DNA from: Clostridia bacterium
Lineage (GTDB): Bacteria > Bacillota > Clostridia > UBA1212 > DUPL01
Length of the DNA stretch: 64,000 nt
Assembly (NCBI GenBank): GCA_050951325.1
Contig: JBMNIW010000008.1
Coordinates: 288,001 to 352,000, forward strand
Direction: 5' to 3'
The notes beneath the pieces are model-generated. The model was given only the letters and a program-made list of their open reading frames with translations, was not told the origin of the DNA and searched no databases. Of this stretch, positions 1 to 64,000 are shown in pieces; position 1 is the first letter of the stretch, and each line of letters opens with the position of its first letter. The position numbers were made by a program, and so were the translations under genes.

Positions 1-207
1 TTCTATACAGGCTGTAAGACTAATTTTCGCACTATTTGCAACCCATACATTTTCTTTTATCTGCACAAAGTCATATGGAAGTAAAAGAGCTGCCTCAAGA
101 ATATATTTGCCAATATCCTTAAGGCATTCCCATGGAAACTCATAGTTTTTAAGCAAATCACCTGCTATGGACTTGTCTAGAGAAAAAAGTTTTGAGGTTA
201 GATTCAT
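1..207 (-). CDS. Partial hexapeptide-repeat/GlmU-like protein (N-terminus; runs off window)
   Basis: Manual translation MNLTSKLFSLDKSIAGDLLKNYEFPWECLKDIG...ENVWVANSAKI; RBS AAGGAAG upstream; resembles clostridial UDP-GlcNAc pyrophosphorylase-like proteins. Confidence 0.6.
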   Translation of the reverse strand, partial: MNLTSKLFSLDKSIAGDLLKNYEFPWECLKDIGKYILEAALLLPYDFVQIKENVWVANSAKISLTACIE

Positions 208-242
208 AAGACACTTCCTTGTTTTTTCTCATTATATATTCT

Positions 243-1142
243 TTATTCAAAAAGTTCAATATGAGCGCAATATTTTTCAAGAAGTCTTATTGGTTTGTAA
301 GACAGCTTTGATTTTCTAAGACCGGGATCTCCCACATCTTCCTCCCTGTTAATATATATCACGCCGTCGGTTGCATAGTCTTTGGCAAACTCACTTACAA
401 TCATCTGATAGGAGCCGTGGTAATCGGTAACAGCCCTCTCCACATGTACAAAAAGAGTATCCTTAACCACCTCTCCCAGTGCAAAAGCAATCACTTCACC
501 ATCCACTTCAATAAATCCACCAAGATGGTTGAAACTCAAAAAGTAGTTCAAATACTCCCTTGCCCTTCTTGCCTCCTTCAGTTCCGAACTGGAAGCGTCA
601 TCGGATGGTACGAAATACTTATCAAAAGCCTCGACGACCCTGCCCAGATTCTCTTGTGTAATCCTATGATATTTGTGGTTTGGATATTCACGCTTGAACC
701 TGTTTACATGGTTCCTCTGACCGTGGTACTTCTTCCCTTTGAATGTTTTCAAGCTTTCTGCATTATACAGATAATCATACCAGTCCCTGCTGGTTATAAA
801 GTGGCATTTGTCACCATATCGAAACTTAACATACTCCATTGCCTTTTCGGGCAGGGTACAGAACTTCAGCTCCAAGCCATTTGCTCTTGTGTACTCCTCT
901 ATTGCCTTCATCGCCTCATCGGTGGAGCCTTTGCCTATGGGATAGCTGAAACTTGTCCCTCTTGTAGGATATGCCACCTTGAATATAAGCATATCCTTGT
1001 GTATAGCAAATTCTGAATAGAAATAGTCTCTCCACATGTATATTGCGCCTGCTGTAAAATCACAGGTTCTAAACTCCTGATATTTCAGATACTCACCAAG
1101 TCTATTTATATCAGAAAGTTCCACTTCCTTGAAATTAAGCAT
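243..1142 (-). CDS. DUF2156 / aminoacyl-phosphatidylglycerol synthase-like GNAT-fold protein
   Basis: Motifs DYLY..GKKYHGQRNH, INREEDVGDPGLRKSKLSYKP; AGGAGG RBS before ATG at 1142. Confidence 0.85.
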   Translation of the reverse strand: MLNFKEVELSDINRLGEYLKYQEFRTCDFTAGAIYMWRDYFYSEFAIHKDMLIFKVAYPTRGTSFSYPIGKGSTDEAMKAIEEYTRANGLELKFCTLPEKAMEYVKFRYGDKCHFITSRDWYDYLYNAESLKTFKGKKYHGQRNHVNRFKREYPNHKYHRITQENLGRVVEAFDKYFVPSDDASSSELKEARRAREYLNYFLSFNHLGGFIEVDGEVIAFALGEVVKDTLFVHVERAVTDYHGSYQMIVSEFAKDYATDGVIYINREEDVGDPGLRKSKLSYKPIRLLEKYCAHIELFE

Positions 1143-1301
1143 AAGTCCTCCTTGATTAATCATAATACATTCGCCCTATTATACCATATCGGCATTTTTT
1201 TCACATTCATACATTTTTAACACCAAACTGTTGATTAAATATTTAAAAAAAGATATATTTGATTCTATGATAATTATTATGAAGTGGAGGAAATATATCG
1301 G

Positions 1302-3101
1302 ATGCTTGTTCGACTGATTAAATACTTTAAAAAGTACAAATTTTATGCTATTTTATGCCCTATACTAATGCTGGTGGAAGTATTGTGCGATGTGCTCATG
1401 CCCTACATGATGGCCTTGATAGTAAACCGGGTCAGCGATTCTGTAAGGGCGAACACAAGTTTCACAAATGATGACACAAGATATATTATAACCATAGGGG
1501 CAATAATGATACTCCTGGCATTGATTGCACTGCTGTGCGGAGCTATTGCCGCCCGTCTTGCAGCGGTAGCCGCCCAAGGAGGAGGCACCGAACTCCGATA
1601 TGACCTTTTCAAACAGATACAAACTTTTTCCTTTGCGGATTTGGACAAATTCAGTGTTCCATCACTGATTACAAGACTTACAACAGACATAACCAATATT
1701 CAAATGGCAGGCATGATGTCTTTAAGGATGCTGATACGGGCACCCTTTATGCTGCTTTTCGCTTTAATACTTGCATTAAACATAAACAGCGAGCTTGCCT
1801 TGGTATTCCTTGTCGCAATTCCAATACTGGGCATCGCCCTTTATTTCATAATCACAACTGCCCACCCAAGGTTCAGAAAACTTCAGAAGAAATTCGATGC
1901 CCTCAATGCCTCCATCCAGGAAAACCTTACAGGCATAAGGGTTGTAAAGAGTTTTGTGCGCGAGGATTATGAGAAGGAAAAGTTCAAAAAATCAAATGAC
2001 GACTTTACCAATACTGCCATCGGAGCTGTAAAGGTGGTCATATTCACCATGCCCTTGATGCAGCTTGTAATTTACGGATGTATAGTTGCAATCCTCTGGT
2101 TTGGCAGCGGCATGGTGGCAGACACCACTATCACCAGAATACTTACCGGTGCGGAAAGCGCATCAGGCATGCAGGCAGGCGACCTTATAAGTTTTATCTC
2201 CTATGTCACCCAGATACTCATATCACTGATGATGATATCTTTTCTTTTCCTCATGTTTGTACGCTCGAAAGCATCAGCGGAGCGTGTATTTGAGGTAATG
2301 GATACCGAGTCAACAATAAAAGATCCTGAGAATCCTGTTATGGAAGTAAAAGATGGATCAATTGTTTTTAATAATGTGAGCTTTAGATATGAGGAAGGAA
2401 AAGGCGAAGATACATTGTCAGGCATTAATCTTTCCATTGCGTCTGGCGAGAACATAGGAATAATCGGAGCCACTGGCTCTGCAAAGTCAACTCTTGTCCA
2501 GCTTATTCCAAGGCTGTATGACGTAATCCAGGGAGAAGTTTTGGTAGGTGGAGTCAATGTAAAAGAGTACTCCTTGAAAAGTTTAAGAGATGCCGTGGCA
2601 ATGGTTTTGCAGAAGAACACCCTATTTTCGGGAACTGTAAGAGACAATATGAAATGGGGTAATGAAGACGCCACAGATGAAGAAATAATCGAAGCATTAA
2701 AGCAAGCCCAGGCATGGCCTTTTGTAAGCAAGCTGGAAAAAGGTCTTGACCACTGGGTTGAACAAGGCGGCACAAACTTTTCAGGAGGACAGAAACAAAG
2801 ACTCTGTATAGCCAGATCCTTGTTGAAAAAACCAAAGGTAATTATACTGGATGACTCCACAAGTGCTGTAGACATGGCAACGGATTCGAAAATACGCGCT
2901 TCTTTCAAAGAGAACCTGAAAGGAATTACTGTGATAATAATTGCACAAAGAGTAAGATCCATATCTCACTGCGACAGGATAATTGTCATGGATGATGGCA
3001 AAATAAATGCAATAGGAACACATGAGGAGCTTCTTGAAAATTGCGAGATATATGAAGACATATACAATTCACAGCAGGAAGGAGTGCTTGCAGATGCATA
3101 G
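1302..3101 (+). CDS. Heterodimeric ABC exporter subunit (TMD+NBD, degenerate site)
   Basis: TM helices, GATGSAKS, FSGGQKQR, ILDDS (degenerate Walker B). Confidence 0.92.
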   Translation: MLVRLIKYFKKYKFYAILCPILMLVEVLCDVLMPYMMALIVNRVSDSVRANTSFTNDDTRYIITIGAIMILLALIALLCGAIAARLAAVAAQGGGTELRYDLFKQIQTFSFADLDKFSVPSLITRLTTDITNIQMAGMMSLRMLIRAPFMLLFALILALNINSELALVFLVAIPILGIALYFIITTAHPRFRKLQKKFDALNASIQENLTGIRVVKSFVREDYEKEKFKKSNDDFTNTAIGAVKVVIFTMPLMQLVIYGCIVAILWFGSGMVADTTITRILTGAESASGMQAGDLISFISYVTQILISLMMISFLFLMFVRSKASAERVFEVMDTESTIKDPENPVMEVKDGSIVFNNVSFRYEEGKGEDTLSGINLSIASGENIGIIGATGSAKSTLVQLIPRLYDVIQGEVLVGGVNVKEYSLKSLRDAVAMVLQKNTLFSGTVRDNMKWGNEDATDEEIIEALKQAQAWPFVSKLEKGLDHWVEQGGTNFSGGQKQRLCIARSLLKKPKVIILDDSTSAVDMATDSKIRASFKENLKGITVIIIAQRVRSISHCDRIIVMDDGKINAIGTHEELLENCEIYEDIYNSQQEGVLADA

Positions 3102-5049
3102 AAAAACACATGTAGAGAATAAACCTAAAAACGCTATGAAAACTCTTGCGCGCATGTATAAATACATGTCCGGACACACAATAGGGCTTGTATTTGCAAT
3201 AATCTTAATCATTTTCAGCTCTTTGGCAGGAATTATAGGCACTTCACTGCTGAGACCACTCATAAACAACCTGATGAATAATATAAAGTTGCTGATGGAT
3301 GCAGGCCATGATGCAAATACAGCAAAAGAAATTATCATGTCGGGAGTGTTCGACACCCTCGTCATTATGATTGTTGTCTATGTTCTCGGAGCTTTGTCCA
3401 CATATTTTGGCAACAGACTGCTCCTTATCATATCGCAAAAGACTACCAACAGAATAAGGAAAGAACTGTTCGATCATTTGCAAAGTCTGCCCGTAGGTTT
3501 CTTTGACAGAAACACACACGGAGAACTAATGAGCCGTTTCACAAACGACATGGAACACATCACCATGGCTCTTGAGCAAAGCCTGTCCCAGACAATTACA
3601 TCTGCAATTACAATTGTAGGAACCTTCATTATGATGGTCTACTACAGCCCCTTCCTTACAATATTCGTAATCCTTATGCTTTTTGTAATGCTCAGGGTTG
3701 TCAAAATTGTAGGTAAAAAGAGCGCAGTTAACTTTAGAAACCAGCAGAAAAGTCTTGGTGAGCTGAACGGTTTCATAGAAGAAATGATGGAAGGACAGAA
3801 AGTCGTAAAGATATTCAATCACGAAGAGAAAAACCAGAGCGAATTTGAAGCGCTTAATGAAGAACTCAGAAAGGCATCTACAGATGCCCAGACATATGCA
3901 GGAATACTTATGCCCATCATGGGAAATCTGTCTTATGTACAGTATGCAATTACCGCATGTGTAGGAGCTCTCCTAATTGCAAACCCTGTAAATCTTGCCT
4001 TCTTTGCCATGGACGTGGGAACGCTGGCATCTTTCCTCCAGTTTACAAGAGCGTTTTCACAGCCAATAACACAGATTGCAAACCAGACCAACACGCTTCT
4101 TGCCGCCCTTGCCGGTGCGGAAAGAATCTTTGCTGTGCTTGACGAGGAGCCCGAGGAGGACAATGGAAAAACCACACTGGCGGTTGCAAAAAGGAATGAG
4201 AACAACGAGCTTGTTCATGTCGACAAACCCTTTGTTGACATGACCCAGTGCCAGAAGGAGAATCTAATTCCTGTATGGAAAACTCCGACTCCTGATGGCT
4301 ACAAGCTTACCGAGCTAAAAGGAGATGTAAGATTCAATAATGTTGTGTTTGGATATGTGGAGGATGTTATTGTTCTAAAGAATCTTTCACTTTACGCAAA
4401 GCCCGGTCAGAAGATTGCTTTTGTCGGATCAACGGGTGCTGGAAAAACCACAGTCACGAACCTTTTGAACCGTTTTTATGAAATAAAGGAAGGAACTATA
4501 ACGTATGACGGAATAGATATAAGGGATATAAAGAAGGCGGACCTTAGAAGGACATTGGGTTTCGTTCTGCAGGATGTGCATCTTTTTGAGGGAACCATAA
4601 AGGACAATATCAGGTACGGAAGGCTGGATGCCAGCGACGAAGAAGTTGTCCAGAGCGCAAAGATTGCAAATGCCCACTCCTTTATAAAAAGGCTTCCACA
4701 AGGCTATGACACCATATTGACCAAAGACGGCATAAATCTGTCCCAGGGTCAAAAGCAGCTTGTATCCATTGCAAGAGCAGCCATATCAGACCCTCCGGTG
4801 CTTGTACTTGACGAAGCAACAAGCTCCATCGATACTAGGACGGAGAAGCTCATAGAAAAAGGAATGGATACATTGATGAAAGACAGGACCACTTTCGTTA
4901 TTGCCCACAGGCTGTCTACTGTGAGAAATGCGAATGCCATCATGGTTATTGAAAACGGTGAAATTATAGAGCGTGGAGACCATGAGGATTTGCTTGACCT
5001 AAAAGGCAGATACTACAACCTGTATACCGGCATGAGCGAGCTATCGTAA
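3094..5049 (+). CDS. Heterodimeric ABC exporter subunit (TMD+NBD, consensus site)
   Basis: GSTGAGKT, LSQGQKQ, VLDEAT, IAHRL; ATG at 3094 overlaps end of previous gene. Confidence 0.92.
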   Translation: MHRKTHVENKPKNAMKTLARMYKYMSGHTIGLVFAIILIIFSSLAGIIGTSLLRPLINNLMNNIKLLMDAGHDANTAKEIIMSGVFDTLVIMIVVYVLGALSTYFGNRLLLIISQKTTNRIRKELFDHLQSLPVGFFDRNTHGELMSRFTNDMEHITMALEQSLSQTITSAITIVGTFIMMVYYSPFLTIFVILMLFVMLRVVKIVGKKSAVNFRNQQKSLGELNGFIEEMMEGQKVVKIFNHEEKNQSEFEALNEELRKASTDAQTYAGILMPIMGNLSYVQYAITACVGALLIANPVNLAFFAMDVGTLASFLQFTRAFSQPITQIANQTNTLLAALAGAERIFAVLDEEPEEDNGKTTLAVAKRNENNELVHVDKPFVDMTQCQKENLIPVWKTPTPDGYKLTELKGDVRFNNVVFGYVEDVIVLKNLSLYAKPGQKIAFVGSTGAGKTTVTNLLNRFYEIKEGTITYDGIDIRDIKKADLRRTLGFVLQDVHLFEGTIKDNIRYGRLDASDEEVVQSAKIANAHSFIKRLPQGYDTILTKDGINLSQGQKQLVSIARAAISDPPVLVLDEATSSIDTRTEKLIEKGMDTLMKDRTTFVIAHRLSTVRNANAIMVIENGEIIERGDHEDLLDLKGRYYNLYTGMSELS

Positions 5050-5129
5050 TGTTAATTTGAATTAAACATTGAAAATTTTCTATTAATCATTATAATATAT
5101 TTATCAACAATAATTTGATGAGGTGTGAT

Positions 5130-7844
5130 ATGTGGAAAATACTTAAAATAATCATTTGCTTAGTCATTTGCCTTGGTATACTTGTACCCGCTCAGGGCGA
5201 GTCGGGATTTGAACCAAGGGACACTAAAGCATACGAATCCGTAGAGAATGTCTACAAAATGGATTTTTCCGTATCCGACTTGAAAGAATACACAAGCAAG
5301 GATGAATGGGCAATATCCTCAGCCTCCAGTGCCGTTATAGAGAATGGCAAGCTGACATGCAAGTCTGGAAGGTCATTTTCAATAAGGCCCGGGTTTACAA
5401 TTGGAGACGACTACGGCCTTGAGCCAGGATACTTTACCTTCGACCTGGTCATGACAGGAGGACAGATATCAATAGGCACTAGGCTCTTTTCAAACGTAAC
5501 AATTAAAGGAACACAGGGCCTTTGGTTTACACTGACGAAGGACAACCTTGTGGTAGAGGATCCATCAACTAAATTGAAGGAAACGATTAATCACGGTATG
5601 GATTTGTCAACGGAACAGAATGTCAGAGTTCTTGACAATCTTGACACTATTGAATTTAGAATCAACGACACTGTTATTTGTAGTGTAACAATTGAAAACG
5701 AAAAACTTATGCTCTTCGATGCCAACGGAAACGAACTTGCAGCCATGAAGAATGAAACCGTTCCACATGCCGGCTACTTGAGAATGGATGTGGACAAGCT
5801 ACAGGGCTCATTGGACAATGTTGAGTATGCAAACAGACAAATAACACAAAAGTATGTAGAACGCCACGGCAGAGATATCGATTACTCCACCTGGTTTGCA
5901 GTGGACGATCTGGGAAGAAAAACTCCCGATAATGAAGAAGCAGGAAACAGAAAAAATGAAAAATATGTAGGTCTCTTTTACTTCATCAACCACGTTCACT
6001 CAAGTGGCGGAGAGATCCGCGACCATACAAAAATATATCTTGAACAGGGCCTTGATGCACTGAAAGCTTTCTTGCCAAACTCACCTGGAGGACACTGGGC
6101 AGAACCATATTTCGGTTACTACCTTTCCACCGATGAATGGATTTACAGAAAGCACGCAGCCATGTTCCAGGCCGCAGGCATAGACTTCATTTTCCTTGAC
6201 ATGTCAAACGCCCAGACTTTCCCTGAAAGCGTGAAGGTTCTTTTCGATACCTGGCTTGACATAAGAAGAAAAGGTGGCCAGACACCACAGATTGTGCCCA
6301 TGTGCGGAGACATGCCCGCTACATTGGTAATTGACATGTATACAATCAAGGATACCATCTTCTCTATTCCTGAATACGAGGAACTTCTGTTCAAGTGGGA
6401 TGGAAAACCTCTCATTCTTGGAAACAACGATAATCCAGAAGGCGATCTCTGGACCGTATCAGGCACAACACCTCAGACAAGAGAACAGTTCTACGAAGTT
6501 ATTAATTCTAATTCAAAGATAAAACAATTCTATGAAAGCGGAGAATTTGCAGAGTGGTTATCCAAGTTTACCATAAGAAAATGCTGGGCTTGGCAGGCCT
6601 CAAGATACGAGGAAGACAAATCATTTGCAGGATACTGGGATTGGCTTGACTGGCATCCACAGGCACCCGGAAGGAACTTCGATGGAGTAATCGAACAGAT
6701 CTCCGTTACCATGGGAACCCATGCTCACACCAGCACTGGCAGAAGCTATGTGGGAGAAAAAGATTACGGCAACGGACTACAGGATTTTGACTTTTCACTG
6801 GAAACATCAAAGTATGGACTTTGTTTTGAACAGCAGTTCAAACATGCTCTTAAAGAGAATCCTAAAGTAATAATGATTACAGGATGGAACGAGTGGTATG
6901 CGGGCGTTCAGAAGACACAGAACAAGCAGCAGACCACAGGACACACCCTGACTCCTGGTTACTACCTGGTTGACCAATTCAACCCTGAATTCAGCCGTGA
7001 CGGCGAACCAATGAAACTACGTACTGGAGTTGGATTCGGAGACAACTACTACTACCAGATGGTAAACTATATAAGGCAGTTCAAGGGAATGGACAAAACT
7101 CCAGTTGCTTCCGGACAGAAGACAATTGACATATCAAAGGGTATTTCCGAGTGGGCGGATGTAGGACCTGAGTTTAGGGATCACCTAAACGATACCACCT
7201 TCAGAAGGCACCTTTCATGGGGTGGCGTGTACACCTACATCAACAACACAGGAAGAAACGATCTTGATTATGCAAAGGTTTCGCAGGATGCGGACAATTT
7301 ATACTTCCTGATAGCCACTGCACATGATCTTGTAACTGTCGATGAAGACAACTGGATGAACCTGTTTATAAACACAGACATAAATCATGAAACCGGTTGG
7401 GAAGGTTATGACTTTGTACTGAACAGAAGCCGTGATGGCAAGACTGTTTCAGTTGAAAAGTTTGTAGACAACGATTGGGACTTTGAAAAAGTTGGAGATG
7501 CAGAATACTTCATGGGCGACAACTTCATCGCAATCAAGGTATCAAAGAGCATACTGGGTATAACTGAAGAACTGGCATCCTTTGATTTCAAGTGGGCTGA
7601 CAACTCCACAAAAACCGGTGATGTAATGCAGTTCATGGATATGGGCGACGCAGCTCCCGACTCAAGATTCGCTTTTAGATATTTGGGTACTGCACCTGCC
7701 ACAAAGAAATCTTCACCAAACTTCTTTGCAAATATTTTTAACCCTGCAAACTGGACCGCAGTCCACCTGGTGGTATTCAGTGTGATTGCAGCAGCAATAA
7801 TTATAGTTGTAGCAGTTATACTGGCAAAGCCGAAGAAAAAGTAA
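5130..7844 (+). CDS. Secreted, C-terminally anchored GH71/GH99-like glycoside hydrolase
   Basis: Signal peptide; VGLFYF, WAEPYFGYY, RKHA..AGIDFI, ITGWNEW, FSRDGEP, DNYYYQ; C-terminal TM plus KPKKK. Confidence 0.65.
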   Translation: MWKILKIIICLVICLGILVPAQGESGFEPRDTKAYESVENVYKMDFSVSDLKEYTSKDEWAISSASSAVIENGKLTCKSGRSFSIRPGFTIGDDYGLEPGYFTFDLVMTGGQISIGTRLFSNVTIKGTQGLWFTLTKDNLVVEDPSTKLKETINHGMDLSTEQNVRVLDNLDTIEFRINDTVICSVTIENEKLMLFDANGNELAAMKNETVPHAGYLRMDVDKLQGSLDNVEYANRQITQKYVERHGRDIDYSTWFAVDDLGRKTPDNEEAGNRKNEKYVGLFYFINHVHSSGGEIRDHTKIYLEQGLDALKAFLPNSPGGHWAEPYFGYYLSTDEWIYRKHAAMFQAAGIDFIFLDMSNAQTFPESVKVLFDTWLDIRRKGGQTPQIVPMCGDMPATLVIDMYTIKDTIFSIPEYEELLFKWDGKPLILGNNDNPEGDLWTVSGTTPQTREQFYEVINSNSKIKQFYESGEFAEWLSKFTIRKCWAWQASRYEEDKSFAGYWDWLDWHPQAPGRNFDGVIEQISVTMGTHAHTSTGRSYVGEKDYGNGLQDFDFSLETSKYGLCFEQQFKHALKENPKVIMITGWNEWYAGVQKTQNKQQTTGHTLTPGYYLVDQFNPEFSRDGEPMKLRTGVGFGDNYYYQMVNYIRQFKGMDKTPVASGQKTIDISKGISEWADVGPEFRDHLNDTTFRRHLSWGGVYTYINNTGRNDLDYAKVSQDADNLYFLIATAHDLVTVDEDNWMNLFINTDINHETGWEGYDFVLNRSRDGKTVSVEKFVDNDWDFEKVGDAEYFMGDNFIAIKVSKSILGITEELASFDFKWADNSTKTGDVMQFMDMGDAAPDSRFAFRYLGTAPATKKSSPNFFANIFNPANWTAVHLVVFSVIAAAIIIVVAVILAKPKKK

Positions 7845-7888
7845 GCATAAGAAACAGGTGAGCATGAATGCTCACCTGTTTTTTATGC
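7845..7888. terminator. Bidirectional intrinsic terminator
   Basis: AAACAGGTGAGCAT-ga-ATGCTCACCTGTTT hairpin with T tract between convergent genes. Confidence 0.8.
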
Positions 7889-7909
7889 TTGTCCATATTT
7901 ATTTCAAAT

Positions 7910-8806
7910 CTATGCAAAAGCTCTTATGCTGCTTGCCTTGGCGGATGTTCTCAGTTTCTTCATGGCCACACTTTCAATCTGCCTTACACGCTCTCTGGTT
8001 AGACCCAGGTCATAACCAATCTCCTCCAGCGTCTTTGGGGTTCTGCCGTTCAAACCAAATCTCTCTTGTATGATATATCCTTCCCTCTTGTCAAGTTTTT
8101 CAAGAACTTCCCTGACTGTATCACTAAGCAATATGTTCTTCGCTTCTTCATACACAGGATCTGGCGAATCGTCAGATGAGATGAAATCCATAAGCTCACT
8201 ATCTCCGTCTTCACCTATTGTGGTGTTGAGGGATGCAACATTCTTATCAAAGGTCTTGTACAACTTGTAATCCTTTTCAGAAAGTTTTACATGCTCTTTA
8301 AGTTCCTCGAAGGTTGGTTCCCTACCTTCCTGCTCCTTAAATGCTTCTATAGCCTTTGAAATTGCAATGAACTTTTCGCTCATGTGAACAGGAACTCTAA
8401 TGGTTCCTTCGTTGTCATATATATGTCTAACAATACTTTGTCTAATCCACCAGGTAGCATAAGTGCTGAAAGCATATCCTTTTTTATACTCGTATTTGTC
8501 AACAGCACGCATTAATCCTATGTTTCCTGCCTGAATCAAATCCATAATGGACTCTTCGACCTTGTACGTCTTCTTTATTATCTTGGCATATTTTACAACC
8601 AAACGAAGGTTGTGGACTACCAGCTTGTTGTATGCTTCCTTGTCCCCATCTCTTGTTCTCTTAAACAAATCTTCCACTTCTTTGGGTTCAAGCAATCTGT
8701 ACTTGCCAATTTCCCTAAGATATTGCTTAAGCGCACTGGTATCAACACGATCATCTTCCAAGTATTCCTGAGCTTCGTGGTCACTATATTCTAATCTTTC
8801 ACTCAT
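7910..8806 (-). CDS. RpoD-like sigma-70 factor lacking region 1.1 (298 aa)
   Basis: QYLREIG, NLRLVV, DLIQAGNIGLMRAVDKY, FSTYATWWIRQ, TLEEIG..LTRERVRQIE; AGGAGG RBS before ATG at 8806. Confidence 0.9.
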   Translation of the reverse strand: MSERLEYSDHEAQEYLEDDRVDTSALKQYLREIGKYRLLEPKEVEDLFKRTRDGDKEAYNKLVVHNLRLVVKYAKIIKKTYKVEESIMDLIQAGNIGLMRAVDKYEYKKGYAFSTYATWWIRQSIVRHIYDNEGTIRVPVHMSEKFIAISKAIEAFKEQEGREPTFEELKEHVKLSEKDYKLYKTFDKNVASLNTTIGEDGDSELMDFISSDDSPDPVYEEAKNILLSDTVREVLEKLDKREGYIIQERFGLNGRTPKTLEEIGYDLGLTRERVRQIESVAMKKLRTSAKASSIRAFA

Positions 8807-8954
8807 TTCGCCAACCTCCTTTAGAACATCAATTTGTCTATGCGTATAATTATATTTGGTGATATTAAATAATAAATAGTTTAAATATAAAGTAACACGC
8901 AACAAAAGTTAAACATTTCCTAAATTATCCTTTATGAACATGGTGACAAGCCAT

Positions 8955-11300
8955 TTAGATATATTCTTCTATAAACCTTGACCTATTCTCTGAATTAAAC
9001 AGAAACGCAACTTTAACACGTGCTCTGGATACTGCCTGATGCCACAAACGTCTTTCAGAGGCAAAGGCATACAATTCAGGCTTTATGCCGAATAAACTCT
9101 TTACGTTCTCCCCCATCATTCTGTCCGGGAATCCCATATTGTACCTTCTGGCGTTGATGATGATGACGACGTCCGCACTTTCATCAAGATCGTATACGGT
9201 TTTAACGGGAATATCTGAAAGATTCATTTTGGAAGCCAAAACAATATCCTCCTTAAATCTTCCCACTAAAATTACAGAATATTCATTTGGGAGTGAATTT
9301 ATATAATTTTGTAAAGTGTTTTTCATAATCTCAATCTCATTTTCATCAAAAAGGGACTTTGTATCTTCCTTCTTGCATTCGTAAGACAAGAGCGTCACAC
9401 AATCGCGAGGACTTGCCATTTCACACCTTGCATACTTCCTCACCTGCATGGTGTTGCGTTCAACAAACCTTGCATTCATGCTCCACAATCTCTGTCCCTG
9501 GGAAAATACCCTTGTAAACTTAATGGACTCGGAGTGTCCAAAGAATCTCGAAAACTCCGTGAAATATGAAAAGTCGTAAGCACAAATACCACTCTTGGTC
9601 TGCCAGTCATTACCCGCAACAATTATACTTACCTTATCCATTACAATGTGCCATACATTCCTGAGCAAGTTCAGCATGTGTCTGTTCGTGTTGTGAAAAT
9701 CGTCAACAATAATATGTGTATAACCAAGAGACCTTCTCTGCAGCCTGATGGTCTCGGATGCCATCTGTACAATACCAAATGCATCCGTATTGTCACCGAT
9801 ATAGTTTAAATATGTTTCGTATACTGGCATAAGCAATGAAAACACACTTTCATTTCTCTTGTACCATCTGGTCTTTGTTTTCATGCTTTCTCTGTTCAAG
9901 AAAATGATTTCTTGCCATGTTTCAGAGTTGTCTCTGGCCAGCTGCAACAGCTCGCCAAGCACTACTGAAATTTCACGGATTAAAAACGGATTTCTCTCAA
10001 GAATGATTTTTAAAAGAGCATTCGCACTCATGGGAGCAAACACAGCCAAATGCTTCATGAGCTTTGTCTGCAAGTGGTCAACCAGAGTGGATTCCATAAG
10101 CTCGTAAGTAAACACATCCACCATCACAGTGTGGTTCTTTTCATGAATTTCTCTTATACGCTGCATCCTCTTTTTATATATCTCTGTAGGTGTCTCTGAA
10201 ACCAGGGACGTACCCGTGTCAAATCTGGCCTCACCTGCGGCATTTATTTCAAACACCTCAATATATATATCAAAGTCTGGCAGATAGAAAACTGGCTTGT
10301 ATGAAGTTCCATCATAATCCAGTTCTCTAACGCAATAGTCTTGCATGTACCTGTACCTTATATTGTTTCTGTACAGGAAGTCAGCTACAGCAAGATGCTC
10401 GTAATTCTTCATTCTGGTTCCGTCCAGTGCAATAGGAGGATATTCCTCCAGAAACTGCAAATAATCCTCATAATCATCAAAATCAAAAACAACACTACCT
10501 GCCTGCCTGAAGTTTAGGTAATAGTCTACAAACCTGGACTTGTACTCCTCTTCCTCCAACAACTTTTTAATTGTGCTTTCTGCAAATTCTTCATAGTCCA
10601 CATCAACAACATCAGGCACCTCTTTTCCATGGTCGGCAAGCACCTGAGCACTGTAGTCGATATATGTTTTGGCAATGGGCGAAATTCCCTCTTTTTCAAG
10701 CATCCGATTTACTTTATCAGCATTCTTTCCGCTATTGGTCAAAAACAATATATTATCCTCAGGCACATTTTTACCCTTTACCAGATACTTCACTTTACCA
10801 ACACAGGTATGTGTAAGTCCCGATGTACCTGCACCAATTAGTCTGAGCCTTTTTTCATCCACTACAACAGCTGTTTTTTGTTCCTTGTTAAGAATCACAC
10901 CATTTATATTAAATATGCTTTGATCTACAGAACCAATCATCTTGTCAACAACAGGCTTGTTATGTCTTTTTCTATACTTTTCAATCAATTTGAACATTCT
11001 GATTATCATGTTCAGATCATCTCTGAACACCCTGAGAATGTATTTGAAATCCTTGGACTGCAGAATTATGGACACTCTGTCATGAAGCTCCTCATGCCTG
11101 TCCTGCCAATCGAGCATTTCATTCAAGGAGACATATCTGTTCTTGTCTTCAAAGAGTTTCTGGAAATCCTTATAAGCTTTCAATGTATCGCTTTTCAGTG
11201 TTTTGAGTTCCTTTTTGAAAGCTATTCTTTCTTGCTTCCTTACCTTAAAATTCTCAATCATTCTTTTCATAACATCCAACTCCAAACAAGTATTCTCCAT
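8955..11300 (-). CDS. Helicase IV/UvrD-like protein with degenerate ATPase motifs
   Basis: LNKEQKTAV, GAGTSGLT (Walker A without Lys), IIVDDFHN, AGNDWQT, SERRLWHQAVSRAR; internal ADFLYRNNIRY..YKPVFYLPD segment typical of helicase IV. Confidence 0.75.
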   Translation of the reverse strand: MENTCLELDVMKRMIENFKVRKQERIAFKKELKTLKSDTLKAYKDFQKLFEDKNRYVSLNEMLDWQDRHEELHDRVSIILQSKDFKYILRVFRDDLNMIIRMFKLIEKYRKRHNKPVVDKMIGSVDQSIFNINGVILNKEQKTAVVVDEKRLRLIGAGTSGLTHTCVGKVKYLVKGKNVPEDNILFLTNSGKNADKVNRMLEKEGISPIAKTYIDYSAQVLADHGKEVPDVVDVDYEEFAESTIKKLLEEEEYKSRFVDYYLNFRQAGSVVFDFDDYEDYLQFLEEYPPIALDGTRMKNYEHLAVADFLYRNNIRYRYMQDYCVRELDYDGTSYKPVFYLPDFDIYIEVFEINAAGEARFDTGTSLVSETPTEIYKKRMQRIREIHEKNHTVMVDVFTYELMESTLVDHLQTKLMKHLAVFAPMSANALLKIILERNPFLIREISVVLGELLQLARDNSETWQEIIFLNRESMKTKTRWYKRNESVFSLLMPVYETYLNYIGDNTDAFGIVQMASETIRLQRRSLGYTHIIVDDFHNTNRHMLNLLRNVWHIVMDKVSIIVAGNDWQTKSGICAYDFSYFTEFSRFFGHSESIKFTRVFSQGQRLWSMNARFVERNTMQVRKYARCEMASPRDCVTLLSYECKKEDTKSLFDENEIEIMKNTLQNYINSLPNEYSVILVGRFKEDIVLASKMNLSDIPVKTVYDLDESADVVIIINARRYNMGFPDRMMGENVKSLFGIKPELYAFASERRLWHQAVSRARVKVAFLFNSENRSRFIEEYI

Positions 11301-11618
11301 TCAGCCCATCTGACTTTATCTTACCATATTATCAGTAAAGTTTCTATAAATAAATGGATGTGTATAGTATCTGGAATGCGATTGGTATATAAATATATGC
11401 AAGTATGGCAATTATGTGCTGCAAACAATACTACTATGACTTGAGTTTCCGTTTTTTCAGATTTTTAATCGAAAAAATCTAAGCAAAGTTTTTTGCCAGG
11501 CTCTATTGTTGAGCCGCCTTCGGTTTCGCTTTAAAACAAGCATGCAAAGTAAGCCTAGTTAGCTAGGCTTCTTAAAAAAATATATCTTCCTACTCTTCTA
11601 CTTCTACTTCTGCTGCTT

Positions 11619-11980
11619 CTATGTTATGGGCACCAACATCAGTTGCTGAAACCGAGGTCGCCGTTCAATCCTTTGCCACTCTTTAATACCTGTCCGTGCA
11701 TAGTCTAGTGTATTTTTAATGCCTTGAGCCATTTGGTAATAGTAAAACAAAATGTCCGTTCGCAATCCTCTTGCATTCTCTATCATTTTATTAGCTAAGT
11801 TGTTTTTCTTGTGCTTCTCCTGCATTAGACCAATAAAACCAATAGCATATGTAAGCATTTTATTTAGATTATTGATTGATTTCAAGCTTCGAACTCTAAA
11901 ATCCTCAAAATTGTATTGAGTCTTTTTAAATCTAAAGTATTCTTCAATACGCCATCTAGACATATATAACCTAAGTATAC
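11619..11980 (-). pseudogene. IS4-like transposase, C-terminal part
   Basis: ILRLYMSRWRIEEYFRFKK (YREK-type motif); continues the 20161-21058 fragment. Confidence 0.9.
11974..11980 (+). repeat. Left junction direct repeat AGTATAC
   Basis: Identical to 20161-20167; 9/10 match CTAAGTATAC vs CTTAGTATAC. Confidence 0.85.
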
Positions 11981-12587
11981 CTTTAACTCCCGTGTTATTA
12001 AAAATGGTATCGATACTGAAAATATATTTAAACCTATTAAGTTTGATTATTTAAAAGAAAAATATAATTTAAAGGATGAAAAGATTTTACTCCACGTAAC
12101 TGCGGATTTTGATGATAAAGTTAAAGGGAGTAAGTACTTTATTGAACTTGCAAATAGGCTTGAAAATGAGAATATAAAGATTTTATTAGTCGGCAAAAAT
12201 GTTTGTAAAGAAAATCTCCCTAAGAATGTAATTGCAGTAGGAGGTATATATGACCAAAAAGAACTTGCTGCATATTATTCCATGGCTGATTTGTTTGTAA
12301 TTACAAGTATTAGAGAGACGTACCCAACAGTTTGTATTGAAGCTATTTCATGTGGAACACCTGTAATTGGATTTGATACTGGAGGAGTAAAAGAGACTAT
12401 ACCAGAGGGTATGGGTAGAGCTGTAGAAGCCTATAGCGTAGACGAGCTTTATTATGCTGTTCTTGAGTTTATTGGTAAGAAAGACAGTGTTTGCAAGGAA
12501 GTTATTAATAAAGCAAGGCATCAGAATAGTAAGGCTAGAATGATTAATGATTATATAGATGTATATATAGAGTTATATGAAAAGTAG
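11981..12587 (+). pseudogene. 5'-truncated GT4-type glycosyltransferase
   Basis: Open frame from junction FNSRVIKNGIDT..LAAYYSMADLFVITSIRETYPTVCIEAISCGTPVIGFDTGG; N-terminal half missing. Confidence 0.85.
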
Positions 12588-12614
12588 GACAATAATATAA
12601 AAGAGGTAAAGATA

Positions 12615-15068
12615 ATGAAAAGTATTAGAAAGTACATAAGTTTAATTCTTCTTATATTTGTTTTTTGTACCGTGGTAGATGTAAATAACTTACCTTATTT
12701 ACATGCAGAAGAAGTCGTAGTTAATTTATATGACTTAAATAACAGCGTAGAAACCTTTGATTTAGATCTAGAATCTACATATGCTATTTTATTTAATGCG
12801 GGTATACCAATAAAAGAAGTACAACTTTATATCGACAATGCACCTGTTAATCGAAGCAAACTAGAAATGGATTTATATAGCTTTGATACCAGCTACGGTA
12901 ATACGATCCGTAAGGAAGCTATTGTTTCTAAAACCTTTGAAAGGTTTGGCAGAGATACATGGCTTTCCTTTGAAATTGGAAATATAAATGCAGGAGAATA
13001 CTTGCTCGTTATAACTCCGAAACAAGGGAATATAAAGGTAAAAGTTAGCGAGGGCAAGCTTGATACAGTAAGAATGTACGAAAATACATCAAGTTTAAAT
13101 ATGAACTTTTTCTGCAGATTAGTACTTGAAAAAGGGGATGGTAATAGTTTGGAGAAAGTATCTGATTTTAAAAATAAATTTATTGCATTGCCAGATACTT
13201 GGGCATGCACCGATGGATTGAATAGAACTCTTCCTTTACAAAAAGATGTGGGTAAAAAAAGAGAAGATAAATATGTAGGGGTTTTCTTTCACACATGGCA
13301 TTCAAGATTTTCAGCACATAGCTTTGCGGACATATCCCAAATATTAAAACAAAATCCAAATGAGAAAAATTCCTCAAATATAAATTGGGGAGATAAGTTC
13401 TCATATTTTTGGAGCGAACCTATTTGGGGTTATTACGATACTAGAGATAAATGGGTACTAAGAAAGCAAGCTGAGATGCTAGCCGATGCAGGCGTTGATG
13501 TAATTATTATGGATAACACAAATGGAACTGATATATTTAAAGAAGGACTCCTTTCGCTACTGCAGGTTTTTTCAGAAGCAAGAGCAGATGGTGTAAAAAC
13601 ACCTCAAGTGTCCTTTATGTTACCTATGTTTGGTCCTTATGAAGATACAGCAAATCAACTAAGACAGCTTTATGATTTGATTTACTCAAAAGGAAGATAT
13701 GAGGATTTATGGTTTTACTGGAAGGGTAAACCTTTAATGATGGGTTGTCCTGATGCATTAAGAGAAAGCAATCCTATTGATAAAGCTATTTTAGACTTTT
13801 TTACTTTTAGGCCAGCTAATCCATCCTATAGGGAAGACTACGCCCAAATTTTTGATGAGCAGGGAAATGTACACGTATATATTCGTCCGCCGGAAGGTCA
13901 TATTACATGGCAATGGATAACTGTAATGCCTCAGCAGGTGGCCTATAATACAGATGGAACACCAGAACAAGTCTGTGTATCTGTAGCCCAGAACTGGAGT
14001 AATGAACAAGGCCTTGCCCCTATGAGCTTTAATGAACCTGAAAAGCTTTTTGGAAGATCCTATTCCCACTCCCAAAAAGGCCATGACAAGAGGGATAACG
14101 CCCCTTTGTATGGGAAGAACTTTGAAGAACAATGGGAATTTGCTCTGAAGGTGGACCCGGAGTTCATTTTCATAACTGGATGGAATGAATGGCGAGCTGG
14201 GCTAAATAATGAGATATGGGGAACTAAAAATGCCTTTGCTGATACCTTTGATGATAATAACAGTAGAGATATTGAACCGTCAAAAGGTGATTTAAAAGAT
14301 CACTACTATTATCAGATGGTATCTTACATACGTAAGTTTAAAGGAGCATCCGATGTGCCAAAAGCATCAAAACCTGTAACTATAGATATACATTCAAGTA
14401 CTGATCAATGGAAGGATATTAGTCCGTACTTTGCGTCTTATCAAGGTAACAATTTGGATAGGTACTATAGGGGCTATGGTGGTTTAAATTATAAACAGGA
14501 AGGCAATAAGAATGATATTGTTGGTGCAAAAGTTGCAAGAGACGATGAATTTATTTACTTTATGGTAGATACAAGGGAAGACATACATATAGGTGATAAC
14601 TTTATGCGGCTTTTAATTGATGTGGAAGATACAAAACATAAAGAAGCAGCTAACTGGGAGACTTTTGAGTATATTGTAAATAGGGTTGCACCAGGGGATA
14701 AAGCAATTGTGGAACGCTCGGTAGGAGGATGGAACTGGGAGAAGGTAGGAGAGGTTGATTATTCTATTAATGGTAATCGCCTTCAACTTAAAGTACCAAA
14801 GGCAATGCTAGGAATTGATAGAGATGAGTTCACAATCAACTTTAAATGGTCTGATAACATGAAAGATGAAGGTGACATAATGGATTTTTATGTTAATGGA
14901 AATGTTGCTCCCGGTGGTAGATTTAAGTATAGATATTCCACTGCTACTGAGGATGCAAATCCTGTTTCTACATTTGTTAAGTACATAGTTCCTGTTTTAG
15001 TATTTGTTATTGTAGCTTCTTTTGGTTTAGCTATATTATTTAAAAAGAATAGAAAGAGAAAAGGTTAA
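12615..15068 (+). CDS. Secreted, anchored GH71/GH99-like glycoside hydrolase (homolog of 5130-7844)
   Basis: WSEPIWGYY, RKQAEMLADAGVD, ITGWNEW, SRDIEP, DHYYYQ; signal peptide and C-terminal TM. Confidence 0.65.
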   Translation: MKSIRKYISLILLIFVFCTVVDVNNLPYLHAEEVVVNLYDLNNSVETFDLDLESTYAILFNAGIPIKEVQLYIDNAPVNRSKLEMDLYSFDTSYGNTIRKEAIVSKTFERFGRDTWLSFEIGNINAGEYLLVITPKQGNIKVKVSEGKLDTVRMYENTSSLNMNFFCRLVLEKGDGNSLEKVSDFKNKFIALPDTWACTDGLNRTLPLQKDVGKKREDKYVGVFFHTWHSRFSAHSFADISQILKQNPNEKNSSNINWGDKFSYFWSEPIWGYYDTRDKWVLRKQAEMLADAGVDVIIMDNTNGTDIFKEGLLSLLQVFSEARADGVKTPQVSFMLPMFGPYEDTANQLRQLYDLIYSKGRYEDLWFYWKGKPLMMGCPDALRESNPIDKAILDFFTFRPANPSYREDYAQIFDEQGNVHVYIRPPEGHITWQWITVMPQQVAYNTDGTPEQVCVSVAQNWSNEQGLAPMSFNEPEKLFGRSYSHSQKGHDKRDNAPLYGKNFEEQWEFALKVDPEFIFITGWNEWRAGLNNEIWGTKNAFADTFDDNNSRDIEPSKGDLKDHYYYQMVSYIRKFKGASDVPKASKPVTIDIHSSTDQWKDISPYFASYQGNNLDRYYRGYGGLNYKQEGNKNDIVGAKVARDDEFIYFMVDTREDIHIGDNFMRLLIDVEDTKHKEAANWETFEYIVNRVAPGDKAIVERSVGGWNWEKVGEVDYSINGNRLQLKVPKAMLGIDRDEFTINFKWSDNMKDEGDIMDFYVNGNVAPGGRFKYRYSTATEDANPVSTFVKYIVPVLVFVIVASFGLAILFKKNRKRKG

Positions 15069-15189
15069 TTAAAAAGATATGTAAATAAGTTTAGGGTAAT
15101 ATTTAAAACTAACTGAATAATTAATAACAGTGTAGGTTGTGCCTTAGAGTGACACATTTCTCATAAAGTGGGATCTTGCAGCGTTATCA

Positions 15190-15300
15190 TGAAGATCCTC
15201 GTAAAAACACTTTGCTTATAGTATTCTTGAGCCTTCTGAACTAAATGTCAATGAGGCCTATTTTCAATAAACCAGTGTTCTCTAATAGCGTTTTTTTGCA
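15190..15300 (-). pseudogene. Possible ISAs1-family transposase relic
   Basis: Manual translation NAIREHWFIENRPH*HL resembles the ISAs1 R.HW.IEN.LHW motif. Confidence 0.45.
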
Positions 15301-15339
15301 GGAACAATCGAGCAGTTAGGTGTTAACAGTAAAAAAAGG

Positions 15340-15377
15340 AAGAGTTATGCAACTTGTCATATTTGCATAACTCTTCT
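15340..15377. terminator. Intrinsic terminator hairpin
   Basis: AAGAGTTATGCAA...TTGCATAACTCTT between convergent genes. Confidence 0.7.
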
Positions 15378-15394
15378 TACTAATTTAAATTCTT

Positions 15395-17623
15395 TTATTT
15401 AACTCTAAAAAGCTTACTCCCATTTCCTTCTACTGTTATTAACATATCATTATTCAGAATCTCCAACTCTTTTTTTGTCAAAAGATCCTCAACTGTATTA
15501 TTGTTTAAGTTATCAAAACTAAGATTACACGACACAATATTGTCAGAAACATTAAGCACAAGCAAATAGCAATTACCATCTATAGCTTCTACACCTAAAG
15601 TCCGGATCTTGTCATTGTCAGAGTAAACTACAAAGGGGTTTATTTTGCTTGTTGTTTTATAATCAATACTCGCCATTACAACAATACCAAAGTCAAATAC
15701 TTTTTCTTCTTTATCAAACCATTGTGGTTTTAAATCAAAAGAAGTACATAACTCATCACATAGCAAATATCCTCTTTCTTTATAAAAACTATGTCTTAAG
15801 CCAACTTTTCTATAATTTGGGTGATAGAGCTTTAAATCCTCTCCATATCCTAAAACTATCCCTAACTTATTGTCTACATTAACCCATCTGCCTACAGAAC
15901 TAAGACTTTCCTCTACTCCTTCATGTTCAAACTTTAAAACGCCATCTTTATAATAATATTCACGTTTAAAATCATTAAAAACATCATTAGGTATATTTAG
16001 ATGAAACCCTTTTACTGCATTCAAATGACAACGCCTAAGTGTATATGCATATTGCAGTGTCATAGTAGTATGTCCATCCGGTAAAGCAGCAAACGCAATT
16101 TTATTTGCTACATTAGTATTCCTATCATCTTGCTCTTCTAATAACTGACTTGTTATTGTATGGTAAACACCACTTGTTACAAATCCTCCATTAAAACTTT
16201 CATTATTAAACGAGACAATTTGATTGGTATTAACTAATCCTCCACCTTCAACTCTACTTGTCATGTTGTATTGCCATTCTGCAAGAGAACTATCGTTTGT
16301 TGGAAGACAATGCCCCTGTGGACCCTCTGCACTTCTCCAAACAAAAGAAGCATATCGATTTTCGTCTTTAACAAACTCTGCTCCATGGTACTCATCAGAC
16401 CACGCACTTAACTCCTTTTTGTATTCCTCATTAATGTCATAATCACTTGTACCATATCGCTTTTCTATTTCATTATACTCTCTTCTCCAATATGCACCTG
16501 ATGAAATAGTACAAGCTCTATCTGACTCAAGGCGTGTAAAATAAAGAGGAGATTTCTCTACTAGAAGCTCACAACGTTTTGATAAAAAAGTATTATCATC
16601 ATTGTAATCCATCTCCTTCTTAACAATTTCAAGCCATCTCTTTTCTAGTTCATCGCAATCTTCATTAAGACAGTCTTTCACTAATAGCAAAACAGGTACT
16701 AAGTAATCTTGACAATAGCAATATCTAACTCTAGTATCACCACCAATTCTAAACAACCTACCATCTTCATATATAAACGCTCTAACAAGTCTCCATAAAT
16801 ATTCCATATTATGATATAAAGAAGCAGGAGCCATTTGTCTATATTTGCGGTATGTAAAGTGCAACATCGCAATATTAGATAATGTTATAATCATATAGCC
16901 CACATTGAGATAACCATGATGATTAAGTGAATAACTCTCAAAAAAATTTGCACCCGAATGCCAATCTTTTAAAGGCTTCCCGAAATATATTTGATTGCTA
17001 TCTTTATCAGAAGGAATTGATATTGCATTTAGCAAGAAACGATTTCCCTTCTCCTTATACTTTTCTACATTAGGTGCATCAGGATACATAAGTGCTGCAC
17101 GAAGCAAAGTTGCACCATTCCACATATTGCTTTCAGGTTCATTAGGGTGAATCTCATTTGCATTAACCGGCTTATTTATTAACAGCCAATCAGCTTCTGA
17201 TAAAATAACCTTCCTAAGCAACTCTTTGTCATCATTCGTTAGATAATCAAAGATTGCTTCTACACCATGCATCATTCTCTCTATACCTAAAGCACTAATC
17301 CAAGTGTGCCCCCACTTAACATTCTCTCCATCAGTGCAATGATAACTACCTTCTTTATGAGATTCTAAGTTGTAGCGTAGTAGCATAATACTTATTTCAA
17401 GTAATTCTTCTTTTGATATTCCCATCCTACGAGAATCGGCATAGGGATCTGTAGCTAATACTGCAAGTGCAGAAAACCCTTTTTGATGAGTCTGCACACC
17501 CCAACCATTTGTTCCAGTCCCATAAAATTTAAGAGTAGATCTGTCTTTTACAGAATGTATATCATTAATAGCAGATTTTACCCATCTTTCAAGAACTCTT
17601 ATATAATCTTTGTGTGAAACCAT
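15395..17623 (-). CDS. Hypothetical 742-aa protein, possibly polysaccharide-lyase-like
   Basis: Intact ORF with AGGAGG RBS; helical N-terminal half (PESNMWNG, NHHGYLNVGY) then beta-rich half; function is inference. Confidence 0.55.
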   Translation of the reverse strand: MVSHKDYIRVLERWVKSAINDIHSVKDRSTLKFYGTGTNGWGVQTHQKGFSALAVLATDPYADSRRMGISKEELLEISIMLLRYNLESHKEGSYHCTDGENVKWGHTWISALGIERMMHGVEAIFDYLTNDDKELLRKVILSEADWLLINKPVNANEIHPNEPESNMWNGATLLRAALMYPDAPNVEKYKEKGNRFLLNAISIPSDKDSNQIYFGKPLKDWHSGANFFESYSLNHHGYLNVGYMIITLSNIAMLHFTYRKYRQMAPASLYHNMEYLWRLVRAFIYEDGRLFRIGGDTRVRYCYCQDYLVPVLLLVKDCLNEDCDELEKRWLEIVKKEMDYNDDNTFLSKRCELLVEKSPLYFTRLESDRACTISSGAYWRREYNEIEKRYGTSDYDINEEYKKELSAWSDEYHGAEFVKDENRYASFVWRSAEGPQGHCLPTNDSSLAEWQYNMTSRVEGGGLVNTNQIVSFNNESFNGGFVTSGVYHTITSQLLEEQDDRNTNVANKIAFAALPDGHTTMTLQYAYTLRRCHLNAVKGFHLNIPNDVFNDFKREYYYKDGVLKFEHEGVEESLSSVGRWVNVDNKLGIVLGYGEDLKLYHPNYRKVGLRHSFYKERGYLLCDELCTSFDLKPQWFDKEEKVFDFGIVVMASIDYKTTSKINPFVVYSDNDKIRTLGVEAIDGNCYLLVLNVSDNIVSCNLSFDNLNNNTVEDLLTKKELEILNNDMLITVEGNGSKLFRVK

Positions 17624-17849
17624 AAATAACTTCCTCCTAAATGACTACAATATCGCCTTTATTATACATCGTAAAACGTTATTAATATATGTATAATTCA
17701 CTAAAAAATATAAAGTTCTAATTATTCTAGATACCTAAGCTCTTTATTTGGGGTAGATATATTTGAAACTCCCATACTTAGAACGTTTCTTTCTGGAAAT
17801 TACGGTATAATTAATTGTTATGATTTTTTGATTTATGCCAGCTTGCATA

Positions 17850-18000
17850 TATACATTACATACTCTCTAATACGATGATATGGTACAGTTGGGGGTATGC
17901 CTCTTTCACACCAGCATGCAGAAGGTTCTGAGACTCGAGCAAAACTAGCGTCATCCATAAACATTAATCGAACAATTCCCTTATATGTGTTTTTTGGTAG
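17850..18000 (-). pseudogene. IS630-family transposase relic
   Basis: VRLMFMDDASFARVSEPSACWCERGIPPTVPYHRIREY resembles IS630 VRLMFQDEAGFGRI..CW..G.RP.VP..IREY. Confidence 0.65.
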
Positions 18001-18488
18001 CCTAGCTGCTGGAATAGTTGTGCCTATAAAAATCGGTAATGAAAATTTGTGAGAAATTAGATTACGATCCAAATACTTCATCTCCAATATGACTGAGACT
18101 AACTCTTGTTTTAATCGTAAATACATGGGTAGATCTATGTCATAAAAGCAGATTTTACATGAATAATACATTATCCTTACATCACTTATATAATCATGTG
18201 CAATAATATCAAAAGTACTCAGATAAAAGAGTGCTACTAAGATTACTTTTAGATCTACTAGGAAAACCCTCTATTGTATTCACCGGTAGATGTAACTGCC
18301 CATAGCACAGCAAAATATGCAAGTCTAAATTTTAGCTTAAATCTGTCATCAAGTTTACTTAATTCCCTACATAAATGGATTTATTTCCATTGTTTGATGA
18401 AAGATACATAGAATGGGAACAGGAATGATTCATTCGGATCCTTAATCATTTTGAATTAGCAATGCATTATATTATAGGAGTGAATTAA

Positions 18489-19409
18489 TTGGAATATATT
18501 ATTGAAGTGAAAAAACTAACAAAAAGCTTTTCAAAAAAGACCGTTGTCGATTGTATTTCTTTTTTTGTTGAAAAAGGAAGTCTATTTGCATTTCTTGGGC
18601 AAAATGGTGCAGGAAAAACAACCACTATCAACATGATTATAGGACTGCTTAGTCAAGAAGAAGGAGAGATTCTCTATCAAGGTAGTTCTGATTTTAAAAG
18701 ATTCAAAAATAAAATTGGCGTTGTATTCCAGAACAATATATTAGATGATTTTCTTTCAGTAGAAGAAAATTTACTCACCTATAGCGCATTGTATCACAAC
18801 ACAAAAAGTCTTGCTCAAGAGCATTACGCCCGTGTGATTAATTTATTATCTCTTGATGAGGTCTGCAAACAACAGTTTCGAACTTTATCCGGGGGACAAA
18901 AACGAAAAGCAGAAATTGCCAGAGCCCTTTTGACAGCACCGGAAATTCTATTCTTAGACGAACCTACTACCGGACTTGATCCTAAGACTCGAGCAGACGT
19001 GTGGGCTGTTATTGACAATCTGAAGAATGTTGATGGAATGACCATCTTCCTCACCACCCACTATATGGAGGAAACTGCCTTAGCAGACAAGGTCGCTATA
19101 ATAAACAAAGGTAAAATTGTTGTAACAGGAAGCCCTTTAGAACTGAAAACTGAATATTCATCCGATAAGCTAATAATTACACCCTATGATGCAAAAACAC
19201 TAGAGAGCTATTTGACAAAGAATGAACTTTCTTATCAAAGGAACAGTAGCACCTATACATTAGAAATTTCAAACGTATCTCACTCTATTGATCTTTTGCA
19301 CAGCATGAAAGAAAACATTCGATTTTATGAAGTTACTAAAGGATCCATGGACGACGTTTTTCTAAATGTCGTAGGAGAAAAACTTTACACAAACGGAGGA
19401 ATCTCATGA
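18489..19409 (+). CDS. ABC-2 type transporter ATP-binding protein
   Basis: GQNGAGKT, LSGGQKRK, FLDEPTTGLD; TTG start after AGGAG. Confidence 0.9.
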   Translation: MEYIIEVKKLTKSFSKKTVVDCISFFVEKGSLFAFLGQNGAGKTTTINMIIGLLSQEEGEILYQGSSDFKRFKNKIGVVFQNNILDDFLSVEENLLTYSALYHNTKSLAQEHYARVINLLSLDEVCKQQFRTLSGGQKRKAEIARALLTAPEILFLDEPTTGLDPKTRADVWAVIDNLKNVDGMTIFLTTHYMEETALADKVAIINKGKIVVTGSPLELKTEYSSDKLIITPYDAKTLESYLTKNELSYQRNSSTYTLEISNVSHSIDLLHSMKENIRFYEVTKGSMDDVFLNVVGEKLYTNGGIS

Positions 19410-20191
19410 ATACAATTTCTGCATTGATAAAACGAAACATACGCTTGTTTCTTCGCGACAAAGCGACAGTCTTTTTCTCTTTTCTAAGCACCCTTATACT
19501 GGTTGCTCTGTATTTGCTTTTTATTGCAGATATTTACACAGACTCAATGGATATTTTAGGAGCTGAAACCTCAGGGTTTTCACTTAACACCGGTGCTAAA
19601 GATTTCATTGTTTACCTGCAAATGATGGCAGGAGTTCTGGTACTTAATTCTATTTCTCTTGCAACGGGTGTTTTCTCTACCATAGCAAAAGATTTTGAAA
19701 GCCGTAGGATTGACAGCTTTTTGCTTACCCCTATCAAACCCTATAAGCTGATCTTCTCCTATTTCATTACAGGGCTTTATGTAAGTCTTACACTAAATGC
19801 AATTACATGGCTGATTAGTTCTGTTGTCATTGGCCTAACCACTGGATTTTGGATTTCTGTAGCAACCTTCTTAATGAGTCTAGTCGTTTTGTTTGTTGCA
19901 TCTATCATATCATGTTCGTTCATGCTTTTAGTAACCACACTAGCAAAATCTTCAGTGGCGATAGGCGTAATTAACGGTTTTTTAGGTACATTTATTGGCT
20001 TTCTTTGTGGTATTTATATGCCCTATAGTAACCTGGGAGAGAGTACAAAAAGGATAGGTTCTCTCTTGCCCTTTTCCCATATCACAATCTGGTTAAAGCG
20101 CGTGGTACTAGGTGATGCATTTTCACAAACCGGCATTCCAGAGGAATATACAGACATCTTAGTATACGTATTGCATCATCTTTTCCTCTAA
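19406..20191 (+). CDS. ABC-2 permease, 3' end replaced by IS sequence after 20167
   Basis: Multiple TM segments, GFLCGIYMP; final codons read from the antisense strand of the transposase. Confidence 0.8.
   Translation: MNTISALIKRNIRLFLRDKATVFFSFLSTLILVALYLLFIADIYTDSMDILGAETSGFSLNTGAKDFIVYLQMMAGVLVLNSISLATGVFSTIAKDFESRRIDSFLLTPIKPYKLIFSYFITGLYVSLTLNAITWLISSVVIGLTTGFWISVATFLMSLVVLFVASIISCSFMLLVTTLAKSSVAIGVINGFLGTFIGFLCGIYMPYSNLGESTKRIGSLLPFSHITIWLKRVVLGDAFSQTGIPEEYTDILVYVLHHLFL
20161..20167 (+). repeat. Right junction direct repeat AGTATAC
   Basis: Identical to 11974-11980. Confidence 0.85.
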
Positions 20192-21058
20192 TTGCTTTAT
20201 TTGTTGCTAACATCATAGGGGTATCTGATAAACCATATACTAGGATAAGACTAATATTTCTTTTGCTAGCAGTTATTTTAACATTAAGATGGCTTATGTA
20301 ACAATCACGGATCTCTTTATCAAAATAACAGTTGGTCTTAATCTTTCCCTTTCTTGAATCCCTTAAAACGGTGGATTTAAACCATTTGCCTTTGTGAAAT
20401 AACTTTCTTTTCTCCGTGAGCCTAATGACATAATCTTGATTATTTTTATGCATGTAATTAAACATAGCATTCATATCATATCCTCGATCGAAAATAAATG
20501 TACCTTTACCCTTTATTGTTTCAATAACTTTATCTAATCCTTCAAAAGTAATTGTGTTTGCTGACTTATAGTCCTCTTCTTTAGATGAATGTATATGAGA
20601 AAATAAACTCGATGGATTCTTTTTCTCCTTAGTTAAAGCTACTATCTCTGTAACCATATAGCCTTTTACTGTTTTTTTCTCTTTGCTAGAACCATCAATT
20701 ACTTTATCGAGACACTCGAATTTATAACCATGAGGCTTAATAACATCACTATCATCCACCATAATAACAGGGTTTTCTCCAATGGCTTCATTTACTAATT
20801 TACAATATTCTCTGTCTATAGATGGATCTAAGTCTTTTTCTAAATTTATACTTAGTCTTTCAATAGTATTTTTCTTTTGTATTGGTTCCATTATGCATCT
20901 GATATACTGCTTAATTTAACATCTTTCTTCTTAATAATTCCATACACCATATCTGAAACAAACTTACAACTGACTTGTCCTGACTTTTTAGTTAGTTTAC
21001 TTGTGAAGTTAAAAATACTTCTCTTGATTTGATATGTATCTGTGGTAGAATAGTACAT
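20161..21058 (-). pseudogene. IS4-like transposase, N-terminal part (1-bp frameshift near 20893)
   Basis: MYYSTTDTYQIKR..., VDDSDVIKP, FIFDRGYD, PMMLATN..DDAIRIL; GCATAATG where GCATTAATG would restore the frame. Confidence 0.9.
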
Positions 21059-21192
21059 GTGGAAACCCCTTTTCATTTTGTTTAGTATGCTTTTTATCGC
21101 ATTAAAATTATACCAAATAAACGAGAGGGTTTCCACTTTTTTATGCTCTTTTTACTAATATTTCGACTGTTTTTAGTGCTTTTTTGCAAATC

Positions 21193-21201
21193 TGTGGATA
21201 A
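21193..21201 (-). promoter_or_regulatory. Consensus DnaA box inside the IS end
   Basis: TGTGGATAA = TTATCCACA on minus strand. Confidence 0.45.
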
Positions 21202-21258
21202 CTTTTGTTTTTATCTAGAAAACCATTTAAAAAAACGGAAACTCAAGTACTATGAACC

Positions 21259-21286
21259 TTGACAACAAATTTTAGACGGATATAAT
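21259..21286 (+). promoter_or_regulatory. Sigma-A promoter of trmB
   Basis: TTGACA-16 nt-TATAAT. Confidence 0.75.
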
Positions 21287-21319
21287 CTCACATGAGCAAT
21301 AATTAATAACGGAGAAGAT

Positions 21320-21952
21320 TTGCAAATGAGGATGAGAACGAAGAAAAACCTAATACCAAGACTTGAAAGAGTATCCCACTTAATATGTAGCAAACCAGAA
21401 GAAAGGAAAGGAAAATGGGCCAGTGGCAGACCACTGCACTTGGAAATCGGGTGTGGCAAAGGCGATTTCATATCGGAGCTTGCCGAAAGAAACCCTGACA
21501 TTCAGTATGTTGCACTGGAGGTTGTAAAAGAAGCCGCTGTCATGGCACTTGAGAAAGTTGATGAAAAGAAACTTGCCAATGTCATCTTCATACTGGAAGA
21601 TGCCAAGAATATATCCGAATATTTTGACAAAGGCGAGGTAGACAGAATCTATCTCAATTTCAGCGACCCATGGCCAAAGAAGAAAAAATCAAAAAGAAGA
21701 CTCACCCATCCTGATTTTCTTAAAGTGTACAAGGAAATACTGAATGAAGATGGTGAGATTCATCAAAAAACCGACAATTTAGACTTTTTTGAGTTTTCAC
21801 TGGAATCATACAAGGAAATGGACTATACCCTGTATGAAACAACATATGATTTGCATTCCACTGATTTTCGTGGCAATATTATGACAGAATACGAAAAGAG
21901 GTTTGTGGCAGAGGGTAAACCCATCTGCAGAGTTGTTGCAAAACTGAAATAA
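21320..21952 (+). CDS. trmB: tRNA (guanine-N7)-methyltransferase
   Basis: LEIGCGKG, LNFSDPWPKK, KTDN, MTEYEKRF. Confidence 0.95.
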   Translation: MQMRMRTKKNLIPRLERVSHLICSKPEERKGKWASGRPLHLEIGCGKGDFISELAERNPDIQYVALEVVKEAAVMALEKVDEKKLANVIFILEDAKNISEYFDKGEVDRIYLNFSDPWPKKKKSKRRLTHPDFLKVYKEILNEDGEIHQKTDNLDFFEFSLESYKEMDYTLYETTYDLHSTDFRGNIMTEYEKRFVAEGKPICRVVAKLK

Positions 21953-21973
21953 GTATAGTTAAGGAGGCGAAAT

Positions 21974-22318
21974 ATGGACACAAAGGATAGAATTGATGCA
22001 AATAGAAAAAGGCTGCTTGTTACCGCCTCCATTCTTTTTTTAGTTACAGTAATATCCATTGCTGTCATGTTTGTATCTAAAAAGTTTCGAACATTTGACG
22101 GCTGGGACAAGTATCCAACCAAAACTCTTGAAACACCGGATAAAAGAGATTACCCGGGAAATATATCTACAGAACTTCAGGAAAAACTAAGATATCTTCC
22201 AGATGATGCAATAGTCAGGGTAATTGTCAGCAACTTTCCTCTTCCGCTTGAAATGTCAAAAGCGGATATATTGGAAATGGCAAACGCACAACCTGATTTG
22301 ACTTTCGATAATGAATAA
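21974..22318 (+). CDS. Small membrane-anchored hypothetical protein
   Basis: AGGAGG RBS, one N-terminal TM segment. Confidence 0.7.
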   Translation: MDTKDRIDANRKRLLVTASILFLVTVISIAVMFVSKKFRTFDGWDKYPTKTLETPDKRDYPGNISTELQEKLRYLPDDAIVRVIVSNFPLPLEMSKADILEMANAQPDLTFDNE

Positions 22319-22324
22319 AAAAAC

Positions 22325-22672
22325 GTGCAAGCATACCTATAAGCCGGGTTCTGTCGAGAATGATCATCTATCTTGACCATACATTACTGTATGGTTCCAG
22401 CCACCTTGGGAAATAAGCCGGACCAGCTTGTTCTTCCACTGCGGTGTTGCTCCGGGCGGGGTTTACACGGCCAACATGTCACCATGCTGCCGGTGAGCTC
22501 TTACCTCACCTTTTCACCCTTACTCAGTATTGAACTGAGCGGTTATTTTCTGTTGCACTTTCCTGGGAGTCGCCTCCACTGGGTGTTACCCAGCACCCTG
22601 TCCTGCGGAGCCCGGACTTTCCTCAAATACATCCTTTCGAATTGTATTCGCGATCATTCAGTATGCTTGCAC
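22325..22672 (-). ncRNA. rnpB: RNase P RNA
   Basis: GAGGAAAGTCCGGGCTCC and ACAGAACCCGGCTTA universal motifs; P1 GTGCAAGCATAC/GTATGCTTGCAC. Confidence 0.97.
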
Positions 22673-22696
22673 TCGCACCTTCTATTATATCATATT

Positions 22697-23485
22697 TTAG
22701 CGTAAAATAAATGGATTTTTCTGTCTGACAGATTTCAATATCCTTGTCTTGTCTCCAAATCTTTTGCTAATAATATCAGCCATTGCATCCATTCCCCATA
22801 CCTCTGTCTCATAGTGGCCAGCAGAAATGGTTACAAAACCATGCATGTTCAAATCTATTGCCTGGGAATGCTTAACTTCTCCAGTAACAAGACAATCCAC
22901 CCCATTTTCATATATCCATGCACTCTCTCCATCAAAGGAGCCACAAGAAACACCAACTACTTTTATCTTTTTTCTTTCCAATCCTTCCGGTATGACAACT
23001 TTAACAAACTTTGCTTGCAGCCTGTCTTTCACATGTTCACAAAATTCAGAAATATCCATTTCCTTGTCAAGAACTCCGAACCTGTGCTGCATATATTCAT
23101 CTTCTCGTATATCCTTAAGCCCAATTTTTACACACAAGGCATGATTCACACCCTTTTCTGCAAAATCCCAATTTGTATGAGCAGACAATACATTCAATTC
23201 ATTCCTGACAGCCATACCCAGCAGTTTTCCTCTTACATTGTCCTCATCAAGTCTTTTGACAGGATCGAAAATGAAGGGATGATGTGTAATTATTGTGTTT
23301 ACACCTTCCTCTACCGCTTCATAAATAACTTCCCTGGTAAGATCAAGGCAGCACAGAATGCCTCTAACTTCCTTGTCCCTACTGCCCGTCATAAGGCCCA
23401 CATTGTCAAAGGACAAGGCCTTCTCACTTGGAGCAATCTCTTCAATATATTTCATCAAATCATATACCTTCAACATTTTCATCAA
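22697..23485 (-). CDS. Nif3-like dinuclear metal protein (YqfO/YbgI family)
   Basis: DNVGL, ITHHPFIF, SAHTNWD, TGEVKH, AGHYETE. Confidence 0.92.
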   Translation of the reverse strand: MMKMLKVYDLMKYIEEIAPSEKALSFDNVGLMTGSRDKEVRGILCCLDLTREVIYEAVEEGVNTIITHHPFIFDPVKRLDEDNVRGKLLGMAVRNELNVLSAHTNWDFAEKGVNHALCVKIGLKDIREDEYMQHRFGVLDKEMDISEFCEHVKDRLQAKFVKVVIPEGLERKKIKVVGVSCGSFDGESAWIYENGVDCLVTGEVKHSQAIDLNMHGFVTISAGHYETEVWGMDAMADIISKRFGDKTRILKSVRQKNPFILR

Positions 23486-24167
23486 TCCACCTTACCACCT
23501 TTTTATACTCAACAATCCTCTTTTCTATCTCTTCCGTCCTGTTTTTTACCTTTTCAAGCTTTCTCAGCACCTTGTCAGCCTTTTGTCTCAATTCCTGATA
23601 GTATACTACTCTGCCTTCAGTATCCTTTTTATTCAAAACCTTGCCCACAATCAAATCAATTTCGTCATACTCACTGACAAGGCCTGGAACATGTCTGCAT
23701 AGAATAACCAGATAGCAATGCCCCCTGTCCATAACCGCATTCTCATCCAGTATCTCAAAGCCATTATCAAACAAGTACTTCCTCAATGAAGCTTCTTCCG
23801 TATTTGGCTGCAGTACCAAATAGGGTGTTTCTTTTGCAATATCAAAAGAATCCTCAATCAGCCTGGATATAAGGATTCCACCCATACCGGCAAGCACTGA
23901 AACTTGACACTCTCCAGTTTTCAGCACTTCAAATCCAGAACCCAACCTTGTTTCAATTTTATCACTTAAATGGTGTCTCTTTATGTTCTTTTCAGCAGAT
24001 TGCAGCGGACCTATCTTCACATCAGAGGCAATTGCTCTGTTGCACTTTCCATTCAAGACAAGATATATCGGCAGTAGAGCATGATCTGTTCCTATGTCCG
24101 CCATGCACTCGCATTTTGGTATCATGTTGGCTACCATTAATAGTCTTTTGTTTCTAAGTACCATCAA
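23460..24167 (-). CDS. trmK: tRNA (adenine-22-N1)-methyltransferase
   Basis: ADIGTDHALLP, RLGSG, AGMGG, LVLQP; upstream of nif3. Confidence 0.9.
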   Translation of the reverse strand: MMVLRNKRLLMVANMIPKCECMADIGTDHALLPIYLVLNGKCNRAIASDVKIGPLQSAEKNIKRHHLSDKIETRLGSGFEVLKTGECQVSVLAGMGGILISRLIEDSFDIAKETPYLVLQPNTEEASLRKYLFDNGFEILDENAVMDRGHCYLVILCRHVPGLVSEYDEIDLIVGKVLNKKDTEGRVVYYQELRQKADKVLRKLEKVKNRTEEIEKRIVEYKKVVRWIDENVEGI

Positions 24168-24320
24168 TCAACCTCCAAATATACTAACAAAACATATTAT
24201 ATCTACTTTTCTCTCTTGAGTAAAGGAATCACATTTATGGGACAAAGTCACACAAATAATATTGATACTCAAAAAAATGTGGTATACTTTTAGCTCAAAC
24301 CATATATATGGGAGTAAGCT

Positions 24321-25229
24321 ATGAGGAAAAGACAAGATCATTTATTTGCATACATATCAGCAACACTATACGCAGCAATAGTTAGCATGTCCTTTCTAAC
24401 AGTAAAGATTGGCCTTGTGAGTGCCAATCCTTTTGAGTTGCTTGCCTACAGATTCACTATTGCATTCCTTGCAATTGTGCTAGCCCTTGCATTCAGAGTG
24501 GTCAAACTAAGAATAACCAAGGAGAAGATACTAAAACTTGCTCCTCTTGCATTGTTTTACCCGGTATTCTACTTTTCCTTCCAAAGCTTTGGACTTACTT
24601 ACACAACCAGTGTGGAAGCAGGAATCATGAATGCACTGATTCCTGTACTGACACTTATACTTGCTACTATTTTCCTAAAAGAAAAAACTACAGTTCTTCA
24701 GAAACTGTCAATAATACTTTCTGTACTAGGAGTTGTATACATAACCTTAATGAAAGGAAACAGCTCTTCCTCTCGCAATCTGGTAGGCATAATACTTCTT
24801 TTTGTCTCCTCAACATCCTTTTCAGCTTACAGTGTGCTGGTCAAGAAGCGCTCAAAGGAGTTTTCGACCACTGACATAAGTTTTGTAGTGACCATATTGG
24901 GATTTGTATCCTTTAATCTGCTAAACTTTTGCAATCACTTGCTAAAAGGGACATTATCCAGCTATTTTGAACCTTTGAAAAACACAAGTTTTATATGGTC
25001 AATTCTTTATTTAGGAATACTCTCCACCTTGTTCACTTCACTGCTTGCCAACTACTCACTGTCAAAAATTGAGGCTTCAAAGATGAATGTTTTTGTAAAC
25101 CTGGCAACCGTATTGTCAATAGCAGCAGGCTCTGTTTTTCTGGATGAAAAAATATATTACTATCATATAATCGGTTCTGTTTTGATTGTTTTGGGGGTTT
25201 TGGGAACTAATTTTCTTGGAAAACGGTAG
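24321..25229 (+). CDS. DMT/EamA family transporter
   Basis: About 10 TM segments in two EamA repeats. Confidence 0.88.
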   Translation: MRKRQDHLFAYISATLYAAIVSMSFLTVKIGLVSANPFELLAYRFTIAFLAIVLALAFRVVKLRITKEKILKLAPLALFYPVFYFSFQSFGLTYTTSVEAGIMNALIPVLTLILATIFLKEKTTVLQKLSIILSVLGVVYITLMKGNSSSSRNLVGIILLFVSSTSFSAYSVLVKKRSKEFSTTDISFVVTILGFVSFNLLNFCNHLLKGTLSSYFEPLKNTSFIWSILYLGILSTLFTSLLANYSLSKIEASKMNVFVNLATVLSIAAGSVFLDEKIYYYHIIGSVLIVLGVLGTNFLGKR

Positions 25230-25269
25230 AAAAAAAGAGGCTGCAAACCAGCCTCCGCAATACTAAATA

Positions 25270-26556
25270 TTATACCCAGCCACGTTTCTTGACTGCTTCT
25301 GCAACTCTATTTATTGATATAACGTATGCAGCGTCACGCATGTAAAGGTCCTGCTCCTTGTGCAGATCATATACTGCCTTGAATGCTGCTGTCATCTTTG
25401 TATCAAGTTTCTGCATAACTTCTTCCTTCTCCCAGAAATAGTTCATGTTGCACTGAACCTGTTCGAAGTAGCTGCAGGTAACTCCTCCTGCATTTGCCAA
25501 GAAGTCAGGAATTACAAAAATACCTCTCTCTTTTATAACCTCATCTGCTTCCGGTGTTGTAGGTCCGTTTGCAGCTTCAGCAAGCACCTTTACCTTCTCA
25601 CTAATTTTATGAACGTTGTCTGCTTTGATTTGATTCTCAAGAGCAGCAGGAATAAGGATATCCACTTCCTGTTCAATCCATGCATCTCCAGGCAGAATCT
25701 CACAACCCATTTCTTTGGCCTTGTCTTTGTCAACTGTACCAAAGGAATCTGTGATGCTGCGCAACTTTTCTATGTCAAGTCCGTCTGCATTCTTGAATGT
25801 ATATGCAGTCTTGTCATTATTGTCCCAACAGGATATTGCGATTACCTTGCCACCCAACTGTGTATACAGCAAAGCTGCATACTGTGCAACATTGCCAAAA
25901 CCTTGTATGCTTGCAGTGGTTTTTGTAATATCAATATCGAGAGCTTTCAAAGCTTCTCTGAGTACAAATACAACACCAAATCCTGTTGCTTCTGTTCTTC
26001 CCAATGAACCACCCATTCCAACAGGCTTTCCGGTAATGACGCCGGGATATCTGCCGCCTACAATTGTCTCATATTCATCCAACATCCAAAGCATGTGCTT
26101 TGCATTTGTCATAACATCAGGTGCAGGTACATCTATGTTAGGTCCAATATTCTTTGCCAACTGCCTTATATATCCGCGACAAAGCTGTTCCTGCTCACGT
26201 TCAGACATTGTTCTGGGATCGCATATGACGCCGCCTTTTCCTCCGCCCAGCGGGATGTCAACAACAGCACATTTCCAGGTCATCCACATGGACAATGCCC
26301 TAATGGTATCAACAGTCTCATTTGGATGGAAACGTATACCTCCCTTTGCAGGTCCTCTGGCATCGTTGTGTTGAATTCTAAAAGCCTTGAATACTTTTGT
26401 ACTGCCATCATCCATTTTTACTGGTATGGTAAAATGATATTCTCTAATTGGCTGACGCAACAGTTCGCAAGTCGCTTCATCGAGCCCTATTTTATCTGCC
26501 ACACTATTAAACTGCGCCTGCGCATGTTCATATGCGTTGTAGTTTTCTTTGCTCAT
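25270..26556 (-). CDS. gdh: Glutamate dehydrogenase
   Basis: GPAKGGIRF, GGGKGG, DVPAPD, QGFGNV, EAANGP, PDFLANAGGV. Confidence 0.95.
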   Translation of the reverse strand: MSKENYNAYEHAQAQFNSVADKIGLDEATCELLRQPIREYHFTIPVKMDDGSTKVFKAFRIQHNDARGPAKGGIRFHPNETVDTIRALSMWMTWKCAVVDIPLGGGKGGVICDPRTMSEREQEQLCRGYIRQLAKNIGPNIDVPAPDVMTNAKHMLWMLDEYETIVGGRYPGVITGKPVGMGGSLGRTEATGFGVVFVLREALKALDIDITKTTASIQGFGNVAQYAALLYTQLGGKVIAISCWDNNDKTAYTFKNADGLDIEKLRSITDSFGTVDKDKAKEMGCEILPGDAWIEQEVDILIPAALENQIKADNVHKISEKVKVLAEAANGPTTPEADEVIKERGIFVIPDFLANAGGVTCSYFEQVQCNMNYFWEKEEVMQKLDTKMTAAFKAVYDLHKEQDLYMRDAAYVISINRVAEAVKKRGWV

Positions 26557-26828
26557 TCGAGTGTTCCCCCTATAGTTGTTTTTTCGTATGCAATTATACA
26601 ATCATACGGATGGCATGTCAACGAATTTACTATGATAAATCGTTAAAAGATAACTCGCTGCTCAAACCTTCTGGCAGTTTCATCACTGTCCAGCAAATAA
26701 TATTTTACCAACCATATACTCGCCATATACGTCTTGCTTGAAATTTGCAAAGGTTAGCGCTACATCAACCATAAAAGTACAGAAATCTGCAAAGAAGTAT
26801 TGGAAGCGGGCATGCATGCCCGCTCATA

Positions 26829-29800
26829 TCAGCTCTTTTCCATCAGTTTTCTGGCATGTTCCATAAATTCCTTAAATCGCTCCTCATTGCGCACACTATC
26901 GAACCACTCCCAGCCGCGGGTTACAGTCATGCTATAATACATAAAACCACTGTTATCCTGGAAACACCAATCATACTGCAATAGCTCCGTTGTTCCATCA
27001 GGCAGCTCAATTATACCACTGCCCTTGATGACCTTGACTCCACCAAATATTAGTTTGCTGCCTACTTCAAGTGGTGTGCCATCAGGTATCTCAGTCCATT
27101 TCGCGTATAGTTCTAAGGCGCGTTCAAGATAATTGTATCCTTCATCTCTTTGACCACAACCAAACAAAGCACAAGCAGCTCTAAAGCAGCAGCTTGCATA
27201 CAACCCAAGCCAGGCACGGGGTACACCTTTTCCTTCTCCCAAAAATTCACACATGCCCATACTATACTTGAACCATGCAACAGCACGCTCCGCATTACCA
27301 CGATTGCGTTTTGGCCGTTCCAACATATGAAGAACAAGCTGTAGTTTATTTACAGATTCGCGCAAACGGCTTTCTTCATATTTTCCCTGACGCCACAGAT
27401 CCTCCTCAATCACTTCTCCATATATTGAGCTGTACTGAGTCACAATTTCAGGTTTCTTCCTTATACCACAACGATCTTCGAATATAACGATGTTTCCATC
27501 CTCATCCACCACATATGTGTACTCCGCACTGCCTATATAGCCATCAGTAAGGTTTTGCGCTTCATATTTACGCATCATACCGTCACCAACAGGCATAAAG
27601 CCTTTTCCCACACCTTCATAAGCTGTAAGCTCATAAACTGTCTTTGCAAGTTCTTTGCCGGGATGATAGTTTACAGTACGTATAATTCCTACTCCCGGAG
27701 CAAAATAGTATTCTTTCCTGCCTCCTCGATATGTAAGACCTGTGTCAAACCCTTTTATATCAAGCGATAACTTGATGCAGTCATTGAAGGTGCCGGCTTT
27801 GGTAGCAATTTCTCCTGCTTTTTCAGAAACAATTGTTGTTTTAATATAATAACTGTTCCATAGCAAGAATTCCTCCACATATTCCCCTTCTTCTACCCAT
27901 TCATCACACCAGATGCAGTTCGTGCCATTTTGCAAAATATCGTAAATGTCATTAAAAAGGAGTGCTTCTTCAGAAACATTACCCCACCTGACATTCTTCC
28001 ATTCAAAAGACCACCGATAATTATCCATATACTCCAGCCTGCTGCCTTTCCCAAGAGCATACCCTTTCCTAAAAAAGTTCCAATGCCCAGTATGCATATA
28101 ATCAGGATTGAAGGAAGGATCTGTTGCAAGAATCCTCTCCACAACAGAGCATGCAGCCTTTGTATGGGCCCTTTGCATTGGTGTTTGAGCAAGTATTCTT
28201 GCCCTTTCCACGGCATGGGATACGTCATGCAATGTATATTTGCCATCCTTGTAGCTGCAGTATTCATTGCGTATATGTTGAATCATGTCAATCCAGGAAT
28301 TATCATCATAACCAAGTCTCTCAATCTCACAGTTCTGTGTAAGCAAAACTTTTTTGTCGTCAGCATGACTCATAACGAACCTGGAAGAATGAAGAATAAA
28401 CTTTGGGTTGTTGTCTGAAACATATTCCCAGGAGTTGCCTGTATGGCTTGGCAAGATTCCTTTTCCTCCTACTATGTCATACGACTTTAGAAGTCTTGTT
28501 TCTTTGACACCATCACATTGCCTTACGTGTTTGACAATACCCACATCCTGTTTGTAGTATGTGTAATATGTAGCTTCTTTGTGCTTGGTAATCCAAAGCT
28601 GGCAGCTTTCGAATGTACCACAAGGAGTTTCAACCTCTGCCGAATCCTCTGCATACGCAAGAGTCGTACCGTCGGAGCCTGTGTAGGTATCACCTACTCT
28701 CAGACCTTCAATGATAAAATTGCCATCGCAGAGGGATGCGTTTCTAAAGATAAAATCAATCTCAAGATCAAAAGAGATAAGGTGTCCATTCGAATACCAC
28801 TCCTGGTTCCAGCGGCACAGCTTTCCATTTATTAACCGGTATTCCTCAGCTGCACATCTTAATCTGTATTTGTCCTCATCCTTATCAGCGTACTCCTTCA
28901 AATGTTTCCTTTCCATCTTCGTTGCTGCAATTGCATATGCATAATACAAGTCGGAGGGTTTTATGATTGACAGCACTTTTTCAAACGCTTCAAAACCTTT
29001 CTCAGTCTCTTTATTCTCAAAGTATGCTTTCCCAAGCCAGAACCACTCATGTGCAAGGCTTTTCACAAATCCCAGTTTCTCAAGTCTGGGAATCTGCTTG
29101 TCACGAATAAATTCATGTCTTACCCCGTAGGATACTTTTAAATCCTCCCTGCTGACCACAAACTGCATAACTTCATCGTTCCTGCCTTTTTCAGCGGCTT
29201 CCACAATCCTGGCAAACAAAGCGTCGTTCTTGTCACCGGGAAGCCACCACCATCCACGCATCAAGACATCCGCCAATGCATGATACTTGTCAATAGATTC
29301 AGGAAGTTCTTCCACATCTTTTAGTACATCATTGTATACAACCTCAAATCCGTCTTTACTATTCATAAGTTGCCATAGTTTCATTTCCTCAACCTTTTTC
29401 ATAACCTTCTTAACAAAAGTGTCCCTGATTTCCTCATTCATGGAGCTCAATCCTTTCCTTATTCTTTTTCTGCCATCATGGAGCTGCCACTTTACTGTCC
29501 CTGGGGAAATTCTCATTCTGTCTGCAATCTCCGCAACAGACAAGTCCTTCAAAGTAGTGAAGATAAATAATATCCCTTACTTTTTCAGGCAGCTTGCTGA
29601 TGCCATTATGAAGTTTTTCCTTCTCTTCGGATTTTGCATAAAGATAATGAGGATCCTCATAATATTCATCTTTTAGATTGAAACCATCGACTTCCTCCAG
29701 ACTGAGGAAACTGCGGTACCTTGTAACCATGTTTTTTGCACAATTCTTTGCAATGCGGCAAACCCACGCCCTAAACTTGGCAGGCTCCCGCAATACATTT

Positions 29801-29997
29801 AACTTCATCCATGCAGTTACAAATGCGTCTTGAGCAGCATCCTCGGCCATGAACTGATTATGTGTGACAGAGCTTGCGGAAGCTATTACCACTTTTTCAT
29901 AGCGTGCAACAAGAACTTCATAAGCTCTTTGCTCTCCTGCAAGCGTCAGCATAACCAGTGTTTCGTCGTTTTGATCATAATATAGCAAATGCATCAT
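26829..29997 (-). CDS. ECF sigma factor with ~850-aa C-terminal extension; one frameshift near 29543
   Basis: AEDAAQDAF..FRAWVCRIAKN (region 2) joins LSVAEIA..GTVKWQLHDGR (region 4) if one T is removed from GGACTTGTCT; TPR-like helices and two TxxGTF..C repeats follow. Confidence 0.75.
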
Positions 29998-30078
29998 CCT
30001 TTACATTAACATCTTTTCAAAAAGTTTTTTCTAGCGCTACCCTATAGACACATATAAGAGGAAAAAGGTTGGGTTTTC

Positions 30079-30831
30079 CTAAATTTTTATCTGGTGTTTA
30101 TATATCACAATGGTAATATCATCGTACTGAACCTTGTTTCTTTCACTGATCGACCTGTCTTTTGCAAGGTTGACAATATATTTCACACTCTCCTCCAGAT
30201 TATCCGAATTGACAATCTCCATTAATTCTTCAGGCTTGACATAATCACTTACACCATCCGAGCACATAACAACAATGTCCCCATCCTTCATTTCGATTTC
30301 TTCTACTGCATAGGCAGGAACAACCATGGGAATAAAGATATCAAATAAAGACCACATGCAATCAGGCAATCTCCCAATATACTCTTCGATTTGCTCTTCA
30401 GTAAGCAAGCCAAAATCCACAATAGTCTTGTACCTCTTTACCGGCTTTGCCACCCTTTTAACAGTGTTTTCATGTATTATGTATGCCGGTGAGTCGCCAA
30501 TGGCTGCAATAGTTGCCACATTGTTGTCAATCACACAAATATCAAGAGTACCAAAGGTTAGGGTTTTACTTTTTTGTGATATATATATCAGTTCATTGTT
30601 TATTCTCCACACCATATTTTCTATATACTCTTTTGCAGACAGGTTGGATAAGCAAAAAGGACTATCTTTTATATTCCTTACACAACATTCGGACATTACG
30701 ACTTTGCCCCTTTTCCCTGCCCCTGATGCACCATCAGACAATACCAGTGTTGTTTTGTCTGGGGATATATAAAACATATCGCCATTAATGCCACTGGTAC
30801 CTACAAGACTTTCACCATAACATATTGGCAT
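30079..30831 (-). CDS. PP2C-family Ser/Thr phosphatase
   Basis: VLSDGASG, IGDS, CSDGVSD, DDIT. Confidence 0.88.
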   Translation of the reverse strand: MPICYGESLVGTSGINGDMFYISPDKTTLVLSDGASGAGKRGKVVMSECCVRNIKDSPFCLSNLSAKEYIENMVWRINNELIYISQKSKTLTFGTLDICVIDNNVATIAAIGDSPAYIIHENTVKRVAKPVKRYKTIVDFGLLTEEQIEEYIGRLPDCMWSLFDIFIPMVVPAYAVEEIEMKDGDIVVMCSDGVSDYVKPEELMEIVNSDNLEESVKYIVNLAKDRSISERNKVQYDDITIVIYKHQIKI

Positions 30832-30915
30832 CTAACCACATCCTGCTTCAACCAACATTGTTATCATTATGGCAGATACCTTGTCAGAAAACAACAAAAA
30901 AAGCGGACCTTTGCC

Positions 30916-32289
30916 AAATGTCATTAACTTAAGAGATCGCAATACATGTTTTGTTGCGATCTCTTAGTTTATTTCAAATCTTAAATTAACTGGCACGGTA
31001 TTTTATTGATCCTTCTAATACACTTTATCTTTGTCTTGTTACAGATTTAAAAAATGACATAAAAAAGTTAAGTTATAGTTTATAACAATAACTCTTGCTA
31101 TGTAAATATTAGGAATATGGAAAACTAGGAGTTTCTTTTAATATTATTAAGAACCTCTTGCTTTTTGCATTTTTGTGTCTGTTGAAAGAACGCCCTTTTC
31201 TTACAGGTATAAGTTCTGATTGTATTTCTTTTATGACTTTCTCGAATAAGATTCTGCGTTCAACATCACTATCAGTTGCTACAAATCCTATTAGTTCATC
31301 CCTCATTACTCCGATTGCGAAGTTTTTATTTATAGTCATAACATGTTTGTATTTGTTAAGTTTTCCCTCACGCTTTAACGATTCTTCGGCATCTCGAATA
31401 ACATCTTGGATAATGTTACACAGATATACTGTTGCATATATATCTTGTTCTATAAGTAACGGCTTTGTTCCTGTAAAGTTTTCGATTTCTAATTTGTTTT
31501 TTAAGGTATCATATACTGTTTCTATTGCCCATCGCATAAAATACAAGTCCGAAATTTCTTTGGTATTGAACTCTTCTTGGCTTAAATTAGTAGCAAGATA
31601 CTCAGTTTCACCGGAAGATAAATGCATGCGTACAAATCTTACAAACATAGAACCAACAGTACGTAGTTTCTCTGCAAACTCTGTATTTCGATAAGGGTTA
31701 ATACGGGTCTGATCAAATTTTATCTCAATAATTTCATCATCGGAAGTCATAGACGATTGCTCTCTTTTGAACTGCGAAGAGCTTAACCTCATGAGAAATT
31801 TTTGTCCCTTCTCGAATCGATTAAGCATATTTTCAATTGAAGGATAACCTCTATCAAACAAAACGATAAAGGCTTTGTCTTCAATAATTTCAGCAATGTT
31901 ATCAATATTCTTCTCGGCAACAGCTCGTTCGTCAAAATTATTCCTGTTAATAGATATATCTAAAATAAATTCATTACACACATCGTATATACAAGAAAGA
32001 CCAATCTGTGCAGTAGGCTTTGCAGATGGCACCGAGGAGTTACCATATAATTCTAGAGTATCTTTATTACATACTCCAAGTCTTTTTCAAATCTAATCTT
32101 AGATAATAATTTTAACATCTTATACTCCCCATTTCTAGCAAAATCGAGAGTATTAAATAATATTTATTTAACAACTATGTATTATTTTATAATATTTGTT
32201 TTAAAATGTAAAACTGAAAATGTAATAAAAAGACCCTAACCGAATAAGTTAGGGTTCTTTAAAACGAGTTTCTTAAGTTAATGACATTG
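30916..32289 (-). mobile_element. IS4-family element, internally deleted
   Basis: IRs AATGTCATTAACTTAAGA / TCTTAAGTTAATGACATT; TSD GACCTTTGCC at 30906-30915 and 32290-32299. Confidence 0.88.
31109..32118 (-). pseudogene. IS4 transposase with N-terminal deletion
   Basis: FDRGY, LATNL, YFMRWAIETVYDTLKNKL; start MLKLLSKIRFEKDLEY is joined out of frame near 32070. Confidence 0.82.
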
Positions 32290-32326
32290 GACCTTTGCCC
32301 GCCTTTAAGTTCATCGAATAGTATAA

Positions 32327-33040
32327 CTAAACCGCTGCTGCTCCTCCATCGATTGAAATAACAGCCCCGTGGATGTAGGAGGATTCTTCACCAAGCAGGA
32401 AGCATACGACATTAGCTACTTCATGAGGCAGGCCCAATCTTCCCATTGGAACAGCCTCTGCCATGGCATCAATAGCTTCTTGAGGATACGCTTTGACCAT
32501 AGGGGTTTCATTGGTTCCTGGAGCTATTGCATTTATCCTTATATTATCCCTTCCATACTCTGCAGCGATTGCTTTTGTCAATCCAACTACTGCATGTTTT
32601 GTAGCTGAATATACGCCAAGGGTTGGTATTGCAACCACACCGCCCAATGATGCGGTATTTACAATTACACCACCACCGGTCTTAAGCATTTCGCTTATAA
32701 CAAACTTAAGCCCATAGAATACACCTTTGAAGTTTACATCAACTATTGAGTTAAACTCCTCTATCGAGCAATCTATTGTTCTAACTCCAGAACCGGAAAC
32801 TCCTGCATTGTTGAAGAACAAGTCAATCTTTCCAAAGCGCTCGATTGTTTCATCAACATATCTTTTAACATCTTCAACCTTGCCAACATCCGCTTGTACA
32901 AATATGGCATCGCCGCCTTGCTCTTTACAAAGACGTACAGTCTCCTCTCCATGCTCTTTGGATATGTCAACTATTGTAAGGTTAACACCTTTTTAGCCAG
33001 CATCAATCCTACTTCTCTTCCAAATCCACTACCTCCACCT
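32327..33040 (-). pseudogene. SDR oxidoreductase truncated by IS605 element and frameshifted
   Basis: GGGSGFG starts at the IS right end; NNAG, YSATK, IDGG present; A5 run at 32990-32994 breaks the frame. Confidence 0.85.
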
Positions 33041-33209
33041 CTGAAACTCTGCGTGGCTAAAGCCAGCAGGTTCTAACGTACTTTCCAACTTCTGCACTAA
33101 CCCGAAAGTATAGTGCCACTAATTGGTTTCCGTTAGACTTTTACCACCAATTGTTCCTACGAACAAATTAACGGTAGTTTAGGCTCGTTTCAAAACCCAT
33201 TATATAAAC
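33041..33209 (-). ncRNA. Putative TnpB omega/reRNA scaffold
   Basis: About 170-nt multi-hairpin region between the tnpB stop and RE; position typical of omega RNA. Confidence 0.65.
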
Positions 33210-34667
33210 TCATATTACATTCTTTAATGCTTGTCTTACTTCACTATTATTTAATCTTTCAATTTCTTTATCATGTAGTATTTTAAACCTCTCAAAATCT
33301 CGTTTACATTCTTCTTGATTAATATTGCATAAATCATCGTTAACGTGCTGTATTAAAAATGCACTATATAAATCCCTTTGTATTTTAATGCCGTTTAAAT
33401 CATTCCAACGTTGACTTAATTTTTTCTTATTATATCTGCAATTCAAATGATTATATTGGCTTGCTTTTACTTCTTTAGTATTAACTTTTATAAGTTTTTC
33501 ACCAAAATATTTTAATTTATTGTCTAGTATGGTTAATAATTTTGCTGGTGCTTTATTGGCTAAACTTTTACCAAACCGTTTCTTACGTTTAAATTTACCT
33601 TTATCGTTCTTTTCAGTTTTCTTGTTTCGTTTCTGCAATCCTTTAAAATTCATTTCTTCAACTTTTATCTTATTACCGAGAGATAATATATAATTACTTA
33701 ATAATTGGTGTTGATATTCTCTTACGTCTGCTTGTTTTCTATATAATTCTCTTAGTTTGTTCTGTGCTTTAATATATCTATTAGATTTGACCCATTTAAG
33801 TTTACCTTTTTTTATTGTACCATCTTCATTAAAATTATCAGGATTATTAGCACGTCTGCTTCTATCCATATACCTCAAAATTCTACGCTTTTCTTTTTCA
33901 ATATTATTTACTCTATCGGCTAATTCTAATAATTTTACATCTACATTTGATACTATTGCTATTGTTTGAGTACCAATATCTAACCCCACTGTACCATTTC
34001 CTATATGTCTTTTAACCTCACCATCTTTATTTATCTTCATAGGAGGTACACCTTTGAATACTATTTGAAGATAATATTTGTATTTACCTTTTATAAATCT
34101 ACGTTTAATTCTACAATAGCATATTTCATCTTTTAGTGCTTGGTACTCATAAGGATTATTATAATCTATTTTTACAGATATTTTTAACCCATTCCATATA
34201 AGAAAACCATCTTTAAATCTTATGCCTGTTTTATTGCTTTTACCTTCAAGAGAATCTAATTCTCCATATTTTTTGAAGTGTACTATTTCACCATCTCCAA
34301 ACAATAAATCTTCAAATGCACTCCATACTCTTGTTGCTATTTTTTGTGCTGTGAAACTATCTATATTTTCCGAGAAATGATGTTGCATTTCTTGTATATC
34401 TTCATGTAGTGAATATTCATTGAGCCTATATTGCTTATACATTTCATTTAATTGCTTATATAATAGTTTCTTCTCTTTTTCATTTGCATTATTAATTTGC
34501 TCCTTTAACTGCCTATATTTTTTAGTTTCAATCATAGATTTATAACGTTTATATGCTTTAGATAATACAGCATTGTATAATTGTCTGCTAATTTCAAAAC
34601 GCTTATTTAAAATAGTTTCTTGATACTTTTCAGTTATTAATGGAAATGTTACACAATATCGACTCAT
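33210..34667 (-). CDS. tnpB: RNA-guided endonuclease TnpB (485 aa)
   Basis: RuvC motifs GLDIG, VEEMNFKGL, QRDLYSA; downstream of tnpA. Confidence 0.9.
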   Translation of the reverse strand: MSRYCVTFPLITEKYQETILNKRFEISRQLYNAVLSKAYKRYKSMIETKKYRQLKEQINNANEKEKKLLYKQLNEMYKQYRLNEYSLHEDIQEMQHHFSENIDSFTAQKIATRVWSAFEDLLFGDGEIVHFKKYGELDSLEGKSNKTGIRFKDGFLIWNGLKISVKIDYNNPYEYQALKDEICYCRIKRRFIKGKYKYYLQIVFKGVPPMKINKDGEVKRHIGNGTVGLDIGTQTIAIVSNVDVKLLELADRVNNIEKEKRRILRYMDRSRRANNPDNFNEDGTIKKGKLKWVKSNRYIKAQNKLRELYRKQADVREYQHQLLSNYILSLGNKIKVEEMNFKGLQKRNKKTEKNDKGKFKRKKRFGKSLANKAPAKLLTILDNKLKYFGEKLIKVNTKEVKASQYNHLNCRYNKKKLSQRWNDLNGIKIQRDLYSAFLIQHVNDDLCNINQEECKRDFERFKILHDKEIERLNNSEVRQALKNVI

Positions 34668-34684
34668 AAATATTCACCACCTTT

Positions 34685-35083
34685 CTATACGTTTTTTTGA
34701 TTTTCTATATATTTTTGTATTGTTTCTTCTGAAATATATCCTATAGTGCAACAAAAATAACTTCGTGTCCAAAGAGAAGGTATTCTACTTCTTAACTCTG
34801 GATATTTATTTCTTAATATCCTACTACTTGTTCCTTTAAAATATCTTATTAATTCATGCAGTGGTTGTCGTGGGTCAAAACTTATAAACATATGAACATG
34901 GTCGGGCATTATTTCTAATGCTTTTATTTCAACATTCTTTTCTTTTGCAATATCACAAAATATTTGTCTTAAATCTTTTTCAATATTACCAACCAATACT
35001 TTCCTTCTATATTTAGGACAAAACACTATATGATATTGGTTAAGATATACAATACCTTCTTTGTGTATATATTTATCATTCAT
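34685..35083 (-). CDS. tnpA: HUH (Y1) transposase
   Basis: YHIVFCPKYRR, PDHVH, LWTRSYF, KYIENQK. Confidence 0.95.
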   Translation of the reverse strand: MNDKYIHKEGIVYLNQYHIVFCPKYRRKVLVGNIEKDLRQIFCDIAKEKNVEIKALEIMPDHVHMFISFDPRQPLHELIRYFKGTSSRILRNKYPELRSRIPSLWTRSYFCCTIGYISEETIQKYIENQKNV

Positions 35084-35196
35084 TAGATATTCACCACCTA
35101 TCTAATTATAATATAGCATAATATTAGATGGGTGTCAAGTATCTAATAAGCCTTCATCCCAACGACTAAAGTCGTGGGCTTTCGGCTAAGTTTTCT

Positions 35197-35762
35197 GTAA
35201 TCAAAATCATTCTGCCAATTAACATGTACGCCGTTGCTGTTTTTGCCAAATTCCCTTAAGCTAGCCATGGCAATTCTTTCTACAGTAACACTTTCAGGCA
35301 ATGCCTCATCAAATTCCATTGGATTACTGTGAGAATAGTATGCAATGTCATACATTTTTTCATATCCCTTTTTCTCATAGAACCGAAGAGCCCTGTCATT
35401 CCCTGCAATGACTTCCAGAAACATCTGCCTGCAGCCTTCCTTAAGAGCTGTACTTTTATGCAGGTCAAATAATCTATGACTTATTTCACTTCCCCTGTAG
35501 TCAGGATGAACGCATAAAGCTCCACATCTTAGTGTTCTGATTCCTTCGTACACCTTGAAGCCACCCAGCACAAGACTACAGGCTTGTCCCCATCCAGAGC
35601 AATAAAAGAATACTCGCGTTTGTTTCCTTCAATCCCAAAGAAGTTCTTTACAAACACATCTTTTGTGTGCTGAAATTTAAAGACATAATCTGAAAAGCCC
35701 CCTTGAAAGGCTTCGAATACAGCATCGTCATTTACTTCCGTACAATTTTTGTATGTTATCAT
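35197..35762 (-). pseudogene. GNAT acetyltransferase, frameshifted near 35575 and truncated by IS605
   Basis: AFQGGFSDY..LCVHPDYRG..LEVIAGNDRALRFYEKKGY..NWQNDFDY then IS left end. Confidence 0.82.
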
Positions 35763-35869
35763 TCTTTCACCTCTAATTCATTATACTGCACCATGTTCTG
35801 CGCCCAAAAACCTGTCCTGACCACTATTACTCCAATTATACACTTAATAATTTCAGCTGATTAGCAGAG

Positions 35870-36581
35870 AGGGTAAAGAACCAGAATGTTTAATGATGTA
35901 AAGTGTGTCATGACACATGTAAGAGGTACGAAGATAGCCCAGGTTTATACACTGTCAAACATAAGCCTCCATGCATACTGCTTTGCACTCGGTATATCGT
36001 TTGCACCCAGAGCCTGTCCTACCATGACAGCAACTGCAGCTCCCATGGAGAACAGAACGACATTTGCGAGTGGAAAACAGCTGTGTTAAAAAGACCATAT
36101 AAACTCATTCATAAGATGAGGAAACCTGTCAGAATTACAGTGAACATATATGACAATAATGGAAAGCTCTACAAGCCTTGCCAACACTGTTGCTATTGCA
36201 GCTCCTTCAACTCCCAATGCAGGTAATCCAAGTTTTCAAAAGATTAATACGTAATTTATGCATAACACCTTCCATACTCCAGCATGGCAGCCCTTTCAGC
36301 AGCATCTCCATCACCTGTCAGGTACAAAGAGATTAACTGGTCTCCCCGAGTAAGAAACAAGGCAATCGCAATATCAGCTGATTAGCTATTGCAACACCTG
36401 ACATTTGGGGTGTGCCAACCTGCCCTATCATGATATTGTCAAGTAGGTTTACAAAGTGTGTAATGGCATTCTGCACAATTATGGGCAAAACCAACACAAA
36501 AACCGCATGATAAAACTTTCTGTCCCCTTTAAATATATCTTTGAATCTATTAACAGCACCAGTTGATACGGGTTGCTTCAT
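35870..36581 (-). pseudogene. MATE efflux transporter collapsed by multiple deletions
   Basis: Fragments in different frames: LPIIVQNAITHFVNLLDNIMIGQVG, LPALGVEGAAIATVLAR, AVMVGQALGA. Confidence 0.8.
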
Positions 36582-36680
36582 ATATTTTCCTCCATTTGCT
36601 AAAAGCCATGCGTTTTTCGCATGAGGAGTATTTTAGCATAATGGAGGAACATATTCTAGAAAAATATATTGGCAAGATTC

Positions 36681-37373
36681 TTAATTACCGCTGTTCTGAA
36701 AAGCCGTAGCAGGCAGCTGTCCTTTAACAACAAGTTCCCCATCCTGTGGTTTAACCATATCAAAAGATCCCTTGTTCTGCTCAGCTTGTTCTTTCAAAAA
36801 ACTGCTCAAAGCATTGTTTATACTTTCTTGCATATCCTTTTTCTTATACAAGCTTTTTGGCAAGCCAACACCCATAAGGCTTGCCTTGTTGACAGTAATA
36901 TCAGTCGTATTGTTCACAACCTCACCAGAAAAGTTAAAATACACGGTAAGCTTGTTAGGCAGGTACTTTAAAGCTGGAGCAGATTCAAGCAAAGATTCTT
37001 CTGAAACTGATCCGCCAAGCATTGTCTCCAATAAAAATTCCTTGTTAACAACACCGGAAAAATCTACAGTATCATCTTTATTCACCCTTACCTGAACCTT
37101 CTGAAGAGCGCTATCTTCAGACTTGTTGTATCCAAGCAGGGATGTCACTTCTTCACTGGTAAGCCTTGCATCCACATCCAATACTTCTTTGTCTGTGTCT
37201 TTGTCCAAGTTCAGTTTTTTTAGAGCACTATCATATGCCTCTTTGCTTACTTTAACTCCCAGATTCTTTGGTACATGCATGTTGTATACAAATACTCCAA
37301 TAACTACACCAAGAACAACAAATATAACAAATACTGCAATAAGGGCTTTTTTCTTTTTACTTTTTTTCTTCAT
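36681..37373 (-). CDS. Membrane-anchored hypothetical protein
   Basis: Basic N-terminus plus TM; GGGAG RBS. Confidence 0.75.
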   Translation of the reverse strand: MKKKSKKKKALIAVFVIFVVLGVVIGVFVYNMHVPKNLGVKVSKEAYDSALKKLNLDKDTDKEVLDVDARLTSEEVTSLLGYNKSEDSALQKVQVRVNKDDTVDFSGVVNKEFLLETMLGGSVSEESLLESAPALKYLPNKLTVYFNFSGEVVNNTTDITVNKASLMGVGLPKSLYKKKDMQESINNALSSFLKEQAEQNKGSFDMVKPQDGELVVKGQLPATAFQNSGN

Positions 37374-37515
37374 GTTTCACTCCCTTAATTTGGTGAAATG
37401 TGTATAAATATTATACCATGTTAAAATCAGATCTCAAAATTATTTATTGTAATTTTTTGGTAAAAACCCAGGAATTATGATAGTATTTTATAAACTAAAA
37501 AAGGAAGTGATGCTG

Positions 37516-38265
37516 ATGGCTTTTAAGAATAAAACGGTTATTGTAACGGGTGCTGCAAATGGAATAGGTAAAGCTGTTGCCACCCTTTATGCTGAAAAGG
37601 ATGCCTGTGTGGTAATAGCAGACAAGGATGAGGAAAATGGAATAAAGACAGCGGAGAGTATAAAGAAGAAGGGGTTTAATGCAATATTTTTGGCAGCTGA
37701 TGTAAGAGTCGAAACTGACATAATACGGCTGATGGAAAGCACATATAAAGCATATGGGCATATTGATATCCTGATAAACAATTCCGGGCTTTCAGTTTTC
37801 AAGTCTCCGTATGAATTATCAATTGAAGAATGGGATGATATTTTAAACACAAATTTAAGAAGTGTTTTCTTGTGCTCCCGAGAAGCTGCAAAGTACATGC
37901 GCATGAAAAAAGATGGCGGCTGTATAGTTAATATTGCATCAACAAGGGCTATTATGTCCGAACCAAACTCCGAAGCGTATGCAGCTTCAAAAGGTGGGAT
38001 TGTAGCCATAACCCATGCTCTTTCTGCATCGTTTGGAAAAGACAGGATTACAGTAAACGCAATATCTCCTGGCTGGATTGAGACGGGTGACTATTCAAAA
38101 CTAAGAGATATTGATCACGAACAACATCTGTCAAAACGTGTGGGAAAGCCGAAAGATATCGCCAGAGCATGCCTTTTCCTGACAGACAAAGAGAATGATT
38201 TTGTCACCGGTATTAATTTGGTCGTAGATGGCGGCATGACCCGTAAAATGATATATGAGGAGTAA
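37516..38265 (+). CDS. SDR family oxidoreductase
   Basis: TGAANGIG, NNSG, YAASK, VDGG. Confidence 0.92.
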   Translation: MAFKNKTVIVTGAANGIGKAVATLYAEKDACVVIADKDEENGIKTAESIKKKGFNAIFLAADVRVETDIIRLMESTYKAYGHIDILINNSGLSVFKSPYELSIEEWDDILNTNLRSVFLCSREAAKYMRMKKDGGCIVNIASTRAIMSEPNSEAYAASKGGIVAITHALSASFGKDRITVNAISPGWIETGDYSKLRDIDHEQHLSKRVGKPKDIARACLFLTDKENDFVTGINLVVDGGMTRKMIYEE

Positions 38266-38289
38266 CTGCTACTCCTCATCATACTATCC

Positions 38290-38640
38290 TGCTGTTCTCA
38301 AACTCTATAAAGACAAGTTCCAAATTCCGGATTTTCCCGAATAAATGCTTTAATCTTCACAAGGAAAATGTATTACCTCTTAAACATCCCAAATACTCCG
38401 AACTTGGGGATCTTGGCTATGTAGGCATTGAATGACAAATCAAACTTTACGTATGTATCTCGGGACATTTTAATTTTTCCCTTAACTCTTCCATCAAAAA
38501 CATTGGAAATTCTTCTTTTTTTACATCCTTGCCTTCGGGTTCAGAAATCTTTGTTGTCATGGCCTTGTACCAACCTTTTACCAGAGCAAAATTGCCAGAT
38601 ACAACAAACCAAGCTTGATTTTACTGCCTGATTTTCTCAT
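38290..38640 (-). pseudogene. Decayed gene remnant of unknown family
   Basis: AGGAGG RBS plus signal-like start MRKSGSKIKLGLLYLAILL followed by broken frames. Confidence 0.35.
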
Positions 38641-38747
38641 AAATTCCTCCTAGTGTATTAATTGCCATTTGCAATTAAACACCTGTTAAAACAAGGCTTC
38701 AATAAAAAACAACCCAGAAAACATCCAGGTTGCTTTTCATTTTATTC

Positions 38748-39971
38748 TCACTCCACGATCTTATCCTTAATCTTTTCAATGAGCTTCAAAACTGCTTTTT
38801 CAATCTTTTCAAGATGTCCTTCCTTGGGGGCTCCCTCAAACTCCACCGAATCAATTAAATCCCACTTCATATTGTTTCTTTCAATGATTTCTTTCAACTC
38901 CTTCTCTGCGCCACCCGACCAGCCATAGGAGCCAAATCTAAATGCTGTCTTTCCTGTAATCCTCTTCCTTCCTATCTCATCCAGTGCAGCGGCTACAGGT
39001 GGAAAGAGCTTGTACTCATATGTAGGAGCTGCAATTATCACTGCCGCAGACTTGAATACTGTTGCCACCATTTCACTGTCGCTTTCCAAAGGCATCTGAA
39101 GCTTGTTGTATTTAACACCCTCTCTTTTGAGTATGCCTTCAACAAAATCAACAGCCTTTTTTGTCATTCCATACATTGAACCCCACAATATGGTAACTTC
39201 ATTCTTTCCTTTCCCATCTGCATACTGGGAGAACCTGTAATAGTCATCCATGATTTTATTGGGATTCTTTCTGTAAACAGGACCATGTCCAGGAGCAATT
39301 ATACTTGCATTCAGCTGTCTTGCCTTCTCCAAGGCCTTTCGCAAACTGGGAGTAAAAGTGGTCATAACATTGGAATAGTATCTTATACCTTCAAATTCAA
39401 AGAACTCCATTTCTTCATCCGTCAATTCATCATCAAAGAAGTGCTCTCCCATTCTGCCAAAAGTTCCAAACATGTCGCAGGAAAACAAGGTTTTCGTGCT
39501 GGTTTCAAAGGTGTACATGGTATCCGGCCAGTGAACATTGGGTACAGGATGGAAACTCAGCACCTTGCCCTTTCCAAGGTCAAGAGTATCCCCTTCCTTT
39601 ACAACTCTTATCTTGTCTTCACCGTAGAAAGAAGATACCATCTTTGCTGCCTTGTCAGTACAGATTATTGTAAAATCTTCCTTAATTTTTCTAAAGTTTG
39701 AAATCCAGCCTGAATGGTCAGGTTCCATATGATTGACTATGAGATAATCTATATCATTAGGATCAACACCTATTTCCTCCAGATTCCTATACAAGGTTTC
39801 AGGTATTCCATCCCAGTTAATAACTCCATCAATAATTGCAGTCTTCTCTCCTTGTACAATAAAGGAGTTGAGAGTTACTCCATTTGCTATTTCCCATATG
39901 CCTTCAAAAAGTATATCTTCCACATTCATTGTAAGCATATGTATTCCATCTGCAATTCTTATCTTCTTCAT
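38748..39971 (-). CDS. fprA: FprA-family flavodiiron protein
   Basis: NHMEPDHSG, HWPD, PGHG, SMYGMT, GSYGWSG. Confidence 0.92.
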   Translation of the reverse strand: MKKIRIADGIHMLTMNVEDILFEGIWEIANGVTLNSFIVQGEKTAIIDGVINWDGIPETLYRNLEEIGVDPNDIDYLIVNHMEPDHSGWISNFRKIKEDFTIICTDKAAKMVSSFYGEDKIRVVKEGDTLDLGKGKVLSFHPVPNVHWPDTMYTFETSTKTLFSCDMFGTFGRMGEHFFDDELTDEEMEFFEFEGIRYYSNVMTTFTPSLRKALEKARQLNASIIAPGHGPVYRKNPNKIMDDYYRFSQYADGKGKNEVTILWGSMYGMTKKAVDFVEGILKREGVKYNKLQMPLESDSEMVATVFKSAAVIIAAPTYEYKLFPPVAAALDEIGRKRITGKTAFRFGSYGWSGGAEKELKEIIERNNMKWDLIDSVEFEGAPKEGHLEKIEKAVLKLIEKIKDKIVE

Positions 39972-40154
39972 ACTGCTTCCTCCTGAAAAAAGTAATAATT
40001 GTGTACATGTTATTTTTCCACAAGAGTGGCGGTCATGTCAATCAATATTATCTCGTAAGTTGAAATTGTGTTGACATTAGCATCCTTTTTTGCAAAACCA
40101 CATGTACCAGAATCCCATGAAATGGTATAATAAATGTACAAGAGGTGATCAATT

Positions 40155-41810
40155 ATGAAAAAACTCGCAGTATTCATTCTCACACTACTCCTTCTATTAA
40201 ATATTACAGCTTGTGACAATAATCTGCCGGCGGAGGAAGAAGATAAATCCAATGACATTGTGATTCTCTTTACAAGCGATGTGCATGGTGCAATTGACAG
40301 CGGCTGGACATACAGCGGAATCGATGTTCTTCGCAGACAATTAATAGCAAAAGGCTGCAAAGTAATACTCGTGGATAATGGCGATGCCATTCAAGGAGAA
40401 ATACTTGCCACAATGACATCAGGCAGTGCAGTAATTGAGCTTATGAATGCTCTTGGTTATGACATCGCCACCATCGGAAACCATGAGTTTGATTATGGGA
40501 TGGATAGATTTCTTGAACTTGCTGAAATGGCGGATTTCCCTTACATAAGCTGCAACTTCAATAAAATGGGCAGTCTGGTATTTGAGCCGTATATAATTAA
40601 GAACGTGGGTGGAACAAAAATAGCTTTTGTGGGCATTACCACCCCTTGGACTCTAAAAAGCTCAACTCCTGCATATTTTATGGATAATAACGGCAGCTAT
40701 GTCTATGGTTTCATGCAGGGAGATGAAGGCAGAAATCTGTATAATGCAGTTCAAAAAGCAGTAGATGACGCAAGAGCCGAAGGAGCAAAGTACGTCATTG
40801 CCATGGCCCACCTTGGAAATGTGGCGGAACACAGCCCCTATACATATGCGGATGTACTTGCAAACACAAGCGGTATTGACGTATTGGTGGATGGACACAG
40901 TCACGACCTTGATCAAGTCAAAATGAAAAACAAGGAAGGAAAAGACGTGTTGCGCTCTGCCTGCGGTACCAAACTTGAAGCCATTGGATATGTCAGAATC
41001 ACCCCGGATGGAACAATCACCACTGGATTATACAAGTGGGACAATGAAGAAAATGCAGTTGAGCTTTTGGGTCTTGATTCATACATGAATGAGGCCTGCA
41101 AGAAGGCAAAAGAAACACTTGCCAAGACCATAACGGAAGTAGTCGCAACAAGCAAGGTGGATCTGTTGACAAAGGACCCGGATACGGGTGTGCGCATTGT
41201 CCGCAACCAAGAAACAAATATTGGGAACTTGTGTGCGGATGCATATAGATTTTTATCAGGTGCGGATATTGCATTTGTAAATGGCGGAGGCATCCGAAGC
41301 GATTTGCTTAAAGGAGACATAACCCGTGAAGATATCTTAAAAGTTCACCCCTTTGGCAATATGCTGTGTGTATGCGAAGCAACAGGACAGGAGATCCTCG
41401 ATGCCCTTGAATTCAGCGCACATGCATGGCCGTCTGAAACCGGAGGCTGGCTCTGCCCTTCAGGCATAAGCTACGAAATACATACATATATCGAATCAAG
41501 TGTGGAAATAGATGAAACAGGTATGTTTGTTGGAGTTAATGGAGAATACCGGGTAAAGAATGTATATGTGGGAGACGAACCTCTTGACTTGAATAAAACA
41601 TACACAGTGGCAAGCCACAATTACATGCTGCAAAACATGGGCGACGGTTATACCATGTTTTCTGATAATGAATTTTTGCAGGACAACGTGATGCTTGACG
41701 TCCAGGTGCTGATTACATACATAACCAAGCACTTGGGAGGAGTTATTGGAGAAGAGTACAAAGAGGCACAAGGAAGAATAATCTTTGTAGAGAAAGGACC
41801 TGGAAACTAA
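40155..41810 (+). CDS. 5'-nucleotidase/metallophosphoesterase lipoprotein
   Basis: Lipobox ITAC; SDVHG, DNGD, GNHEFD, GHSH, NGGGIR, PFGN. Confidence 0.92.
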   Translation: MKKLAVFILTLLLLLNITACDNNLPAEEEDKSNDIVILFTSDVHGAIDSGWTYSGIDVLRRQLIAKGCKVILVDNGDAIQGEILATMTSGSAVIELMNALGYDIATIGNHEFDYGMDRFLELAEMADFPYISCNFNKMGSLVFEPYIIKNVGGTKIAFVGITTPWTLKSSTPAYFMDNNGSYVYGFMQGDEGRNLYNAVQKAVDDARAEGAKYVIAMAHLGNVAEHSPYTYADVLANTSGIDVLVDGHSHDLDQVKMKNKEGKDVLRSACGTKLEAIGYVRITPDGTITTGLYKWDNEENAVELLGLDSYMNEACKKAKETLAKTITEVVATSKVDLLTKDPDTGVRIVRNQETNIGNLCADAYRFLSGADIAFVNGGGIRSDLLKGDITREDILKVHPFGNMLCVCEATGQEILDALEFSAHAWPSETGGWLCPSGISYEIHTYIESSVEIDETGMFVGVNGEYRVKNVYVGDEPLDLNKTYTVASHNYMLQNMGDGYTMFSDNEFLQDNVMLDVQVLITYITKHLGGVIGEEYKEAQGRIIFVEKGPGN

Positions 41811-41832
41811 AAGTCCAGGTCCTTTGTTTTAC

Positions 41833-42315
41833 TCACTTTGAATACACCACAATATCTTCTTTCTTCTGCCATCCGCAAGACTCCCAAAAAGAATTTTCAT
41901 CAGGGTTTACAAAAACCATATAATCCTTAATGCCATTTTCTCTCAGATTTTCAAGGCATGCTTCTAAAAGCCTTTCCTCTACCCCTTTATCCTTGTAATT
42001 CTCATCCACAGTCAGATTATGAATATATCCTGTAAGGCCATCCTGACCACAGAGTAGGGTTCCTACGATTTTCTCCTGGTCTCTGCAAATCAGGCTGTAT
42101 TTACTGTTTTCGTACAAGAACTCTCTAAAGCTTTCTTTTTTAATGGTAATATTGCTGTGTTTATTCCAAAAATTACAAACCGCATCATAATCATCAAAAC
42201 TCATTGTAAAGAGTGGCAAATCATCCGGTATAAGGTTGTCAAGCAAATTCTCAAGGAAGTCTTGAAACTTGAAAGCTCCTTCCTGCCTGAACCTCTCCAC
42301 TTCAGAATATCTCAT
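41833..42315 (-). CDS. GNAT N-acetyltransferase
   Basis: VGTLLCGQDG..GYIHNLTVDENYKDKGV..FWESCGW. Confidence 0.75.
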   Translation of the reverse strand: MRYSEVERFRQEGAFKFQDFLENLLDNLIPDDLPLFTMSFDDYDAVCNFWNKHSNITIKKESFREFLYENSKYSLICRDQEKIVGTLLCGQDGLTGYIHNLTVDENYKDKGVEERLLEACLENLRENGIKDYMVFVNPDENSFWESCGWQKKEDIVVYSK

Positions 42316-42518
42316 CTTAAATACAGTTTTGCACTTTTTATCTTGAATGACCTTGACGACAGTTCAAGCGACAAATCAGGACACACAATATTCTTCTTGT
42401 AAATAACTCTCCTGAAAATCCCTTGCACATAGCCTTTGCTTTCTGCACTTAAACGCCACATGGCATCCGCCCAACTTGCACCACCACGTGCTCTTTCTCC
42501 ATAATTTCTTTTTGACAT
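42312..42518 (-). pseudogene. Short remnant ORF downstream of SAM riboswitch
   Basis: AAAGGAG RBS and ATG, but only 68 codons with no recognisable domain. Confidence 0.4.
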
Positions 42519-42574
42519 AATATCAATCTCCTTTCATGGCTTTTGTACTTCCGTTTGAGTCGCCATCAAGGAAC

Positions 42575-42698
42575 AAAAAAAGCTCCCAAGGAGCCCTTTC
42601 CAACTCCTTATCAATGTTAGCATTACCACCTTGCTTTCCATAAAGCAGGTTGGTGCATGGTCACTGAGCTAACCCTCTACCATGACTCGTAATAAGAA
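42575..42698 (-). promoter_or_regulatory. SAM-I-like (S-box) riboswitch with terminator
   Basis: CTTATTAcGAG..CATGG-TAGAGGG..TGA-CCATG..CAACC..GGTG..GATAAG; GCTCC/GGAGC hairpin followed by T7. Confidence 0.75.
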
Positions 42699-42817
42699 GT
42701 ACAATATTTATTTTGTCGGATATAGATTATCATAATATTTCCAAAGATGCAACACCATTCATTTACAATTTTCTTCTGAAACGATATAATTCAGGTAGAA
42801 GAAACAGGAGGATAGTT

Positions 42818-43810
42818 ATGAAAAGAAAACTTGCCATGCTTCTCACACTACTATTAATTACCTCTTTGGCAGCCTGTGATACAGCAAAAAATCCATACGA
42901 AGGAGCCAATAGCATGCAGTTGATACCTGATGCTCAATTTAGTACCGGCTTTGTAGTCAAAAGCCAGAAGGACCACAAGAACAAGGACAAAGTAGTTGAT
43001 TTGGGTGTATTCCCCTATGACAAGGATAAAGCATCTGCCCGTTGGAGCATTGCCCAATGGGATTCAGGTCCCTGTCTGTGGGAGAACAGAAAAACTGATA
43101 TGCCTGATAATGTGCTGACAAATGGCACGGACAAGAAAGTGGAGATTAAAAAGGGTCAGGTTTCTCTGTATCTTGACTCTTCCGGCTACTACCAGGGAAA
43201 TCCTGCCATACAGGGCGACTACTGGCCGCATCTGCTGATTGAACAAGGATCCTTTGCATACAAAAAGCTCAGCAATGAGGAAAAGATATTCTATCATGCC
43301 GATTCTGAAGCCATGGTTCTTGAGTTTGATATCCGTCTTACAGAATATGAAAAAACTGAAATAAAAGGAGACTGGGTAAGAGCTGCACAGCTTCTTATGT
43401 ATTTTTATGTGCGAAGCGGCAAAGGAGATTTCTTGTGGTTTGGATTGCAGCTTTTTGACAACAGAAGCGACAATACCGAACACTACATAGGCTATGATGG
43501 CGGAAAAGCAGATGCATCAGGTGCAATGATTTATTCAATAGGTTCCAGACATGTGTACAAAAACAGCAAAAGAACCCTTTGGAAGAATAAATCACCTCAC
43601 CCTTCAAATGAGTGGATACATGTAAAAATAAATATTCTTCCATATATTGAAGATGCTTTCAACAAGGGAAAAGAAGACGGATACTTTAAAGCAGAAGATA
43701 TAAGTGAATTATATATTGACGGCATGAACTATGGTTTTGAGACAATAGGCACCTTCAAACACAGTGCGGATATAAAAAACTTGTCTTTGACATCATACAG
43801 GTATGATTAA
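42818..43810 (+). CDS. Hypothetical lipoprotein
   Basis: AGGAGG RBS, lipobox LAAC; aromatic/beta-rich. Confidence 0.8.
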   Translation: MKRKLAMLLTLLLITSLAACDTAKNPYEGANSMQLIPDAQFSTGFVVKSQKDHKNKDKVVDLGVFPYDKDKASARWSIAQWDSGPCLWENRKTDMPDNVLTNGTDKKVEIKKGQVSLYLDSSGYYQGNPAIQGDYWPHLLIEQGSFAYKKLSNEEKIFYHADSEAMVLEFDIRLTEYEKTEIKGDWVRAAQLLMYFYVRSGKGDFLWFGLQLFDNRSDNTEHYIGYDGGKADASGAMIYSIGSRHVYKNSKRTLWKNKSPHPSNEWIHVKINILPYIEDAFNKGKEDGYFKAEDISELYIDGMNYGFETIGTFKHSADIKNLSLTSYRYD

Positions 43811-43811
43811 G

Positions 43812-44396
43812 CTATTGCTCCCAACCATATTCTCCTTTTAGTTCCACAAACCTGACCCAACCCACGTTCTGCATGTTTATGCCTTTATCCGTCTTTGTCA
43901 CAAGCAACAGCTTCTGCGACTCCGGAGAGCCTACTGGTATGACCATCCTGCCGCCAACCTTAAGTTGGTCTACCAGCTCTTTGGGTAGAACCCTTGCTGC
44001 ACAAGTCACCATAATTCTGTCATATAGGGCATGTTCTTCCCATCCCTTGCTTCCATCCCCTGTTTTGAAATAAACATTTGTAAAGTTTAGTTCTTTAAGT
44101 CTCTGTTGAGCTTTGTCCATCAACTCTTTTATTCTTTCTACGGTATAGACTTCTTTAGATATTTTTGCAAGTATGGCAGTCTGAAAACCTGAACCCGTTC
44201 CAATCTCCAAAACCTTGCTGTCATTATCAGGAGACAGAAGCTTGGTCATTTCAAGCACAAGACTTGGTTGCGAGATGGTTTGTCCATAACCTATGGGTAT
44301 AGGAGAATCATAATCGGCATATTTTTTCATGTCATTTTCAATAAAGAAAGATCTGTCTAATGAGTAAAAGTATGTTTCAAGTTCTTTAAAATTCAC
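43812..44396 (-). CDS. pcm: Protein-L-isoaspartate O-methyltransferase
   Basis: GYGQTISQP, LEIGTGSG, GDGSKGW, QLKVGGRMVIPVG. Confidence 0.93.
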   Translation of the reverse strand: MNFKELETYFYSLDRSFFIENDMKKYADYDSPIPIGYGQTISQPSLVLEMTKLLSPDNDSKVLEIGTGSGFQTAILAKISKEVYTVERIKELMDKAQQRLKELNFTNVYFKTGDGSKGWEEHALYDRIMVTCAARVLPKELVDQLKVGGRMVIPVGSPESQKLLLVTKTDKGINMQNVGWVRFVELKGEYGWEQ

Positions 44397-44610
44397 ATCA
44401 ATACACCTCGCTTGATAAAAATATTATTCCAGCAAACTGTTCCCTTTAACCTTCATTAAAAATTTGAGTATTAGTTACATCAAATATGAAAACTCCATTT
44501 CGTACCACCCAAATCCAGTATATCAAACTTTTTTGGATTGCGAAATTGGAACTTGTAACACAAAAAGGAAATTGGTATAATTTTTTATACAGTGAATAGG
44601 AGGTATTTTT

Positions 44611-44865
44611 ATGAACTGCTACTACATAATCGGAGTAAGAATGGACAACAGAGTTGGCAATGCAGCAAAGTTTCAAGAAACTCTTACAAAAAACGGATGC
44701 AAAATAAAGGTTCGCTTGGGTTTGCATGAAGTAAGCGAAGATGCATGTTCAAATGATGGCATCATAGTATTGCAACCTTACGGAAACAAGGAAGATGTGG
44801 AAGCTTTGGTGAACGAACTCAACAGTCTTGAAGGAATAACTGCCAGCTATCTTGATTTGAACTGA
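44611..44865 (+). CDS. Small ACT-like protein (TM1266-like)
   Basis: AGGAGG RBS; QETLTKNGCKIKVRLGLHE; terminator follows. Confidence 0.7.
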   Translation: MNCYYIIGVRMDNRVGNAAKFQETLTKNGCKIKVRLGLHEVSEDACSNDGIIVLQPYGNKEDVEALVNELNSLEGITASYLDLN

Positions 44866-44977
44866 ATGAACACAAGCCTTCACAAAAATGTGAAGGCTTG
44901 TTTCTTAACTACCTTATTAGTGCCCATTCATCACCTTTGGTCGATGATACATTTTGAGACTTGATTCATGGTCGCCA

Positions 44978-45668
44978 TTGACACTCCCCTTTACAAAGGG
45001 GATTCTTCGGTGGTAGTCAGAAGTCCATTTCTGGCATCTGTAGTTCCCCGAAGTTTAGGGTGTGCCATCACCCCTCCCAAGACAGTGCTACAAATAATTA
45101 TCCATGATTTAATAATTCTGATTATTCCAGATACATACTGGTTTTTTTAATATTGGCAGTCTGTTAGTTTTCTTATATTTTTTTAAACACTTTTTGCATC
45201 TTGTATGGCTTGATTTTTAACCGTTATCTTCATAATACACCTCCTGTTACACGTTCTTTTGGTTTTCTATATATTTTTGTATTGCCTCTTCACTAACACA
45301 ACCTATTGTGCAACAGAAATAACTCCGTGTCCAAAGCGATGGTATTCTACTTCTCAGCTTTGGGTATTTCTCTCTTAAAATCCTGCTACTTGTTCCCTTG
45401 AAATATCTTATTAATTCGTGCAAAGGTTGTCAAATAGCTGCCTTAAATCATCCGCTACACTTCCAACCAATACCTTTCTCCTGTATTTAGGACAAAATAC
45501 TATATGGTATTGATTTAGATATACAATTCCTTTTATATGTGTGTATTTATTGTTCATTAGACACCACTCCTATCTAATTACAATACAACATATTGTCAGA
45601 TAGGTGGCAAGTATCTAATGAGCCTTCATCCCACTGACTAAAGTCATGGGCTTTCGGCTAAAATCTGT
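44978..45668 (-). mobile_element. Non-autonomous mini IS200/IS605 element
   Basis: LE hairpin nearly identical to the one near 35150-35190, following TTAA; tnpA relic 45247-45557 (311 vs 399 bp); tnpB relic 45088-45233; RE ends GGGGAGTGTCAA. Confidence 0.85.
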
Positions 45669-45849
45669 TTAATATGTTGTACCTACGGTCAGGTTGCTCC
45701 ATAAAGTATATTACAATTAACACCAAAAGGATTAGAATAATTGAAAATTTCAACACAATAAATATTAAAAATCTCCCAGTACATGATATAATATTGGATA
45801 TATAAATAGAATGGATGTGGACTTTAAGGTGAAAAATGAAGGTGTTTTT

Positions 45850-47616
45850 ATGAGGAAGCTTTTTTTATTCGTAATCGCACTCCTGCTTGTTGGTTCAATT
45901 TGTGTTTTAGGCGATGATGCTGATGAAGCAACCAGATGGGTTGCTTCTGAAATGACATTCACCAGTGACAGGGATTATGATAATCCATTTTATGACGTTG
46001 ATTTCGATGTGATATTCACGCATGAGGAAACAGGTTATGTGCTGAAAGTTCCAGGTTTTTGGGACGGTGGCAGAACATTCAAGGTAAGGTATGCATTAAC
46101 CAAGACCGGTGAATGGAGTTATGTAACCATATGCTCCGACAAGAGCAACAAAGGGCTTGCATGATAAATCGGGAGAAGATAAAGTGTGTGGAATATAAAG
46201 GAGAACTGGAAATATACAAAAGAGGGTTTGTTAAAACAGATCCCAAACTTAGATACTTTCGTATATGATGATGGAACACCTTTTTTCTATCTGGGAGATA
46301 CCCACTGGTTCCTTGGGGAAGAGGATATGTCCTCCCCTGAGTCCATGTTTTATGCCATAGTTGACCATAGAGTCAAACAAAGATTTACCGTCTATCAATC
46401 CGAACCCCTTGGAGCACCATATAATCTTGCGGATGGATTTTCGTCGGCAGATCTTGTAGGGTTTTGGAATCTTGATGCCAAGTTCAAATATATTGCTGAC
46501 AGCGGCCTTGTGCATGCAAACTCGCAGCTGTTCCATGTTACCGAGCTAATGAAATATTATAACCCCATATACGATGACGAGTATCTGGATAGATTGTGCA
46601 GGTACTGGGTCGCAAGATACAGTGCCTATCCGGTATTATGGACTACCGCTCAGGAAAGCGACAACGATTTCTATTACGAAAGAGGAGATTCAATTTTTGA
46701 TGCGGAGAACAACCGGTGGGTAAAGGTTGCCGAGTTTACACACAAACACGATCCATACAAGCACCCGCTGACCGCACATATGGAGCACACCAGTTTTTGC
46801 ATAGCAAGCGGTTCGTCCTTTAGGGATTTGGAAGGACATACATGGTATGGTGCACAGTTTTCTTTTAATTACGACACCCCTATGCCATGGGACATCGTCA
46901 AGGATTACTGGGAAAATGGACAAGGAAAAGTAATTGTTAACTATGAAGGCAAATACGATCACCTTTGGACAATGACTTTTGGCGCAAGAGCTCAGGGATG
47001 GATTGCCTTTTTAAACGGCATGTATGGATATGGTTATGGAGCCCAAGGCATATGGGATGACTGGTTTAATAACGAAGATTCATATGATGGCAGGGATATT
47101 ATAAAACCTGAAGACAAAATGGTTACTTGGCAGGAAGCATTAAAGTTTCCATCTGGTGATCAGATGACCATTATGAGATCCTTCTTTGAAGAGTATGAGT
47201 GGTATAATCTTATCCCTAGGTTTGACAATCCGGAATATATCAGTGGAGAGAGTTCATACAAGAATAAATACAAAGATCTTGTCAAATTCAAAAACACCCA
47301 GTACAGTCTGGCTTCCATAGACAACGATTTGTACATACTGTATTTGTTTAATGACAGCATGTTTTCAGCAACATTAAAAGGTCTTGACAACACAATATAT
47401 TCCGTTAAGTGGTTCAACCCTAGAACTGGTGAGTACAGCAAGGAGAAAAATGTGTTCATCTTTAACAGAAAATACAATATTGGTGCAAAGCCGGATTATG
47501 AAGACTGGGTACTTGTGGTGGAGAAAAAGACATATATTTCATTTTACATGCTTATAGCTCTAATGTTGGTTGCGGTGACTCAAATTACAAGACAGGTGCG
47601 TAGAAAAAGGAAATAG
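45850..47616 (+). pseudogene. DUF5060/DUF4038 (apiosidase-like) secreted protein, two +1 frameshifts
   Basis: PGFWDGG, DGTPFFYLGDTHW, WFNPRTG; extra T near 46157 and near 46258 relative to the paralog. Confidence 0.78.
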
Positions 47617-47650
47617 TGCAAGGAATAAAGGTGCCAAAATTAGGCGCCTT

Positions 47651-48235
47651 TTAGTTTATCATTTCCATCTTCTCATTAATATTATCCTCACTTGCAGCCA
47701 TGGCATTAAGAGTCATTGCAAGAAGCCTGTCAAGATCCCAGCCAAGAAGGTCTGCACCGCGCTCAATAACTTCTCTTGAGCAGCCTGCAGCAAAGCTTTT
47801 TGTCTTGTATTTTTTCTTTAAGGATTTCAACTCCATGTCCTTTGTGCTCTTTGAAGGGCGCATGAGAGCGGCTGCCCATACAAGACCGGTAAGCTCGTCC
47901 ACTGCATAGAGCACTTTCTCCATCTCATGTACTGGAGAAATGTCAACCATTATACCGTATCCATGCGATACAACGCTGTGGATGACATCCTCACCCACAC
48001 CACCTTCACGAAGGAGTTCAGGTGCTTTAACGCAGTGTTCCTCAGGATACATCTCAAAGTCAATATCATGCAAAAGCCCTACAATTCCCCAATATTCCAT
48101 CTCTTCTTCATATCCTAGCTCCCTTGAAAACCACTTCATAACTTCCTCAACAGTTACAGCATGTCTGATATGAAACGGATCCTTGTTGTACTTCCTTAAC
48201 AACTCGAATGCTTCTTCTCTTGATATTGTTGACAT
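47651..48235 (-). CDS. HD-domain hydrolase (HDIG type)
   Basis: GLLHDID, VDELTG, KSFAAGCSR. Confidence 0.88.
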   Translation of the reverse strand: MSTISREEAFELLRKYNKDPFHIRHAVTVEEVMKWFSRELGYEEEMEYWGIVGLLHDIDFEMYPEEHCVKAPELLREGGVGEDVIHSVVSHGYGIMVDISPVHEMEKVLYAVDELTGLVWAAALMRPSKSTKDMELKSLKKKYKTKSFAAGCSREVIERGADLLGWDLDRLLAMTLNAMAASEDNINEKMEMIN

Positions 48236-48393
48236 AACTTTTCTCCTTTACAAACGAAAATAAATATAAATGCTTGTGCCACCAGGCTAAATTTTACCAT
48301 ATATATAAAGAAAGTCAATTTGACCCGTTTGATATTATCCCGTAATGTAGTACAATTAACATGACAAATGCGATGTATGGGAGTGAATAATCC

Positions 48394-49632
48394 ATGAGTA
48401 TCTCTCCAAAGGATAAGGAAACCCTTAGAAAACTAGGCTGGCAGTACATGGAGATTGCCCTGCTGCCTGTGCACAGGGAAAAGCTTGAACTGTGGAAGGC
48501 TTTAAACCGCTGCAGGATGCAGCGCCCCATGGTTAGCATTGACCAAGTGCCATGGAATGAAATATGTGATGAGGAACTTGTTTGCCAGGTTGAAGACCCG
48601 TTCTTTATGCATATCGAACTGGAACTTAGAAGAAAAATTTATATGTGGAAGCACTTTCCTGTGGATATGGTTTTAGAACCTTACATAACCATACCTAAAA
48701 TAGTGGGCAATACCGGATACGGACTTAGCGAAGACTCAAAAATCATTGCACTTAACGAGGGCACCACCGCACCATCAAGAAAATACAACCGGGTATTGAA
48801 AGACTATGAGGATATCGAAAAGATAAAGGATATGGAAATCACACAACACAAAGAAACATGCGATTATATTTACCAACAGGCAAAGGACATATTTGGCGGC
48901 ATTGCACCGGTCATGCAAGGACACGGAATACAGTTCCATTTGGGAGTCTGGGACTTTTTAACAACATACATTGGTGTTGAGGATGCATATTATGAAATCA
49001 TGGATCGCCCAGATTTTGTTCATGCCTGCTTGAAGAGAATTACAGAAGCAACAATCGCAGGTATCAAGAAGGCAAACGATTTGGAGGTCCATAACGATAT
49101 CGCAAACACATGCCACTGCTCATACGTATATACCGATGAACTGTTGCCTGACTTTGGTGCAGGCAAAGGTCCTGTATCGTACAATTCATGGGCATTTGGC
49201 ATGGCACAGCTCTTTTCCACAGCATCTCCCAAGGTTACCGAGGAGTTTGAGCTGCCATATATCTCGAAAATGGCAGAATATTTCGGCATGATATATTACG
49301 GCTGCTGTGACCGCCTTGATGACAGGCTTGATATTGTGAAAAAGATACCAAATGTACGAAAAGTATCCTGCAGTCCATGGAGCGATAGAAAAGCATTTGC
49401 TGAGAAGATTGGAGACAATCTTGTCATGTCATTTAAACCAAATCCGGCATATGTAGCCGGAGGTTCGTTTGATGAGGATATTGTAAGGAAAGACCTCCGA
49501 TACACGTTTGACCTGGCAAAAGCAAACAACGTAAACCTCGAAATAATATTGAAAGACATATCAACAGTATGCTTTGACCCAAGCCGCCTGGCACGCTGGG
49601 CCAAAATTGCCATGGAGGTTGTACAATCATGA
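48394..49632 (+). CDS. Uroporphyrinogen-decarboxylase-like TIM-barrel protein
   Basis: AQLFSTASP, YYGCCDRL, SCSPW, KPNP, ILKDIST. Confidence 0.65.
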   Translation: MSISPKDKETLRKLGWQYMEIALLPVHREKLELWKALNRCRMQRPMVSIDQVPWNEICDEELVCQVEDPFFMHIELELRRKIYMWKHFPVDMVLEPYITIPKIVGNTGYGLSEDSKIIALNEGTTAPSRKYNRVLKDYEDIEKIKDMEITQHKETCDYIYQQAKDIFGGIAPVMQGHGIQFHLGVWDFLTTYIGVEDAYYEIMDRPDFVHACLKRITEATIAGIKKANDLEVHNDIANTCHCSYVYTDELLPDFGAGKGPVSYNSWAFGMAQLFSTASPKVTEEFELPYISKMAEYFGMIYYGCCDRLDDRLDIVKKIPNVRKVSCSPWSDRKAFAEKIGDNLVMSFKPNPAYVAGGSFDEDIVRKDLRYTFDLAKANNVNLEIILKDISTVCFDPSRLARWAKIAMEVVQS

Positions 49633-51315
49633 AAAAGATTCTGTTAACTGTAATAGCTTTTATACTTTTAGGCCTTGTAATTGTTTGCAGTAATGACATT
49701 GGCACAGTCAACCAGTGGGTTGCATCCGAAATGACTTTTGAAAGCGAACAAGACTATGCAAGTCCATTTTACGATGTAGACTTCGACGTAATATTCACTC
49801 ACAAGAAAACTGGATTCGAACTTAAGATCCCTGGTTTCTGGGATGGGGGCAAAGTATTTAAAGTAAGGTTTGCATTAACACAGGTTGGCGAATGGAGCTT
49901 TGTTACCGTATGCTCTGACAAAGATAATACCGGGCTGCATAACAAGTCGGGGAGAATAATGTGTGTGGAATATAATGGAGAGCTTGAGATATATAAAAGG
50001 GGGTTTGTAAAGACAGATCCTAACCTCAGGTATTTCGTATATGATGATGGTACACCCTTCTTCTATCTGGGAGACACACATTGGGTGATTGGCGAAGAGG
50101 ATATTTCCACACCCGAGTCCAAGTTTTATAAAATCATAGACCACAGGGTCAAGCAAAGATTCACCGTATACCAGTCACAACCTCTTGGAGTGCCATACTT
50201 GCTCTCCGATGGGGTTTCAGAAGATGATCTCAAGGGTTTTCGGGCTCTGGATGTAAGATTCAAGTATATTGCCGATAGCGGTCTTGTGCATGCCAATTCA
50301 CAGCTGTTTCATGTGCGAGAACTCATGAAATATAAAATGCCGATGTACACTGATGAGTATCTGGACAGATTATGCAGATACTGGGTTGCCAGGTATAGTG
50401 CCTACCCGGTTTTATGGACGACTGCCCAGGAAAGCGACAATGACTTCTACTTTGAAAGAGGAGACTCAATTTTCGATGCAGCCAACAACCGATGGATAAA
50501 AGTTGCACAGTGCATTCATAAATACGATCCATACAAACATCCTCTTACCGCACATATGGAACATACCAGCTTTTGCACAGCAAGCGGGTCGTCATTCAGA
50601 GATGTTGAAGGGCACACCTGGTACGCCGCTCAATTTTCTTTCAATTACGACATGCCTATGCCTTTGGACATAGTCAAGGATTACTGGGAAAACGGACAAG
50701 GAAAAGTAGTTATAAACTACGAAGGAAAGTACGACCATCTTTGGACAAAGACTTTTGGTTCAAGAGCCCAGGGCTGGATTGCCTTCCTGAATGGAATGTA
50801 TGGTTATGGGTATGGAGCTCAAGGAATATGGGATGTCTGGTTCAACAATGAGGACACATACGCGCTCCTTCTTAGAAGAACATGAATGGTGGAAACTAAC
50901 TCCTAGATTTGATGATAAAGGATATATGGAAAGCAGAAGTTCCTTTAGGAACGAATATAAAGAGCTGATAACACGCAAAAACATACACTACAGCCTGGCT
51001 ACAATAGGCAACGACTTGTATGTACTGTACTTGTTTAATAACACAGTGCAGTCTGCTACTTTAAAAGGTCTTACAAATACAATTTATACTGCAAAATGGT
51101 TCAACCCAAGAACCGGTGAATACATTAATGAAAAGAATGTGTTTATACTCACAGGGAGGTATAAAATAGATGAAAAACCAGACAATGAAGACTGGATTTT
51201 TGTCATGGAGAAAAAAGTAAATATCTCCTTCTACATGATACTTTCATTTATGCTGGTTGTCATCACACAGCTTGCAAGGCAAATAAAAAGAGGAAAAAAA
51301 GAAGCCAGGATTTAA
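49629..51315 (+). pseudogene. Second DUF5060/DUF4038 paralog, frameshifted by an ~89-bp deletion near 50862
   Basis: High similarity to 45850-47616; segment equivalent to 47087-47175 is missing. Confidence 0.8.
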
Positions 51316-51339
51316 TTAATCTTGGCTTCTTTATGTTTG

Positions 51340-52554
51340 CTACTTGCTCATTGTTTGCAACAATACTTGAGTATAAGCACGTGCAAGAAAATCGTTTGGA
51401 TGATTTACATTGTTGCCTGTCATATCATAATATCTCTTGTACTTCAGTAATGCAGAATGGAACTCTGTCATGTCACACAAAGCAATACCTTCTTTGGTCA
51501 TGGATTTAAGTTCGTCAGCAAACTTATATTGGTTTCCGTAAAATCCTTGCACTTCCTCATTGGGAAGCATCGTAGCAACCAAAATAATTTCGCAATCTGG
51601 GTTATCTGCCAGAACACTGTCAATTATCTGCTGAATCTGCTGCTTGTATGTTTGGGGAGGTGTGCCGGCATCATTCATACCAAATGCCAAAACAAGCAAA
51701 TCAGGATTATGTTTGATTACATTCGTATAGACAGTATCGGCACCCCAAGCAGTATTCTGTCCTCCAACAGCTGTGTTTTTGAATGTAATGTCATCATATC
51801 CGTATTTATCTTTTAGAGCATCAACCATCATGTCAGAGAATCTGGGTACCCCCGGTCTTGCACCGATAAGTTTTGAAGAGTTAGCACCAACAGTTATGGA
51901 GTCACCAAAGAATACAATGTTCAATGGCTCTTTATTCTCCAGTTTGGATAATGTTTTTGGCAATTTGTCTCCCTGTGCCTGAGGTACATTTTCCTTCCAA
52001 CCATCTATATGTACATAGGTTACAACAATGTGGTGCTTGTGGAAAGTATCCCCTTCTCCAAATCTAATATAGCCACCACCAGTTCTGCCAAAAACATCAG
52101 AGCCGATTGTTCCATTTGCAGGATACATCCAGCTATATTTTACAGTCTTGATATCTCCATCTTTCTTGATTCTCAGCTTGCCATCAACCAGTTCATAGTC
52201 AACATTCTCTACATATGTATTTCTAAGGGTTGCATCATGCACGGCAATAATCTTCTCTGCTTTATACAATAGAGGAATATCGTCGATTGAACCGTCTTCA
52301 TTCTCCAATGGCAAAACCGATTCATTGTACACAATATTTCCTTCCCAGTATGGAATTGTGTATTTATCAAGTTCATACTCTGAAGAGTCCAAGTCTTCCT
52401 CAGTATATTGGGAAAGAACCTCTTCAAGTGTAGGTGGCTTTGTAGGCTCCGGCGTTGGAGATGCTTTTGGATCTTTCTCTCCTGTCGTACTGCACGATAC
52501 AGTAGTTAAAGTCAGTACGAGGACTACGAATAATTTCAATGTCTTTTTTAACAC
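51340..52554 (-). CDS. SGNH/GDSL hydrolase lipoprotein
   Basis: FGDSIT, FGMND, NHPND; lipobox TVSC; Pro/Thr linker. Confidence 0.88.
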   Translation of the reverse strand: MLKKTLKLFVVLVLTLTTVSCSTTGEKDPKASPTPEPTKPPTLEEVLSQYTEEDLDSSEYELDKYTIPYWEGNIVYNESVLPLENEDGSIDDIPLLYKAEKIIAVHDATLRNTYVENVDYELVDGKLRIKKDGDIKTVKYSWMYPANGTIGSDVFGRTGGGYIRFGEGDTFHKHHIVVTYVHIDGWKENVPQAQGDKLPKTLSKLENKEPLNIVFFGDSITVGANSSKLIGARPGVPRFSDMMVDALKDKYGYDDITFKNTAVGGQNTAWGADTVYTNVIKHNPDLLVLAFGMNDAGTPPQTYKQQIQQIIDSVLADNPDCEIILVATMLPNEEVQGFYGNQYKFADELKSMTKEGIALCDMTEFHSALLKYKRYYDMTGNNVNHPNDFLARAYTQVLLQTMSK

Positions 52555-52769
52555 TTATGACCTCACCTTTCTTGTTATTATCAATTCAGTATCATTTTAC
52601 AGGCGTAAATAAAAAAATGCGAGCAATCGCAACTTCTCAAATTAACTATATCATTTTATATTCTTTTTGCAAGTATTTTTTTCAAAAAATGTACCAAGCC
52701 ATTTTAATCATTGTATTTATTGAAGCTAACTATTCTAAATATTTATTGCAAACATCTCCGCTACAATTA

Positions 52770-52901
52770 ACCAAACAGTTTGGTCACATTCCCCAAGCAC
52801 CAAGGATCGTCCAAACACCAAATGTACTAAAGCTATATCGCTAGCTTCAGTAAGTTTTTACTTGCATTTACATCCCTATGATGTTGTTTATTCCATACAG
52901 T
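52770..52901 (-). pseudogene. TnpB C-terminal relic with partial downstream RNA region
   Basis: Manual translation TVWNKQHHRDVNASKNLLKLAI* matches the TnpB RD.NA..N motif. Confidence 0.6.
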
Positions 52902-53275
52902 TGGCTTGTTGCTCATCTCACGATTTCATCACTCCTTTGGTCTTACTAGATAATACAAATCTACCAATCTGTCATTTTTGTTAATGTGTAAAAGTTTTTT
53001 CGGCAAACTTCTTCCCCCTAAGATTAAAAAATGATATAATAAGCTAACCCATAACATGATTTTTATCATGTCTATTAATAATACAATAAGTCGTTCGTCA
53101 ATTCAGAAGACTCTTTTCTCGCAATATCTCACAAAAACACATTCTATACTACATAAAATCACCATTTTTAAAACTTAAAAAATAATAAATGTAAAAAAGT
53201 CATTGACAAATTCGTATTTTCCTATAGAATTAATTTGCCAATTTAAAATAATTAATGAGGAAGGGATATCAAATT

Positions 53276-53995
53276 ATGAAAAAAGCTTTATGTTTTGTAG
53301 TAGTACTAATGATTCTAACATCATTTGCAATTATGCCTGCTATGGCAGAGGACACAAACCTGGCACTTGGCAAAAGTGTTACCGCTGAATCTGATTACTC
53401 TGGAACTAATCCAAGTAAGGAAGATTTAATATTCTTTTCAGCTACATATCTTACAGACGGAGAAGCTCCTATATGGGACGGCGTAAGCCAAGATGTACAT
53501 CTTTGTTGGTATAGTGAAGCCCAAACACAAGAAACCGATATCAATCTTACAATAGATCTTGAAGATGTATATGCATTAAATAAAGTTGTCTTAACACCAT
53601 CAAGTTTTCTTGATGGCCAGAGCTTTCCTACCGATTTTGACATTCTTGTTTCTAATGACGGCAATGAATGGTCAAAAATAGGTGAAGTTAGAGATCGTAC
53701 TGGCGTTATATCAGACAACATGGTTTTCGATACTGACAAGGAAGCTCGTTATGTAAGAATTAATGTTACCAAAATGAGTCCTATTACTGATGGAAACGTT
53801 TTCTTTGCAGGAATTGCTGAAGTTGAAGCTTATGGTGGACCTGTGACTGCTCCAGAAACTGAGCCAACTACTGAGACAAACCCAGGAACCAATGATCAGT
53901 CATTTACATGGTTGATAGTTGCAACTGCAGCTTTTGCACTCGCATTCGGTGCATTTGTATTTCTGCGTAATCGCAAAGAAGCTGAGGTATTTTAA
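53276..53995 (+). CDS. Discoidin (F5/8 type C) domain surface protein with NPGTND sorting-like motif
   Basis: Signal peptide, NLALGK, LTDG, IDLE, ARYVRI, AEVEAY; NPGTND-TM-basic tail; TTGACA-16-TAGAAT promoter. Confidence 0.8.
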   Translation: MKKALCFVVVLMILTSFAIMPAMAEDTNLALGKSVTAESDYSGTNPSKEDLIFFSATYLTDGEAPIWDGVSQDVHLCWYSEAQTQETDINLTIDLEDVYALNKVVLTPSSFLDGQSFPTDFDILVSNDGNEWSKIGEVRDRTGVISDNMVFDTDKEARYVRINVTKMSPITDGNVFFAGIAEVEAYGGPVTAPETEPTTETNPGTNDQSFTWLIVATAAFALAFGAFVFLRNRKEAEVF

Positions 53996-54203
53996 TATCT
54001 AAGATTCAGCTATTGTTAATGACGTCAATCATCAATGGTTGACGTCGTTTTTATATAACTTGTATGTTAGCCTCATATATGGCTATATATGTAAATTATA
54101 TTTTTATATTCAGTATTTATAAAATTTTTGTATTGACAAATTGGCATATTCATGTAAAATTACCTTGTAAAAAAACACAATGATAAAGGATGGATGATTA
54201 GTA

Positions 54204-54992
54204 ATGAAAAAAATGTTTTGTTTTGCAGTAGCACTAATGATTCTTGTTTCAATTGCTGTAGTGCCTGCAATGGCTGAAGAAGAAAACGTAGCACTTTATA
54301 AATATGTATATTGCGAATCCGATGATCCTGGCGCTAACCCCAGCCTTGAAGGCATCGCATTTTTCTCCGCCGATTTCCTTACAGACGGAGACGCTCCTGA
54401 ATGGGACGGTGTAAGTCAGGATACCCCTCTCTGCTGGTATGGCGGATCAGCAACTCAAGATACACATATAACAATTACTGTTGACCTTGAGAACCTCTAT
54501 GCTCTCAAAAAAATCGTTTTGGTTCCTACAAGCTTTCTTAACGGCATGAACATGCCAACTGACTTCAAAGTTCTTGTTTCCAAAGATGAAAGCGACTGGG
54601 TAACAGTTGCTGAAGTTAATGGCCGTACTGGAGCTACATCAGAAAACTTTATTTACGAGTTTGAAGAAGAAGAAGCTCGCTACATTATGGTCTCAATTAC
54701 CAAAATGAGCCCTGTTAAAGATGATAGCTTCTATTATTCAGGTATTGCTGAACTCGAGGCATACGGCGATCTTCTGTCTACTCCTACAGCTGAACCAACA
54801 GAGGTCCCACAGGAAACACCAGCAGATGAGACTACTGAAGAACCTTCAGAGACTCCTGCTGCAACTAAGGACAATACTGATAAAGAAGATGACAAAAAGT
54901 CCGACTTCCCTGTTGTTCCAGTTGCAATCGCAGCTGCAGCAGTTGTCGTAATCGCAGTGGTAGTTGTTATAGTTAAAAAGAAGAAGTCATAA
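54204..54992 (+). CDS. Discoidin domain surface protein (tandem paralog)
   Basis: Same domain; acidic Pro/Thr linker, TM, KKKKS; TTGACA-16-TAAAAT promoter. Confidence 0.8.
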   Translation: MKKMFCFAVALMILVSIAVVPAMAEEENVALYKYVYCESDDPGANPSLEGIAFFSADFLTDGDAPEWDGVSQDTPLCWYGGSATQDTHITITVDLENLYALKKIVLVPTSFLNGMNMPTDFKVLVSKDESDWVTVAEVNGRTGATSENFIYEFEEEEARYIMVSITKMSPVKDDSFYYSGIAELEAYGDLLSTPTAEPTEVPQETPADETTEEPSETPAATKDNTDKEDDKKSDFPVVPVAIAAAAVVVIAVVVVIVKKKKS

Positions 54993-55018
54993 GTACAATA
55001 CATAAATTGACTACATTA

Positions 55019-55053
55019 CCAAGAAAGTAGAACATCAAGTTCTACTTTCTTGG
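55019..55053 (+). terminator. Terminator-like hairpin
   Basis: CCAAGAAAGTAGAAC/GTTCTACTTTCTTGG. Confidence 0.7.
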
Positions 55054-55209
55054 CTTTCAGAACAAATCCTGACCACATTGCAGACTCCTCTTGAGCAAGT
55101 CCTGCAGTACGCCTATATATTATTATCTTCTTTATTTAGAATCATGGCAATAAAAGTTTAAGTAAAGTTCTATGATAAGAATTGACAGCAAAAATTTTAA
55201 TAACGGCTA

Positions 55210-55238
55210 TTGACAATTTGTGAAGTATTGTATATAAT
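55210..55238 (+). promoter_or_regulatory. Sigma-A promoter of tRNA
   Basis: TTGACA-17-TATAAT. Confidence 0.8.
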
Positions 55239-55271
55239 ATCTTTTGTCGCTGTGAGCGACATATTACATTC

Positions 55272-55348
55272 GGGCCATTAGCTCAGTTGGTTAGAGCAAC
55301 CGGCTCATAACCGGTTGGTCCGGGGTTCGAGTCCCTGATGGCCCACCA
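55272..55348 (+). tRNA. tRNA with CAT anticodon, probably tRNA-Ile2 (lysidine)
   Basis: GGGCCATTAGCTCAG..CCGGCTCATAACCGG..GTTCGAGT..GGCCCACCA; body resembles Firmicute Ile2 rather than Met. Confidence 0.93.
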
Positions 55349-55439
55349 ATATAAGAATCTGGAAGAGACTAAAATCCTTCCAGATTTTTTTATACAATTA
55401 AAACATAAGACATTATATCCTTAAGGAAAAACAAGCCCT

Positions 55440-55703
55440 CTATTTCGAGAGCTTGTCTATAATACCCATTATCTCCTCAATCTTTTCATCACTGTTTCCT
55501 TTTAAGATAGCTTCCTTGACACACCCGTTAATATGGGCATGAAGTATCTCCTTGTTAACTCTTCTCAAAATCGCCTGGGTTGCCAAAAGCTGTGTGGATA
55601 TGTCAATGCAATACCTGTCATCCTCCACCATTTTAATAAGGCCGTCTATCTGTCCTTTGGCCGTTTTAAGTAGACGATACACCTTTTCCTTATCCGCCTG
55701 CAT
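55440..55703 (-). CDS. csoR: Copper-sensing repressor
   Basis: GQIDG, RYCIDI, HINGCV. Confidence 0.9.
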   Translation of the reverse strand: MQADKEKVYRLLKTAKGQIDGLIKMVEDDRYCIDISTQLLATQAILRRVNKEILHAHINGCVKEAILKGNSDEKIEEIMGIIDKLSK

Positions 55704-55715
55704 TTTCCGCCTCCT

Positions 55716-55943
55716 TTAACCAAACAAACCTTTTTTCTCTGATATTGAAACCACCTCGTATCCTGCATCAGAAACCGCCTTGGCAAGAATATAATCATCC
55801 ACATCAGACTTAAGATCAACCACGGCATTTTTCTTCTTCAAATTTACTTTTGCAGAAACACCATCCAATGAATTCAAAGCCTTTTCCACATGACTTTTGC
55901 AATGATTGCAAGTCATTCCTTCTATTTGTATTACCTTCTTCAT
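55716..55943 (-). CDS. copZ: Copper chaperone
   Basis: GMTCNHC HMA domain. Confidence 0.9.
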   Translation of the reverse strand: MKKVIQIEGMTCNHCKSHVEKALNSLDGVSAKVNLKKKNAVVDLKSDVDDYILAKAVSDAGYEVVSISEKKGLFG

Positions 55944-55964
55944 TCCTAAAAACCCCTTTCATTA

Positions 55965-58235
55965 TTATTCTCTATTAAAAAATCTCAATCTTAGAGCATT
56001 TGTAACCACAAATACCGAACTCAAACTCATGGCAAGAGCTCCGATCATTGGACTTAGCTTAAGTCCAAAGAAGGGATAGAACACTCCAGCTGCCAAAGGT
56101 ATGCCCAGTGTATTGTAGAAGAATGCCCAGAACAGATTCTGTTTTATATTCTTTATTGTCGCCTTTCCTAGCTTTACAGCAAATACAGCATCATTTAGAT
56201 CGCTTCTCATAAGAACAATATCAGCAGACTCTATGGCAATATCAGTACCTGCACCAATAGCTATACCTACATCTGCTCTAACCAACGCAGGCGCATCGTT
56301 GATACCGTCTCCCACCATAGCCACCTTTTTGCCTTCTTCCTGCAGTTTCCTTACGATGCTTTCCTTGTCTTGCGGCATGACATCGGCTACCACGTTGTCT
56401 ATTTGAAGGCTGCCTGCTACAGCCTTTGCAGTAGTTTCATTATCGCCAGTCAGCATTATGACATCAATACCCATATCCTTAAGCTCTTTTATTGCACTTT
56501 TGCTGCTTTCCTTCACAGTATCAGCCACCGCAATAACTCCAATGAAAGTATTTTCCTTTGCAAAGTAAAGAGGAGTTTTCCCTTCCTGCGAGAGGTTGTT
56601 GCCATTTACCGAGTCAGGCACCTTAATTGAGTTGTCCCTCATCATTTCAATATTTCCAGCCACATAACTCTTACCATCAATTATAGCGGTTATACCTCTT
56701 CCTGGCACTGCATTAAAGGATTCCACCTCCACAAGTTCAAGATCATTATCCTTGGCTTTTGCCAGTATGGCTTCTGCAAGAGGATGCTCGGAGGGTTTTT
56801 CAATCGAAGCAGCTATAATCAAAAGTTCCTTCTCATCAACACCAAAAGGCATAATGTCCGTAACTTTTGGTTTTCCTTCCGTTATGGTTCCTGTCTTGTC
56901 CAGAACCATGGTGTCTATCGAATGCATAAGCTCAAGTGCCTCTGCAGACTTTACCAATACACCATTTGAAGCACCTTGACCCGTAGCCACCATAACCGCA
57001 ACCGGTGTTGCAAGACCTAGAGCACACGGACAGGAAATGACCAGCACACTAATCCCTATTGTCATGGCAAACTCAAATCCGTAACCAAGCGCATACCAAA
57101 TTATACTGGAAACAATAGCTATAACTATGACTACTGGAACGAAAATGCCGCTTATCTTGTCAGCCAGTTTGGATATTGGAGCCTTTGAAGAGCCCGCCTC
57201 CTCCACCAGCCTTACAATCTGCGCAAGAGTAGTGTCATTACCCACCTTCTCCGCTTTGAACTTGAAATATCCGCTTTTGTTGACAGTTGCTGCATGCACC
57301 TTGTCACCTACATTCTTTTCAACAGGCATACTTTCCCCTGTCAGCGCTGACTGGTCGACAGAAGTCCTTCCTTCAACAACGACCCCATCCACAGGAATAC
57401 TTGCACCAGGCCTTACAACTACAACATCCCCTATTACAACCTCATCAACGGAAATGGTTTCTTCTTTTCCATCCCTCATAACAGTAGCTGTCTTTGGTGC
57501 AAGATTCAAAAGCTTTGCAATCGCATCCGAGGTCTTGCCTTTTGACCTGGTTTCAAGAAACTTGCCCAAGGTTATAAGGGCGAGAATCATGGCTGCAGAC
57601 TCAAAATACAGATCATGTGTATACTGGTTCACAATATCCATATCACCATGACCAAGGCCGTATCCTATTCTAAATATTGCAAATACTCCATACACCAAGG
57701 CAGCACCTGATCCGATTGCAATCAATGTATCCATATTGGGCGACAGTTTGAACAGCGTCTTGAAACCCACCTGAAAATACTTTCTGTTTAGAAACACAAT
57801 CGGGAGAGTTAACAGAAGCTGCACCATAGCAAAGGATACCGCATTCTCATGCCCAATAAGAAATGATGGCATTGGAAGTCCAATCATATGCCCCATAGAC
57901 ACATACATAAGAGGCACCAGAAATACAAAGGACCAAATTACCCTGTTCTTCATTTCCTTTAGTTCTTCCCTGACAAGATTGGCACCAGTTTCCTCTTTTC
58001 CTGAAGCCTTCTCCTCCGAGAAAACCGATGCCTTGTAACCGGCACTGTTTACAGCCTCTATTATCTTTTCATCTATATTCAAGTTATCAATATTCTCATC
58101 CAATTCCACAGTCATGCTCTTTGTCAACAGGTTTACATTAACATCTTTTACTCCCTGTATTTTCTGAACTGTTCTGTTAACTGCGGCAGAACACGCTGAA
58201 CATGTCATGCCTTCAACCGTGTATTTGTTCTTCAC
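55965..58235 (-). CDS. copA: Copper-exporting P1B ATPase
   Basis: GMTCSAC, TGES, CPC, DKTGT, GDGIND, YN..MSLSS; GTG start after GAGGTG. Confidence 0.95.
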
Positions 58236-58254
58236 TTGTTTCACCTCTCTTAAT

Positions 58255-58282
58255 ATACCTACACCCCCTGGGGGTATATATA
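58255..58282. promoter_or_regulatory. CsoR operator
   Basis: TACACCCCCTGGGGGTATA pseudo-palindrome in the copA promoter. Confidence 0.8.
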
Positions 58283-58369
58283 GTTTACTCCTAATGTTAT
58301 TGTTTGTCAATACATAGAGCAGTATTCACAAAAATTTAAAAGCCCCGCCTATTTCAAGCGGAGCTTTTT

Positions 58370-58900
58370 CTATTCATTGATTACATTTATCTGGCACTGC
58401 TTCATGGCTTTCAACGCGTTTTCATGAACCTCCCGGTTTGATCCCGCACAACAGGAAGCATCCACGGTTACCAGCACTTCAGGGCAAAAGGCTTTAATTA
58501 AAAGTGTATTGGAGAGAACACAAATATCAGTAACCAATCCCACAATTTCCACTTCTCTAAGACCTTCTTCAAACATTCTTGCCACTTTCTCACCCAAGGC
58601 GGTGCTTCCAAAGGTGTACTTTACAATCTCAGTGTATTTCTTGTCCTTTGCAGCATCCAGAAGGTCTTTATGCACCTTGTGGCCATGCGTGCCTTCCTTG
58701 CAGTGTACGACAGGCAAATTTCTTCCCTCCTGCGTATCCAAATAATCTTCTTTATGTGTATCAAGAGTAAATACAATTTCTCCTTCATGTTTCTTTATCT
58801 TATCAACCACTGCTGGAACAATCCTTTTAGCTTCCTCGCTTCCTAAAGCGCCATCAATAAAATCATTTTGCATATCAACTACTACCAATAGTTTTTCCAT
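58370..58900 (-). CDS. Isochorismatase-family cysteine hydrolase (nicotinamidase-like)
   Basis: VDMQNDF, DTH, VHC, GLVTDICV. Confidence 0.88.
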   Translation of the reverse strand: MEKLLVVVDMQNDFIDGALGSEEAKRIVPAVVDKIKKHEGEIVFTLDTHKEDYLDTQEGRNLPVVHCKEGTHGHKVHKDLLDAAKDKKYTEIVKYTFGSTALGEKVARMFEEGLREVEIVGLVTDICVLSNTLLIKAFCPEVLVTVDASCCAGSNREVHENALKAMKQCQINVINE

Positions 58901-58966
58901 AAAATATCTCCTTTCTCCAAGTAGTATAATTCATTATACCACAAAAACTGGAGAAAGGACGAAATG

Positions 58967-61885
58967 CTAGTTTTCTATCTTAAACGTTCTTTTGGCATCA
59001 GGACTCTCCATTTCAAACACAAAGGAAAAACTATACGTTCCATCCATGTTGAAGTGTACTGAATAACCATCATACTCATGAACAAAAAACTCAATGGGCA
59101 CGTATTCACCATCCACAAGCTCATAAATCCTTGGCTTCTTGATATTCGTAAAGCCATCTATACGAACTGCATTGTTGTTCCTTCCGCCTGATATGGTAAA
59201 CTCGGCTTGATTGTCCACACACTTGATCCTTGGCAGATAAGCATCCTTTACAACCTCTCCCTTTATTGCCTCAATTTTTAAAGGCTTCAGCGCCGAATCC
59301 TCTCTTACGTATCTGACATTGTCATCATGCAAATCGTTGTATGATCCATATGGGAGAAGAATAAAATCCAGTTCAATGTAGTCGCCCTTCTTGAATTTGG
59401 TTTTGCCCAAGTCAAGACTGAGGCTTCCTATGTTGATGGTTCCACTGAAGGTATTCCTGAAAACAAAGCCGCCACTGTACTTCTTCTTCCCAATCTTTAT
59501 ATTGCTGTTTTTCAATATGAAACCAAAGTTCATATCCTCGTTTTTATCAAGTTCAAAATATGAGAAGTACGGATTCTGATTGCCCAGTTTGTAGATCTGT
59601 GTATTCTCAGTGGCAGTATCAATCATCACTGTCTTTGGCTCATTGTTTTCATCCAGATACCCTGCCTGATAGAACTTGTTGCCTCTTGAGTCAAAAGTGA
59701 ACAGTGAAAAGTTTTCTCTGACATTGTCTATTGTGAGGTCTTTCAAAAACTCAAGACGTAAAGAGTAATACGTCCTGTTTTCATCCGTTTGCGGAAACTC
59801 CAGATGTCTCAATGTATATTTGTAGGATCCGCAGTCAGATATGTAGCTGTAGTCCAAGTCTGCATACGTCTGACCCGAACTCCTAATATACGTTCCTGTA
59901 TACTCACTGCCTATCTTCTTTACCCCTTTCATGTATGAGACAAAATACAGTCTTCCAACAGAGTTGAACTGGGGTTGCGATGTCCACATGATGCCGCTTG
60001 GACCGCGAAAATCAGGCAGTGTCCAACCATCCTTGCCATAGACATAATATGGAGCAATGCAGTTTGATTCGGTTACACCTGTGGAAAGATGGTAGTACGA
60101 AACATGGAACTGTATCCAGGACAGCTGCTTGAGAGGATAGCTGCCCCAGTTCTGATAAAGGTGGAGAAGAGTAAATTCAGCCTCCTCGCTTGCTTTCAGT
60201 ACAAGCGGGAAGAAGGTATCACCATAGGCATTATCCTCAGGATCATAAAATGGTTCCTCGTATTCCCCTTTGAAGTTCTTGCCCACCTGAAGAGGTATTG
60301 GTATCAGTGTTTCCGTATCGTCAAGCAGCGCGGCACATTCAAGACCGCCTGATTCTGAATTCATCCATATATAAATACCTCTGTCGTTATTGTCCGACTT
60401 AACCTTTATTCTTGCAGTATAATGCTTGTCAGGTTCACGGTAGTACGCTTTGTTGAAATCAGAACCTTCCATGGTAAACCTGTAGGCACCCCTTATATGG
60501 TCATAACCGGCAAATTGGGCATCCGCATTGGTATCCATCACGGTTATGTCTGCAAGAGGATTCCTTTCATTGAAAGCTTCCTTGTCTATACCTGCAAAGG
60601 AATGAGACAGGTCGGTGTATACCCTGTTTCCAAAGGTGATGTCGTCCATTTTCCTGATATTGTTTCCTGTCACATTGGCATACTGGGTGAATACATAGTT
60701 GTCCTTATCCTCTGTTAAAGTGCAATAGGATGTACTTCCATCCGGCGGGATTATGAATCCAACCACACCCACCTTCTTTATGTCAAACGCCACATACTCC
60801 AAACTTTCCCCATCCATCTTGCTTATGTCGCTGCTCGTTCCGTTCTTGTCCCTGTATTGAATTTTTGCCACCGACTTTTTACTTATCCTCACTTCGAAAC
60901 CGAAACCTGCCAGCTCATTGTAGTCATTAGAGGCAATCAATCTGAATTCCTGATGCATTTTGTCAGAGTATGTATGAATGGTCTTGTCAAGTTTCAGAGG
61001 AACGGACGCCGCTTCAGTCCTAACCGCATTTACTGACTTGAAAGTTATCTTTTCACCGGAAGCACTTCCAATATCAAAGCGGATTCCTTTAAGGGGGGTA
61101 TTGAACAAGCCTGTGCCGGACAGATCAATTAAATATGTATGATAGTTTCCATCAGCGAGCACCTTGAAGGAAGTAACCTGCTGTGCGTTAAATCCTTCTG
61201 TGTCCTCGGTAAAGAAGTACAAATAGCCAATGTTTGCTGTACCCTCCACTTTCATTTCCACCTGTATTGCATTGTATATGGCAGGATTCACATGAATTCC
61301 CGTCCTTACCACATATGGGTCATAATCACCTGCAATTTCAACTACCATGGTATTGTCCTGGTAGTTGATGCCCTTTATATCCTTGCTGCCCTGCCAGCTC
61401 CTTGTGTCAAACCCGCTTATGTCAAGTTTTTCATAAATGGTAACATCCTGTTTTCCAAATCCCAGATCCCTAATATGGGTTTCATAATAGTAGTATCCAA
61501 GCCTTGTCGTATTGACCCTGGCAGTACTTATTGAATCAGACGCATAAAATGTGCTGCCGCTTGTATCCCTGACAAAAACATCCATCGTATTCTTCAAGTA
61601 TGTTTTTCCCTTGTTTGTTTTAAGAGCCGTAACATACTTATTGCTTCCCCCCATAAGCTCGTGGACAAGCTCAACCTGGGTATTGATAATAGTAAGGCTG
61701 CTTCTGTCAGGTTTGTTGTAGTAAGCCTGCACCTTGTTTGCAATACTGTTTGCATACACCATGGATGCGGATAATTTGGTATCTCCACTGGTATCTCTTG
61801 GAGGCACTTTTTTTACATCCGTACCACAACCTGCCAATATAACAACACAAAAAATCAGACAAAAAATACGAATAAGCCTATTCAT
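58967..61885 (-). CDS. Large hypothetical lipoprotein (~970 aa)
   Basis: Lipobox LAGC; CBM-like segment DGNYHTYLIDL..GIRFD. Confidence 0.75.
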   Translation of the reverse strand: MNRLIRIFCLIFCVVILAGCGTDVKKVPPRDTSGDTKLSASMVYANSIANKVQAYYNKPDRSSLTIINTQVELVHELMGGSNKYVTALKTNKGKTYLKNTMDVFVRDTSGSTFYASDSISTARVNTTRLGYYYYETHIRDLGFGKQDVTIYEKLDISGFDTRSWQGSKDIKGINYQDNTMVVEIAGDYDPYVVRTGIHVNPAIYNAIQVEMKVEGTANIGYLYFFTEDTEGFNAQQVTSFKVLADGNYHTYLIDLSGTGLFNTPLKGIRFDIGSASGEKITFKSVNAVRTEAASVPLKLDKTIHTYSDKMHQEFRLIASNDYNELAGFGFEVRISKKSVAKIQYRDKNGTSSDISKMDGESLEYVAFDIKKVGVVGFIIPPDGSTSYCTLTEDKDNYVFTQYANVTGNNIRKMDDITFGNRVYTDLSHSFAGIDKEAFNERNPLADITVMDTNADAQFAGYDHIRGAYRFTMEGSDFNKAYYREPDKHYTARIKVKSDNNDRGIYIWMNSESGGLECAALLDDTETLIPIPLQVGKNFKGEYEEPFYDPEDNAYGDTFFPLVLKASEEAEFTLLHLYQNWGSYPLKQLSWIQFHVSYYHLSTGVTESNCIAPYYVYGKDGWTLPDFRGPSGIMWTSQPQFNSVGRLYFVSYMKGVKKIGSEYTGTYIRSSGQTYADLDYSYISDCGSYKYTLRHLEFPQTDENRTYYSLRLEFLKDLTIDNVRENFSLFTFDSRGNKFYQAGYLDENNEPKTVMIDTATENTQIYKLGNQNPYFSYFELDKNEDMNFGFILKNSNIKIGKKKYSGGFVFRNTFSGTINIGSLSLDLGKTKFKKGDYIELDFILLPYGSYNDLHDDNVRYVREDSALKPLKIEAIKGEVVKDAYLPRIKCVDNQAEFTISGGRNNNAVRIDGFTNIKKPRIYELVDGEYVPIEFFVHEYDGYSVHFNMDGTYSFSFVFEMESPDAKRTFKIEN

Positions 61886-62000
61886 GTATAACTCTCCTCG
61901 CAAGTAATATGTTAACAATATAATATCACAAAAAGGCAACTAAAAAAACTGCCACTTTTCAGTGACAGTCCTTGTTACATCATTTTTGTGCGGCTGTGTT

Positions 62001-62558
62001 TCACAAGGGTAAGTGGTATTTGATTTTCTTCGCAACCCAGGAAGCAAGAAGACTCATAATAACATCACCAGGGATAAAAGGGATTACGCAAAGCATTAGA
62101 ATTTTCCATAAACCCATATTGTTTCCAAGGTACAGATTCATAATTATATGAAAATAAATGGTACCTAGAGTATAGCAGGCTGCAATGCTCCCAAACGAAG
62201 CCAAAAGATATCTTGAATATGATACTTCCTTTCTTTTGCCCACAATCAATCCGGCAACAAAGGCACCTGCCACAAAACCAAGAATATAGCCGAAGGTGGG
62301 CTGAAGTACGTAGCCAAATCCTCCTCCATTTGTAAACACGGGAAGTCCAATCAACCCTGCAATAATGTATATTGAAACAGAGATGGCTCCCTTGCAAGAG
62401 CCCAGAAGCAAACCCGCAAGTGTGGTAAAGGTCAGCTGCATTGTAATTGGAACATATGAAATCGGTATCTTTATATATGCTCCAATGGTAGACAGCGCCG
62501 CAAAAAGAGCGCATAAAACAATAGATTGTGTATCAAATATTCTCTTTTCCCTTTTCAT
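62001..62558 (-). CDS. bioY: Biotin transporter
   Basis: VPITMQ, GLPVF, PTFGYILGF, FIPGD. Confidence 0.93.
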   Translation of the reverse strand: MKREKRIFDTQSIVLCALFAALSTIGAYIKIPISYVPITMQLTFTTLAGLLLGSCKGAISVSIYIIAGLIGLPVFTNGGGFGYVLQPTFGYILGFVAGAFVAGLIVGKRKEVSYSRYLLASFGSIAACYTLGTIYFHIIMNLYLGNNMGLWKILMLCVIPFIPGDVIMSLLASWVAKKIKYHLPL

Positions 62559-62559
62559 G

Positions 62560-63537
62560 TCAACTGTTCCACCTCAATGATATTTCACCATAATTTAAAG
62601 ACTCAACCTTGCCCTCTTCGCATCTGACTACAAGCCCTCCATTGTCATCTATGTCAATGACGTGTGCCTTTTTTCTGTTTTCTCCCACCAAGATCTCCAC
62701 ATCCCTGCCTACAACAATCGACATCTCCCTGTACTCCTGTATAAACTTCTTTTCCTTTAGACTTTCAGGAGCTGTAAGAGATTGCAGCTCATTCAATACT
62801 TCTGCAACAAGCCGGTTTCTAGGTACAAACCCATCCTTCGAGTTGCATATTGAGCCTGCCACCGCCTCCAAATCCTCCGGAAAATCTTTTGTTGAAACAT
62901 TGATTCCAATACCAATGATGACAAGATTTATTCTTCCATTCTCCAAATCAAAGGATCCTTCTGTTAGAATTCCGCATATCTTTTTTCCATTCAGGAAGAT
63001 GTCATTTACCCACTTTATACCACACTCAATGCCTGTCAGTTTGTAAATTGCCCTGCATACAGCAATGCAGGCAGCCACCGTCACCACATTGTAAATATTT
63101 GCATCATCCTGCGGTCTTAGAATATAGCTCATATAAACGCCGGTGTCTTTTGGTGAGTAAAAACTTCTGTTTTGTCTTCCTCTTCCCTTTGTCTGACCGT
63201 TTGCTACAATCACACTGCCATCTTCATTACCTTCCATGGCAATTTCCTTTGCGGTCTTGTTTGTTGACTCCACAGTATCAAAAACATATATATTGCCTCT
63301 GTAGTCATCTCTTAGATAAGGAAGAATACCTTCCACCGACAAAACATCGCTTTCACTTAGCAATCTGTAGCCCTTTTTGGTAACAGACTCTATTAGGTGG
63401 CCTTCTTCCCTTAGTGAGTTTACAGCTTTATTTACAGCAGCTCTTGATACGTTGAAATTAAACGCCATATCTTCTCCCGAAATGTATTTATCCCTGCTTT
63501 GTTCCAAGAGCTTGAGTATGTTTATCTTCAAAGACAT
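62560..63537 (-). CDS. birA: Biotin-protein ligase/repressor
   Basis: N-terminal HTH, STN, QTKGRGRQNR, KWVND, KICGIL, GIGIN. Confidence 0.95.
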   Translation of the reverse strand: MSLKINILKLLEQSRDKYISGEDMAFNFNVSRAAVNKAVNSLREEGHLIESVTKKGYRLLSESDVLSVEGILPYLRDDYRGNIYVFDTVESTNKTAKEIAMEGNEDGSVIVANGQTKGRGRQNRSFYSPKDTGVYMSYILRPQDDANIYNVVTVAACIAVCRAIYKLTGIECGIKWVNDIFLNGKKICGILTEGSFDLENGRINLVIIGIGINVSTKDFPEDLEAVAGSICNSKDGFVPRNRLVAEVLNELQSLTAPESLKEKKFIQEYREMSIVVGRDVEILVGENRKKAHVIDIDDNGGLVVRCEEGKVESLNYGEISLRWNS

Positions 63538-63580
63538 AAAAAAACCCCTTTCGCAGAATATATTACTCCTGCAAAAGGGA

Positions 63581-63614
63581 ATTGTCAACCATTTTTGTTT
63601 TTTGAGTTTACAAT
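63581..63614. promoter_or_regulatory. BirA operator
   Basis: ATTGTCAAC-N16-GTTTACAAT upstream of birA-bioY. Confidence 0.85.
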
Positions 63615-64000
63615 CAAACCCTTCTCCAAGTATTGGGTGTGAACAGCAGAATTATCGGGAACAGCTCAAGCCTGCCAACCAGCATATCTACCATAAGAAC
63701 AAATTTAGACAAAGATGAAAATATTGAAAAATTGCCAGAAGGCCCTGCAGCACCAAAACCAGGCCCAACATTGCTCAAGCACGTTAGAACCGAACCTAAC
63801 GTAGTATCTGCAGATTTGGCATCCAGGGATATTATCATTGTGCTTGCTGCAAATATTAATACATAGATTGAAAAGTATGCCGCTATCCCACTCAGCAGGG
63901 TGTCCTGCTGAACTTTGCTATCCACTTTCAATTGTACAACACTTCTAGGATTTATTAATTTCTTGATCTCTACAAAGCCCATTTTAATGAAAATCAGGAA
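63614..64000 (-). CDS. trkH: TrkH-family K+ uptake protein, C-terminal part
   Basis: CLSNVGPGFG, MLVGRLELFP. Confidence 0.88.
   Translation of the reverse strand, partial: FLIFIKMGFVEIKKLINPRSVVQLKVDSKVQQDTLLSGIAAYFSIYVLIFAASTMIISLDAKSADTTLGSVLTCLSNVGPGFGAAGPSGNFSIFSSLSKFVLMVDMLVGRLELFPIILLFTPNTWRRV

What the first reader, a model, noticed from the sequence alone, without database searches (positions are those of the whole stretch)
11432..21255. IS whose transposase is split by an 8.2-kb cargo that could be excised precisely at AGTATAC repeats
Seen: one pair of 18-bp IRs and one 8-bp TSD bracket 9.8 kb. The N-terminal half ends ...DDAIRIL and the C-terminal half resumes ILRLYMSRWRIEE, sharing AGTATAC (11974-11980, 20161-20167). 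Removing 8187 bp rebuilds a ~1.62-kb IS, in frame at this junction and just before the catalytic YREK-type motif; a separate 1-bp frameshift near 20893 would remain. The cargo has no recognisable integrase and no IRs of its own. Inference: an IS turned into a cargo-carrying cassette by single-crossover capture of a circle, possibly at a hotspot or cryptic att site, and mobilisable in trans. Excision could act as a DNA-level switch.
Basis: partly seen in the sequence, partly recalled or inferred. Interest (0 to 1): 0.8.

Follow-up and report, generated by a model that had tools for sequence, protein, structure and literature searches.

The report
Dead insertion sequence holding foreign DNA
An ordinary jumping gene in an anaerobic-digester bacterium was broken when an 8.2-kb scrap of foreign chromosomal DNA was inserted into its transposase gene; this looks like a one-off accident, not a switch or a new mobile system.

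Summary
An IS4-family insertion sequence (IS) has perfect 18-bp inverted repeats and an 8-bp target duplication. Its transposase gene is split by 8,180 bp flanked by AGTATAC. Removing 8,187 bp gives a 1,621-bp IS colinear with intact 417-420-aa relatives, the best 94% identical.

The structure is not an assembly artefact. Independent contigs from three public metagenomes carry the insert into the IS on both sides.

The insert is not a cassette with its own ends. It starts at about codon 203 of 405 of a glycosyltransferase gene and stops about 49 codons short of the end of an ABC-2 permease gene. It has low GC for this genome, and no donor was found.

Nothing supports a hotspot or a switch:
- 79 of 80 other copies of this IS family are unsplit at this point; the other one runs off its contig.
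- The uninterrupted junction found in four metagenomes belongs to a copy that differs by 6-8%.
- No circle junction appeared.
- Excision would only restore a frameshifted transposase gene.

Best reading: a dead, single-copy IS that took a one-off non-homologous insertion of foreign DNA. The whole 9.8-kb unit is absent from some strains, where the target site is empty. It could in principle move like a mobile insertion cassette, but this is untested. Interest is low to moderate.

The parts
11432..11439 (.). Left copy of the 8-bp target site duplication (tactatga)
   Evidence: The empty-site joint 11431->21248 shares 8 letters, in runs X15 and X20 (table 5).
11440..11457 (+). Inverted repeat at the C-terminal end of the IS. 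It begins with the family core CTTGAGTTTCCG.
   Evidence: (pair I5)
11619..11980 (-). C-terminal third of the transposase gene, stop codon included. It carries the YREK-type motif and the E of the DDE triad.
   Evidence: (DDE_Tnp_1 profile positions 154-190 of 200)
11974..11980 (.). Left copy of the 7-bp repeat AGTATAC
11981..20160 (.). 8,180-bp insert of foreign-looking chromosomal DNA, GC 34.4% against 39.8% for the genome
11981..12587 (+). 3' half of a GT4 glycosyltransferase gene. It starts at about residue 203 of 405, has no start codon of its own, and its first ATG is at 12282.
12615..15068 (+). Intact 817-aa gene of an uncharacterised Bacillota family. The sequence as read shows a hydrophobic N-terminal leader and a hydrophobic stretch near the C-terminus; no predictor was run. 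A 73%-identical DNA paralogue lies on contig C10.
15395..17623 (-). Intact 742-aa gene of an uncharacterised family. There are only weak leads to polysaccharide-lyase-like folds.
18489..19409 (+). ABC transporter ATP-binding protein, DrrA-like, 306 aa
19406..20191 (+). ABC-2 permease cut after 251 of about 300 residues at 20160. It then reads on for 10 IS-encoded residues to a stop.
20161..20167 (.). Right copy of the 7-bp repeat AGTATAC
20168..21058 (-). N-terminal two thirds of the transposase gene, starting at 21058. A 1-bp deletion at about 20891-20893 shifts the frame.
   Evidence: table 4
21230..21247 (-). Inverted repeat at the N-terminal end of the IS
21248..21255 (.). Right copy of the 8-bp target site duplication

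Best explanation
An IS4-family insertion sequence most like the ISPepr1 subgroup landed between a UvrD-like helicase gene and trmB and made an 8-bp target duplication. Its transposase gene is now dead twice over. It has a 1-bp deletion, and it has an 8,180-bp insertion between the DD and E parts of the catalytic domain.

The inserted DNA is a random piece of some other bacterium's chromosome. It comprises half a glycosyltransferase gene, two intact genes of unknown function, an ABC ATPase gene and a permease gene lacking its last ~49 codons. It is not a mobile element with its own ends or recombinase.

It entered in a single non-homologous event that left 7 bp of IS sequence duplicated on either side. 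The mechanism I commit to, at about 45%, is insertion into a 7-nt staggered cut followed by fill-in, which is a true target duplication. The simplest agent is a transposase of this same IS group acting on a fragment excised at surrogate ends. This group makes 7-9-bp duplications.

Shown: the anatomy, the reality of the junctions, the truncation of both end genes, the absence of other split copies, and the lack of any sign of excision. Inferred: the foreign origin and the mechanism of entry.

The 9.8-kb unit is an insertion polymorphism in natural populations. It does nothing as a switch.
For: - Anatomy and colinearity.
- Junctions are real. Contigs with 0 differences run 11951-20224 in X3, 12205-20224 and 11951-12234 in X4, and 11951-18151 and 18122-20224 in X15. 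These are 3 of 4 runs from different studies (table 8).
- Both end genes are truncated. The glycosyltransferase aligns from residue 203 of 405 and matches full-length homologues of 403-415 aa only in their second half. The permease has 251 of about 300 residues.
- No recombinase family in the insert.
- Foreign origin. The insert's GC of 34.4% is in the lowest 1.6% of 1,497 genome windows of 8.18 kb. Close relatives of its permease were not found in the other 44 genomes of the order (E<=1e-40) or, apart from this genome itself, in 398 scored genomes of the class (E<=1e-90). No orphan N-half of the glycosyltransferase is in this genome.
- One-off. 79 of 80 other copies are unsplit and 1 is cut by a contig end.
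- No excision seen. The depth of the 8,187-bp joint equals the depth of the variant letter at 20194 in 4 of 4 runs, and no circle joint is listed.
- For the target-duplication mechanism. Relatives' duplications are 7 bp (5 copies), 8 (6), 9 (9), 10 (2) and 11 (2) among 38 copies. Table 1 of PMC2266710 gives 7-8 bp and AT-rich targets for ISPepr1. The nearest homologues read ..DIL|Y.. and ..KD|F.. where the donor would need the 7-mer. The insert's first 18 bases match the IS inverted repeat at 12 of 18, in the inward orientation, and score in the top 0.057% of genome positions.
Against: - No donor sequence was found, so whether the donor carried AGTATAC is inferred only from homologues that are 82-88% identical.
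- The resemblance of the left terminus to the inverted repeat was noticed post hoc. It has 4 mismatches in the 12-nt core, of which 10 positions are invariant among 50 family repeats (positions 1 and 10 vary). Its log-odds score is -2.8 against 21-23 for the true repeats. After allowing for 34 offsets and ends it is only about p=0.02.
- The right terminus is not like the inverted repeat (best offset: top 1%).
- The left junction is covered by only 30 IS letters, one short of the tool's 31-letter bar.
- Two of the three bridging runs (X3, X4) may be the source of this assembly.
- Contigs drop rare variants, so low-frequency excision is not excluded.
- In X4 the flank depth (40) is about the sum of the insert-bearing copy (21) and the variant copy (20-26). 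One contig runs from the flank into the IS. An uninterrupted copy at this same site in some cells of X4 is therefore not excluded.
Confidence: 0.75

Rival explanations
1. Microhomology-mediated capture. An 8,187-bp circle, or a template-switching replication fork, carrying one AGTATAC recombined with the AGTATAC in the IS without any dedicated enzyme. Both junctions then show the shared 7-mer.
For: - An identical 7-mer at both junctions is exactly what a single crossover gives.
- Ends inside genes fit a random fragment.
- AGTATAC is common enough to flank many 8-kb segments: 271 plus 261 occurrences in 3.08 Mb.
Against: - The closest full-length homologues of the two cut genes do not have the 7-mer at the break points. 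Four of 4 permeases read DIL then Y or C. The two close glycosyltransferases (2 of 3) read KD then F; the 50%-identical third reads differently there. This is weak evidence, at 50-88% identity.
- It does not explain the inverted-repeat-like left terminus.
- It needs the same 7-mer to be used when the circle forms and again when it integrates.
Confidence: 0.35
2. A nascent mobile insertion cassette. The insert was acquired elsewhere. The whole 9.8-kb unit bounded by the inverted repeats was then moved into this site by a transposase supplied in trans from an intact sister copy.
For: - Both inverted repeats are perfect and the 8-bp duplication is intact.
- An intact copy 92-94% identical co-occurs in 4 of 4 metagenomes, at about 0.5 to 3.5 times the flank depth.
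- Only the empty site (X15, X20) and the filled site were seen. No IS-only state with the window's own letters was seen.
- The IS (31.6% GC) and the insert (34.4%) are both below the genome's 39.8%.
- IS231 moves MIC231 in trans (review passage, PMC6199540).
Against: - This assembly holds a single copy and no other copy of the IS.
- The unit was not seen at any second site.
- The unit is 9.8 kb, against the ~0.7-3 kb quoted for MICs.
- The empty-site joints have only 22 letters on the shorter side and were laid at 90% likeness.
- Failure to see an IS-only state in contigs is weak evidence.
Confidence: 0.2
3. A reversible DNA switch. Precise excision at the AGTATAC repeats turns something on or off.
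For: Removing 8,187 bp restores the frame at the joint.
Against: - No recombinase is in or beside the insert.
- The rejoined gene would still be frameshifted.
- No window-type empty junction and no circle junction were found in 4 runs.
- No other copy of the family is split there.
Confidence: 0.03
4. An assembly chimera.
For: The genome appears to be a draft assembled from a metagenome, in 12 contigs. The best-matching public runs are all metagenomes.
Against: - Independent contigs from X15, and from X3 and X4, cross the right junction by 64 letters and reach 30 letters across the left one with 0 differences.
- 20 runs from 13 studies hold 79-99% of the stretch's words.
Confidence: 0.02

Closest known systems
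ISPepr1 subgroup of the IS4 family (De Palmenaer, Siguier and Mahillon 2008, PMC2266710; Table 1 and passages read)
   Same: - YREK motif present.
- 5'-CT ends.
- AT-rich targets.
- Direct repeats of 7-8 bp.
- Size about 1.5-1.6 kb.
- A single transposase gene; intact relatives encode one 416-420-aa ORF.
   Different: - This copy is 1,621 bp without the insert, slightly long.
- Its ends fit the published consensus at only 6 of 8 specified positions.
- NCBIfam IS4 models hit the intact relative P0001 far below their cut-offs.
- No ISPepr1 member was compared directly.
Mobile insertion cassettes such as MIC231 of Bacillus cereus, an IS231 derivative in the IS4 family (review passage in PMC6199540; original papers not read)
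   Same: - IS-type inverted repeats and a target duplication bracket passenger genes.
- No working transposase inside.
- Movement would need a transposase in trans.
   Different: - Both halves of the transposase gene are still present.
- The unit is 9.8 kb against about 0.7-3 kb.
- It is single-copy and no second site is known.
- The passenger DNA is a fragment with broken genes at both ends.
Nested insertions and debris inside insertion sequences, as in earlier notes of this scan (e1-3397742, e1-899796)
   Same: An IS that has taken up non-functional or patchwork foreign DNA. The cargo looks like an accident, not a payload.
   Different: Here the insert lies inside the transposase gene, is much larger, and is flanked by a 7-bp duplication.
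Capture of neighbouring DNA by a transposase that uses a surrogate end, ISEcp1-type (recalled; no paper read here)
   Same: It would explain gene-internal ends and a terminus that only partly resembles the inverted repeat.
   Different: - Those units keep the IS at one end, but this insert contains no IS.
- Both ends would have to be surrogates.
- Only one end looks like the inverted repeat.

Membership tests
IS4 family, ISPepr1 subgroup | DDE transposase with the Y-(2)-R-(3)-E-(6)-K signature | tested here: met
   YMSRWRIEEYFRFKK in the C-terminal piece and in P0001. The definition is from PMC2266710.
IS4 family, ISPepr1 subgroup | Match to curated transposase models | tested here: inconclusive
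   Pfam DDE_Tnp_1 scores 22.3 and 22.1 bits on the two pieces against a cut-off of 23. For P0001 the best NCBIfam IS4 model scores 51.6 bits against a cut-off of 160.
IS4 family, ISPepr1 subgroup | Size 1500-1600 bp, 5'-CT ends, 7-8-bp direct repeats, AT-rich target | tested here: met
   - Size: 1,621 bp, slightly over.
- Ends start CT.
- The target duplication here is 8 bp and AT-rich.
- Relatives show 7-9 bp in 20 of the 24 copies that have a duplication.
IS4 family, ISPepr1 subgroup | Transposase gene without a frameshift | tested here: not met
   This copy has a 1-bp deletion and the 8.18-kb insert. Intact relatives have one 416-420-aa ORF. The copy is a dead member; the family assignment rests on the relatives.
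Mobile insertion cassette (MIC) | Two IS-type inverted repeats flanking passenger genes, with a target duplication | tested here: met
Mobile insertion cassette (MIC) | No transposase gene | tested here: not met
   Both halves of the gene remain, though inactivated.
Mobile insertion cassette (MIC) | Mobilised in trans: several copies or sites, or an assay | tested here: not met
   The assembly holds a single copy and no inverted repeat lies at any contig end. No second site was seen. No assay is possible with these tools.
Site-specific integrative element (att site with an integrase or host recombinase) | A recombinase gene in or beside the element | tested here: not met
   No integrase or recombinase family among the insert's proteins in Pfam or NCBIfam.
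Site-specific integrative element (att site with an integrase or host recombinase) | Recurrent use of the same target sequence | tested here: not met
   None of 80 other copies of the IS family is split at this point: 79 are contiguous and 1 is cut by a contig end.
Developmentally or phase-regulated excision element (DNA switch) | Excision products, and a functional gene restored | tested here: not met
   No window-type rejoined junction or circle junction in 4 runs. The restored gene would still be frameshifted.
Composite transposon | Two IS copies flanking the cargo | tested here: not met
   The two flanking pieces are complementary halves of one IS.

The most novel reading that the evidence does not exclude
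A transposase of this IS group excised a chromosomal segment from fortuitous, inverted-repeat-like surrogate ends. It pasted the segment, with a 7-bp duplication, into a sister IS copy. The resulting 9.8-kb unit bounded by the inverted repeats was then moved as a whole into this site by a transposase supplied in trans. That would be a caught-in-the-act example of how mobile insertion cassettes acquire passenger genes.
Probability: 0.1. Interest if true: 0.55.

Novelty: new member of a known kind. Interest (0 to 1): 0.25.

Why it matters
Mostly it does not. This is a decaying insertion sequence that absorbed a scrap of foreign DNA. The one point of wider interest is how IS-derived cassettes pick up passenger genes. 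Here both halves of the transposase gene are still visible around the insert, the insert is flanked by a duplication of the length this IS group itself makes, and the unit is polymorphic in several natural communities. If the surrogate-end reading were confirmed, it would document an early step in cassette formation. As it stands, the insert brings two intact genes of unknown, probably carbohydrate-related, function and a crippled ABC exporter into the host.

Tried and rejected
- Donor search. None of these found the donor:
  - The genome itself has only a 73%-identical paralogous locus on C10 and no orphan N-half of the glycosyltransferase.
  - 45 genomes of the order, searched by DNA.
  - JGI metagenome contigs: best 77%.
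  - Protein database: best 82% for the glycosyltransferase and 88% for the permease.
  - 45 genomes of the order and 398 scored genomes of the class, searched with the permease.
  - Plasmids.
- In-vivo restriction and ligation at GTATACs. The 6-bp palindrome inside the repeat suggested it. GTATAC is not avoided in this genome (observed/expected 1.05, rank 55 of 64 palindromes), and one GTATAC lies inside the insert at 12802. Nothing supports the idea, and the homologue argument against donor-borne sites applies to it too.
- A terminal inverted repeat belonging to the insert: none among the listed pairs.
- Other IS copies hidden at contig ends of the assembly: none.
- RNA genes in the region: only RNase P RNA, outside the element.
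- Function of the 817-aa and 742-aa proteins. Pfam, NCBIfam and PDB sequence searches were empty. The Atlas gave only unnamed clusters and weak leads.
- Earlier notes of this scan: none on this place or this sequence.
- Run X20. No listed contig piece covers either junction (211 pieces were not shown), so X20 says nothing about the junctions.

Full report
**What is there**

The window is G000:C8:288001-352000, in a 3.08-Mb, 12-contig genome. That genome is the only member of its family among the genomes held.

- An 8-bp direct repeat, tactatga, lies at 11432-11439 and 21248-21255.
- Just inside it are perfect 18-bp inverted repeats at 11440-11457 and 21230-21247. The repeat finder reports them as a 24-nt pair at 92% (I5).
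- On the minus strand a transposase gene starts at 21058 and loses its frame at about 20891-20893.
- It continues to ...DDAIRIL at 20168 and resumes at 11980 with ILRLYMSRWRIEEYFRFKK, running to a stop at 11619-11621.
- AGTATAC occurs at 11974-11980 and again at 20161-20167.

**Is it one IS?**

The search for related loci returned 78 loci from other genomes. Most hold an uninterrupted gene of 415-422 aa.

The protein database gave 2,657 relatives. The best, P0001, is 417 aa and 94% identical over the N-half; the next is 80% identical.

blastx of the two window pieces against five intact relatives places the N-piece up to residue 305 and the C-piece from residue 303 of a 420-aa protein. The overlap is exactly the three residues that the repeated 7-mer encodes. 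P0001 is colinear across the joint.

Removing 8,187 bp therefore rebuilds a 1,621-bp IS. The relatives measured are 1,564-1,607 bp.

The C-piece carries Y-(2)-R-(3)-E-(6)-K, the IS4-family signature (definition read in PMC2266710). Table 1 of that paper describes the ISPepr1 subgroup as 1500-1600 bp, with 5'-CT ends, 7-8-bp direct repeats and AT-rich targets. That fits this element best. I did not compare it with a named ISPepr1 member, and curated models hit only below their cut-offs.

**What the insert is**

The insert is 11981-20160, 8,180 bp. It holds:

- The second half of a GT4 glycosyltransferase gene. It aligns from residue 203 of the 405-aa paralogue on contig C10 (77% identical). It matches full-length homologues of 403-415 aa only in their second half.
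- An intact 817-aa gene and, on the other strand, an intact 742-aa gene. Neither has any Pfam, NCBIfam or PDB sequence match. The Atlas gives only unnamed clusters, with weak hints of carbohydrate-binding or lyase-like relatives.
- A DrrA-like ABC ATPase gene.
- An ABC-2 permease gene that stops being permease after residue 251. Its four closest full-length relatives are 298-301 aa. The window copy then reads on for 10 IS-encoded residues.

So both end genes are cut. There is no recombinase and no terminal inverted repeat among the listed pairs. This is a fragment, not an element.

**Origin**

- The insert's GC is 34.4% against 39.8% for the genome. That is the lowest 1.6% of 1,497 windows of the same length. 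The IS is 31.6%.
- The genome holds no second copy of the insert and no orphan N-half of the glycosyltransferase.
- The permease family was not found, with P0122 as query, in the other 44 genomes of the order (E<=1e-40). It was also not found in any of 398 scored genomes of the class other than this genome itself (E<=1e-90, 2 genomes not scored).
- No database gave a donor. The best matches were 77% for the glycosyltransferase fragment in metagenome contigs, and 82% (glycosyltransferase) and 88% (permease) in the protein database.
- Foreign origin is therefore inferred, not shown.

**Is the structure real?**

Twenty public runs from 13 studies hold 79-99% of the 9.8-kb stretch's words. They are bioreactor, digester and landfill metagenomes. 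I laid Logan contigs from four runs of four studies.

- Contigs with 0 differences run 11951-20224 (X3, 8,274 nt), 12205-20224 and 11951-12234 (X4), and 11951-18151 and 18122-20224 (X15).
- The right junction is crossed by 64 letters.
- The left junction is reached by only 30 IS letters. That is one short of the tool's 31-letter bar and equals the k-1 overlap at which such contigs break.
- X3 and X4 may be the source of this assembly. X15 is flagged as neither.
- For X20 no listed piece covers a junction (211 pieces not shown).

I regard an assembly chimera as very unlikely.

**Excision, empty sites and other copies**

Table 5 lists a joint 11973->20161 (skips 8,187, 7 letters shared) in 4 of 4 runs.

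- Its depth is 16.3, 133, 22.5 and 18.8. In every run that is identical to the depth of the variant letter A at 20194. The joint therefore lies on a different IS haplotype.
- That haplotype differs from the window by 24 letters in 411 and 70 in 861 (X15 records 2 and 5).
- In X15 and X20 it has one extra base at 20893, so it carries no frameshift.
- The window's own G at 20194 has depths of 21.3, 44.3 and 14.8 in X4, X15 and X3. Those equal the depths of the insert-bearing contigs.
- No back-joint between 20160 and 11981 is listed.

So there is no sign of precise excision, with the caveat that contigs drop rare variants.

A second joint, 11431->21248 (skips 9,816, 8 letters shared), appears in X15 (depth 40.5) and X20 (3.8). 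There the flank contigs also stop exactly at the IS borders. Some strains therefore have the empty target site.

Both joints have only 22-23 letters on the shorter side and were laid at 90% likeness. The tool warns that such joints can mislead.

One puzzle remains. In X4 the flank depth (40) is roughly the sum of the insert (21) and the variant IS (20-26), and one contig runs from the flank into the IS. I cannot exclude an uninterrupted copy at this same site in part of that population.

**Hotspot?**

I split P0001 at the joint and searched both parts against the 78 loci. All 79 N-parts with sequence downstream are followed by the C-part within 22 nt. One (L028) runs off its contig. No other copy is split here.

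The assembly has no other copy of the IS and no inverted-repeat core at any contig end.

**How did the insert get in?**

A 7-bp match at the second junction is not chance, at about 1 in 10,000. Two kinds of event give it.

*(a) A single crossover or template switch at a 7-bp microhomology.* The donor, or a circle made from it, must then carry AGTATAC.

*(b) Insertion into a 7-nt staggered cut with fill-in.* Both copies then come from the IS.

Three observations lean towards (b), none strongly:

- The four nearest permeases read DIL followed by Y or C at the break, and the two nearest glycosyltransferases read KD followed by F. The 7-mer is not expected in the donor at either border (69-88% identity).
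- Relatives of this IS make duplications of 7 (5 copies), 8 (6), 9 (9), 10 (2) and 11 bp (2). A further 14 of the 38 copies have none. The published range for ISPepr1 is 7-8 bp.
- The first 18 bases of the insert, exactly from 11981 and pointing inward, match the IS's own inverted repeat at 12 of 18. With a matrix built from 50 family repeats they score in the top 0.057% of all genome positions.

Against the third point:

- I noticed it post hoc.
- It has 4 mismatches in the 12-nt core, of which 10 positions are invariant (positions 1 and 10 vary).
- The score is -2.8 against 21-23 for the real repeats.
- Allowing for 34 offset-and-end combinations gives about p=0.02.
- The other terminus is not like the inverted repeat.

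I therefore commit to (b) at about 45%, most simply a transposase of this IS group acting on a fragment cut at surrogate ends. I keep (a) at about 35%.

A third idea was restriction and ligation at the GTATAC palindrome inside the repeat. It found no support. GTATAC is not avoided (observed/expected 1.05), and one such site lies inside the insert.

**Comparison with what is known**

The closest known kind is the mobile insertion cassette. MICs have IS inverted repeats around passenger genes and no transposase, and IS231 moves MIC231 in trans (passage of the review PMC6199540; I did not read the original papers).

This unit shares the inverted repeats, the duplication and the dead transposase. 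It differs in four ways:

- It keeps both halves of the gene.
- It is 9.8 kb.
- It is single-copy.
- It carries broken genes at the insert's borders.

Earlier notes of this scan describe comparable cargo-bearing or debris-bearing IS derivatives in other genomes. I did not check them.

**Verdict**

The reading as a system, a hotspot or a switch is not supported.

This is a new member of a known kind: a dead IS with a nested one-off insertion, at most a cassette in the making. Interest is 0.25.

Noticed in passing
L063:3670-8453: A long-read metagenome-assembled Parasporobacterium contig carries three head-to-tail copies of a related IS, each 1,590 bp. Exactly 7 bp (TACTTTA) separates neighbours, and the same 7-mer flanks the array. 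Tandem IS arrays spaced by one target-duplication length are unusual for a cut-and-paste family.
   Followed up: partly
window 11981-11998: The first 18 bases of the insert match the IS inverted repeat at 12 of 18 and score in the top 0.057% of genome positions, at exactly the junction and pointing inward. The other terminus does not match. This was noticed post hoc and is possibly chance.
   Followed up: yes
window 10500-11670 in run X4: In X4 the flank depth (40.4) is about the sum of the insert-bearing contig (21.3) and the diverged IS contigs (20-26). A single contig runs from the flank into the IS and carries the variant letters at 11610-11617. An uninterrupted IS at the same site in part of that population is not excluded.
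   Followed up: no
G000:C10:7000-12978: A paralogous locus has a full-length 405-aa glycosyltransferase followed by an 817-aa protein. It is 73% identical in DNA to the first 3 kb of the insert. Weaker DNA matches to the 817-aa gene lie on C1, C12, C7 and C5.
   Followed up: partly
window 22324-22500: Bacterial RNase P RNA (class A) lies on the minus strand, cut by the end of the stretch searched.
   Followed up: no
window 8955-11300: A 781-aa protein with only a weak UvrD-helicase N-terminal match (E 8.6e-6) lies directly left of the IS.
   Followed up: no
window 17624-18488: An 865-bp stretch between the divergent 742-aa gene and the ABC ATPase gene holds only a 112-aa ORF with no family match and no Rfam match.
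   Followed up: partly
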